Below the pieces are notes generated by a model. That model saw nothing but the letters and a program-made list of their open reading frames with translations. It was not told where the DNA came from and made no database searches. Both the position numbers and the translations under genes were made by a program. From Scenedesmus sp. PABB004 (Eukaryota), in the NCBI GenBank assembly GCA_014905635.1, contig CM026548.1:1-64000 (forward strand): DNA of 64,000 nucleotides. Reading direction: 5' to 3'. Every line of letters starts with the position of its first letter. The first letter of the stretch is position 1. Shown here piece by piece: positions 1-64,000 of the stretch.

Positions 1-9142: not shown

Positions 9143-12100
9143 ATGGCGGCCGCCGCGGAGCCTCCCTGGCACCGCCTGGTGGGTGGCCTGGCTCCCTGTC
9201 ACTCTGACCTGAGGGGGCGGCGGCCCGCGGCGCATGCAGCGACGCAGCGGCCGCAGCCGCCGACGCTCGCCGCTGCCCGACGCGACGCGGCTGCGCTCGC
9301 AGGAGTTTGCTGCGGTCACGCGCCGCAAGGCGGGCGGCCTGACGGCCTACGGCTATGCGCTGTTCGAGGACGCCAGCAACCACCTGGTGCGGCAGCAGCT
9401 CGCACAGGGCGCGGTTGCGGACAGCGCCCCGCGCAGCCCGCGCTGACCGCGCCAGCGGCGGCGGCCACAGGTCGCCACGGGCTGCGGCCCTGTGTCGCCG
9501 AGCGCGACCTTCACCCAGGCCGTGCTTCTGGGCCTGCTGCAGGGGTTCGAGGTGAGCCCGCCGCACACGGCGCTCGCCCGCGGTGCGCCGTCCCGCCGCG
9601 CGACGACCGCGAGCACGGCCGCACGCAGGTCGCGCGTGCGCGGGGCGCCAGGCGCATGCTGCTGCTGAGCGATTCGTCAGTGGTGGTGCAGCAGCTCCAG
9701 AGGGCCTCGCCAGCCACGTGCGGGGCGCAGTCGCCGCTGGCGGCGGCGCTGGGCGGCATGTCGCAGCTGGCCGCGACGCGCGTGGACAAGGTCGACAGGT
9801 GCGGCGGCGTGGTGGGGTGCGCGCTGCACGGCGCGGCGCCGGCGCCACCTTGACCCCGCTCCGGCCGCCGCGCTGGCAGGTGGTCCAACGGCCTGGCCAT
9901 TGTCCAGGCGGAGTTTGCCAGCGAGCTGCAGATGCTGCTCGCCCGCGCTGCGACCGCGTCGCCCAGCAAGTACGGCCAGGTCGCGGGGCAGCTGGGGGTG
10001 CTGCTGCAGCTCTCCATGGCAGAGCGCCGCACGCTCGAGTCGGCGGACGACTTTGGAGACACCGCAGCGCAGGTGGGGCGCGCGCTGGGCCAGCCGCGCT
10101 GGCGGCCTCCCGCGCGCAGCGCGGCGCTGCACGCGGCGGCGCCCGCGCCCCGGCTCCAGCTCCGCCGCCTTGCTCGCAGCTGGTGGCGCTGCGCTGCGGG
10201 ACCAGCAAGGAGCACGTGCTGGCGGCCATGCGCCCGCAGCCCACCAGCGCCAGCAGCAGCGACGTTGCTGGCACAGGTGCTGGTTTTGACGCAGCTGGTC
10301 CAGGCATGGGCACCGCAGCTGGCACCTTCACACCCGGCGGCAGCAGCGCCGAACTTGGAGGCCCTGGCAGCAGCGACGGCGACAGCGGCGGTGGCGGCAG
10401 CGCTCGCGGCCGGCGGCGCCGCAGCGCCTCAGCAGCTGGCGCCACCAGCAGCCTGGAAGCCGCCGCCGCCAGTGCCGCCGGCGGCGGCGCGGTTCCAGGC
10501 GCTGCGTCGTCTGCGGCAGCCGCAGCAGCAGCGCCCGCCGGCGCCGCGCCGCGCCTGGTGCGGTACGCCATGAGCCGCTGCTTCACGCCCCAGGAGGGCG
10601 CCGCGTACGCGGCAGCCAGTGCGTCGGCGGACGTGCCTGGCGCCCTGCCGCCCGGGCTCGACACGGGCGGCGGGGAGGTGCAGGAGGACGAGGCCGACAC
10701 GGCGGCCGACGACGCTGGGCACCGCCTGGTGGGCGGTCGCCTGGTGGGCCGGCACCGCCTCACGCACCGGCTGCTGGTGGTGGGGCTGCACAAGCTTCCG
10801 CCGGACTGGGAGGCGCCCGCCGCCTGGGAGGCCGTGACAGCGGCGGCGGCGGCGCAGCAGCCGCCGCAGCCGCAGCTGCAGCCGCAGCCGCATGCGCAGC
10901 AGGGGCCGCAGCAGCAGCAGGAGCAGCAGGAGCAGCAGGACCAGGAGCAGCCGGTGCCGTCGCCGCCGTCGCCGCCGCAGCAGCGGCGGCGGCGGCGGCG
11001 GCTCTCGGAAGCACCGCAGGCAGTCAGCAGAGACGATGGTGCGCAGGCTGCAGGGGGCGGCGCAGGGGGCGAGGCGGTGGAGGGCCTGGAGGATGTGCTG
11101 CTGCCCTCGTGGCTGCCTGGCAGCCGTGCCGCCGGCAGCAGCGAGGCGGTAGGCCTGGGCAGCGAGCGCTACAGCCTGCCCCCCGTGACGAGCGACACCG
11201 CCACGCACCTGCTGCAGTTTGACGGCGCGTCGCGCAACAACCCAGGTGCGCGCGCTGCGCGGAGGTGCTGCAGGCTGCAGGCTGCTGGGCGGCGCTGCGG
11301 CGGCACTGGCCGGCTCCGGGGGTGGTGCTTCACGAATCACCCCCTTCCCCTTCCTCGTGCGCAGGGCGCGGCGGGTACGGGTGGGTGCTGTTTGACCTCA
11401 CCACCGGGCGCCTGGTGGGGCGGGGGTGCATGAGCCTGCCCTACGGCCAGACCGCGGGGCGCGCAGAGTTTGAGGGCCTGCTCGCAGGCCTCGAGGCAGC
11501 GCAGGCGGCGGGCGTGCGCCACCTGGCGGTGCAGGTGTGGCGGGCGGCCGCGCGCGCGCGCGCCCGCGCCGGCCCGCGTCTGTGCCCGCGCCCGCGCCGC
11601 CCTCCCCCCCCCCCCCGCGCGGCCGCCGGCGCCGAGGCGGCGCCGCGCGCGCGCTCCGCGCGCAGGGCGACAGCGCGCTCGTGCTGGACGCGCTGCTGTA
11701 CCGGCGCCGCGTGGCGCGGGACCTCGCTGCCGCGTACAGCCGCGCGAGCGCGCTGCTGTCGTGCTTTGACGCGGTGGAGCTGCAGTTCATCCCGCGCGCC
11801 GCCAACTCGCTGGCCGACCGCCTGGCGAGCATGAGCATGGACATCGACACCGCGCTCTACGCGCTGCTGCGCAAGGACGAGCGCGGCGTGGCGGGGCTGC
11901 GCGTGCTGACCAAGGCGGCGCGCATGAACAAGAAGCAGGCGCGCACCCGCACCCGCGCCCCCGGGGGCAGGGGAGGGCGCGGGGGGTGCAGGGGCAGGGT
12001 GGGCGGGGGAGGCGGACGAGCGGCGCGGCGCGGTGCGGCGCGGCGGCGCTCACCGCGCGCGCGGGCGCGCCGCCGCCGCCGCAGGACGTGCTGGAGCTGC

Positions 12101-12870
12101 TGATGGCCAGCTACGGCCTGCCCCTGGTCGCGGTGGTGCTGCTGCAGCGCGTCATGGCCATCACGCCCGCCGCGCTGCTGGAGCGCCTGCGCGACAAGGC
12201 GGCGCACCTGGGCGACCCAAACCCATGGCTGGTGCAGGTGCGGGGCGACGCCCGGCGGCGGCGGCGGCACCGCACGCCTGTGCAGCCCGCGCCGCCGCCA
12301 CCGCCGCGCGGCGCGCAGGAGGTGCGGCAGCTGGCGGAGCGCGGCATCCCCGCCGACGTTGAGGCGGCGGTGGGCAGCGTCGTCATGGACAGCCGCTACA
12401 AGAAGGACGACCTCGCCCGCCTGCGCCGCGCGGCGGCGCGCGCGCAGGCGCAGGCGCAGGCCCCGGACCCGGCCCCGCCCCGCCTGCCGCCCGCGCCTGC
12501 TGCGGCGGCGGCGCTTGCCGCGCAGCAGCGCAAGTTCAGCTGCTGGGCGCTGAGCGGCGGCCAGGCGCACGGCCTTGCGCAGCGGCGCGCGCCGCCGCAG
12601 CGGCCGCTGGCGCCGCAGTGGCGGCTGCTGCAGCCCGGCCACGCAGCGCTGCCCCCGTGGCAGCGGGGCCTCTGCAGCGGCGGCGGCGCCGCGCACGGCG
12701 GCGGTAGCGGCGGCAGCGGCCGGGGCGCGGCGGCGCTGGGCGGCGCAGCTGCCGCGACGGTGTGCTGCCGCCGCGGTGGCTGGGCGGGCCTGCTCGCATG
12801 CGAGCCTCCGCGCGCCGACACTGCTGTGCTGCTGCGGCTGCGCGCCGCGCTGTCGCGCGTGCGGCTGTGA
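9143..12870 (+). CDS. Protein with two RNase HI-like domains (first degenerate, second with intact acidic residues); multi-exon
   Basis: Second domain: LQFDGASRNNPG-RGGYGWVL..AEFEGLLAGLEAA..GVRHLAVQGDSALVL..FIPRAANSLADRLA. A spliced N-terminal domain aligns to it. End at TGA 12870 is inferred. Confidence 0.8.
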
Positions 12871-12986
12871 GCGCGGCTGGACAAGCCGCGCAGGCGCCGC
12901 GCGGTGCTTGTGACAGCAACTTGCCTCGCGTCGCGCCCCTCCGCACCAGGGGTCCCTGGTCGGTCCCGCCCGCGGCGCTGGCCGCC

Positions 12987-13827
12987 TCACTCCTCGTCCA
13001 CGCTGCCCGCGGGCGCGCCTGCGCTCGCATACGCCGGGTACTCCGAGGCAAAGCCCACGTAGCGAGCAAACGGCGCGAGCACGTTGTGCAGCGCCCAGCT
13101 CATGAAGCCGGGCATGCCCTCCAGCCGGATGCCCGCCCCGTCCAGCAGCGCCACCAGCTGCGCCGCGGCGGGCGGCGGCGGCGGGCGGCGGCGGCGAGCG
13201 CGCGGTCGGCGCGAGCGCAGCCGGGACCCGGCGGGAGCCAGCTACCGCCAGGCGCGGCGCCGCCGCAGCGTCGCGCGCCTGCAGCGGGTGGATCTTGGTC
13301 ACGTCGCCGTACGTGCGGGCCAGCCCGGCGAGGTTCTCGGCGGCCACGTCTGCTCGCCCGGCGGGCGTGAACGTCTGCCGCACCAGCACGGGCGCGTCGC
13401 CCGCGCACCAGATGCTGTGCGGGGCGCCCTGCGGGACGACGACCACCTCGCCCGCGGTGACGTTGCGGAGCGCGCCGGCGATGCTGACGCCCAGGACGCC
13501 CTCAGCCACCGCGAGCGCCTCCTCTTGATCATGGCTGTGCAGGAGCCACGATCCAGCAAATCCGGGGTAGAAGCCCTTCGCGGTGGGCCGGATGAGGAGC
13601 TCGACCTCGGACCGCGCGCCGCCGCTGGAGGGCCCGCGGCTGAGCACGCGGACGCGCGTGCCCGAGGCGTCAGCCGCGTCCTCGACAGCCTCCAGGCCCG
13701 TGAAGCTCGGCCGCGGCAGCGCCGCGACGTGGTTGCGCGCCCACCAGCTCAGGCCAGTGAGCAGTACCATCACGACGGCAAGGCGCGTGGTCGCCTTGCT
13801 GCTGGTGAACATGCTGAGTACGTCCAT
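12987..13827 (-). CDS. Cupin-domain protein with N-terminal signal/anchor (paralog A), one GC-AG intron
   Basis: Cupin motifs HSHDQEEALAVAEGVL and GEVVVVPQGAPHSIW, hydrophobic N-terminus, IHPLQ motif, ends VDEE*. Confidence 0.82.
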
Positions 13828-14191
13828 CTCGTGCCGGCGGTGGCGCCGGGACGTGCCGTCGGCACGGCAGCAGCGGCGGCGCTGCCGCTGGCTAGCAACT
13901 GGCGCGCCTGGCTTGGCCGTGCCGATGCAAGGAATTTTGGAGGGTCAGAGGAGTTGTGGGCGGCTGGGCGGCGCGCGGCAACGCCTGGGCAGCCGCAACG
14001 CCGGGTGCAGCAGGCGGCATTGAAACCCGGCGGCCCAGCTCCGGGTGCTGCGGTCGTGCCGCACCCAGCCGCCTGGTCGCTCCCCGAGGCCTGTCGGGAT
14101 CCGAGGAGCGCGTGCGGGCCACGCCTGCTGCTTCGCACAGCCCGCAGCAGCTCGCACCATCACAACCGCCAGCGGAGGGGCCACGTGAAGC

Positions 14192-15244
14192 ATGGGGTGC
14201 GCGCGGCCCGGCCGACGCTTCAGGGCCTGCTGGCAGCCCAGTGGGGTGGCAGTCGCCAGCTCGCCCGCGCCCGGCGGCCACCGACGGGGCCCGGCGGCTG
14301 GCTGGCGGCTGGGCGCGCGCTGCTGCCGGCCGCGCGGCAGGCCCGCCGACGCCGCCCGCCGCCCGCCGCTCGCCGCAGGCTCCTGGGCGCAGCGGCGCAG
14401 CTGGCGGTGGTCGCGCTCATCCTGTGCGGCGGCACGGCGTACACGCGGCATCACGTCGCCAGCCTGCGCCGCGCCGACCACTCGGCGTCGGTGTACATGG
14501 AGGACAGCAAGGCGGGCAACGGCAGCCGCTACCGCGTGCTCACGCGCAGCGCCGACACGGGCGGCGAGTCGTACAGCGTGGAGGTGCTCCTGCGCCCGAC
14601 CGCGCCCGCCTTTGTGGACGGCCTGCCCGGCAGCACGCCGGGGCACTCGCACGCGGCGCAGGACGAGGAGCTCGAGGTGCTATCCGGCGCGCTGGGCCTG
14701 CTCATGGCCGGCACCAAGGGCAGCACGGTGCTCAAGGCGGGCGACACCGCCGCCATCCCGCGAGGTGCGCGGCGCGGGCCTGGGCGCGGCGCGCTGGGCG
14801 CTGGGCGCTGGGCGACCGCCCACCGCCGCCTGCGGTGCACCGCCGCGCGTGCGCCGTGCAGGCACGGCGCACCTGCTGTACAACGCGGACAACAGCAGCG
14901 TCGTGCTGTACCGGCTCTCCCATGCGCCCGCGGGGCCGCTGGGCGAGGCGTTCTTTGAGAGCGCCGCGGGGCTGGGCTGGGACTACCGCTCCAGCGACCG
15001 CGTGCACCCGCTGCAGGTGCTCGTGCTCTTCGACGCCGCCGGCACGACGCTGACCGACCTGCCGGCCTTCCTGCAGCCGCTCGCCAAGCGCGTGCTCGTG
15101 CCGCTCGGGCGCCTGCTGGGATTCAAGTCCACCTACGCGCCCCACCGCTCCGCCGCCGCGCCCGCGGTCGAGGGCGACGCGGCGGGCCAGCAAGCGCGCG
15201 CCGGCGACGGCGCGGCGGCGGCGGAGGAGCACGAGGAGCTGTAG
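14192..15244 (+). CDS. Cupin-domain protein with N-terminal signal and C-terminal HEEL (paralog B)
   Basis: 5-nt first coding exon ATGGG|gt..ag|GCTCCTG gives MGLLGAAAQLAVVALIL. Motifs HSHAAQDEELEVLSG and GDTAAIPRGTAHLLYN, VHPLQ, ends HEEL*. Confidence 0.82.
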   Translation: MGCARPGRRFRACWQPSGVAVASSPAPGGHRRGPAAGWRLGARCCRPRGRPADAARRPPLAAGSWAQRRSWRWSRSSCAAARRTRGITSPACAAPTTRRRCTWRTARRATAAATACSRAAPTRAASRTAWRCSCARPRPPLWTACPAARRGTRTRRRTRSSRCYPARWACSWPAPRAARCSRRATPPPSREVRGAGLGAARWALGAGRPPTAACGAPPRVRRAGTAHLLYNADNSSVVLYRLSHAPAGPLGEAFFESAAGLGWDYRSSDRVHPLQVLVLFDAAGTTLTDLPAFLQPLAKRVLVPLGRLLGFKSTYAPHRSAAAPAVEGDAAGQQARAGDGAAAAEEHEEL

Positions 15245-15708
15245 CGGCGGGGCTGCGGCGGCGGGCGGCGGCGGCGCGCGGCGTTTGAGCAAAGCCCTGC
15301 GCGTCGGATGCAGCGCCGGCAGCGCCTGCAGCTGTCACAACCGGGCAGCTGTCGCCACAGCCCCATCGTCCACCAGCGACCCGCCCTCCGCACGCCAGGG
15401 CCGCACGCCATCCCGCACGCCGCGGCCTTCCCCGCGCGCCCCTGCCGCTGCAGCCTCCTTGGCCGTGCGCTCGGTGATCCTTGGTGCCTCTCCGGCCGCT
15501 TGCGCTGCAGCTTGGAGCGCGGGGCGTGGCTGGGGCTTTGATAGCAGCAGCAAGCAGTGAGCGGGGTGGGCGCGCGTCCTGGGGCCGCGCGAGGCCGCAG
15601 CAGCTGGCGCGATGGCCAGGTGGAGGCCCCGAGCACGCGAGGGAGCAGCGCCGGCAGCTCCAACGCCGCCGCGGCTCGCCCGCCGCAGGGCCGGCGCCTC
15701 GCTCGGCG

Positions 15709-16525
15709 ATGGGCGGCGGCGACGTCGCGTTCCATCACAATGAGAAGGAGAAGAAGCGCCCCGTGGCGCTGTCGCCCTTCATAAAGGGCCTGGCGGGTGC
15801 GCGGGGCAGCCGCGGCCCGCACGCGGGCGCGCCGCGTGCGCCGCGTGCGCCGCGCCCACCTCGCCTGCATCCGCGCGGCGGCGCAGGCTCCTTTGGCGGC
15901 ACGCTGGAGGCGTGCTGCCTGCAGCCCATCGACGTCATCAAGACGCGCCTGCAGCTGGACAAGGTCGGCAAGTACAAAGGTGCGCCGCTGGGCTAGTGCC
16001 AACCCAAACGGGCAGCGCCGGCGCGGCCGGCCCGCGCAGCCCCGCTCTGCGGGCGGCGGTCACCTCCGCCCGCTGGCCGCCCCGGCGCCCCGGCGCACCG
16101 GCGCCGCGGCAGGCATCATTGACTGCGGGCGCCAGGTGGTGCACGAGGAGGGCGTGCGCGCGCTGTGGAAGGGCCTCACGCCGTTTGCGACGCACCTCAC
16201 GCTCAAGTACGCGCTGCGCATGGGGTCGAACTCCGTCTACCAGGTGCGCCGCGCCGCGCCGCGCCGGCCGTCTGCCGCAGCCCCGCCGCGCCGCCGCGCA
16301 CTCGCGCCGCCGCCGCAACGCCGCCGCCGCCGCCAGAGCGCGCTGCGCGACCACAACGGGCACCTGAGCGACGGCGGGCGCCTGGCGGCGGGCTTTGCCG
16401 CGGGCATCACGGAGGCGCTGCTGATTGTGACGCCGTTTGAGGTGGTCAAGATCCGCCTGCAGCAGCAGAAGGGCCTCGCCTACGACAAGCTCAAGTACCA
16501 CGTGAGCCGGCAGCACCGCACAACC

Positions 16526-16560
<35 letters not shown>

Positions 16561-17400
16561 CGCTGGCCGCCGGCCGCCGCGCACGCATGACGCCGGTGCG
16601 GTATGTGGCGCGCAGAACCCGATCCACTGCGCGACCACCATCCTGCGCGAGGAGGGCGTGCGCGGGATGTGGAGCGGCGCGACGCCGACGATGATGCGCA
16701 ACGGCACCAACCAGATGTGCCTCTTCTGGGCCAAGAACAACGTCGACAAGCTGCTCTGGGGCAAGCACGAGGGCGACGGCCGGCAGCTCTCCGCGGCGCA
16801 AAGCATGATCAGCGGCTTCAGCGCCGCGTTCCTCGGCCCCGTCGCGACGGGTGCGGCGCGGCAGCAGGGCGCGGCAGCAGGGCGCGGCAGCAGGGCGCGG
16901 CGGCGGCGCCGCGCCACGCCGCGCGTGCTGCCGGCCGACGCGCCCGTGCCCGCGCGCGTGCCCGCGCGGTGCGGGTGTCCCCTCCTCCCCCCCCCCCCCC
17001 CCCAGGCCCCATGGACGTCATCAAGACGCGGCTCATGGCGCAGAGCAAGGCTGGCGGCGAGCCGCAGTACCGCAGCATGCTCGATGCGCTGGTCAAGATC
17101 CCCCGCCAGGAGGGCATCGCCGCGCTGTGGAGGGGCCTGCTGCCGCGCCTCATGCGCATCCCGCCGGGCCAGGTGCGGCGCAGCGTGGCGGCGGCACGGC
17201 CGGGGGGCGGCGCGGGCGGGCGCGTGGCGCGCGCGGCGCGGCCGCGCAGCCCGGCGGGGGCAACGCGTGCGGCGGCGCTCGCGCCCGCCCTCGCGCGCTG
17301 CCGCGCGCAGGCCATCGTGTGGGCTGTGAGCGACCAGATCACGGGCTACTTTGAGGCGCTGGAGCTGAAGAAGCACCCCGAGCTCGCCGCGGGCGGCTGA
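15709..17400 (+). CDS. SFC1: Mitochondrial succinate-fumarate carrier (SLC25 family)
   Basis: Three carrier repeats: LQPIDVIKTRLQ, VTPFEVVKIRLQQQ, GPMDVIKTRLMAQ. Also ALWKGLTPFATHLTLKYALRMG, RNGTNQ and RLMRIPPGQAIVWAVSDQI. Confidence 0.92.
16528..16560 (+). repeat. Poly-G tract (about 33 G) in an SFC1 intron
   Basis: Uninterrupted G run; exact length may be affected by sequencing error. Confidence 0.85.
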
Positions 17401-17728
17401 GGGCGAGGGCTTCGGGGCGTGGGCGCGCGACAGCCCCGGTGCAACAGTGATCGCTCCCGGCTCGCCCGCTCCTCGCCAGGGTCCTCGTCTAGCAGTCCCC
17501 ACACCTCAGCCGCCCGCCTGCCGACGCCGCCGCCGTTGCCAGCGCAGCGAGACCGCTGCTGCGCTCCGCCGCCGCCCGCCGCGAGCACGCCACCGGCATC
17601 TCGCCTGGCCCCGTGCAGCCCTAGCGGCCGCCAAAGCTCCCGTCGCCCGCGCCAGACGAGCAGCGGCCTGGCAAGCCGGGCGTCTGCGGCGGCGAAGCGA
17701 GCTCACAACAGCGCGCGCCCTGGGCCCC

Positions 17729-18310
17729 ATGGGCCCGCAGAAGGCCGCCAAGCAGAAGGCAGCCGCAGCAGCAGCGACCGCACAGCCGGCGCCCGCCGCC
17801 GCCGGCGGGGCCGGCACGCCGGCGGCGGGAGCCGCAGCGGCGGCGCCTGCGGGGGGCACGGTGTCGCTGTCGGCGCTGCAGGCGCTGGAGGACCGGAAGA
17901 AGCGGCTCGCGGCGCAGCTCAAGGACGTGGAGCGCCAGGCGCGCGTCTGCCGGCGCTGCGCAGCCAGCGCAGCGCCGCGCCGAGCGCAGGGTGCTCGGCG
18001 CGGTGCGCAGCGCGTCGGCGCGCGCAGCCCAGCCTCTGTCGCCGCCGGCGCCGCAGATATTCGACCTCGAGACGCGTTACCTGGAGGGCTGCAACCCCGT
18101 GGCCAACGCGCTCAAGGGTGAGCCGGGAGGGGCGCGCCGCGCCCTCAACAACAACGGCCCCGCGCCGCAACACGCCCGCCCGCGCCGCCGAGCGCAGGCT
18201 ACGAGAGCCTGCGCGCGGTGGTGGGCTCGGCCAAGCCCACCAAGCCCCAGCCCATCAACCCCGAAGACCGCATCTTCTCAGGCAGCTCCACGTCGCGCTG
18301 CGAGCGCTGA
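17729..18310 (+). CDS. EAF6: NuA4/MOZ histone acetyltransferase subunit EAF6
   Basis: LEDRKKRLAAQLKDVERQ|IFDLETRYLE..ANALKG|YE..EDRIFSGSS, the typical EAF6 pattern; 3 exons. Confidence 0.88.
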
Positions 18311-18467
18311 GCCGGCGCGCGCACGCGGCGCGGCGCCGCGGGCGGCAGCGGCCGTGGCGGCTGGCAGCGGCCGTGCCGAGGCGTCCCGCATCCCAGTGAA
18401 AGCACTAGGCAGTTGTATCACACGGCCGGCCGCGCGGGCAGCCGCAGCGCGCAGCACCGCCGCACCC

Positions 18468-20582
18468 TCACGGCCAGCTGCCGGGCGGCTGCGGCTTGCC
18501 GGCGAGCATCGCCGCGACCTCGTGGTTGCTGTCCAAAAACCAGGTGTTGTGCAGCCAGGCCGCGACGCTCGGGTGCACGGCCGCTCCCTTGTAGTCGCCC
18601 GCCATGCGCGGCGGGGTGGCTCGGAACTCGTAGCGGGCGGCGTCGGCGCCCACAAACTCCAGCACGCGCCGCACGGTCGCCTCGGGCTGGGCCACGAAGG
18701 CCGCGTAGTCCAGCAGCAGCAGGCTGCGCGGCGGCGGCGGCGCAGGCGGCGACCGGGGTCCCGGCGTCGGCGCGATGTGCGCTTTGCGCTGGGCAAGAGC
18801 GCAAGCGCGACGCAGCCCGCGCAGCGCCGGCACTGCGCCCGGCGCCGGGCGCCGAGCGCGGCCCTCAGTCCAGTCCTCACTTGCCCTCGCCAAACGCCTC
18901 GATCCAGGGGCGGAGCCGATCTGCGTACCGCCCCGCGGCCAGGTAGGTGTGCAGGTTTAGGTAAAAGCGCTCAGGCAGGTCGGCGGGCAGCGGCGCGTCG
19001 GGCGGCAGCGCCTCGAGGCGCTGCCAGTAGGCCTCGTCAGCGGCGGTGAACTGCGCGGCGGCGGGGCCCGCCCGGCGGGGGCTGGGCCGCCGCCCGCCGC
19101 AGCGCAGCGCCGCGGCGCACGGCGTGCGCGAGCGCGTGCGCGTGCGTGGGCCCGCCTCGGCGACAGCCAGCCGCAGCCGCCCTGCCCGGCCCCTGCGGCG
19201 TCCGCCGCGCGCACCTGGAAGCGCGGGTCAGCGTCGGCGCCGCCCTCCGCGAGCGGCTGGGTGAGGGTCCAGTCGAGCGGCACGCCCATGTTGCGCAGCA
19301 TGGTCTCCGCGCTGAACACGCCGGCCATGGGGTCGCGCACGAGCGCCACGAGCTTGGCACGCGGCGTCAGCGCGCGCGCGCGCGCCGCGACGTGTGGCAG
19401 GCACGCAAAGGTCGGGCACGCGTCGAAGCAGACCCAGCGCTCCACGCCGCAGACTGCCTCCGCCCACCAGCTGCGGCGTGCGCGGCGCCCGCGGGCGCCG
19501 GCCGGCGGCGGCCGCCGGTCAGGTGCGGGGCCGTCGCGCCCCCTGTCGCTGCGCGCGTGCGCCCTGCCCGCGCATGCCGCCGCCTCACCGCGTGAGGAGC
19601 GTGGGGAAGAATGATCGGTACAGGCGGCGGCCCCACGCGCCGGAGGCGGGGCTGGACGCGCCGAGGACGCCGCCGAAGAAGTGGGACTCCTTGCCCAGCG
19701 CCTCGTGCCCCGGCATGCCCGCGATGCCGCTCACGCCCGGGCAGCGGCGCAGGTGGTGCGCGAGGCTGCTGGTGCCGCACTTCTGCGCGCCGCGCCCGCG
19801 CAGGCAGGCGGCGGGCGCGCGGCGGGCGGCCACGCGTGAGCGCGCGCCACGTGCGCGCGGCGCAGCTGTCGTTGGCCGCCCAGCTGCGGTGTGCGTGCGC
19901 GCCGGCTCAGCTGGAAATCCAAGAATGTAGAACGCTGGGAGGTGGGGCCGCAGCGGCAGGCTCAGCAGCCGCGAGAGCACGGTGCAGCAGTGCGCGCCCT
20001 CAAAGTTGAGCCGCGCCAGCAGCGCAGCGGCGCGGCCGTGCCGCTTGGCCACGCGGCGCCAGATGTGGGGGATGAAGGGGCACGCCCAGCTGCGCGGCGG
20101 CGGCGGCGGGAGCTCAGGCGCGCCCGGGCTGGCTGCGCGCAAGGCATCTCGCGCGCCGCGCGCGCCGTGCGAGCCACGTACTAGAGGCGGCGCGCCAGGA
20201 GCAGGCTCGGCAGCACCGTCATCGTGGCCGCCGCTGCCAGCACCAGCGACGCGAGCCACAGCGCCAGCAGCGCCGGCAGCGCGAGCGGGATCGCGACGTA
20301 GTTGACAGCCAGCCAGCTCGCCGAGCGCGCCGCGCGCGCCGCGCGCGGTCCCGGCGCCGGCGACGGCGCCGGTGCCTTGGCACCATCCGCCGCGACCAGG
20401 TGGCTCAGCAGCTCCGGAGGACCCTCCGACGCACTGGCGGGCGGCGACGCGGGCGCGCTGCCTGCGCTGCTCGACCTCGCCGTTTCAATGCGCACGAGCG
20501 CGGGCGCTGCGCCGTGCAGCTTGTCGACTTCCACGTCCATCCCAGTCTCCAGGTCGGGCGCGGGGCCTGGCGACGCCGCCAT
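18468..20582 (-). CDS. Membrane-anchored PAPS-dependent sulfotransferase (heparan-sulfate 3-O/N-sulfotransferase-like fold)
   Basis: 5'-PSB motif FYILGFP|KCGTSSL, KESHFF, 3'-PB motif KLVALVRDP, P..TVRRVLEFVG. N-terminal hydrophobic segment. Confidence 0.85.
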
Positions 20583-21344
20583 CGTGCGGAACACGGCTCG
20601 GCTGCGCCGCTGACCGCGCGCGGCGCCCGGGGCGCTGCAGAGCTCCGGGGAGGGCAGCGAGGCCGCCTCGAACCTGGGGGGTGGATGGAAAGCACGTGAG
20701 CGAGCGTGCGGGGCGCGGGACGCGCCCAGCAGCCGGCCAGAGCCCTGCCAGCGACGCTGTCGCTGCCGCTCGCGCGACGCGGCGCCGTCCTTGCGGCTGG
20801 TGCCTCGAGGTGCTCCTGGCAGCTCCAACGAGCCGCTGCGAGACGCGTGCGAGCTGCGGCGGGCGCCTGGAACGGGGGGCACGGCCAGCGCGGCGGCCAG
20901 GCGCCTCGCTCGCGTCCAGCGGAGCTGCTCACATTACCCAGTGCAGCGTCCCCCCGCTTGTGCACAGATGGCAAAACAGATGATGGGGGCGAAGCAGCGC
21001 GCGGGGGCACGCTCGCTGCCGCATCCGGGCTGGCGAAGAGAGTCTGACACACGCGACACCGCCACGCCGCGCGCCCACGCACGCGCACCACAATCAAGGT
21101 GGGAGGGAGGCCCTCAAACCGACCGACGACGGCGAAACCACGACGGTGCACACCAAACCGCGTTATCTACGACGCCGCCGCCCGCCCCGGCCACTGGTGT
21201 GACCGCCCCGAGTGCTGGTGCTTCCCCTGCCCTTCCCGCTACAGCCCGCGCGGGGGCGCGGCGCGCCCCGGAGCGCTCCAACTGGTGCAGGGGCATACGC
21301 CCGACCTGCGCGCGCCCGCCCCGCCGCAGCGCCGGCACGCTGCG

Positions 21345-24300
21345 TCACCGATACTTGCGCCTGCTGCTCGCCTCGTCCTGCTCGCTGTCGGTCTCGCCGG
21401 CGTGGCGCTTGCGCCCCGCCGCGCGCGCCGCCAGCGCCTTGCCTGCTGCCGCCGGGCACGGCCGCGCCGGCCGCCGCGGGCAGGGAGCCGTCCGGCTCGC
21501 CCGCGGCGTCGCTGCCGCCGCCGCCGCCGCCGCTGGCGAGCGCCGCCTTGGGCGGCGTGTCGGGACGGAGGTGGCGCTGCCGCGGTGGCACCGCGCGCGC
21601 GTGGTGCGCGTCGTCGTCGGGCGGCGGGTCGACCGCCTCGCTCACGCGGTCGGCCCGCTCCACCGCGGGCGACTCCTTGGCGCTCTCCTCGCTCGCCGCG
21701 CTGCTCGCGAGCGAGGGCGTGCGGTCGTCGAGCCAGTCGCTGGGCAGGCCGGGGTGGAGGTAGGTGTTGAAGTGCTGGTACGCGCGCGCCGCCGCGACCA
21801 TGGCCGCGCTGTTGGGCGGCTGCGCGAGCAGCGCCGCAGCGGTGAGGTACTGCCAGTAGAGGTGGGGGCTGATGCCCGCGTGGAAGCACGCCGCCGTCTG
21901 CGCGCCCAGCTCCGCCCACGCGCTGTGCGGCATGATGCTCGCAAGGACGCCGCCCGGCAGCACCTCGCCGCCGCCGCCGAGCGCAAGCGGCGCCGCGCTC
22001 AGGCTGCTCGTCGGCCAGAAGTGCCCCGCGCCGCCGCCCAGCGGCGTCGCCGGGAGGCCGCTGCTCATGGGCGGCAGCAGCCCCGCCAGCAGGCTGCCGC
22101 CGCTGCTGCCGCCGCCCGCGCCGCCGCCCGGCAGCGAGCAGCCCGCCGCGTCGCCGCCGAGCGGCGACGGCAGCAGCGCGTCGCCGCCGAGCGGCGACGG
22201 CAGCAGCGCGTCGCCGCCGAGCGGCGACGGCAGCAGCGCGCCGCCGCCGGGCGCGCGCGCACCCAGGCTGCTGGGCGGCGGCAGCTGCAACGCCAGCGCC
22301 GCCGCGCCCGCGCCGGCGCGCGCCAGCGGCGCGCTGAACGGCCGCTGGAACGTGGCGCTGGGCATCCACGTGCTGCTGCCGACCGCGCCGCTCGTGAAGC
22401 CGCCCGGCGCCGTGGGGTTGCTGCCGCCGCTGCCGTCGCCCGCCGCCGCGGCGCCGGCCGCCGCGGCGCCCGCCGCGGCGCCCTCGGCCGCCGTGCGCAG
22501 CGGCAGGCTGCTGGGCACCCAGCTGTTGAGGGCCGCGGTGTCCAGGATCGGCGCCGCGCAGCCCGCCATGGCCGCCGCGTGCTGCACCTGCGCCAGCGTC
22601 TGGTAGTGCTGCACCGCCGACGCCGCGTTCTGCTGCAGCCACAGCAGGTTGGCGCCCAGGCTCTGCACCCGGCCGCCGCCGCCGGCTGCGGCGGCCGCCG
22701 GCAGCGGTGGCGGCGCCAGCGGCGCCCCCGCGCCTGCTTGGCTGCTGGCGCCCGGGGGCGGCGCCCCGTCGCCGGGCGGCGCGGGCGCGGCGCCGCCGCT
22801 GCCTCCTGCAGCGCCGGCCGCGGCGGGGTGCTGCAGCAGCTGCAGCTTGTGCTGCATCAGCGAGTGGCACTGCTGCAGGAACTGCTGCTGCTGCTGCTGC
22901 TGCGCCGCCGACGGCGGCGCGTGCGCCTCCGCCCCGGGCCCGTGCGGCTGGCTGGCCGACGCGGGCGGGCCGCCCATGCCCAGCGTGTTCTCCGCGCAGT
23001 GGCTGCTGTAGACGCCGCCGCCACCGGCTGCGCCCCAGCCGTGGTGCCCGTACACCGCGTGCGGCAGCGACACGGGCGCCGCGCCGCTGTAGTTGGCCGC
23101 CGCCCAGCTGCCGCCGGCGCCGCTGGCGAGGCCGACGAGGCCCACCGTGTTGCTGCCGCGCAGGCCCCAGCTCGCGCCGCCGGAGGCGTTGAGCACACCC
23201 GTGCCGCCGGTGCCACCGGTGCCGCCGGTGCCGTGCGTGGCGCCGGTGTGGCCCGTGCCGCCGCTGCCGCGGCCGGTGCCGCCACTGCCCTGCGCGGTGC
23301 CGCCCGTGTGGCCGCCGCTGCCCTGCGCGTTGCCCGAGCCGCCGCCGGTGCCGCCCGTGGCGCCGCCGGTGCCGCCGCTGCCGTTGCCGGCGGTGCCGCC
23401 GCCCGCGCTGCCGTCCGCGGCGCCGCCAGCGGCGTCGGTGTGGCCTGCGCCGCCGGCGCCCGAGCCGGCGAGACCGCCCATCCCGGGTAGCAGCAGCACG
23501 TTCTCGCCCTGCGCGCCGCCGCTGTCCATCACGGGCACGCCCGCCGCGGCCGCGGCGACCGCCGCGGCCATGGCCGCGGGCTGCGCGGCCGCCATCGCGC
23601 CCGCCTGCTGCGGGTGCGCCCCGGCGTGCTGCAGCTGCGCGAGGTGGTGCTGCGCCGCCACGGCGGCCGCCTGCTGCTGCAGCTGCGGCTGCAGCACCTG
23701 CGCGGCCTGCCACTGGTGGAGGCCCTGCGGGCTGGACGCGCCGTGCACGCCCGCGACGCCCTGCCACTGGTTGAGGCCCTGCAGGCCCATGACCGCCACG
23801 GCGGCGGGCAGGTGCTGCAGGAGCGCCGCCTGCTGGGTCAGCCCCGCGTGCCACTGGTACGCCTGCTGCGCCAGCAGCAGCTGCTGCTGCTGCCACCACG
23901 CCGCGTGCTGCTGGTGGTGCGCGTGCTGCAGCTGCGCGGCGCTGGACGTCGGCGAGCGCCGGCCCGACGACGCGGGCACGCCCGCGTCCTGCGTCGCGGT
24001 GGGCGCGAGCAGGCGGCCCTGCTGCTCCGCCAGGTGCTGCAGCGCCGCCTGCGCCTGCTGGAGGTTGGCCGCCAGAAGCGGCGCCGAAGGCGGCGGCAGG
24101 CCGCTCGCCGCCACGTCGCCCGGCTCGGCCCCCGCGTCACGCGCTGCGCCAGCGAGCGCCGCCTGCTGCTCCCCAGCGAGCAGCTGCGTGTCGGCGCACC
24201 CGGTCTGGGGCGCGGACGCGCCCTGGCCGGCGACAGCCGGCGCGCCAGAGGCTTCGCCCGAGCCGCCGTCTGCCGCGGCGGGGAACATGGCCTGCAGCAG

Positions 24301-27300
24301 CTGCTGCTGTGCCACTGCCGCCGCGGCCGCGGCCGCCGCTCCCGGCGGCAGCTGCGCGGGCTCGCTCTGGCTGCCGTTGGGGCCTGATCCGGCGCCGCCC
24401 GAGCCGGCGCCGCCGGAGCCGGCGCCGCCGGAGCCGGCGCCGCCGGAGCCGGCGCCGCCGGAGCCGGCGCCGCCCGAGCCCGCGCCGCCTGAGCCCGCGC
24501 CGCCCGAGCCGCTGCCCATGGCGTTGCTGCCCAGCAGCGCGTTGCTGGCCATGTTGCTGCCGCGCAGGCCGTTGCTGCCGCTGCCGCCGGAGCCGTTGCC
24601 GCCGGAGCCGTTGCCGCCCGAGCCGTTGCCGCCGGAGCCGCTGCCGCCGTTGGAGCCCCGCACGTAGCCGCGCAGGTGCGTGCCCGTGCTCTGCGCCGTC
24701 GCGGAGCCTCCGGTCGCGGCCGCGGCGTGCGCGGCGGCGTTGGCGGCCGCCGCGACTGCGGCGGCTGCGATGGCCACGGCCGCGTTGTTCGCGTCGGCGA
24801 TCGCCGCCGCAGCGGCCGCCGCGGCCGCCTGCTGCGCGGGGCTGCCGCGCGCCGCGCCGGGCAGCCTCGGCGGCGGCGGCAGGAGCGCCGCCGGCCGCTC
24901 CACCGCGGCCGAAGTGGCCACCGCGGCCGCGGGGTCTGCGGCGCCCGTCTGGCCGCTGCCGCTGCCGTTGCCGCTGCCGTTGCCGCTGCCCTGCTGCTGC
25001 GGCGCGCGCGGCTGGCTGGCCTGGTTGCCGCCGCCCGAGCTTTGCTCCGCGGTGCTGGTGCTGCGGCCGCTGTTGCCCAGCGCCTGCGGGTTGCCTGCGC
25101 CCTCGCCGCTGCCGCTCCCGCTGCCGTCGCCGGGTGCGGCCTTGGCGCCGCCCGGCGCCGCGGGCTTGGGCGCCAGCATCTCCTCCAGGCTGGCGGGCGC
25201 CGCGGACGCGCGGGGCAGCAGCACCGCGGGCTGCTGCGCGCCGAGCCAGGCGGCAGCCACGGGCGCCGCCAGCTCCGCCAGCGCGCCCAGCGGGCGCAGC
25301 GGCGCGGGCGTGGGGCCGGCCGCCACCGCTGCCAGCTGCGCGACCGCCGCGGCCAGCGCCGCGCCGTCAGGCTCGGCGGCGCACGCCTCGGCCGACGCGT
25401 CGAGCATGGGCGTGTCGCCGTCGGGCGCGCGCTCCCCGGGCGCCGCGTCGGGCATGTCGGCGTCGCCGCCCTCGTTGGCGCCCGCTGCGAGCTGGCGCTC
25501 CGCGTGGTGCTGCAGCGCCCGGCTCACCTCGCGCAGCGTCTGCTCCGTCTCTGCCGTCGCAGCCTCGCCGCCCGGCGGCGCGAGGTCGGTGGTGACGCCG
25601 CTGGGCGTGAGCGTCGCGGCGTCGTGCTGCAGCTGCTGCAGCCGCGCCGCCGCGCTGGTCATGCTCGCCTCGGCGGGCGTGACCGGCTCGGGCGCGCGCG
25701 GCGGCGCGCCGTGCCCCAGCACCGGCGCCACGGGCAGCAGCGGGCCCGCGCCCACCGGGTGCACCGGCGGCACAGGGTGCAGCGGCGCGACCGGCAGCAG
25801 CGGCGCGACGGGCAGGTGCGCCGCCGCGGCCGCCGCGCTGGGCGTGAGCGGCAGGCCGTGACCGCGCCACGCCTGGCCCGGCATCCAGCCGCCGACGCCG
25901 TCGTGCGGCACCAGGTGCCCCAGCGCCGGCGGCGCCAGCGTCACGCCCGGCCCCGCCGCCTGCGAGCTGCACGGCGGCAGGCCCGGCGGCAGGCCCGGCG
26001 GCAGCGCCTGCGGCGCCGACGCGGCGGCGGCCGCCGCAGCCGCCGCCGCAGCGGCCGCCAGGCCCGCGTCGGGGCGGACGTCGCCGCTGGGCAGGCTGGC
26101 CACGACCAGGGGGCCGGCGCTGCCCGCTGTCGCGAGCGCCTGCTGAAGGCTGAGGGGCGGCCAGTGGGGGGCGAGCCCGGGGCAGGGCGACACCCGCACC
26201 GGCGCGCCGCTGGCGCCCAGCTGCGCGCTGCCGTCGCTGGTGTGGGCGCTGCCGGCGCGCGGCGCCGCCTCCGCGGGCGGCGAGCCGTCGCCGGCCGCGG
26301 GCTCCAGCGCCGCCAGGCAGAGGCGCTGCTGCCACAGCTGCTGCTCCTGGAACCGGCGCGACAGCTCGCCCTGCGAGGGCCCGCCGGCGCTGCCGCTGCC
26401 GGGCGACGCGCCGCTGCCGGGCGCCGCCTGCGCGGGCGCGCCGTCGCTGCGCTGCACCGTGGCGCCGCCCGGCACCTGTGCGGCCGGCGCCGGCGTGCGC
26501 TCTGGCTCCGGCTCGTCGGTGAGAAGCCCCGAAAGCGGGGGTGCGTCGTCCGCAAAGCCCTGCACCTCGGCCGCCGCGGGGCCGCTGCTGACGCCCGCCA
26601 GCGCGGCGCCGCGGCGGGGCCCGAGCGCGGCGGCACGCGGCTGCGCTGCCGCGCCCTGGCCGTTCTCCCGCTGCTCGCTGGTGGCCGCCGCGGCCGCCGC
26701 GAGGCCGCGCTGCTGGAGCTGGATGAGGTGCTGCAGCGCGGCCGCCGCGCCGGGCGGCGTCTGCTGCCCCGCGCTCGCCGGCAGCGGCCCGGCGCGCAGG
26801 CACGCGGGCGGCGCCACGCCGGCGGGCTCCGCCGCCGACGCGGCCGGCGCTGGCTGCGCCGCGTCGCTGAGCTCCGCGCTGACGCCCTTGGTCGCGCCGC
26901 CCAGCGACGCACTGCCCAGCACGCGCAGGCTGCCCTGCCGGCTGCTGATGTCCTCGTCCTTGGCCGCGAGCCCGTGGTGCCGCCGCCCGTGCGCGGTGCG
27001 GTGGCCGTGACGCCGCGCGCCCGGGGCGCCGCCGGCGGCGGCGGCGGCCGCCGCCGCCGCCGCCGTGACGGCGGCGCCCTCGTGCGCGCCCGCGGCCGCG
27101 ACCATCGCCGCCGCGGCCATGGCCGGCGTCCAGCCCATGGCGGGGTCCTGGCCCATGGCCGCGCGCGTCGCGTTGGCCGCCGCGGCCGCCGCGGCCGCCG
27201 CGGCTGCCTGGATGGTGCTGCCGGGCAGCCCCATCACGGGCCGCGAGGCCGGCCACGAGCAGGGCAGGCCCGGCAGCACCAGGCCCGGCGGCGCCGTGCC

Positions 27301-27780
27301 CAGCGGCAGGCCGCCGCCGTGCGCCGCAGACGTGGCGAGCAGCGGGAAGCAGCCGTGCGGCAGCTGGTGCGCGCCCGGCAGCAGCAGCCCGCCCGCGCTC
27401 GCCGCCGCGGCGGCGACGGCGGCCGCCGACGCCGCCGGGTCGGCGCCGTCGGGCGCCGGCGGCGGCTCCGGGACGGCCCCGGCCGGCTGCTGCTGCTGCG
27501 CCGGCTGCGGCGCCGGCGGCGGCGCGGGCTCCCCGCTCGTCGGGGCGCCGCGCCGCTGGCGCTTGCCGGCGGCCGCGCCGCTGTCCTCGCGCTCCGCCGG
27601 GGCACCGCCGGCCGTCGCGCGCCCGTCCGCCTCCTCCGCGGCCGGCCGCTTGCCGCCGGCGCCGGCCGGCCCCTCGCTCACATCGTGCGCCTGCTGCTGC
27701 GCGGCGTCGGCGCGCGGGCTGCTCAGCGCGCCCGCGGCCGCTGGGGCCGCGTCGTCGGGGGGTGGGGTGTTAGCCTCCAT
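21345..27780 (-). CDS. Very large (>2100 aa) Ala/Gly/Gln/Pro-rich low-complexity protein of unknown function
   Basis: Continuous open frame from MEANTPPP (27780) with mostly GC-ending codons, GSG/GNG/GTG repeats and poly-Q tracts. The most natural C-terminus (..GRKRHAGETDSEQDEASSRRKYR*, stop 21345) needs a 1-nt shift near 21455; otherwise the frame ends at 21163. Confidence 0.65.
22147..22240. repeat. Coding tandem repeat, 30 bp x3 (ALLPSPLGGD)
   Basis: cgcgtcgccgccgagcggcgacggcagcag x3, identical copies. Confidence 0.9.
24389..24510. repeat. Coding tandem repeat, 15 bp x8 (GGAGS)
   Basis: gagccggcgccgcc(g/c)-type units. A related GGNGS repeat follows at about 24580-24640. Confidence 0.9.
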
Positions 27781-28535
27781 CCCGCACTGCCATTGCTCGA
27801 GGCACCCGGGCAGCGCCTGCGCGGCGGGCGGGGCGGCGAGCGCGGGGGGCGGAGGTGAGGCGGCGGGCGGCGGCAGCGCCTGCGGCGCGCAACTTGCCGG
27901 GCGGCGGGCGGCACGCCACATAGAGCCACAGCGGCGCAACAGCGCCTCTCCCGGCCCGGCGCTGCGCTGCCCGCGGCCGGCGCTGCATCCCGCCAGCTGC
28001 GGCTGCGGGCGCGCCGTGCACGCGCCGGCGCGCGCGCCCCTCATCACGCACGCGGTCCGTCACAGCCCTGGCAGGGCCGCCAGGGCGTGCGGGGGCTGCC
28101 CCGCGAGGCGCGTGCCCTCCGGCCGCCTTCCGGCCGGCGCACGCCCCGCCCGCGCCCCACCGCCCGCCAGAGTCGCCCGGCATGGCCCCGAGCGGCGCTG
28201 GGCGGGCGCTGCGGGGCCCGCGCGCCCGCAGCAGCAGCCCCGGCGCCCAGGATACTTTGCGGATTGTTTCGCCCCCGGCTCACCGAGCGCCTGGCGGTGG
28301 TCGGGGGACCTCCTGATGCCTGACGGCGTTCTCCGGGCTGCCGGCAGGCCGGGCGCGCGCACTGTGCGGGGCTGCCGGGGCGGAGCTGGGTGGCCCTGCA
28401 GCGCGCGGTGGGGCGTGGTGTGCTTGCTGGGTGGTCGTGGGTTGCTTGGCAGGTTGCCTGGCGTGCGCGGGTGCGCAACGGCGCATGGGAGGCGCGGGGC
28501 GGCGCGCCCAACACCTGTCACGCGCCCAGATATGC

Positions 28536-28544
28536 AAAATATCT
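28536..28544 (+). promoter_or_regulatory. Perfect evening element AAAATATCT with an inverted AGATAT half-site at 28528
   Basis: Sequence AGATATGCAAAATATCT, about 755 bp upstream of the large low-complexity gene's ATG. Confidence 0.45.
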
Positions 28545-29515
28545 CCGGCCGGGTGTGGCCCTGCAGCCGCGGGGCCCCTGGTGCGGTGCGGGCGTCACGG
28601 CGATGGTCCACAGCGCGCTGCGGCCCGCGAATGGCCGCAGGCTCGCCAAGAGCACGGCGCGCTCGCCCCCTGCACTTTTCGCCAGCGGCCGCTGCGCCCG
28701 GGCACGAGCGGGCGCCCACGCGCACGGGCCAAGCCACGCGACGATTGTGCGGGGGGCTCCGAGAGTTGTGGGCGCCGCTGACCACGATGCCGGCGTACAA
28801 ATCAGCGCGAGCTGGGTGCCGAAACGCCAGGGCGCGCAGCAAGGGTGCCCAAAGTGCTCCCCAGACCAATCTGGAGCGGGCGGCGGGGCCCGGCGGCGCC
28901 GCCGCGCGCCGGCCGAACGCACCGCCACCGCCCGACCGCCGCGGCGCACGGGCCACTGCACAGTGGCAGCAGGGCGCGGCTCTCACGCTGCCCGGGGCCG
29001 GCACGGCTGCCTGGGCGCGCGCGGCTGCTCGATGGCGCGCGGGCCGCCGAGCGGCGGCCGTCGCGCCGCGCGCGGGTGCGCGCACCGTGCCTGCGCGTGC
29101 AGCGCCCACGCGCGCAGCGCCCACACGCCAGCACCGGGCACCGGTGCTGCTGCGCAGCCGCACCGCCGCGCAGGCAGGCAGGCCGGCGGCAACGGCGGCC
29201 TCGCAGGGGCCGCGCTCGCGCCACGAGCGCCGGCGCTGCTGGCTGTGTCTCGCGCCCGCGCTGCGCCGGCAGCGCGCAGGCAGGCAGGCCGCGCGGCGGG
29301 GGCGCTCAGCGCCCGCGCCGCCAGGCGCCGCTCTGCACACACGGCCATCGGCTGGCCGGCGCCAGCCGGGCCAGCCGCCGTGGCGGCGCCGCGGCGCCCG
29401 CCCGCCCGCCCGCGTGCGCCTGCGCGCCGGCTCACGGCGCTCAGGCGGCGCCGCACTGGCGATGGGGCGCCCCGCGTGGCGAGCTGTCAGAGCGGTGTGC
29501 TCCCTCTGCGCACGC

Positions 29516-30037
29516 TCAGCCGCGCAGCTGCAGCATGGCCCGCAGCATGCCGTCCTCGAGGCCGGTGGGCGTGGCGCCCCTGTCCGCGAGCAGCGCCACC
29601 AGGCGCTTCTGCTCGGCGCGCAGTGCGGCCATCGCGGCCTCCAGGCGCGACGCCTCTGCGCGGCGCCCGCCGTGGCGGCGCGGCGGCGGACGGCTCAGCG
29701 TGGCGGCCGCTGCGGCAGCCGTGGCCTCCGGGGCGGCACAGCGAGGGGCTGCCTTCTGCACGCGGCGGCGGCAGCAGCGGCGCCAGCAGCGCCGCCGCTC
29801 ACCCCCTTCGAGGGCCGCCACGGCGCCTGGCGTGGTGCAGCGGCGGAAGGTGACGGCGCTGGTTTTCAGCCACGCCTTGGGCTCGCGATGGGCCTTGCGC
29901 AGCGCCGTGAGCGCCTCCCGGGTGGCGTTGCGGGCCCGGTCTGTGGCGACCATCTGCTCGCGGTTGATCAGGAACAGCTCGCCCAGCCGCTCCACGTCCG
30001 CGGTGGCGTCCTGCAGCTTCAGGGACAGCGACGCCAT
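29516..30037 (-). CDS. PDRG1: PDRG1-like prefoldin-family protein (p53 and DNA damage-regulated 1-like), 2 exons
   Basis: VERLGELFLINREQMVATDRARNATREALTALRK..AWLK..F..LE..ASRLEAAMAALRAEQK matches the PDRG1 coil-hairpin-coil pattern. Confidence 0.72.
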   Translation of the reverse strand: MASLSLKLQDATADVERLGELFLINREQMVATDRARNATREALTALRKAHREPKAWLKTSAVTFRRCTTPGAVAALEGGERRRCWRRCCRRRVQKAAPRCAAPEATAAAAAATLSRPPPRRHGGRRAEASRLEAAMAALRAEQKRLVALLADRGATPTGLEDGMLRAMLQLRG

Positions 30038-30206
30038 TGGCGGGCGGCGTGCGGCCGCGGCGAACAGCGGCGGCGGGCGGCGGGCGGCGGGCACGGCTGC
30101 GCGCGACGGCGGCGCTTGGTTGGGAGAGGGCGGCGCGGCTTGGCGGTGGAGCTAGGCGGCGGCTCGGCGGTGGAGTGTCGGGTTGCGCCGCGCGGCGGCA
30201 ATGTTG

Positions 30207-30326
30207 CAGGGCTTTGCGCATGCCGCGCCGCTGCGGCGTCAGTCATCAGGGCTTTGCGCATGCGCCGCCGCTGCGACGTCAGTCATCAGGGCTTTGCGCA
30301 TGCGCCGCCGCTGCGACGTCAGTCAT
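30207..30326. repeat. 40-bp tandem repeat x3 between the EGF-TM gene stop and the PDRG1 start
   Basis: cagggctttgcgcatgcgccgccgctgcgacgtcagtcat. Copies 2 and 3 are identical, copy 1 is slightly diverged. Confidence 0.95.
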
Positions 30327-31668
30327 CCATCGTCGTCGCTGGCGAACTCGAGGGCGACGTCGGCAGGGCCGCGCCACTCCTGCCGCCGCTGCAGCGCGGC
30401 ACGCGTGCCCCCCGGCTCGCTCGCGGCCAGCCGCAGCCGCGCCGGCGCCCCAGACTGGCCCCCGCGGCCGGCGGCGCCGCCAATCCAGGACCGCACCGCC
30501 GCCTCGGCATTGCCACCGCGCCAGTCGGGCGGCGCGCGGCGCGGCGGCGGCGGGCGCCCGTACCTGCGCGGCCGGCGGCCGCGCAGCTCAGCAGCCCGCG
30601 CAAGGAGCAGGCGGACCGTGCCAGAGCAGGCGGCGCGCGGCCGCCGCCGACGGGCGCAGGCTGCCGCACGGCAGCGCGCGCGGCGCTCACCTGGCGTCGC
30701 CCTCGCCGTCGCTCAGCCCTCCCGCGCCGGACGCCGCGCGCCGGGCGCCTGGCGACGAGGCGAACCGCCGTGCCGCGGCGTGCGGCGGCGCTGGCGGCCA
30801 GCGCGGCGCCTCCGGCTCAGGTAGCAGGCGCGCACGCTTCCTGTCGTGCTGCTGCGCGGCACCGCGCGCCTGGTGGCTGCGCCAGCCGCGCTCGGCCTCG
30901 ACCTCTCCCGCCCCGGCCCGCGCCTCCCACGGCGGCTCGCGCTCGGCCCGCCACGCCGGCCGGCCGGCCCGGCTGGCGCTGCACGGCCGCCGCGGCGTGC
31001 CGCGGCCGCGCCCCCGCCCCCGCCCGCGCTCGGCACTGCTGGCGTCGCTGCCGCTGGCGTCGCTGTCGGTCTCGTCGCTGCCGCTCCCGCCGCCGCTGCT
31101 GCTGCTGCCGCGCTCGCTGTTGCGCGACCGCGCCCGCGCGCGCCCGCTGCGCTGCCGCCGGCGCGCGGCGCGCTTGCGCTTGCGCTGCGCCCGGCGCGCC
31201 CGCCGGCGGCGCGCGCGCACGCAGCACCAGGCGCAGCAGGCGAGCGCGAGGAGGAGGCAGCAGGCGCCTGCACCAATCGCCAGCCGCGTGCTCCAGAAGC
31301 CGGTGCCGGGCCGGCCGGCGTCGGCCGCGGGCGCACCCGTGGCGCCGCCACCCGCGCCGCCGCCGCCGCCGGCCGGCGGGCTCGGCGAGATGCCCGGCCG
31401 GCCGTCGGGCGCGGTGCCCGTGGCGACGCACCACTGCGGCACGAGGTAGTTCTGGGAGCGGCGGCGGCACGGGGCGGCCGCGTGAGCATGCGGCGGCGTG
31501 GGCGTGCTCCACCGCGCCGCGCCGGCGCGCGTTCGCAGCGCGGCGCACCGCGAGGTCGCTCGCGTAGCCGTCGGCGCAGGTGCAGTCGCAGCCGCTTGCG
31601 TCGAGCTCGCCGTGGCCGTTGCAGTCGCGCGGCGGCGGCAGGGCGCAGGCGGTGCCGTTGCCCGCCAT
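30323..31668 (-). CDS. Single-pass membrane protein with N-terminal EGF-like Cys module and basic/Ser-rich cytoplasmic tail
   Basis: CALPPPRDCNGHGELDASGCDCTCADGY..WC, then TM LAIGAGACCLLLALACCAWCCV followed by RARRRR. The last exon reads ..LEFASDDDG* (TGA 30323-30325). Confidence 0.62.
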
Positions 31669-31888
31669 TGACCGGCCGGGATTTGGCGGCCCGACCTTGC
31701 GCACGGCGCCCTGTTCGCGGCCCAAGGCCTTGGGCCGATCGTCGCGGTGGAGCGGGCTGGGCGCACTTGGGGCGCGGCACGCGAAGCACGACGACCCGGC
31801 GGCGTTCTTACCGGCGGCGGCCGCCGCAGCGCTGCAGACTTGCCCAGCCGCCCTCCGCGCCGGCGGAGTGCCTCCAGAGCGCCGCCGG

Positions 31889-33057
31889 ATGAGCCACCGC
31901 GACGGCTCCCCGCGGGGGAGGGAGCGCTCCGGCTCCCGCGGCGGCGATGGCCCGCGCCGGGTGTCCCTGCTCATCCGAAACCTGCCGCTAGACGTCAGGT
32001 GCGGCGGGACGGCGCGCTCGGGGCCGCGGTGGCCGGGGCGGGCGCGAATCACAGCGCCTGCTCCCCGCAGCGCCCAGGCGCGGCCCCGGCGGCCTGGCGC
32101 CCGGCCCATCACGCTGTCTGCAGCGCGCCACCGCGCCCGGCGCGCCAGGGCGGTGCGCCCCGGCCTGCACGCGCGGCGCGGCGCCGACGCTGCCGCTGCC
32201 GCTGCTGTCGCCGCCCGGCGCCGCAGGCCCGAGGACGTAAAGTCCAAGTTTGAGCGCTACGGCGAGGTGCGCGACATCTACCTGCCCAAGGACTATTACA
32301 CCAAGTGAGTGAGCGCCCGGGACGGGCCGAGCAGCGCGGCCGCGAGCACGAGCCACAGAGCCCGGCGAGCGCAAGCCCGGCGAGACCAGCGAGCAAGCGC
32401 GAGCCCAGCGAGCACGCGCCGAGGCCGAGCGCGCTGTGCGGTCAGGGGGCGCGCGGCGGCGGGGGGCGCCGCGCGCACGCGCGCGCGTGCGCGCGGGGCG
32501 CGGCGGCGCCTGCGCGCCGCCCCTCCTCGCCGCACCCTCACCGCCCCGCCGCGGCGCCGCGCGCGCGCGCGCAGCCGGCCGCGGGGCTTTGGCTTCATCG
32601 AGGTGCGCCGCGCTGGCGGTCCGGCGCGCGGCGCGCGCGCCGCGCCAGCACGGCGGCGCGCGCGGCGCCGCCGCGCGCGCTGCCGCTGCCGCGCGGGGCG
32701 CTGACGCGCGGGTGCGCGGTGCGGTGCGTGTGGCGTGTGTGGCGTGCGGCGCCGCAGTTCAAGGACAGCCGCGACGCGGAGGATGCGCTGTACCACCTCG
32801 ACCGCAGCACCTTCATGGGGCGCGAGATCTCGGTGCGCGGCGCGTGCGGGGGGGGGGGGGCGCAGGGGCGGGCGCAGCCGCCGGGCGCAGCCGACGCCAC
32901 GCAGCCGGGGGCTGCGGACGCGGCCGCCGGCGGCCCGTGAGGCCCCCCCCCTCCCCTGGTGCGCGTGTGCCCCCCCCCCCCCCAATCGCCCCCCAGGTGG
33001 TGATGAGCAAGGAGAGCCGCAAGACGCCCCGCGACATGATCCAGCGCGAGCGCGGCA

Positions 33058-33110
<53 letters not shown>

Positions 33111-33807
33111 AGGGGTGCGCGGCCCGCCGCGCCGCGCCGCAGGGTGCTGCGCGCTGTGCATGCCGTGCGTGCGCGACGGCGCTGCGCGCACGCTCACGCC
33201 GGCTCGCCCTCCCGCCCAACCCCACGCCCGCGCCAGGCGGCTACGGGCGCGACCGCGACTACGGGCGCGAGCGGGAGCGGGGGCGCTACCGCTCGCGCTC
33301 GCGCAGCAGGAGCCGGGACCGCCGCCGCCGCAGCCGGACGCGGAGCCGCTCCCCGCGGCGCAGCGACCGCCGGCGCAGCTACTCGCGCTCGCCGCCGCGG
33401 CGCCGCTCGCGCAGCCCGGACCGCAGCCCCGCGCGAGGCCGCGGCAGGAGCGCCAGCCCGGCCCGCAACGGCGGCCGCAGCAGGAGCCCCGAGCGCGAGC
33501 GCCGCGACTCCCCGCCGCCCGGGTGAGCAGGGCGCCGCGAGGCCCTGGGGCGGCAGGGGCGGCGCGGCGCGGGCGCGCGAGCCGCCGCCGGCGCGGCCGC
33601 GGCCCGCTGAGGAACTGCCGGCCCGCCGCGCCGCAGGGACCGCGACGACCGCGCCGGCTCGCCGCGCAGCGGCGACGACGCCGAGCGCCGCGCCTCGCCC
33701 GGGGCGACGGCGGCAGCCCGCCGCGCAGCCGCAGCCCCAGCAGGAGCGGCGGCAGCGGCGGCGCGCAGAACGAGCGGGGCGCGCCTGCAGCGATGGACGA
33801 CGAGTGA
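31889..33807 (+). CDS. SR splicing factor, SC35-like (SCL) subfamily: RRM + RS domain
   Basis: SLLIRNLPLD, FERYGEVRDIYLPKDYYT-NRPRGFGFIEF..DAEDA, SRKTP, long RSRS tail. Apparent 1-nt frameshift near 33700 in the last exon. Confidence 0.9.
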
Positions 33808-33892
33808 GCGCCAACCCCAGCGGGAGAGCACCGCGGCCGCGGTCAGCCGCGGCTGACCGCGCGGCCCCGGCCCAGCGCGCGCTGCCGCTGCC

Positions 33893-33897
33893 TGTAA
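33893..33897 (+). promoter_or_regulatory. TGTAA polyadenylation signal (SR gene)
   Basis: TGTAA 86 nt after the stop codon. Confidence 0.65.
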
Positions 33898-34030
33898 TCA
33901 TCGGACCAGCCTCAGGCTCGAGCGGGAGGGGGGCGTGATGCTGCGCGTGCTGGGGTTGCGTTGGGCCAGATGGCGTGACATGAACGCATGGCGCACCAGC
34001 CCGTTGCAACCTGCGCCGACACTGCGACCA

Positions 34031-35745
34031 TCACACCGCAAAGAGCCGCGCGCCGCGGCGGGGTCTGGGCGCAGCCGCCCCAGCACTGCCGGCCTCGGCC
34101 CCGCGCCAGGCGGCGGCCAGCCGCGTGCCCTCCACGACCTCGCCGAGGCCCTGCAGCTGCGCGTCCGGCAGGTGCTGACGGCTCAGCAGCAGCAGCACGG
34201 CCTCGCTGGGCGGCGTGGGCGCCGCACTCCGCGGGCGCGTCCGCCGCCGACGGCGCGGCGGGGGCGGGGGCTCGACCAGCCAGCCCCACAGCTGCTCTGC
34301 GCGCCGGCCGCCCGAGCCCGGGGCCTGCTCCAGTGCCTGCTGCTGCAGCAGCCGCCGGGCGGCGTCGCGGCTCAGCCCAGGCCCCGACAGCGCCAGCAGC
34401 ACAATCTCAACAGGGCGGCGCCGCGCCCGCCCGCCCGGGTCACCGCCAGCGGCGCACGCGCTGGCCGCCTGCGCGGCGCGCACGCGCAGCAGCTCCACTG
34501 CGCGCAGCCAGACCTCCTGCAGGTCCTCGCCGGCCAGGACGTGCATGTGCTGCCCCAGCCGCTCGGTCGGCGGCGAGCTTGAGCCCCCTACGGGCCCGGG
34601 CCCGACCTCGCCGGCGGCAGGCGGCTGCAGCGCCGCCGCCGCAGCGGCCGCCCGCTCCCCGGCGCCAGCTCGTGGCGGGACGCCAGCACCAGCACGCGTC
34701 GCAGGAGTGGGGGCGGCGCCCCCGCAGCAGCGGCTGCTGCCGCCGCCGCGGGCTGCTGCGGGGAGGCCGCTGCTGCCTGCGCGCCCGCTGACCGGCCGCT
34801 GGCAGCGGCGGTGGCCCCCCGCCGCCGCAGCCGCCGCCTGCTGCCCGCCTGGCGCGCGCTCGACGCTGGGTCCAGCTCCGGCGCTGCTGGGTCCAGCACC
34901 AGCAGGTGCAGGCCAAGCCGCGCCGCCATGCGACGCAGCGCCGTGAGCTGCGCCTCCGTCATGGCCGCCGCCGCCGCCACCCACGGCGGCGCGCCCCGCT
35001 GCGCCATCAGCGCATGGAGCCGCTCGTTCCACGCTGCAGGGTCAAACAGCGCCAGCGCGCGCCGAAGCTCCGCCTCGGCCGCGGCGGCGGCCTCGACGCG
35101 TGCCGGCTCCAGCGGCTGCGCGTCGTCGGCGGCCCGCGCCGCCGCCGCCGCCGCCGCCTGCCACGCCGGTCGCAGGCGCGCCGCCGCCGGCGACCAGGCC
35201 TCGCGCGACACCACCAGCGCCGGCCCGTCGCGGCCGAGCAGCACCGCGGCGTGCAGCTGCTGCCGCGCCGCCGCGCGCTCGACGGCCGCCACCTCACTCG
35301 CGAGCCACGCGCCGCGCAGCGCCAGCGCTGCGCGGCCCTCCGCCCAACGCCCGGACGGCAGCTGCTGCGCCAGCAGCTGGTGCATCGCCGCGACGTCCAG
35401 CGCCGCCGGCGCGAGCGCTGCGGTGCGCGTTGGGAGGAGCTCGGCGCGCCCCGACCGCTGCACAAGCCACGCCTCCGCGCCGGGCGCGGCGTCGGCGCGC
35501 CAGATCTGCCGGCTGAGCTGCGCGGCCGCGTCCGCGTCTGCGTGCAGCGCCGGGGGAGCTGGCGGCGCCGCCGGGGGGTCGGGCGGCGCTGGTGGCGCTG
35601 GCGGCGCTGGCGGCGCTGGCGGCGCCGTCGCCGCCGCGCGGACAGCACGGCGCGGCAGCAGCGGCAGCGGCAGCGCGCGTCGCGGCAGCAGCGGCAGCAC
35701 GCGGCGCGGCAGCAGCCGCAGCGCGTGCGGCAGCGGCAGCGGCAT
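34031..35745 (-). CDS. Hypothetical helical protein, possible organelle presequence
   Basis: MPLPLPHALRLLPRR.. N-terminus. Two protein-like frames can be joined by a putative phase-0 GC-AG intron at about 34625-34848. No recognisable domain. Confidence 0.4.
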
Positions 35746-36009
35746 GAGGGGCGGAGCTGTGGGCGCTCCCCGGCAAGCTCGCACCTGCGCTGCGTGCGCG
35801 GCGGCGGCGGCGCAGGGCGCAGCTGGGCCGCTGTGCGAAGCACGCTCCTCCGGGCCCAGCCCTCGCCGGCATGCCTGAAAGCAAACAATCGCGTCGCCGA
35901 GAGTCTCGACCGCCTGCCTGCGCGGCCGCTCGCACCCGGTCGGCGCCTCTGCTGCCACCGCGCCGCCCGGGAGCTCCACGCCGCGCCGGGCGGTGGGACC
36001 CGGTCCGCC

Positions 36010-37895
36010 ATGGTCGTGTCGGGTGGCGCGCTGGCGGCGGGCGCCCGCCGCTGCGCCTGCGCCGGCTGCCCCCGCCGCGCGCCGGCCGCCGCCGCCGCTG
36101 CTGCCGCCGCCGCGCCCACCGCGGCGCTGCCCCGGAGCCGCCTGGCGACGGCCAGGTGCGTCCATGGCGACTGCCGCCGCCGGCGCCGCACGCGGCGCCG
36201 CTGCCGGCGCAGCTCACGCGCGCCTGCGCCCCGCCGCCGCTGCTGCCCCTGGCCAGGCGCGCGGTTGAGCGCGACCTAGACTGGGACCCCGCCGTCAGCA
36301 AGGGCCCCCTCACCGCGCCGCGGCGCAGCACGCCACCGCCGCCGCCGCCGCCGCCGCCGAGCACGCCCAAAACGGGATTTGTGAGCCGCCGCGCGCACTG
36401 GCCGAGCCGCGGCGCGCGCCGCGCCTGGCGCCGCGCGCGCCCACCACGCACTGGCTGGCCGCCGGCGCCGCCGGCGCGCGCAGGAGTGGCTGGAGGCGCC
36501 GTTCCGCAGCCGCCGCAACATCGTGGCTAGCATGGCGCTCGGCACGGCGGCGGTGTGGGTGTGGAACAGGAGTGAGCGCCGCGGCCCGCGCCCGCGCCTC
36601 ACGGGCCAGGCGGTGCCCGCGCCCACGCCCGCGCGCCGAGCGCCGCGCCGCGCCCCGCGCCTCGCGCCGCGCCGCGCCGCAGAGGTCCTGCCGCCCGTGT
36701 CTGTGGGCACCCCGCCGCCCGGGTTCCCGTTTGAGCTCGCGGGCTACACCGACGTGGCGGCCGAAGACTTTGTGTACGCGCGCACGCCCGGGGGCGCGTG
36801 GGTCGCGGCGGCGCAGGACCCCGCGGGGCGGCTGTACCTCATCGACCAGGCGGGCGACCTCTACTACGACAGCGGGCGCCCGGAGACGGGCATCTACGTG
36901 GTGCGCGCGGCGTGGTGCTGTGGCGCCGGCTGCGCGTGTGGGCTTGTGCGGGCGCGTGCGTGCGTGTGTGTGCGTGTGTGTGTGTGTGTGGGGGGGGGGG
37001 GGGGGCAAACACAGCGCGCGCTGGGCGCCGCCGCCGCGCCCGCGCCGACGCGGGCCTCGCCGCCGCCGTGCAGCTCGACCCTCAGGGCAACCTGTTCAAC
37101 GTCTACCTCGACGACGCCGGCGGGCGGCGCGTGACGCCGGTGGGCAACATCAGCCAGATGGCGCGGTTCAAGGTGAACAGCCGCGCCGACGCCGCCGCCC
37201 CGCGGCGGAGGGGCAGCCGGCGGCGGCGGCGGCGGGGCAGCCGACCACCCCCCCCCCCCTGTGTGCGCGCCGTGCTGCGGCTGGCCGCAGGTGTCTGAGA
37301 TCGCTGGCATCAAGCTGGACAAGGACGTCACGGTCGTGGGCATGGCCGACGGCAGCAGCGTCCCGCTGCCCCCCGGCGCTGGCATGGTGGGGCCCGACGG
37401 CAAGGTGAGACGCGGCGCGGCGGGCGGCGCGCTGCCCGCGCGCGCATACACCGACGGCTGGCGCCGCGGCGCGCGCGCGCTCCGCAGTTTGTGCCGCCCG
37501 GCGAGCTGGTCGAGGGCATCCAGCTGCCGCCGCCGGACAACCCGTTTGCGCGGCTGCTCGGCCGCGGCGGCCGCGGCGGCGTGAACCGGTTCGAGGTGGA
37601 CCTCGACGACCCGCGGCCCTACGACCGACAGCTCTACGACCAGGCGCGCCCCGCCCGCCGCCCGCCCGCGCGCACGCCGCGCGCACCGCCACGGCCCGCC
37701 GCGCCGCTCGCTGCGCGCGCCGCTCACCGCCGCGCACCGCCGCCGTCGGCGCAGACGCTGCTGGACGACCCCGACGTGCCGGGCTTCCAGCCAGCACTGC
37801 CGCGGGGTTTCGACCTCCAGGACTACGCCCGCGAGGTGGAGGCCGAGGCGCAGGCCAAGGCGGCGCGCAAGGGCGGGCGGCGCGGGGTGTTCTGA
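36010..37895 (+). CDS. Hypothetical chloroplast (possibly thylakoid) protein; multi-exon
   Basis: Transit-like MVVSGGALAAGARR.., then SRRNIVASMALGTAAVWVW (twin-Arg + hydrophobic), then beta-rich QDPAGRLYLIDQAGDLYYD..LDPQGNLFNVY. Consistent splice sites. Confidence 0.65.
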
Positions 37896-38289
37896 GCTGG
37901 GGCCGTCGCCGCGGCGGCAGCCGGGCGGGCGCGCGCGCCGTAACCGAGCTCGCTTCCTGGTCGGCGAGCTCGCGGGGTCTTGATACGCGCCGTGCGTGCG
38001 CTGCCACGAGCTGCCGCGAGCCCGCGCCCGGTGCTGCAGGAGCTGCCAGCAGCAGCGCGCCGGCGAGGCCACTCTTCCTTCCTGCTCGCGCCGGCGGCCT
38101 GTCTAGAGCACGCGCTGCAGGTGCGAATAGCCTGGGCCGAGCTGCTGAGGCAGCGCGCGAGCCGCTGCGGCAGCTCGCGGGGGAGCTGGCTCGCAGATGC
38201 GCGGGAAGCCTGCGGCCCGCGCCGCTTGCGGCCGTCGACGCGATCGCGGACGTAGTTACTATTTTTGCACTGCCCTCCTCAATGCAGAC

Positions 38290-39332
38290 ATGCGGCGGCA
38301 CCTCCTGGCGCTCGCTGTGCTCGCGGCGGGCGCTGCAGCGCAGAGCGCGCCGCCCGCCCCCTACGACGACCTCCTGACGTCCGTCAACGCTCTGCGTGCA
38401 CGGCACGGTGCAGAGGGTCTGGCCTGGAGCGACCCGTTGGCGCTCGGGGCATCACAAAGCGCGTCGCGATGCAGCTTCGCGCCGGACCCGTCTGCGTCGG
38501 CCGGCGAGAACCTCTTCGTCTCCACCTCTACCGCCCCTGGTGACCTCGCCGCCACGCTGGCCTGGGCCGTCGACACCTGGTATGCGAGCCGGGCGTCGTA
38601 CAATTGGTCAAACCCCGAGTTCACGGCCGCGGCCGGCAGCTTCACGCAGCTCGTGTGGCGGGCCTCGACCCGGCTCGGGTGCGGCGCGCGCGTGTGCAGC
38701 AACGGCATCGACGGCGCAGGCGACCTCAAGCGCGGCACGGTGGTGGTGTGTCGGTTCGACCCCGCCGGCAACATCGCAAAGGGCTTTGCCGCCAACGTGC
38801 TGCCCGAGGCCGGGGGCCCAGGCGGTGGCGGCGGCGGCGGCGGCGGCGGCGGCAAGCCCGACGCGCCCGCCGCCCCCCTGTCCATGCTGCCGGCGGGCAC
38901 GGTGCTGCGGAGCCCGGACTGCTGGACGCGGGGCGAGACGCGCGTGTGCATGCAGGCGAGCGCCGTGCGGGGCCTGGCCAGTCAGTCGAGGGGGAGAGGG
39001 GGGGGCAGGCTGGCGGTCGCGCGCCCGCGATCACCCTGCGCTGCGCCGCCGTCGCCGCAGGCCAACGCCAACATCGTGCTCTTCCGCTCCGGCCAGGTGG
39101 AGTGGAGCAGCAACACGGCCGGCAAGGCGACCGCGCAGCCGTTCACGCTGACCACGCGCCGCGGCGGCCGGGCTGTCGGTGCGTCGGCGCCGCGCGGTCA
39201 CGGCCGCGGCTGCGGCTCGGGCGCCCCCGCCCGCGGCCGCGCCCGCTGACAGCGGCGCGCGGCGCCGCCCCGCTCGCAGCCGTGGACGCCGCGGGCGCCA
39301 AGTTCTGGGACTCGCAGGCAGGCGGCCGCTGA
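38290..39332 (+). CDS. Secreted CAP/SCP (PR-1-like) domain protein with C-terminal bulb-type (B) lectin-like domain
   Basis: Signal peptide MRRHLLALAVLAAGAAA. CAP: NALRARHG..LAWS..GENL..W..FTQLVW..LGCG..VVCRFDPAGN. C-terminus LPAGTVLRS..CMQANANIVLF..WSSNTAG..DAAGAKFWDS. Confidence 0.85.
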
Positions 39333-39510
39333 GCGGCAGAGGGAGCGGAGAGGCGCGCGGGCGGGCTGGGCGGAGCGGGCCCGCGCGAGTCTCTCTCTGC
39401 GCGTGCATCAAGCGTTGGTTGCCAACGCGGTTCAGTGACCGACGAGTTGCGTTGCAGTCCCCCGCCCCTCGTCTCCCCCGCACTGCCGCGGCACGCTCGG
39501 CTCTCTCTCG

Positions 39511-42363
39511 TCACCCCATCTCCTCCACGCTGCGCGACGGCAGGTTGGCCAGCAGCGCCTTCCAGCCAAACAGGCCTGCGAGCGCGGCGCGCGCGGCGGT
39601 CAGCGCGCCCAGCACGACGCGGGGGGCAGGAGCAGCGCGCGCCGCGCCCTGTTGCCCGCGCCCGCGCGCGCGGCGCGCCGCCGCACCCGGCACGCCGCGC
39701 AGCAGCGGCGGGCGCAGCAGCACGAGCATGACGACGTACAGCCCCGCGCCGAGGCCGTACCGCGCGCAAAAGGCGGCCGAGGAGAGCAGGATGCCGCTGA
39801 ACAGCAGCGCCGCGAGCGGGTCCTGCGCCGTCACCATCGCGTACAGCCTGCCACGACGCACGCCACGCCACGGCGGCACCAGCGGGGGCGGCGGGGGCGT
39901 CAGCGCCGCCCGCGCTGCGCCGCGGCGCCGGCCGCGCCGTGCCAGCCCGCGCGCGCGCGTGTGCGCACCCCTCTGCGAAGCTGGCTGCGTCGTCGAGGAT
40001 GTTCTGCCCCACCAGGCCGTACTCAAACAGGCTGCTGCTGTGCGCGCGCGCGAGGCGCAGCAGCCCGCCCACGCTCAGCAGCTGCTGCGCCGCCGCCTCG
40101 ATGTCCAGCGCGTCCAGGCTCAGCGTGCCCGCCTCCAGCACCTCGCGCAGCTCCTCCAGGCTCGTCGGCAGCGGCGCCGGCGGCGGCGACGGGCCAGTCC
40201 CGCTCCCGGTGCGCCCCGCCAGCTGCGGCCCCCGACAGCGGCGGCGGCGGAGCGGTGAGCGCGCGTGCGTGCGTGTGGGCCAGGGGCGCGCCCCCCACTG
40301 AGCTGCGTGCTCGCACCTTGTCGGCGAGGGTGCTGCGCAGCTTGTCCGCGGCCTCGCGGTAGCGCGCCCGATCGGACAGGCCGCCGCTGCCGCCGCTGCG
40401 GCGCAGCGCGAGCAGCTGCCCCGGCACGTCGTCCTCCTCGCTGCCGCTGCCGTGGTGGTGGTGGTGCTCGGCCGCGCCCGGCACGCCCGCCGCGTGCGCG
40501 ATGTCCGGCGGCAGCTGCTCCAGCTCAAAGCCCAGCACGCCGCGCCGCACCTGCAGGCACCGCGGCGCGGGACAGCGGCGGCAGGCCGGGTCGGGCCCCA
40601 GGTCGGGCGCCGCGCGCGTTCGCACCCCGTCCCGCGCGCCGCCAGCCGCCGCCCGGCCGCCGCCCGCCGCCGCCCGCCGCCCGCCGGCCGCCGGCCGCCC
40701 GCACCTGGATCGCGATGCGCCGCGCGAGCGTGAGCGCGACGAGCACCGCGGCCGCGAGCAGCGCGTGGCCGGGGAAGAGCAGGGTGCCGCCGAGGAGCCA
40801 GAGCGCGATCACGTTGACCAGCGGGCGGCGCCAGTGGTAGAACGCGAGCGGGTCGAGGCGGCGCGGCAGCCAGTCGAGCGCGACCGCCTTCAGCCGCGCG
40901 ACGTGGCCCTTCAGCCGCCGCGCCGACAGCCGCCCCCGCCCGCTGCTCACGAGCTGCGCCGCGGCGCGCGGGCGGCGCCGGGGCGGCGCCGGGGCGGCGT
41001 CGCGCGGGGCGCGCCGCGCGCACGCGGCGCCGCGCGGGGTGCGCCGCGCGGCACCCACAGCCCGCCATCACCGCCGCCGCCGCCGCCGCCGCGCGCGCGC
41101 GCACCTGGTCCACCAGGCCCTCCGGCACCGCGTCGCGGCCCTGCCCCGCCGCCGCGAGCCACGCGCGCAGGATGTCGCCCGCCGCGTCGTCGCGCGCGTC
41201 GCGCGCCATGCTGCGCAGCACGCCGCTGGTGTGCAGCTCGAGCGTGTGCGGCGTAATGAGGTACGCCAGCGACAGGCGCACGCCCGCGCGCAGCCGCCCG
41301 CAGCCCGGCGGCGGCGCCGCGGAGAGGCGGAGCAGCGCGCTGCCGGCGATGACCTTGGCGCCGGCGCTGCCGCGCTTGTCGCTGTAGAGGGTGAGCGTCT
41401 TGGTGTGCTCCCGCAGCAGCAGCGGCGCGAGGCCGTACAGCTTGAACACGCACCGCCCCACCACGCGCCCCGCCCGGTGCAGCACGAGCGCGACGAGGCA
41501 GCTGCTGCCATACACGGGCAGCAGCACCTGCCGGGCAGCGGCGCGTGAGCGGGCGGCGCGGCGGCGGGCGGCGCGGCGGCGGGCGGCGCGCGCGCACCTG
41601 CACGGGCGCGACCTTGCTGCCCTCGCCGCAGCAGCTGCTGGCGCTGCTGCTCGCGCTGCCGGCGCCGCCGCCGGCCAGGAAGGTGATGGGCAGTGCCGGC
41701 TGCGCGAGCTGCAGCCAGTGCGGGCCGCAGCGCATGAGCAGCTGCAGGCCGCCGCTGCTGCCGCTGCCGCGCAGCGTCAGCGCCTGCAGCGTGAGCTCCA
41801 GCACGCCCAGCGGCTCCGACGTGGGGCAGCCCGCGGTCGCGAGGTTGGGGTGCTGCTCCAGCGGCACGCCGCGCGACGCCGCCACCGCCGCCGCGGCGGC
41901 CGCCGCCGCTGCGGCCGCCGCCTCGCTGGGCGCGCGCTGCGCGTGCAAGCTCACGGCGCCGCTCGCGCCGCCCGTCGGCGCGAGCTGGCGGCTGGCGGCG
42001 GGCGCCGGCGCCGCGCCGCTGCCCGCTCCGGCGCCGGCGCCGGCCGGCGCGGCGCGCGTGGGCGCGCGGGAGAGCACGCGCAGCTGGCCGATGCTGAACA
42101 CCTCGCTGCGGCGGCTGGTGGGGAAGAGCCTGTTGAGGAAGCGGCCCTTGACCTGCTGCGCCACGCTGCCCGGCAGCTTCTCCACCGCCGTGGCCAGGCC
42201 CTCCTCCACGCGGCCGAGCACGCGCTCCACGCCCGCCGCGGTGCGCCTGGCGGGGCGGGGCGGGGCGGGGAGGGCAGGCAGCGGCGGCGGCGGCGGCGGC
42301 GGCGGCGAGCGTTGCGCGAGGGAGGCGGGGGATTGACAGGCGCCGGGGGCCGGCGCGCCGGCA

Positions 42364-42400
<37 letters not shown>

Positions 42401-44804
42401 ACCCCTTGAAGTCGGCCGGCGGCGCCTCCTGCGCCGCCGGCGGGTGCGGCATGCCGCCGCCGCTGCCGCCCGGGAGGCGGCGGCGCAGCACGCCCGGCAT
42501 GGCCGCCACGCCGCGGCGGCGCGGCGCCGCGCTGCCGGCGGCGCTCGCGCTGAGCTGGTCGGCCGCCGCGAACGCGCGCTCGTCGTCGCTGTCGGTCAGG
42601 CTGCCATCGCTGCCCGCCGCTGCCGCCTCAGCCGCGGCCGCCTCTGCGGCCGCGGCCTCCGCCGCCGCGCTGGCCGCGGCCGCGTCGTCGGCCGCCGCCG
42701 CGGCCGCCGCGTCGCGCGCGACCGGCGGCACGCTGTACATGCCCGCCCGCACGTCGGCGTCGGCGAGGAAGCCGGAGAGGTCGAGCCACGCGCCCGGCAG
42801 CACCGGCAGCGGCACCTGCGCCGGGGGGGGGGGGGTCGCCTGAGCGTGGCCGCCGCCGCGCGCAGCGCGCCCGGCCCTGCGCGTGCGCGCACACAAACAC
42901 ACACACACCTGCAGGCCCTGGACGGTGCAGCGCACCACGTGGCGCCACTCGTCCCAGGTGGTGGGCTTGGGCGGCGAGCGGCGCAGCAGGTGCAGCAGGC
43001 TGTAGTCAAACGACAGCGCCAGCAGCGGCCCGCCGTCGCGGCCGAGGCAGAGGCCCAGCTCCACGCTCAGCAGCGCGTCCTGCAGCGGCCGCACCACCGC
43101 AAACACGCCCGCCTGCGCCACGGCCGCGCAGCCGTCGCTGCCGAGCGGCACCGGCCGCAGCGCGACGGGCTCGCCGCCGCCCAGCGCGAGGCGCACGCGG
43201 AGGTGCAGCTCGCGCGAGCGCCGCCTGCCGGACCGCCGGCGCTCGCCGCCCCTGGCGGCCCCTGGCTGGTCGCGCTCGCCGGCGTGCCTCGCCCGGTGCA
43301 GCCCTGCGAGCAGGCCGGCCGAGCGGCGGGCGCCGCCCTCGCTGCCGCTGCTCGCGCGCAGGCTGTAGGCCAGCGACGCGTCGTCGCTGCCGCCGTCGCT
43401 CTCCTCCTCCTCCAGCGCGGCCAGCGCCGACCAGTCCCACGCCGCGCCGGCGCGGCCGGTGCCGTCGCCGCGCAGGCTCAGCGACAGGCTGGCGGCGTTG
43501 CGGATCGCCGCCAGGCTGGGCCGGCCCGGCAGCGCCGGCCCCGCCGCCGCCGCGGCGGCGGCCGCCGCTGCCGCCTCTGCCGCCTCCGTTGCCGCCGCGT
43601 CGCCGCGCAGCAGCTGGCGCAGCTGGCGCAGCACCGCCTTGGCTCTGCCGGCGCTGTCGACGGCGCCGGGCTCGCCGCCGTCGTCGACGCTGCTCGCGTC
43701 GTCGTCGTCAGCGCCGCGCCGCGGCAGCACCGCCGCGCTGCCGAGGTTGACGCGGCACACGACGACGCGCACAAACGCGAGCGCCGGCTCCTCCCACTGG
43801 CTCGCCAGCGGGCTGTGGCTGAACGACGGCAGCGGCGCGGGCGCGCCGCGCGCGTGCACGAACGACACGACGTGCGGCGGCGTGCCCGCGTTGCGCAGGC
43901 GCGGCTGCGCGACCCACCAGACGTCCACGCCGAGGTCGCTCGCCGCGCGCACGTGCGTGCTGCGCCGCAGCCGCGTCTTGGCGAGGCTGCCGCTGGGCGC
44001 GGAGGCGATGCTGTCGGCCATGCGCTTGAAGCTCGCGCCGCCGCCGCCACCGCTGCCGCCGCCGTTCGCCGGCAGCAGCGGCACGAGCTGCGCGCTCACG
44101 TCGCTGCTGAGCGGCCCGCCGCCGGCGCGCCGCGCGGCGTCGCCGACGTCGCTGCCGCCGCTGCCGCCGCTGCCCGCGAGGCGCGCGCGCGGCTGCGGCT
44201 GAGGCGCCTGCGCCTGCGGCCCTGGGGGCGGCATGCAGCCCGCATGCTCCAGCTGCAGGTAGCCATAGAACAGCAGCTCGTCGCTGAACAGGCCGGTCGC
44301 AAACACCTCGAGCTTGACCACCGGCTCGTGGCACCCCGCGAGCAGCACGCCGCCGTCAAACACGAGCTCCTGCGGGGGCGACGCGGCGCTGGGACGGCGG
44401 CGGCGCCAGGCAGCGCCGAGCCCGGTGGCGCCCGCACCTCGTTCCACTGCGGCGACGCCCCGCCCTCGACGCCGCGCGTCCGCTGCCGCACGTGCCCCGC
44501 TGTGGCAACGCAGTAGCACTCAGACGCTGCCAGGGACCGTCCATGGGCCTTCAGGGAGTCGACGCCCTTGATCTGCGGCGCGGCGGGCGGCGGCGCGTTC
44601 AGCGGCGCCGCGCCGCTGCTCGCCCGCCGCGCGGCCGCCGCCGTTGCGCCTGGCGCCGATGCCGCAGGCGCCTTGCGCGCGAGGCGGCTCGGCCGGCCTC
44701 CAGGGGGAGCGGTGGCCCGCCTAGCGCCCGCGTGCCGCAGGGCGGGGCGGGGCAGCAGCAACCATCCCGCTCACCCGCAGGTGCAGCTCGCGGCGCTCCT
44801 CCAT
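39511..44804 (-). CDS. Multiple C2-domain and transmembrane protein (MCTP/FTIP-like, PRT_C-type C-terminus)
   Basis: N-terminal C2 (YCVAT..RTRGVEGGASPQWNE|ELVF..KLEVFATGLFSDE), later LGVLELTL..RCGPHW..LPVY, W..P hydrophobic segment, GQNILDDAASFAERL..DPLA, LRPPLLR and LANLPSR. Confidence 0.78.
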
Positions 44805-45610
44805 GGCTGTGCACCGTCTGTCACGCCACCGCCTTCACGCGCGGCTGGGCGCGCGCCACCATCGCGCGCCGAGAGATGCTGCTGCCCGCTGCCGACGGCG
44901 GCGGCGGCAGCAGCGGCCGGAGGATCGTCAGAGCCAGCGGCGCTGTGAGGGGCTGGGCGGGGCTGGCTCCGACTCAGGCTTGTGGCGGCGGCGTGCGGTT
45001 CGAGCGGCGCGGGGCGCAAGGCCGAGTTGCACGCGGCCGCCAGGTCCTGCCCCAGATGCTGCGGCGCCGCCCGTAATGCACGGCGCGGCCTAGGATGAAC
45101 AGGAGAGAGGCAACCGGGACGAAGGGAGCAGCAGGCCGCGGCGGCGCGCGGGCCCCGCGGGGCCGCCGCGCGCAGCGCGCGCGTGCGTTGGTGTTGAGTT
45201 GAGCATCTGCATGGACACGTGGGGCGTTGGGAGCCGCACTAGCAACGGGGGGCAATGTGCAACAGGCAGTAGTAAGGGGCGCCACGCCGCGGCGGCGCCC
45301 GCGGCGGGGTGGCCGGCGCGCTGCGTCGACCCCCGGGGGCACAGCCGGCACCAAGGTGGCGGGCACAGGTGCGCTCGCGGAGCGCCCAGCCCTGCACGCG
45401 CCACACGACACACGCACAAAGCAGCCCACGACTGAGCAGCGCCCCCCCCCCCCCCCTCCATCGCCTAGGCGCGGGCGGCGCGCGCGCCGTGCCAGCTGCT
45501 AAAAGCTCCCCCCTCCCCCCCCCGCCGGTGTGTGCATAGACCGCGCCTCTCCCGCCCTCCCGCCCACGGTGGCGCGCGCTCTCCTCTCTCGCGACGCGCG
45601 CGGGCGCGGC

Positions 45611-47453
45611 TCAGGCCACCGCCAGCGCCGGCGCGTCGGCCATGTCGACGGCGGGGCCCTCGCGCGCCGCCGCGGGGCGCGGCGCGGCTGCGCGGGGGCC
45701 GGCGCCGGCGCCGCCGCCGGCGCGCGCGAGGCCGCCAAACACGGACGCCGTCGTGGCGGCCAGCTGCTCCTCGGTGAGGCTCACCGCGGCGAGCAGCTCC
45801 CACGCGGCCGCCTCTGTGAAGGAGTCGTAGTCGGCCGCGCGCTTGAGCACCATGTGCCCGCTGATCTCCCAGACCGCGGGGTTGACGCCCACGTCGAGCA
45901 GGGCCTCCGGGACCTCGCCGCGCGCGGTGCGCTCCGCGTAGCGCTGCGGGAAGATGAACACGCGGCCCCCGCAGTCGGCAATGAGCACGTTGTGCGGCAG
46001 GTTGGCCGCCTGCATCGCGCGCGCCGCGCCGCCGACGACGGCCGCCATCGCCGCGAGGCTGGGCCCCTCGACCACCCACCCCCGCACGGGGTAGTCGGCC
46101 AGCAGCCCCAGCCGCACGCCGCCGGGCAGCGGCCCCGGCAGCGCGCCGGGCGGCAGGTCGGCCACGGGCGCGCGCTCGCAGGGCAGCGGCGCCGCGAGGT
46201 AGTAGGCCTGGAAGTGGAGGTGGTTGATCGTGGCAAACGCGCCGAGCGAGTTGAACCCCACGCGCAGGTAGGGGTTGCCCACCTCGAGCGCAAAGTGCAG
46301 CGCCGACAGCGCGGTCTCGGGGCAGAGGAGCTGGGGGATGCAGTCGAGCACGCGCGGGCAGAGCAGGACGTGGCCATACTCGATCGGCGACACGTTGATG
46401 AGCACCACGCTCGGGCTCGCGCCCGCGAGCCCCGCCTCCTCAAAGCCCGACCCGCCGCCCGACCCGGGGGCGGCCGGCTCAAACGCAAAGAGCACCTCGC
46501 GGCGGAAGGCCTTGTTGAAGTTGAACTTGGCGCCGTCAAAGGCCTGCACCACCGCGTCGACGCGGAACTCGGTCGCCCGCTTCTTGCTGTAGCGGCCCTC
46601 GTTCAGCTGCGCGACAAAGCCGTACCGCCCCGGCACGACCTTGGTGGGGCAGGCCGTCACGTCGTACCTGCGCGGCCGCGGGGTGGCGGGCGCGGGGCGG
46701 GGCGGGCGCGGGGCGGGGCGGCAGGGTGGGCGCGGTGCTGCCGCCGCCGCTGCTGCCCACCGCCGCCGCTGCCGCCGCGGGCAGGCAGCGCCGATGCCGC
46801 CGCGACCGCTGCCCGCCCGCGCGCGGCTCGCGCACCTGAACAGGCCCTGCTCCGCGCGCTCCTCCCACATCGCGAGCAGCACGCTGTCGAGCAGGCTCTT
46901 CACGGGCACGCACCCCGCGTCGACCACGCTGCCCTCGCACGACGAGGCGCTCTCGTCGAGCGGCTCCGCGACCGCAAAGCCCTCGCCGCCGTACGCGGCC
47001 AGCAGCGCGGCCTTGCTGGGCGGCACGCCGCCGCCGGCCGCGGCGAGCGCGGCGAGCGCGGTGCCGCCGCGCGGCGCGACGGGCGGCTCGCCGCCACTGC
47101 CCTCGCTGCGGGCGCGGGGCGGCGCGGGGCGGGGCGTCAGGCGGCCGCGCGCGTGCGCGCTCGGCCGCGCCGCCGCTGCCGCCGCGCGGTCGCTGCTGCC
47201 GCCGGCGCTCGGTTGCCGCTGCCGCGCACCTGCTGTCGTCCACGTCGGGCACGCGCGCAAAGTCGGTGGCGGAGGCGATGCGGGGGAGGGGCACGGCGTC
47301 GGTGGGGTAGGAGTACTTGGGCAGCCGCGTCCAGGCGAGGCCGGCGACGGGGGCCTCGGGATGCAGCTCGCCTGCCCCCGCGCCGTCCGGGCGGGGCTCC
47401 TCCAGCTGCTGCAGGGAGACGACCGTCTGGACGCGCTTCAGGTAGAGCGCCAT
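45611..47453 (-). CDS. VTC2: GDP-L-galactose phosphorylase (ascorbate biosynthesis), 3 exons
   Basis: LKRVQTVVS, WEER..GLFRYDVTAC, FVAQLNEGR..KKRATEFRVD, KFNFNK, INVSPIEYGHVLL, and HIT motif NSLGAFATINHLHFQAYY. Confidence 0.96.
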
Positions 47454-47534
47454 GGCGCGCTGCTAGCTGTGCTGCCTAGGTGACGCCCGGGCGTGGTGCA
47501 GCGATGCCGCTGCTCCCGCTTTCGCTGGCCGCCT

Positions 47535-47669
47535 TCACGAGCCGCCGGCCTGGGCGAGGAGGTCAGCAGGCAGCGCCTTGGACCACGACAGCGGGCAGCC
47601 ACGGCCTCCGCCCCGAATGCTGCTCCGCACGGGCGCGCCGGCCCGCCGCGCGGCCTTGAGCGACGCCGT
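47535..47669 (-). CDS. Putative conserved-peptide uORF with non-AUG (ACG) start in the VTC2 5' leader, 44 aa
   Basis: GCCACA-ACG-G start. Translates (M)ASLKAARRAGAPVRSSIRGGGRGCPLSWSKALPADLLAQAGGS*. No in-frame ATG; the stop lies 81 nt before the VTC2 ATG. Confidence 0.78.
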   Translation of the reverse strand, partial: TASLKAARRAGAPVRSSIRGGGRGCPLSWSKALPADLLAQAGGS

Positions 47670-48096
47670 TGTGGCGAGCTTGACGACAGGAGGGTCTCAC
47701 ACTCGGCGCGCGGGCGCTGCGGCGCGCGCCAGCTTGTGGTGCGGAGGGCGCTGCTGGCCGGAGAGCGGGCGAGCTCTGAGAGCGTGGGTGCTCAGCTGCG
47801 GGCTCAGGGGACGGAATGTGAGCGCCGTGGAATGCACGCGGGCGGCGGCATCGGCGCATTAGCGCGGCATCGTGGTGCAGCAGCACTGCACAGGGCTCAA
47901 AGCCAGTGACAAGTGCGCCTAGCCGCGATCAGAGCTGCCCATAGCTCCCCGGACGACGGCAATTGCGCACGAAAGAGGCCGCTGCACCTGGCGCGGCCCG
48001 GCACCGCGCGCCGCTGCTCCGAGGCAGGCGGGCCTGGCCCAAAAGAGAAAGAGCGCCCGCGTGCGCGCCCGGCCGCCGCCGCCTCGCCTGCCTGCT

Positions 48097-48101
48097 TTAC
48101 A
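48097..48101 (-). promoter_or_regulatory. TGTAA polyadenylation signal (ABCG gene)
   Basis: TTACA on + strand about 240 nt past the stop at 48343. Confidence 0.55.
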
Positions 48102-48342
48102 CCGCGCTGTGTGTGTTCATGCTGAGGGAGACCAGGCCTGTGTGCCGGTCAGTTCAGTGCGCCCCGCTGCGTCTGTCGCTCCCTGGTCAACGCTGCGTCA
48201 GCCCGCCCGCCGCCCCCGCCCCGGTTTCTTCCTCATCCATGCAGGCGCGCCCGGCGCGCCCGTGCCGCGCCGCCGCCTCGGCGCGCGCCCGTGCTGCGCC
48301 GCCTCGGCGCGCGCCCGTGCCGCGCCGCCGCGTCGGCGCGCC

Positions 48343-51300
48343 TCAGCGCGCCTCCTTGCGCGCGGAGAGCAGCATCGCCGCGTACGTCGCGCCGTGCATG
48401 GCGGCGAGGTAGCCGAGCAGGATGGCCACGCTGTGGCCAAAGGGCCGCCCAAACGCAAAGTAGTCGGCGATCGCGCCGGTGTTGACCGCGCAGCTGGCGG
48501 CGGTGGGGCGGACGTGGGCGTGAGCGGCGGGGGCGTGAGCGGCGGGGGCGTGAGCGGCGGCCGCGCGGCGTGCGCGGGCGCCCCGGCCGCGCCGCGCCGC
48601 GCGCGCGCCGCACTTTGGCTGCGGGCGCGCGAGCGAGTTGAGCACGCCGCGCTGGCTGGGGTTTAGGCCCGGGAAGGCGGTGAGGATGAACCCCAGGTAC
48701 GCGTCGTCCAGCCCCGCGCTGCAGTCGAGGGCGACCGACGTGAACTCGTTGAGCACGAGCGCCTCAAAGCCAAAGTACAGCGCGCTCACGTAGCGCAGCT
48801 GCGTGAGCCAGTGGTTGTACGTGACCTGTGGGTGTGGGTGGGCGGGTGTGTGTGTGTGTGGGTGGGTGTGTGCGCGTGTGCTGGGGTGTTGCGCGTGTGC
48901 TGGGCGGCGGCGGCGGCGAGCCCTGCCCCCTCGTGCGCGGCCGGCCGCGTGCGCGCCTCGCTGAAGTTGACGAAGAAGGTTGACACCAGCATCTGCACCG
49001 TCGTCCACACGATGCTCAGCATGAATGCAGTGTCCTGGTTGGGGGCAAAGATTGCGCACGCGTGCAGCACCTGCGCAGGGGGCGGCGGCGCGGGGCGGGG
49101 TTCAGCGGGGCCACGCGGCGCGGGCGGCGGTGGGATGCGGCAGGCGCGGTCGGGGGCGGGGGCGCGAGGCGGCCGCCCGCCGCGGCCGCCCCCGCCGCCC
49201 CCGACCGCGCCTGCACGCTGATGAGGTACACCAGCGTCACGACCGCGCCAAACTTGACGATGTGCACGCCGCCGGGGCGCATGCCGGCCATGCCGTACAG
49301 CGTCCACGCAAAGCACAGCGCGCACACGACCTGGAACGGCGTCGTCACGCACACCTGCGCGGCTTGGCGGCGGCGGCGGCGTGAGCGGGGCGCGGCAGGG
49401 CGCGGCGCGCATGGCGGCCCCGGCCGCCGCGCTGCCGCCGCCGCGGCCGCGGCCGCGCCTTGGCTGCGTAGTATGCTGCGGGCCTGTAGAGCTTTGCGCT
49501 CGCGTCTGCGAGGTAGAACTTTTTGTCGCTGGTGTAGAGGCCCATGGAGATGTAGGGCATGAGCACCACGAAGGAGAGGGAGACGTAGCAGAGGTTGAGC
49601 CGCGCGCGCAGGCTGCTCGCGTCGGGGGGCATGCCGTAGTAGAGCAGGCCGATGAGGATGGCGACCCACGTGAACGTCAGCGCGCTGTCGTGGCCAGGCG
49701 GCGCGGCCAGGGGGCGGACGGGGGGAGGGGGGGTGCGTGTGGGTGGTGTGGTGGGCGGTGGGTGGGCGGTTGAGCGAGTGCGCGGGGAGCAAGGAGGGCT
49801 GAGCGGCGGCGGCCGAGCGCGCGCCGCGCGCGCGCCGCGCGCCGCGTGCGCCACGCACCGCGCGGCGACGTCAAAGGGGTTGCGCGTGACGAGGATGAAC
49901 TCCCTGCTCAGGAGGCTGAGGAACTGGCGCCCCGCGCCGGTGGGGTACTTGGACCGGCGGTCGGGGGCGAGCTCGGCCAGGCCCTGGCCCTTGGACACGA
50001 TGCTGCGCACGCGGCCCGCGAGCCGGCCGCCCGCGGCAAAGCTGCCCGGCGCCGGCGCGTCCGGCGCCGGCACAAACGACTCGGTCTGCGCCCACGGCGC
50101 GGCGGGCGCGCGCGGGGCGGAGGGTTGGCCGGCGCGCCCGCGCGGCCCGGCCCGGCCGCCCCGGCGGCGCCGCCTCGCCGAGCTTGCCGTCCCCCCAACC
50201 GCCCACGCACGCGCAGGTAGTGCTCTCTGAACGCCTTGGCCGCCGCCGCGAGGTCGTCCCTGGTGCGCATCGTCGCGCCGTAGTACTTGGCCGGCTTGGC
50301 AAACCCCACCGCGACCAGGTCCAGCGCCCAGTCGGACGCGACGCCTGCGCGGCGCGCGCGCGCGGCGGCACGCTCGGCGGGGGGCGCCGGCGGCAGGGCA
50401 CCGGCCGCGCGTGGCCCGCGGGCGCAGGCTCTGCGGGCTCTGCGCGCGCGCGCACCCTGCTGCAGCGGGTCGTGTGTGTAGCCGAGTGAGCCAAACCAGG
50501 CGGTCATGCCCTCGCGCTGTCCGTGATACATGAGCCGCCCGCCCGCGAGCAGCGTGACCTTGTCAAACATGGCCCAGATCGCGGCGCGGGGCTGGTGGAT
50601 GGTCGCGACGATGATGTGCTCCGCCGCGCGCGCCATGCGCTGCAGGTGGCCCATCACGCTCAGCGCGGCAAAGCTGTCCAGCCCGCTCGTCGGCTCGTCC
50701 AGGAACAGCACGCCCGGCGCGGCGAGGATGCCGGCCGCGATGGACAGCCGCTTGCGCTCGCCACCGCTCAGGCCGCGCATCATCAGCCCGCCCGGCAGCG
50801 TGCCGCCGACCTGACGCGGGCGGCGGCCAAGGTTTAGGGTAAGGAGTTCAGGGCGGCCGGCGACCGGCGGCGGTCGGCGGCGGTCGGCCGCGCGGCCTGC
50901 CCCCACCCCCGCCCCAGCGCGACCCGCGCGCCCGCACCAGAGTGTGCTGCGCGTGGCCGAGGCCGACCGCGTCGAGCACCTCGGACAGGCGCTCCGCGCG
51001 GCGCGCCGTAGGCCAGGTGGCGGGCAGGATGACGCGCGCGTAGAAGCGCAGCGTCTCGGCCGTCGTCATGGTCGGCACAAAGTTGTCCTCCTGCAGGCGC
51101 GTGGGCAGTTGTGAGCGCGCGTGGGCCGCGGCGTGCGCGCGAGGCGCGGCGCCGCCGCCTGCCGGCCTCCCTGGCCGCCTCGTAAGCGCGCGCGTGGCGC
51201 CAGCACAGCCCCTCTCTACACTCCTCGGTCACACACGCACGCACGCACGCACCTGCGGGACGTACGCGGTCTGCCGTATGAAGCTGCGCCCCGCGGGGCG

Positions 51301-52172
51301 GCCGTTGAGCAGCAGGCGGCCGCTGAGCGCGCCGACGCTCTTGCGCATTGCCAGTATGTCCATGAACGTGCTCTTGCCCGCGCCGCTGGGGCCCATCAGC
51401 GCCTGCGTCGACGCCGCGCCGCGCCGCCGCGCAGGGCGGCGCGCCACGTCAGGTCGGCGGCACGCTGCCGGGCGGGCTGATGATGCTCGGCCTGAGGCGC
51501 CGCGCCCCCGCGCCGCGCGCCGCGCGCCTGCATCTCGCCCGGCGCCGCCTTGCCCCAGACGTCGGCGAGGACGACCTTGACCAACCCGTGGCTGCTGTAC
51601 GCGCAGCCCATGCCCTGCCACTCCATGGTCAGCCGCTCCGGCGCGACGCTCATGTGCTGTCGCAGCGTCGAGCACGCGACCGGCGACACGTCCGGCACGT
51701 CGTCCTCGTCGTGCACGCTGTCGCTGTCGCTGCCGCTGCCGCTGCCGCTGCCGCTGCCGCCGTCGCCGTCGCACTCTGCGCCTGGAGCGCCGGGCCCCTC
51801 GCCGCGCTCAAACTTGGACTGCCCGTCCTCCTGGTCGCGCTGCGGCGCCGCGTCGGGCCGCGCGGCCGCGGCGCACGGCTCCGGCGGCGAGCCTACGCGC
51901 GGGCGCGGCCAGGGCGGCGAGGTCGGGTCACGCGGCCGATGGAGCGGCGCCGCGGCGGCAGGCGCGGCCGCCGCACCTGGGCCGTCCAGGCTCGCCTTGC
52001 GCGCGCCATCGAGGGAGGTCCGCCGCGCGTGCGCATGCTTCTTCCTTTTGCGGCGAAACAGCAGTGGCACGCCCTCCAGCGCCCCCAGCTTGAGGGTCTT
52101 CGCAAACCAGAAGAGCGCAAAGACGTGCGCGAACGCCGCCACCGGCACCCACAGCGCTACGATCGCGACCAT
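48343..52172 (-). CDS. ABCG (White-type) half transporter; multi-exon
   Basis: Walker A ALMGPSGAGKSTFMDILA, AYVPQ, signature RGLSGGERKRLSIA, Walker B FLDEPTSGLDS, TIHQP, ABC2 membrane domain (LRYVSALYFGFEALVLNEF). Confidence 0.93.
50767..51496. repeat. Inverted repeat pair, 50-bp arms at 50767-50816 and 51447-51496 (49/50 match)
   Basis: Reverse complement of 50767-50816 is cgtcaggtcggcggcacgctgccgggcgggctgatgatgcgcggcctgag. 51447-51496 differs at one base (..atgctcgg..). Confidence 0.93.
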
Positions 52173-52350
52173 GCCGGCCGCGCACGGGGGCCTCGCGGAA
52201 GGGCGCCTGGGTCGGGTGCCACGCGGGTCAGGGAGCAGGAGAGAGGGCGGGGCTGGCAGGGGGCGCGGCGCAGCGGCGTCACCAGCGGCGGCAGCGCCGC
52301 TGCTCCGGCGGCGGCCCGCCGCACCTGGGCCGTCCAGGCTCGCCTTGCGC
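51968..52350. repeat. Direct duplication, 35-bp identical core (51968-52002 and 52316-52350) with diverged flanks
   Basis: ccgccgcacctgggccgtccaggctcgccttgcgc occurs twice; it encodes RKASLDGP plus a splice donor on the minus strand. Confidence 0.88.
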
Positions 52351-52669
52351 CCGCCGCCGAGGAAGGTCCGGGGCGCCGGAATGGGGCTGGGGCGGCGCAA
52401 TTCAGCCGCGCGGCGGGGCGCCCTCGGCAGCAGCAGTGATGGCTGGCGCGCGCGTGCCGGGGCTGCGCGCGGCAGGCGCGTCGGTCGCGCTGGGCGGCGT
52501 CGACGCTGAGCTCTGCTCGACGCGGCCGCGCGGCTCGCGTTGGCCCGGGCGCAGCGCCGCCGCGCGCCGCCGCACGTCACTCGCGCGCCCGGCCCACGGC
52601 ATGACGCTGCGACGCCGTGCGGCGGCGCTCGGCCGGGCGCCCGTTACTACAGCCTCGCCGCCCCACGCC

Positions 52670-54802
52670 TCAGTACGGCGCGCCGTCGCCTCCGCTCAGT
52701 GCCGCGCCGTCGCACGCCTTCTCGGCGCTCGACGGCCGCGACGGCGGCTTGGCCGGCGGCGCGCCCGCGCCCGGCGGCGCGGGCGACAGCACCTGCTGCG
52801 CCGCGCAGCGGTGCTCCGCGAGCGGCTGCCGCTGCGGCGGCGCTGGCGGCGCCGCCTGCTGCGGCGCGCCGGCCGGCGCAGCCGCCGGCTGCGCCTGGAT
52901 GCGCCGCTGGGCGGGCGCTGCGCCCGGCCCCGCCTGCTGCTGCGCCGCCGCGGGCGGGCCGCCGCCGACAGGGCCCTGCTGCTGCGCCGGCGGGAGCGGC
53001 GCCGGCGCATAGCCGTCCGCCGTCCCCGGCGGCTGGCCCAGCCGCAGCATGCCGGGCGGCGCGCCCGGGGCGTCGCCGGCCTGCGCCGCGGCCACAAACT
53101 CCTGGGCAGCGACCAGCGCGGTGTGTATCTGGCAGCGGCGGCGGCGGCGGCACGCAGCGGCGTCGGCGGCGCGCGGCGGGCGCAGCAGCAGCCCGCGGCC
53201 GCACCCGGGCGCGGCGCCGCGCGCGCTCACCGAGCGCGCGATGGGCAGGCCCTCCCGTGCCGCGGCGGGCACGAGCAGCGCGCCGAGCATCGCCCGCTTG
53301 TCCAGGCCCAGCACGCGCGGCTGCCACGCGCAGCTCGCCGCGAGCGCGGGCGTCCAGCGCTCGGGGCCGAGCAGGTCCTGCGCGAGCTCCTTCAGCCGCG
53401 ACTGCGTGCGTGCAGGTGGGCAGGCGGTCGGCGGTCGGCGCGCCGTCGCGCGGCGCGGCGCGGGCGAGTGAGCGCGGGCGCCCGCCGTCTGCGCGCGCGG
53501 GCGGCGGCGGCGCGCGCGCGTGCCTGGTCGCGCTGCGTTGCGAGCAGGTTGACCAGCAGGCCGAGCCAGCGCTCGTAGCCCGCCGCGTCGGCGAGCAGCA
53601 GCGCGCGCATGAGCTGCGTGCCCGCCTCCTTGCGCCGCCACACGTCGTCGTCGGGCGCCGGCGCGGGCAGACGCAGCGGCGCGCCGCCGCCGGCGGCGGC
53701 CGCGGCCGCCGCGGACGCGCGCAGGCGCTCCGCGTCGCCGCTGAGCGCGATGGCGCTCGTGGGCGGCACGCTGCCGGCGAGCTCGGCCGCGCCCGGCTGC
53801 AGCTGCAGCCAGAGGCCCAGGCCCGCGTGGTAGAGCCAGCCGGAGCCGTCAGTCAGCACCGCGACGTGCGCGCGCGCGCCGTGCCCGCCGTCGCCGCCGC
53901 TGACCCAGGCGTCGTGCAGCCCCGTGCCGGGCGGGCAGGCGGCGAGCAGCGGCGCGAGGCTGACGGGCGGCGTGGGGCCCATGAGCCGGGCGTTGGCGTT
54001 GAAGTCCAGCAGCAGTAGCTCGCCGTCGGCCGACACCACCTGCAGCTGGTACCGCCCATCGCCGCACGACAGCCGCACCGGCGGCGCGCCCAGCGCGAGC
54101 GGCGGCAGCAGCATGGTGCCGCCGGGCCGCCACGTGTGCAGCAGGCCGGCCGACGTCGCGGCGGCCGCAAAGTAGGCGCTGCCCGCCACCGCCACGACCT
54201 GCGGCACGGCGGCCGGACGGCCGCGCGCTCGCGGCGCGCGCAGGCGCGGCGCGCGGCGGAGCGCGGCGCGGCGGCGCCGCCCGCACCTCGCCCTGGACCT
54301 TGTCCCGCCAGCTCACGTCGCCGCCGACCTCGAACACCACCTCCGCGACCCGCGCGCCGCCAGCGCCCGCGCCGTTGGCCGCGGCCAGCACCACGGGCAC
54401 CACCTGCCCGCCCGCCGCGCCGCCGGGCCCCTGCGGCCGCGGCTGCACCACGCGCACCGTGGTCAGCTCTGCCTCGAGCCGCGACCACACCGGCGGCGCG
54501 CCCAGCAGCCAGCCACCGCCGGGCGCGCCGCCGCCGCCGCCGCCGGCGCGCGCCTGGCGCAGCAGCTGCTGCCCTGCGCCCTGCCCGCCGGCCGCTGCGG
54601 GGCGCTTGGCGAGCAGCCCCGCCGCCGGCGCGGGCTGCACGCGCTTGCGGCTGGCAGCCGCGGCGCCCGCCGCGGCGCCCGGCTGCTGCAGCGTGCCGCT
54701 GGTGATGCCCGCGCCCTGCGGCATCAGCCGCGCCTCCAGCAGCCCCGCGCTGCCGCCGCCGCCGGCGCCGCCGCCGACCGCTTGCGGCGTGAGCCGCCGC
54801 GG

Positions 54803-54833
<31 letters not shown>

Positions 54834-56664
54834 ACGGGCGCGGGCGCGGGCGCGGGCACGGGCGCGGGCAGCGCGGACAGCGCCGGCGGTGCCGCGCCGC
54901 CCGACGCCGGCCGCGCCGCCGCAGCTGCGCCGGCCGCCAGGCGCGCCAGCTCCGCGTCCTCCACCGCGCCGCCGCCGCCGCCGGCGCCGGGCGCGCCGGC
55001 GCGGCCCGCGGCCGCGCCGTGCGGCCCTGCCGCGCCCGCCGCCGCTGCCGCGCCGTACTCCGCCTCCATCACCGCCCGATACTCCGCCTCGCTCAGGGAC
55101 CGGCCGAGCTCCGCCTCGGAGAACCTGCGGCCGGGCGGCCGGGCGCGCGCCGCTCGGCGCCCGGCGCGGCCCCGCCCGGGCAGCACAGCGCGGCAGCGCG
55201 GCGGCGCGGCAGCAGCGTGGGTCGCGCGGTGGCGTCCGCGCGTCGGCGGCGCCGCCTCACCGCACGACGGTGATTGAGTCGTCGGTGCTCGCGGCAACAA
55301 GCGTGTAGCCGTCCGGCGTCCACGCGAGGTCGACCACCGACGCGGCGTGCAGCTGCTGCAGCACCACCAGCGGCAGCGGGAGGTCGCTGCACCACACGCT
55401 CGCGCCCTTGTCGTTGCTGCCGGCGGCGAGCACAAAGCTGTGCGTGTCCTCAAAGCCGGCGCACTCGGCGCCGCCGCGCTGCGCGGCGCCGCCGCCCGGC
55501 TCGCCGCCGTCCGCCTGCGCGCGCACGCTGTCGGCCTGGGCGCTGCGCGCCGCGGTGAGAGCGCGGGGCGCGTAGAAGAGGCGCGGGTTGGCCACCACCG
55601 CGACGACGGCCGACTTGTGGCCGACCAGCTGGACCTGCTCCCAGCTCTGCCGCTTGAGCAGGCAGACCGTGGGCTGCCCCCCGCTCACGGCGCTCGCCGC
55701 CATGAGCTGCTCGCCGTCAGGGCTCCAGCTGATCCTGCGCGCCGCGGCGGCGCAGCGCGGGCGCGCGGGCGTGCGCGGGCGTGCGCGTCGGCGCGTGTGC
55801 GCGTGCGCGGCGCCGCCCCGCCCGGGGTCCCCCTGCCCGCGCCGCCAGGCACGCCCCCCCCCCCCCCTGCTGGGCCTCACTTGAGCTTGAAGGCCATCTC
55901 TGGCGCGCGGTCAAACACGTCGCGCACGTGCGCGACGGGCGCCCAGTCCTTGGCGACGTCCCAGACCTTGACGCCGTTGCGGCCCTGGCTCGCGAGGTAG
56001 CGGCCGAGCGGGTCAAACGCGAGGCCCTTGACCCAGCCGTTGTGCACGTCGCGCCGGATCGCGTGCAGCGGCGCCGCGGCGCCGTCGGGGCCGACGCTGT
56101 GCAGCAGCACCGTGCCGTCCATGGAGCAGCTCGCGAGCACGGCGTCCCCCGGCGCCCACGCGAGGCCGGTGACGTCGAGCGAGTGCCCGCGCAGCGCCGC
56201 GGCGACGCGCCAGTTCTCGAGGTTGACAAACGCCGCGCCGAGCTTGGCGGTGCCGGGGCCCGGCGCGAGGCGGTACAGCAGGACCGCGTTGTCGTTGCCG
56301 CCGCTCGCCAGCAGCGCGCCGCCGTGGCTGAAGCGCGCCGTCAGCACGCCGCCCTGGTGCTCCGACAGCGTCGCGAGCAGCTTGGGCACGCCCGGGTCGG
56401 ACTCCGCCGCGGGGTCGAGGATGGGCAGCAGGTTCCACACCTTGATCTGCGGCGCTGTGCCGCACGTCACCAGGCGCCGCCCGCCCGGGTGCACGTCCAC
56501 TGCCATGATGCCCTCCGGGTCTGCGGACGCGCGGCGGCGGCCGCCCCGCCGCCGGCTCGGCGCGGCGCGCGCCGTTCGAGCGGCGGGCGCGCTGCTGCCG
56601 CCGCCGCACGGGCGCGTCGGCGCTCACGGTGGTGAGCCACCCATTCCGGCTTGTCCACAATCAT
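52670..56664 (-). CDS. HIRA: Histone H3.3 chaperone HIRA (WD40 + B-domain + C-terminal Hira domain)
   Basis: MIVDKPEWVAH, AVDVHPGGRRLVTCG, PKLLATLSEH, NLENWR..LRGHSLDVTGLAWAP..LASCSMD, WVKGLAFDPLGRYLASQ, SWSPDG, VVDLAWTPDG, B-domain-like RRLTP/RKRVQP, RLKELAQDLLGP. Confidence 0.92.
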
Positions 56665-56928
56665 GGTTCCAATGCTCAGGCGGGCATGGCGGGGCTGATA
56701 GGCGCGCCGGGGCGGGGGTGATGGCGCGCGATGCTGCTGCGGCCCGAACTTTGAACTCTGGCGGCGTCCCGGCCCAGGCGCGAGATCGAGGCTGACGGTC
56801 GGGGCGCGGCGAGGTCTGGGCGGTGCGCGCGGTGCGCGCAGCGACGGTTGTCGTGCCGGGGCGCAGCCGCAGCGGTTGAGCGGCGCGGTGTGGTGGCGGC
56901 GGCGCCCCCGCCGCTGCACTGCCGTCCA

Positions 56929-56965
<37 letters not shown>

Positions 56966-57060
56966 CGCCGCCGCCGCCGCTGCCCCGCCGTCCACCACGC
57001 CGCCGCCGCCGCTGCGCTCCGCACCGAGCGCTGCGGCCGCTGCTGTGCGGCGGGCGCGCG

Positions 57061-57969
57061 ATGGCAGAGGTGATCAGCGAGGACCTGCCGCGCGTCAAGT
57101 TTGTCGCGTGCAGGACGGGGTCGACGCCCGCGCTCGACCCGGGCACGCCGGGCCTGGGCGCCCTGTGCCAGCTCATGGCGCGCATGGAGGCGCTCGGGGC
57201 AGCGCCCGTGCTGTCCGACGGCGCGGTCGGCGGCAACTGCGGCCTGCTCGTGGTGCGGCGCCGGCTGGCGGCTGGCGCGGCGGCGGCGCGCCAGCGGCGA
57301 CCGTCGACGCCGCGGCCGCGCGCCGCCGACGCAAGCGCCGCCGCGCGCGGCGCGCAGGACCTGCCTGGCGGCGGCGAGCCGGCGCTGTTTGTCAGCCGCA
57401 CGGGCAAGCCGCCCGGGCACGTGCTGGAACCCTCTGACTTTGTGCAAGTAGAGGAGTTTGACGCACCCGCCTGGGCCGCGGCGTATCGGACCGCCCCGGA
57501 GCACCCCGAGCACCGCCCCACGAGCGACACGCCATTGCTAGCCGCCTGCCTGGGCCCTCAGGGGCTGGCGCGGCACCACTGGTCGGCGCGGCCGCGCGTC
57601 GCGCTGCACGGCCACGCGCTGGCCGAGGGACCGGGTGCGTCGACGTCGCGCGCAGCCGCCGCACGGCGGCGCGCCGGCCTCGCCGCACGCCTGCGCCCTC
57701 GCTCCGCCGTCGCGCCCCCACAAACAGGCCTGGACGCGGCGCGCGCACTGGGGCTGCCGATCTCGGAGCGCGCGACGCTGTTCAGCACGCGTGAAGACCT
57801 GGAGCAGCTGGAGGCGCTGCTCGCGGCCCACCCGGACGCCCGGCTGCTCGTGCGGCGGGGGCACGGCTTCTTCCTGCTGGCCCGCAGCGTGGACGAGGCG
57901 GCGGCGCTGTTCGAGGCGACGGTCGTGCCCACGCTGCAGACGGCAGCGCAGGCGGCAGCGCCGCTGTGA
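57061..57969 (+). CDS. Class II aldolase/adducin-fold protein, 3 exons
   Basis: [19 protein letters not shown] (PSSE-like), ALHGHA and VRRGHGFF metal-binding histidines. Confidence 0.75.
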
Positions 57970-58092
57970 GGCGCCGCGCCGTGCTGGCATCGTCGTCGGG
58001 GCAACACGGTCGCTTCGCTCGTTACTAGTTGAGCAGCCCGGCCGTCCGGCCCGCAGCCCCCGAATGCAATGCAGCAGCAGCCGAGGCGCGCC

Positions 58093-59497
58093 TCAGCAGA
58101 GCGCCGCGCGCATGCCCAGCGTCGCGCGCGCGCGCGCCGCGCCGGCCGTGGCCGCCGCGCGGTGCGCCGCGCGCGCGAGCGAGCCGCCGCCGCGCGCGAG
58201 CGCGTGCCGCGCGGGCGCGACCGCCGCGCCGCGCGCGGCGCCCATGCCGAGCGGCCGTGCGCCGGCGGCCTGGGCCGCGAGCCGCGCGCCGCCGGCCGCG
58301 GCTGCGCGGCCGGGCGCGCCGCCTGCGCGCGCGGGCGGGGCGGGCGGGCGGCGTCCGTTCGTCGGGCCCGGTCGCGTCGCGTGCGCGCGGCGCCGCGCCC
58401 CGCCCATGGGCTCGCCCCGCGCTGCGTGCGCGTTCGCGCACCCCCGCTGAGCTGTCCGGCGTCGGCGATCATCACGTCGTACGCCGTCTCGCCGCTGCGC
58501 GACCCGCACGCCTCCGCGGCGCGCACGACGTCGAATCCCTCCACCACCTGGCCAAACACGACGTGCTTGCCGTCCAGGAAGCCCGTGCCAGACACGGTGA
58601 GGAAGAACTGGCTGCCGTTGGTGTTGGGGCCTGGGGGGTGTGGGCGGCGGCGGGGTGGGCGGGCGCGGCGCCGCGCCGCGCGACGCGCCGCGGCGCGAGC
58701 GCGCGCCGCGCCCGCCGCGCCCGCGCCGCCGCGGGGGGCCGCAGCGCACCCGCGTTGGCCATGGAGAGGACGCCCGGGCCGGTGTGGCGCAGCTTGAAGT
58801 TCTCGTCCGCAAACTTGGCGCCTGCAGGAGGGCGGTCAACGCGGCGCGGCGCGCTCGAGCGGCAGGCGGGCGGGCGCGCGGTGCCGGTGCGGCGGGGCGC
58901 TGCGCGGCGGCGCACGCACCGTAGATTGAGCGGCCGCCGGTGCCGTTGTCGTTCGTGAAGTCCCCTGCGGCGGCGGGGGGACGGCGGTCGGCCGACCCTG
59001 CCGACGCCAGGGAGGGCGCAGCGCAGGCCGCTCACCGCCCTGGCACATGAAGCCCGGGATGATGCGGTGGAAGCGGGAGCCCTTGTACCCCGCGCCCGGC
59101 TGCCCCGACACGGCGAGCGCCCGGAAGTTCTCGGCCGTGCGCGGCGTCACGTCGGCCTTGAGCTCCATCACCACGCGCCCCAGGGGCACGGCGTCGCCGT
59201 ACCGGCCGAGGGCGAGGTCGAAGTAGACCAGCGGGTTGGCCTGGCGGTGTGTGTGGGGGGGGGGGGGGGGGCGGTCAGCCAGCGGCGGCAGCGGTCAGCG
59301 GCGGCACCGGCAGCGGCAGCAGCGGCGGCGGCGCCAGCGGCAGCGGCGGCGGCAGCGGCAGCGGCGGCGGCGGCCGGCTCTCCCCCTGATCGCTGGCGCA
59401 CCGGGTTCGGGGGGCCCAGCGGAAGCGTGTAGGGGCCCTTGTTCTGGGCAATCGCCACGACCGCCTCCTTGGCCGGCGCGCTGGCGCTGTTCCCCAT
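58093..59497 (-). CDS. Cyclophilin-type peptidyl-prolyl isomerase with N-terminal MGNSAS and a basic C-terminal tail
   Basis: [86 protein letters not shown]. Confidence 0.95.
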
Positions 59498-59705
59498 CGC
59501 TGCTGCTGCGCCTCGGGGCGATGGCGCGGTCGGGGCCGACAGGTCTGACGGAGTCCGTCAGAATGCGCCGGGCGCGGTCGGCTGGCTCGAGCCGGGCCGC
59601 GCGTCATTGGGTGCAGCGGCGGCGCAAAAGCCGCGGCGGCGCGGTCCGTCAGGCCCCGGCAGCCCTCCCCCCAGCAGCTCCCCACAGCAGCGACCTCAGC
59701 AGAGT

Positions 59706-62134
59706 TCACGGCGGCAGGTAGCGGCGCGCGAGCGCGCGGCGCGACACCTCGGCCGACAGGCCCGCGGCGCCGTGCACGTGATACAGCGCCTCCAGGTCGG
59801 CCTTCAGCCCGCCCTCCTCCATGGCCGCCAGCTCCGCCAGCCACGCCGGCCGGCCCGCGAAGCGCGCGGCGAGGCCGGGCAGGACCGCGCGGTCGCGCCG
59901 CCCGAGCGCCTGGCACGCGCTGCGCGGCACGTCCGCCAGCATCTCCCGCGTCGCGCCCAGCCACGCGAGCTGCGGCACCGCGTAGCTGCGCGGTGCGGTC
60001 GGCGGGCGCGGCGCAGTCAGCGCCAGCGGGTGCTGGCCGCCCGGCCGCCGCCCACAGCACGCGCGCGCGCCGCGCGCCGCCAGCGATCGCTGGCTCGCGA
60101 GCTCGCCCGCCGCACGTGCGCCCACCCACCGCGCGCCCTCCAGGCCCATCGCGGCGCTGCCAAACTTGTACGCCGCCAGGATGGCCGCGCCGCCGGGGTT
60201 CCAGTCGACCAGGCCCAGCACCGGCACCGCGGGGTCGCCGCCGCGCGCGCACGCGGCGACGAGCGCGGCGAGGAATGCGCGGCTGGCGAGGTCGGGCATG
60301 CCGCGCCCCGTGAGCAGCACGCAGGGCAGCGCCTCGTGCAGGCGGTCCTCCACGAGGCGCGCAAACACGGCGTCCTTCTCCACCACCAGCACAAAGCGCG
60401 CGCCGACCGGCCTGCGCGCGGCGCGGCGGGGCGAGGGTGGGAGTGAACGCGTGCGCGGCGGGACAGGCCGGCGCCGCTCAGCGGCGGCCGCGTGGCGGGA
60501 TCGGCGCGCAGCGTGGGCCGGCGGCGCTGGCGCGCCCGCGGGCACTCGCCTGAGGGCCATGGCATCGATCGCGCCCACCTCGCCCGGGATGGCGCGCCCC
60601 GCGGGGCCCACCAGGCTGCAGTCCTGCCACGGCTCGCCGGGGCGCGGCCGCAGCAGCAGCCGGCCCGCGACGGCGCCCTTGCTGGCCGCCGCGATGCCGA
60701 GCGAGGCGCGCGGCACGCGCAGCAGGCCCAGCGCGGCGGTGATGGCGGACGTGACGTGCCGCGGCGCCGCAAAGTACGGCGGGCCGAGCAGCTGCACCGG
60801 CGGTGGCGCGCGCACGCGGGCGTGTGGGCAGGGCCGACCGACGCTGCGCGTCGGCGCCGGCGCCGGGGCCGCACGGGTGCGGCGCGCGGTGTCTGCGGCG
60901 CACCGTGTAGTAGATGTCGCGCTGTGTCGCGCTGCGCCCGCCCGCGAGCAGCCCGTGCACGACGTCCAGCAGCGCCAGCACTGCGCGCGCCGGCCGCGGC
61001 GCAGCGGCCGCTGGGCCAGGCGCAAGCAGCGCGCTGCTTGCGTGGCTGGTGGCCGGCGCAGCCCTGCGCGGCCCCCGCGCCCGCCGCGCCCGCAGCCGCC
61101 GCCCACCGCGCACGACGCTCGCCGCCTGCGCGCCGCCGCTGCCGGTCAGGGTGCGCAGCTGCACGCGCGAGCCGAGCCGCAGCACGTGCTGCGCCGCGCC
61201 CGCGTCCGCGCCGCCGCCGCCCTGGGAGCCCTCCTCCTCCTCCTCTTGCTCCTCCGGCTGCTGCGTCGCGGCCTCCTCCTCCTCGGCCGCCTGGCTGGCC
61301 TGGCTGCCGCCCTGGTGGTCGGCGCCGCGCCAGGTGTCGGCGGCGCCTGCGAAGTGCACGTTGGACGCCGCGGTGCTGACGCACGCAAGCGCGGGCAGCC
61401 GCCCCGCCGCCGCGTCGGCCGCGAGCTGCAGCGCGAGCGCCTCGATGCGCGCCATGACGGCCTCACTGCGCGCGGGACCGCCCCGCGCAGCGGCGCGCGG
61501 CGGCAGGGGGTCGGCGGCGTGGCGGCAGCGGCGGCAGCGCAGGTATATGCTTGCGCGCGCGCGCCGCCGCCCGGCCGCGGCGCGGCCGCGCGCGCGCGTC
61601 GCACCGCCCCAGCCCAAAGTCGGCCGCCACCAGCGCGCCGGCGTCGTCGCCGCCGCCCTCCCCGCCCGGCGCCTCCGCGCCCTCGTCCTCCGAGGCGCCG
61701 TCGCCGTCGTCCGCGCTGGGCGCCGCCGCCGGCTCGCTGCCGCCGCCACCGTGCGGCAGCAGCGGCGCCTGGCCCGCGCGCGCCGGCGCCCCCGGTCGCG
61801 CGCGCCGCTCAGCGGGCGGCTCGAGCCGCCCGGCGGCCGCCGCTGGCGAGGCGGCGCGGGGCGGCCGCGCCGCGGCGCCGCTCCAGCCGCCGCCGCCGTC
61901 GCCGAGCCAGTCGTCGCCCGGCGGCGCGCGCGCGTCGGCGTCGGCGCCCGGCGGCTCGCTCTCCCGGTCCCACTCCCCGCGCTCCGCACGCGGGCGCTTC
62001 CCGGCGCCGCGCCACGCCGCGCGCCAGCCGGCGGCGTCGGCGCCCCCCGCCGCCGGCGCGGCCCAGGCCCGCCGCGGCGCGCCGCTCGCGCCGGCCCAGC
62101 CCTGCGAGCCCAGCAGGTCGTCCAGGTCGTCCAT
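59706..62134 (-). CDS. SPO11-2: Meiotic double-strand-break transesterase SPO11 (SPO11-2 type)
   Basis: ATQRDIYY (catalytic Tyr), SLGIAAASKGAVAG, TOPRIM VLVVEKDAVFARL, LTGRGMPDLASR, LVDWNPGG..YKFGS..MGLE (SPO11-2-type motifs), KADLEAL. Confidence 0.9.
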
Positions 62135-62989
62135 GCCGCACGCCGCGCTGCGCGCTGCGCGCGGGCGGCGGCGCGTTCGATGCGCGGGCGGCGCGTCGCG
62201 CGCGGGCGGCGGCGGGGCGCGAGGACGCGGCAGCGTGTCCTGCCTCTCCGCGCCACGGGCAGGGCCTTCGAACTGGCGCGCGCTCGGCAGAGCCCGCCAA
62301 AAAAACACTCGGCCCGAGGCGCTGGCGTCATCTCCTCGAGCCCCTGGCCCACCAGCCCCACTCCCAGCGACGCGTCTGGGTTCCGGGCCTCACCACGCCG
62401 CAGCGCGCGGTGGCAGCGCGCCCCGCAGCCAGCGCTTGGCGCGGAGCAGCACCCGCCGGCCGCGCCCGCCTGCGCGCCGGCCCGCGTCGCTGCGCCAGGC
62501 GCTCCTCGACCGTCGCTTCACGCCGTCGCGGCGGCCGCCCGAGCAGCGCCGCGGCCCCAGGTGCGCCCGGGCGTGCTCGCAAGCGGCCGCCCCGCGCGCC
62601 CTGGGCAGCCAGGCGCCCGCACGCGCTCTCCAGGCACGCGAAGCGACGTTCCCCGGCGCTGGGGCCCGCCCCACGCAGCCTCGCGCCCGGCGCCGCGCGG
62701 GGGGCCCGGGATCCGGGCAGCAGCAGGCGCGCCCATGCAGGCGCGCCCGCCTGGCGAGCCGGCGAGGGCCGCCCCCGCCGGCCCCGGCCCATGACAAGCG
62801 GCCCCCGGCCCGCCGCCGGCGCCGGGGCGCCGCACGCGGCGGCGGCGCCCCGGCGCGCGCGCGCTGCTGCTGTGCGCCGCGCCGTCCCGCGGCCGACGCG
62901 CGCGCCCCGCCCGCGTCGCGCAGGCGCCGAGGCCCCGTACGCCTGCGTGAGATCTCCTGCGCCGCCGCCCGCACGAGCGCAACAGCGGC

Positions 62990-64000
62990 ATGGCGTCGAC
63001 GGCAAACGGCAACGGGTGCGCGCGCTGTGCGCGCTGCGGCGGTTGCCGCCAACCGCCCCGCCGCGGGGCCGCCGCCGTTTGCTTGCGCGCGCGCGGGCGC
63101 CGCGCCAGCCCGCCGCCTCACACACCCGCCGCCGCCCGTCGCACGCCCCGCCGCCCGCGCAGGCTTGCGCAGCCGCCCGGCGCGGACGTGGAGCGGCGCG
63201 TCGCCGCCGCCGCGCGCGACCAGGCGGCCGGCGGCGAGCCGCCGGGCTTTGCCGATGCGCGCCCCAGCGCGCCGCCGGCCGACCAGGGCGCCAAGCTGCT
63301 GCCGGGCCAGGCGCCGCCGGGGTTTGCGCCGCTGGCACGAGGCTTCTACGCGGCGCCCCACGGCGGCGCGCCCGGCTACCCCACCGCCGCGGCGGACGAC
63401 TCCCACGCGGCGGCGCTGGCGCAGGCGTTGCCTGCGTTTGGCCCGGCGCGGCGGCGCCGCGTACCCGCCGCTCGGCCACGCGCCGCCGCCCGAACTACTG
63501 GCGGCGCAGCAGCACCAGCACCACCAGGCGCTCCAGGCGCAGCACCAGGCGCACCAGCAGGGCCTCGCGGCCTCGGCAGGCGCCGGCGCGGGGCCCGGCC
63601 CCGGCGGCCCGGTGCCGGCCCCGGCGGCGGCCCTGGCGGCGTCGGCGGCGGCGGCGCGCAGCGCGCGCTGCCCGAGGACGCGCCCGCGCCCAAGACCGAC
63701 CCGCTGGAGCTCAGCCTGCTGGCGAGCTACCTGGAGGTGGTGCGCCAGACGCAGGGCGAGGCCGCGGCCGCGGAGGCCAGCGCCGCGTCGGGCCTGCCCG
63801 CCGGCGGCGGCGGCGCGCCGGCCGGCCCGCACGCCGCCTTCCTGGCGGGCGCCGAGGGCGCGCTCGTGGCGCGCAGCCGCGCGGGCAGCCAGGACGGCGG
63901 CGGCGGCGCGCCGGCGGGCAGCGAGGCGCTGGGCGTGTCTGGGCTGCTGGGGTTCATCAAGGCCCGCAAGCTCGCCGGCCTCACCGCGAGCGCACTCGGG
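62990..64000 (+). CDS. Hypothetical protein, 5' part only (truncated by window end)
   Basis: ATG GCG TCG ACG..GG|gtgcg..cag, then Ala/Pro/Gln-rich coding-like sequence ..KTDPLELSLLASYLEVVRQ..LLGFIKARKL. Apparent frameshift near 63445; start uncertain. Confidence 0.45.
   Translation, partial: MASTANGNGCARCARCGGCRQPPRRGAAAVCLRARGRRASPPPHTPAAARRTPRRPRRLAQPPGADVERRVAAAARDQAAGGEPPGFADARPSAPPADQGAKLLPGQAPPGFAPLARGFYAAPHGGAPGYPTAAADDSHAAALAQALPAFGPARRRRVPAARPRAAARTTGGAAAPAPPGAPGAAPGAPAGPRGLGRRRRGARPRRPGAGPGGGPGGVGGGGAQRALPEDAPAPKTDPLELSLLASYLEVVRQTQGEAAAAEASAASGLPAGGGGAPAGPHAAFLAGAEGALVARSRAGSQDGGGGAPAGSEALGVSGLLGFIKARKLAGLTASALG

What the first reader, a model, noticed from the sequence alone, without database searches (positions are those of the whole stretch)
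50767..51496. Intron carries a 50-nt antisense copy of a downstream 3' splice site and exon start in the ABCG gene
Seen: intron 51403-51527 (GC donor) contains 51447-51496, a 49/50 reverse complement of 50767-50816. That target is the last 6 nt of a later intron (its CAG acceptor) plus 44 nt of the exon encoding VGGTLPGGLMMRGLS, leading into the ABC signature. The antisense arm makes up 40% of its intron and supplies a branch-point-like CTGAC about 45 nt from that intron's acceptor. Inference: in pre-mRNA the arms could form a stable duplex that loops out two exons (including Walker A) and masks both a branch point and an acceptor. This could act as a structural splicing switch or dsRNA/siRNA source. 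It could instead be a recent inverted templated insertion from DNA break repair.
Basis: partly seen in the sequence, partly recalled or inferred. Interest (0 to 1): 0.7.

Follow-up and report, generated by a model that had tools for sequence, protein, structure and literature searches.

The report
Backwards exon-start copy in algal intron
An intron of a green-algal ABCG transporter gene carries a near-perfect 50-base backwards copy of a splice site and exon start 630 bases further on; it is most likely a young DNA-repair copying scar that is predicted to pair with the original in the RNA, with nothing yet showing that it controls splicing.

Summary
In detail: 51447-51496 is the reverse complement of 50767-50816 at 49 of 50 bases, inside a 125-nt GC-AG intron of an intact ABCG gene. 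The intron position is shared with two paralogues that lack the copy, so the copy entered an older intron. A survey of 1,034 kb of the genome found one more case of the same build, in a sucrose synthase gene (67 nt, 2.2 kb apart), five short perfect hairpins, and nothing at that score in three distant control bands. In the two cases all 4 exon-part substitutions fall on amino-acid-changing positions, so they likely arose in the copies; 4 of 5 substitutions break pairing and none is compensated. That fits decay after a fold-back or template-switch event. The duplex is predicted to be very stable (-119 kcal/mol) and would cover the acceptor and a CTGAC motif, but no RNA data or orthologous intron could be had. 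The scan has noted the same build in animal genes. Verdict: real, probably neutral, a known kind of mutation; a splicing switch is not excluded.

The parts
51447..51496 (-). Intronic arm: 50-nt antisense copy of the downstream acceptor and exon start; one difference at 51487
   Evidence: 49 of 50; best ungapped match to six paralogous loci only 28-41 of 50, so the source is this gene
50767..50816 (-). Template: last 6 nt of intron 50937-50811 (CGTCAG) plus first 44 nt of the signature exon
   Evidence: exon matches ABC_tran positions 107-137
51403..51527 (-). Host intron, 125 nt, GC donor, phase 0 (EMQ|ALMG); position shared with paralogues L002 and L003
   Evidence: contiguous EMQALMGPS in relatives P0002, P0004, P0008
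51447..51452 (-). CTGACG: branch-point-like motif and inner end of the inverted repeat; candidate priming microhomology (inferred)
   Evidence: sequence; only CT[GAC]AC motif in this intron; predicted unpaired before the template is transcribed, paired afterwards
51435..51506 (-). Imperfect 11-nt direct repeat around the arm (51506-51496 and 51445-51435, 10 of 11): possible duplicated target site
   Evidence: 27 of 1575 (1.7%) control position pairs in other introns do as well; one test, chosen after seeing the sequence
51253..51402 (-). Exon with Walker A (GPSGAGKST), 150 nt, inside the predicted loop
   Evidence: ABC_tran positions 15-66
50938..51090 (-). Exon, 153 nt, inside the predicted loop
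   Evidence: homologous residues in P0002, P0004
50811..50937 (-). Intron, 127 nt, whose acceptor the arm would cover; position shared with paralogues L004 and L007
50456..50810 (-). Exon with ABC signature LSGGE, Walker B and H-loop
48343..52172 (-). ABCG half-transporter gene with an intact predicted reading frame
   Evidence: P0001 maps exon by exon; ABC_tran and ABC2_membrane; start codon placed by the N-termini of P0004, P0008 and paralogues

Best explanation
The arm is a real 50-base inverted copy of this gene's own acceptor and exon start, most likely made by one recent fold-back or template-switch event during DNA break repair or replication, and probably tolerated rather than selected. 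Inferred steps: a 3' end in the old intron annealed through the CTGACG/CGTCAG match at the inner ends of the repeat to the same strand about 630 nt away, copied about 44 nt outward, came off and was rejoined to the intron, adding to or replacing intron sequence. In the pre-mRNA the arm is predicted to pair with its template at equilibrium. The gene would still splice normally if the host intron is committed or removed before the template is made. Any effect would be leaky intron retention, which gives early stop codons.
For: Shown: 49 of 50 identity with all 13 synonymous sites unchanged, and much poorer matches to paralogues. The intron predates the arm: L002 and L003 have an intron at the same junction without the copy. 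The intron is not a repeat family: no other match above 85% except its template. The genome makes local inverted copies: in 1,034 kb (28% masked) 14 inverted pairs within 4 kb score 30 bits or more, against 0 in each of three distant bands; among them are a second exon-junction copy in an intron and 5 short perfect hairpins. The second case (L059:3385-3449 against 5633-5699, sucrose synthase, 61 of 67 columns) is decaying: 3 exon-part changes all at amino-acid-changing positions, all 4 substitutions A/T to G/C in the copy, plus a 2-nt insertion. Over both cases 4 of 5 substitutions break a pair, 1 gives G.U, 0 are compensated. Published fold-back and MMB-TI products have this build: inverted copy of a nearby template, microhomology at the priming end, 0-5 bp at the other (PMC11724301, PMC8421209; passages read).
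Against: The ancestral intron is unknown, so microhomology and insertion versus replacement are inferred. Five substitutions are few. In both cases the copy spans a splice junction and ends on a splice signal of its host intron, which a selected RNA element would also show. A -119 kcal/mol duplex over an acceptor may not be neutral.
Confidence: 0.8

Rival explanations
1. The arm, however it arose, works as a splicing gate. If the host intron is not spliced before the polymerase has gone about 630 nt further, the arm locks its own branch point onto the downstream acceptor, both introns are retained and the transcript is lost to early stops.
For: Predicted duplex -119 kcal/mol, pair probability 0.97; whole-region fold about 50 kcal/mol better than with a shuffled arm (8 shuffles); CTGAC predicted open before the template exists. 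Retention of either intron gives an early stop. The second case also joins a junction to a splice signal. Masking of splice sites and branch points by RNA structure is established (PMC10790352, passages read).
Against: Any 50-nt inverted copy at 74% GC would fold this well, so the fold is no evidence of function. The one difference is an A.G break; the second case is losing pairs. Paralogues lack the element. 29 of 42 introns have no CT[GAC]AC motif in range, so the motif may not be needed.
Confidence: 0.09
2. The duplex is cut by a Dicer-like enzyme, giving small RNAs against the gene's own exon or destabilising the pre-mRNA.
For: The genome has Piwi-domain matches at three places and RNase III matches at three. 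In Chlamydomonas DCL3 cuts hairpins in introns and UTRs of coding RNAs (PMC4817775, passages read).
Against: The 630-nt loop holds three splice junction pairs, unlike a compact precursor stem (inference). No Rfam match near a gathering score. Only two 21-nt turns of duplex.
Confidence: 0.04
3. The arm is an assembly or sequencing artefact, such as a chimeric fold-back read.
For: No raw reads could be laid; the only holder listed shares 0.12 of the words and no listed piece spans the arm.
Against: The copy is short, returns to an intron that ends in a normal acceptor, and differs from its template at one base; a second, older case shows the class is real in this genome.
Confidence: 0.04
4. The inverted copy created the intron (intron gain) or belongs to a mobile intron family.
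For: The arm holds the intron's only CT[GAC]AC motif; without it 75 nt remain, below the shortest (84 nt) of 42 introns read. GCAGGCGC occurs at both intron ends.
Against: L002 and L003 carry an intron at the identical junction. No further copies of the intron in the genome. CAG|GCGC is the usual junction word here.
Confidence: 0.02

Closest known systems
Fold-back templated inverted insertions at double-strand breaks in yeast (PMC11724301, passages read) and MMB-TI templated insertions (PMC8421209, passages read)
   Same: Short inverted copy of a nearby template, unspliced, with a candidate microhomology at the inner (priming) end and little at the other; size close to the 20-50 bp modelled.
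   Different: Template 630 nt away rather than within about 100 nt; no ancestral allele seen; enzyme unknown; a fixed germ-line-type change in an alga.
Snap-back SD-MMEJ (PMC5728401, passages read)
   Same: Priming at an inverted repeat on one strand and rejoining at a new microhomology; in the sucrose synthase case the copy stops exactly at GCGCAG, the commonest acceptor word here (18 of 42).
   Different: Described within about 30 nt of the break.
Short-range template-switch mutations, four-point model (PMC9435742, passages read)
   Same: Short inverted copies that replace sequence, 96% intergenic or intronic.
   Different: Mean 12 bp, searched within 150 bp of context; here 50-67 nt over 0.6-2.2 kb.
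Long-range pre-mRNA pairings that block splice sites or loop out exons (review PMC10790352, passages read)
   Same: Predicted helix covers an acceptor and a branch-point-like motif and encloses two exons.
   Different: One arm is coding exon; no conservation, compensation or splicing effect shown.
Intronic hairpins cut by DCL3 in Chlamydomonas (PMC4817775, passages read)
   Same: Long near-perfect duplex in a coding transcript of a green alga with Piwi and RNase III genes.
   Different: Arms 630 nt apart across introns and exons; no small-RNA evidence.

Membership tests
Templated inverted insertion (fold-back / MMB-TI / SD-MMEJ) | Insert is an inverted copy of a nearby template on the same molecule | tested here: met
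   49 of 50, 630 nt apart, own gene the best source
Templated inverted insertion (fold-back / MMB-TI / SD-MMEJ) | Sequence is new relative to an ancestral allele | tested here: inconclusive
   Paralogues have the intron without the arm; no orthologous intron obtained
Templated inverted insertion (fold-back / MMB-TI / SD-MMEJ) | Microhomology at the junctions | tested here: inconclusive
   CTGACG/CGTCAG lies at the inner end, but cannot be told from copied sequence without the ancestor; 12-nt extension within chance
Templated inverted insertion (fold-back / MMB-TI / SD-MMEJ) | Template within about 30-100 nt, as in the model studies | tested here: not met
Templated inverted insertion (fold-back / MMB-TI / SD-MMEJ) | Dependence on Pol theta, Pol delta or end joining | not testable with these tools
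   needs genetics
Regulatory long-range RNA pairing | Stable duplex over splice signals | tested here: met
   prediction only
Regulatory long-range RNA pairing | Conservation with compensatory changes | tested here: inconclusive
   No orthologue; 0 of 5 substitutions compensated in two cases, 4 of 5 break pairs
Regulatory long-range RNA pairing | Alternative splicing that depends on the pairing | not testable with these tools
   no RNA holder listed
Intronic miRNA/siRNA precursor | Compact stem-loop | tested here: not met
   loop 630 nt
Intronic miRNA/siRNA precursor | Small RNA reads from the stem | not testable with these tools
   no small-RNA data
Introner / mobile intron | Many similar copies at unshared positions | tested here: not met
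   single copy; position shared with paralogues

The most novel reading that the evidence does not exclude
This alga carries tens of intronic antisense copies of the host gene's own exon-intron junctions, each anchored on a splice signal of the host intron (branch point in the ABCG gene, acceptor in sucrose synthase). Repair scars of this kind become kinetic splicing gates: the intron must be spliced before, or despite, pairing with its template, so elongation rate or helicase activity sets how much transcript is lost to retention.
Probability: 0.08. Interest if true: 0.65.

Novelty: new member of a known kind. Interest (0 to 1): 0.24.

Why it matters
As a scar it is minor: it adds an algal example of an inverted templated copy made over 0.6-2.2 kb, longer than the loops in the model studies read. 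Its use is as a natural test: a perfect 50-bp GC-rich helix over an essential acceptor in a gene that looks intact should either be outrun by co-transcriptional splicing or cost transcript, and that can be measured. If such copies were shown to gate splicing, they would give a one-step mutational origin for long-range regulatory RNA pairings.

Tried and rejected
No RNA holder listed for 48500-52400; the only run, X1 (freshwater metagenome, share 0.12), is contigs. Laid at 80% likeness, it holds short pieces of a close relative (for example 51234-51408, 175 of 189 letters laid, 6 differences; 51974-52263, 11 differences), but none of the 8 pieces shown spans the arm and 113 pieces were not shown: no verdict on presence in relatives. 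Seven listed differences that I attributed to those pieces and checked are all at third codon positions (21 rows not shown), a hint that the gene is under purifying selection. Metagenome search gave 34 loci, none an orthologue (best segments 32-70%). A clade-specific 27-base pattern found 0 matches in viral contigs and 0 in genome contigs. Rfam: 2 matches far below gathering scores. Intron gain and mobile-intron origin rejected. GC donor as a special feature rejected. Extension of the repeat to 62 nt rejected as chance. A copy from spliced mRNA rejected: the arm follows the unspliced intron-exon junction. A borderline 19-nt pair at C2:177564/179215 lies in coding sequence of two genes and scores like control hits; dropped. 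No sucrose synthase paralogue exists to date that intron. Paper searches: templated insertion + inverted + intron + Chlamydomonas gave 2 papers, neither on this by its listing; GC-AG introns in green algae gave nothing relevant among 8 listed. These two searches are the only basis for saying I saw no report of such algal elements.

Full report
Observation. The window starts at a TTTAGGG telomere, is about 78% GC, and is G000:C2:1-64000. The closest named relatives of the gene product are chlorophyte ABCG proteins of Monoraphidium, Tetradesmus and Raphidocelis. The pair 50767-50816 / 51447-51496 is an inverted repeat at 49 of 50, with E = 1.5e-17 in a self-BLAST of the window. The gene lies on the - strand. 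Mapping P0001 gives exons 51892-51528, 51402-51253 (Walker A), 51090-50938 and 50810-50456 (signature, Walker B), with phase-0 junctions. Relatives P0002, P0004 and P0008 read EMQAL[ML]GPS and [LIM]VGGTLPGG without a break, which supports these splice sites.

Age and source. The copy matches this gene at all 13 synonymous sites of the 44 exon bases; the six paralogous loci tested match 28-41 of 50. The one difference would turn the conserved Arg of RGLSGGE into Leu, so it likely arose in the copy; in RNA it is an A.G mismatch. Paralogues L002 and L003 have an intron at the identical EMQ|AL junction with no such copy, and L004 and L007 share the intron before VGG. So both introns are old and the arm is young. 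The intron has no other close copy in the genome. The arm follows the unspliced junction, so the template was DNA or pre-mRNA, not mRNA; these two cannot be told apart here.

Background. I scanned 1,034 kb (the window, 60 kb chosen around ABCG paralogues, the rest arbitrary blocks; 28% masked as tandem repeat) with a composition-aware score. At 30 bits or more there are 14 inverted pairs within 4 kb and 0 in each of three equally wide distant bands (same counts after gapped rescoring). The 14 are: 2 from a long terminal inverted repeat, 1 from the inverted paralogue pair on C7, 3 from a multi-copy element on C12, 1 quasi-palindrome in a tandem repeat, 5 perfect hairpins with 20-34-nt arms and 13-34-nt loops, this finding, and one more case. 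That case is in a sucrose synthase gene: L059:3385-3449, an exon end plus donor, is copied backwards as the last 67 nt of the 111-nt intron 5589-5699, 61 of 67 columns, ending exactly at the acceptor GCGCAG; it is single copy. Leaving out the window, that is 1 case in 970 kb, about 40 per genome by simple scaling, with a very wide range (about 1 to 230). Its three exon-part differences all sit at amino-acid-changing positions, 0 at 14 synonymous sites; all four substitutions are A/T to G/C in the copy; three break a pair and one gives G.U. This is the pattern of a perfect copy that decays, not of a maintained helix, though five substitutions in all are few.

Mechanism (inferred). A fold-back needs a priming match at the inner ends of the repeat. 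Here the inner ends are CTGACG and CGTCAG: the branch-point word is the reverse complement of this acceptor, the only GTCAG acceptor among 42 introns read. In yeast, fold-back insertions are primed by a 10-nt imperfect inverted match, extended a few tens of bases and captured with 0-5 bp of microhomology (PMC11724301, passages). MMB-TIs are inverted, nearby, microhomology-flanked and may replace sequence (PMC8421209, passages). In snap-back SD-MMEJ synthesis stops at a new microhomology with the other end (PMC5728401, passages), which would explain why the sucrose synthase copy ends on the commonest acceptor word. Survival gives the same pattern: only events that keep the splice signals persist. 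The spacers here are longer than in those studies. The arm is flanked by a 10-of-11 direct repeat (1.7% of control pairs; post hoc), which may be a duplicated target. A Chlamydomonas mutation-accumulation study found microhomology at 28% of deletions and does not describe such copies in the passages read (PMC9977147). Supplements of these papers were not read.

RNA consequences (predicted). The duplex is -119 kcal/mol, pair probability 0.97 at 25 and 37 C; the region folds at -529 against -474 to -489 with a shuffled arm (z = -5.3). Before the template is transcribed the CTGAC is predicted open, so the host intron has a window of about 630 nt to commit. Retention of either intron gives an early stop; skipping the two enclosed exons is in frame and removes Walker A, but needs the covered acceptor. 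GC donors (14 of 42) are ordinary, and 29 of 42 introns lack a CT[GAC]AC motif in range (44 introns tried, 2 dropped for unclear ends; boundaries are read by hand and some may be off). Piwi and RNase III domains are present in the genome, so Dicer cutting is not excluded. No RNA run was listed and no orthologous intron was reached, so function is untested.

Comparison and verdict. It works like a fold-back or template-switch templated insertion; membership is met on anatomy, open on ancestry and microhomology, and outside the usual distance. It is not an introner or a compact miRNA precursor. Earlier notes of this scan describe the same build in arthropod and vertebrate genes, mostly read as scars (unchecked, and not counted as support). 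My reading was set before that look-up. Real, probably neutral (0.8); a working splicing gate about 0.09; interest 0.24.

Noticed in passing
L059:3385-3449 and 5633-5699 (G000:C46:1003385-1005699): Second inverted exon-junction copy, in a sucrose synthase gene; it forms the last 67 nt of an intron including its acceptor and would still pair with 48 nt of exon after the template's own intron is spliced (-104 kcal/mol).
   Followed up: yes
window 52265-52376 and 51912-52028: Older direct duplication of an exon end, donor and intron start in the same ABCG gene (51 of 55 core, about 112 nt at lower identity); the upstream copy appears to give the donor of a 5' UTR intron 52324-52207.
   Followed up: partly
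window 48343-56506: The database protein P0001 fuses a HIRA-like WD40 protein and the ABCG transporter, using the duplicated piece as a bridging exon; relatives P0004 and P0008 start at the membrane segment, so this is likely an annotation error.
   Followed up: partly
G000 C2:199010-199086, C2:80304-80386, C12:110997-111056, C1:827120-827220, C1:4032717-4032795: Five near-perfect short hairpins (arms 24-34 nt); at least three look intronic, one in an ABCG paralogue. Fold-back scars or small-RNA precursors.
   Followed up: partly
G000 C1:1512218-1517159, C1:3043432-3049804, C2:867415-872452, C7:330410-334898, C7:810799-818088: Elements of 4.5-7 kb with terminal inverted repeats of 350-750 bp at 92-99% identity, unrelated at first sight in their arm sequences; probably mobile elements.
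   Followed up: no
G000 C7:796582-806046 (L002, L003): Two ABCG paralogues lie tail to tail, about 94% identical from the nucleotide-binding domain onward, introns included, but with divergent N-termini: recent duplication or gene conversion.
   Followed up: no
window 1-1559: Telomere followed by a 259-nt exact direct repeat (182-440 and 1301-1559) and an inverted telomeric tract at 443-503.
   Followed up: no
L103:about 1800-1830 and 1958-1988: In another alga's ABC gene an exon end is repeated in direct orientation inside the next intron (read by eye).
   Followed up: no
G000 C7:383662-383942: Two near-identical 106-nt copies, 175 nt apart, with ATGATGA and CTGA ends, resembling box C/D snoRNAs (motif recalled, not tested).
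   Followed up: no
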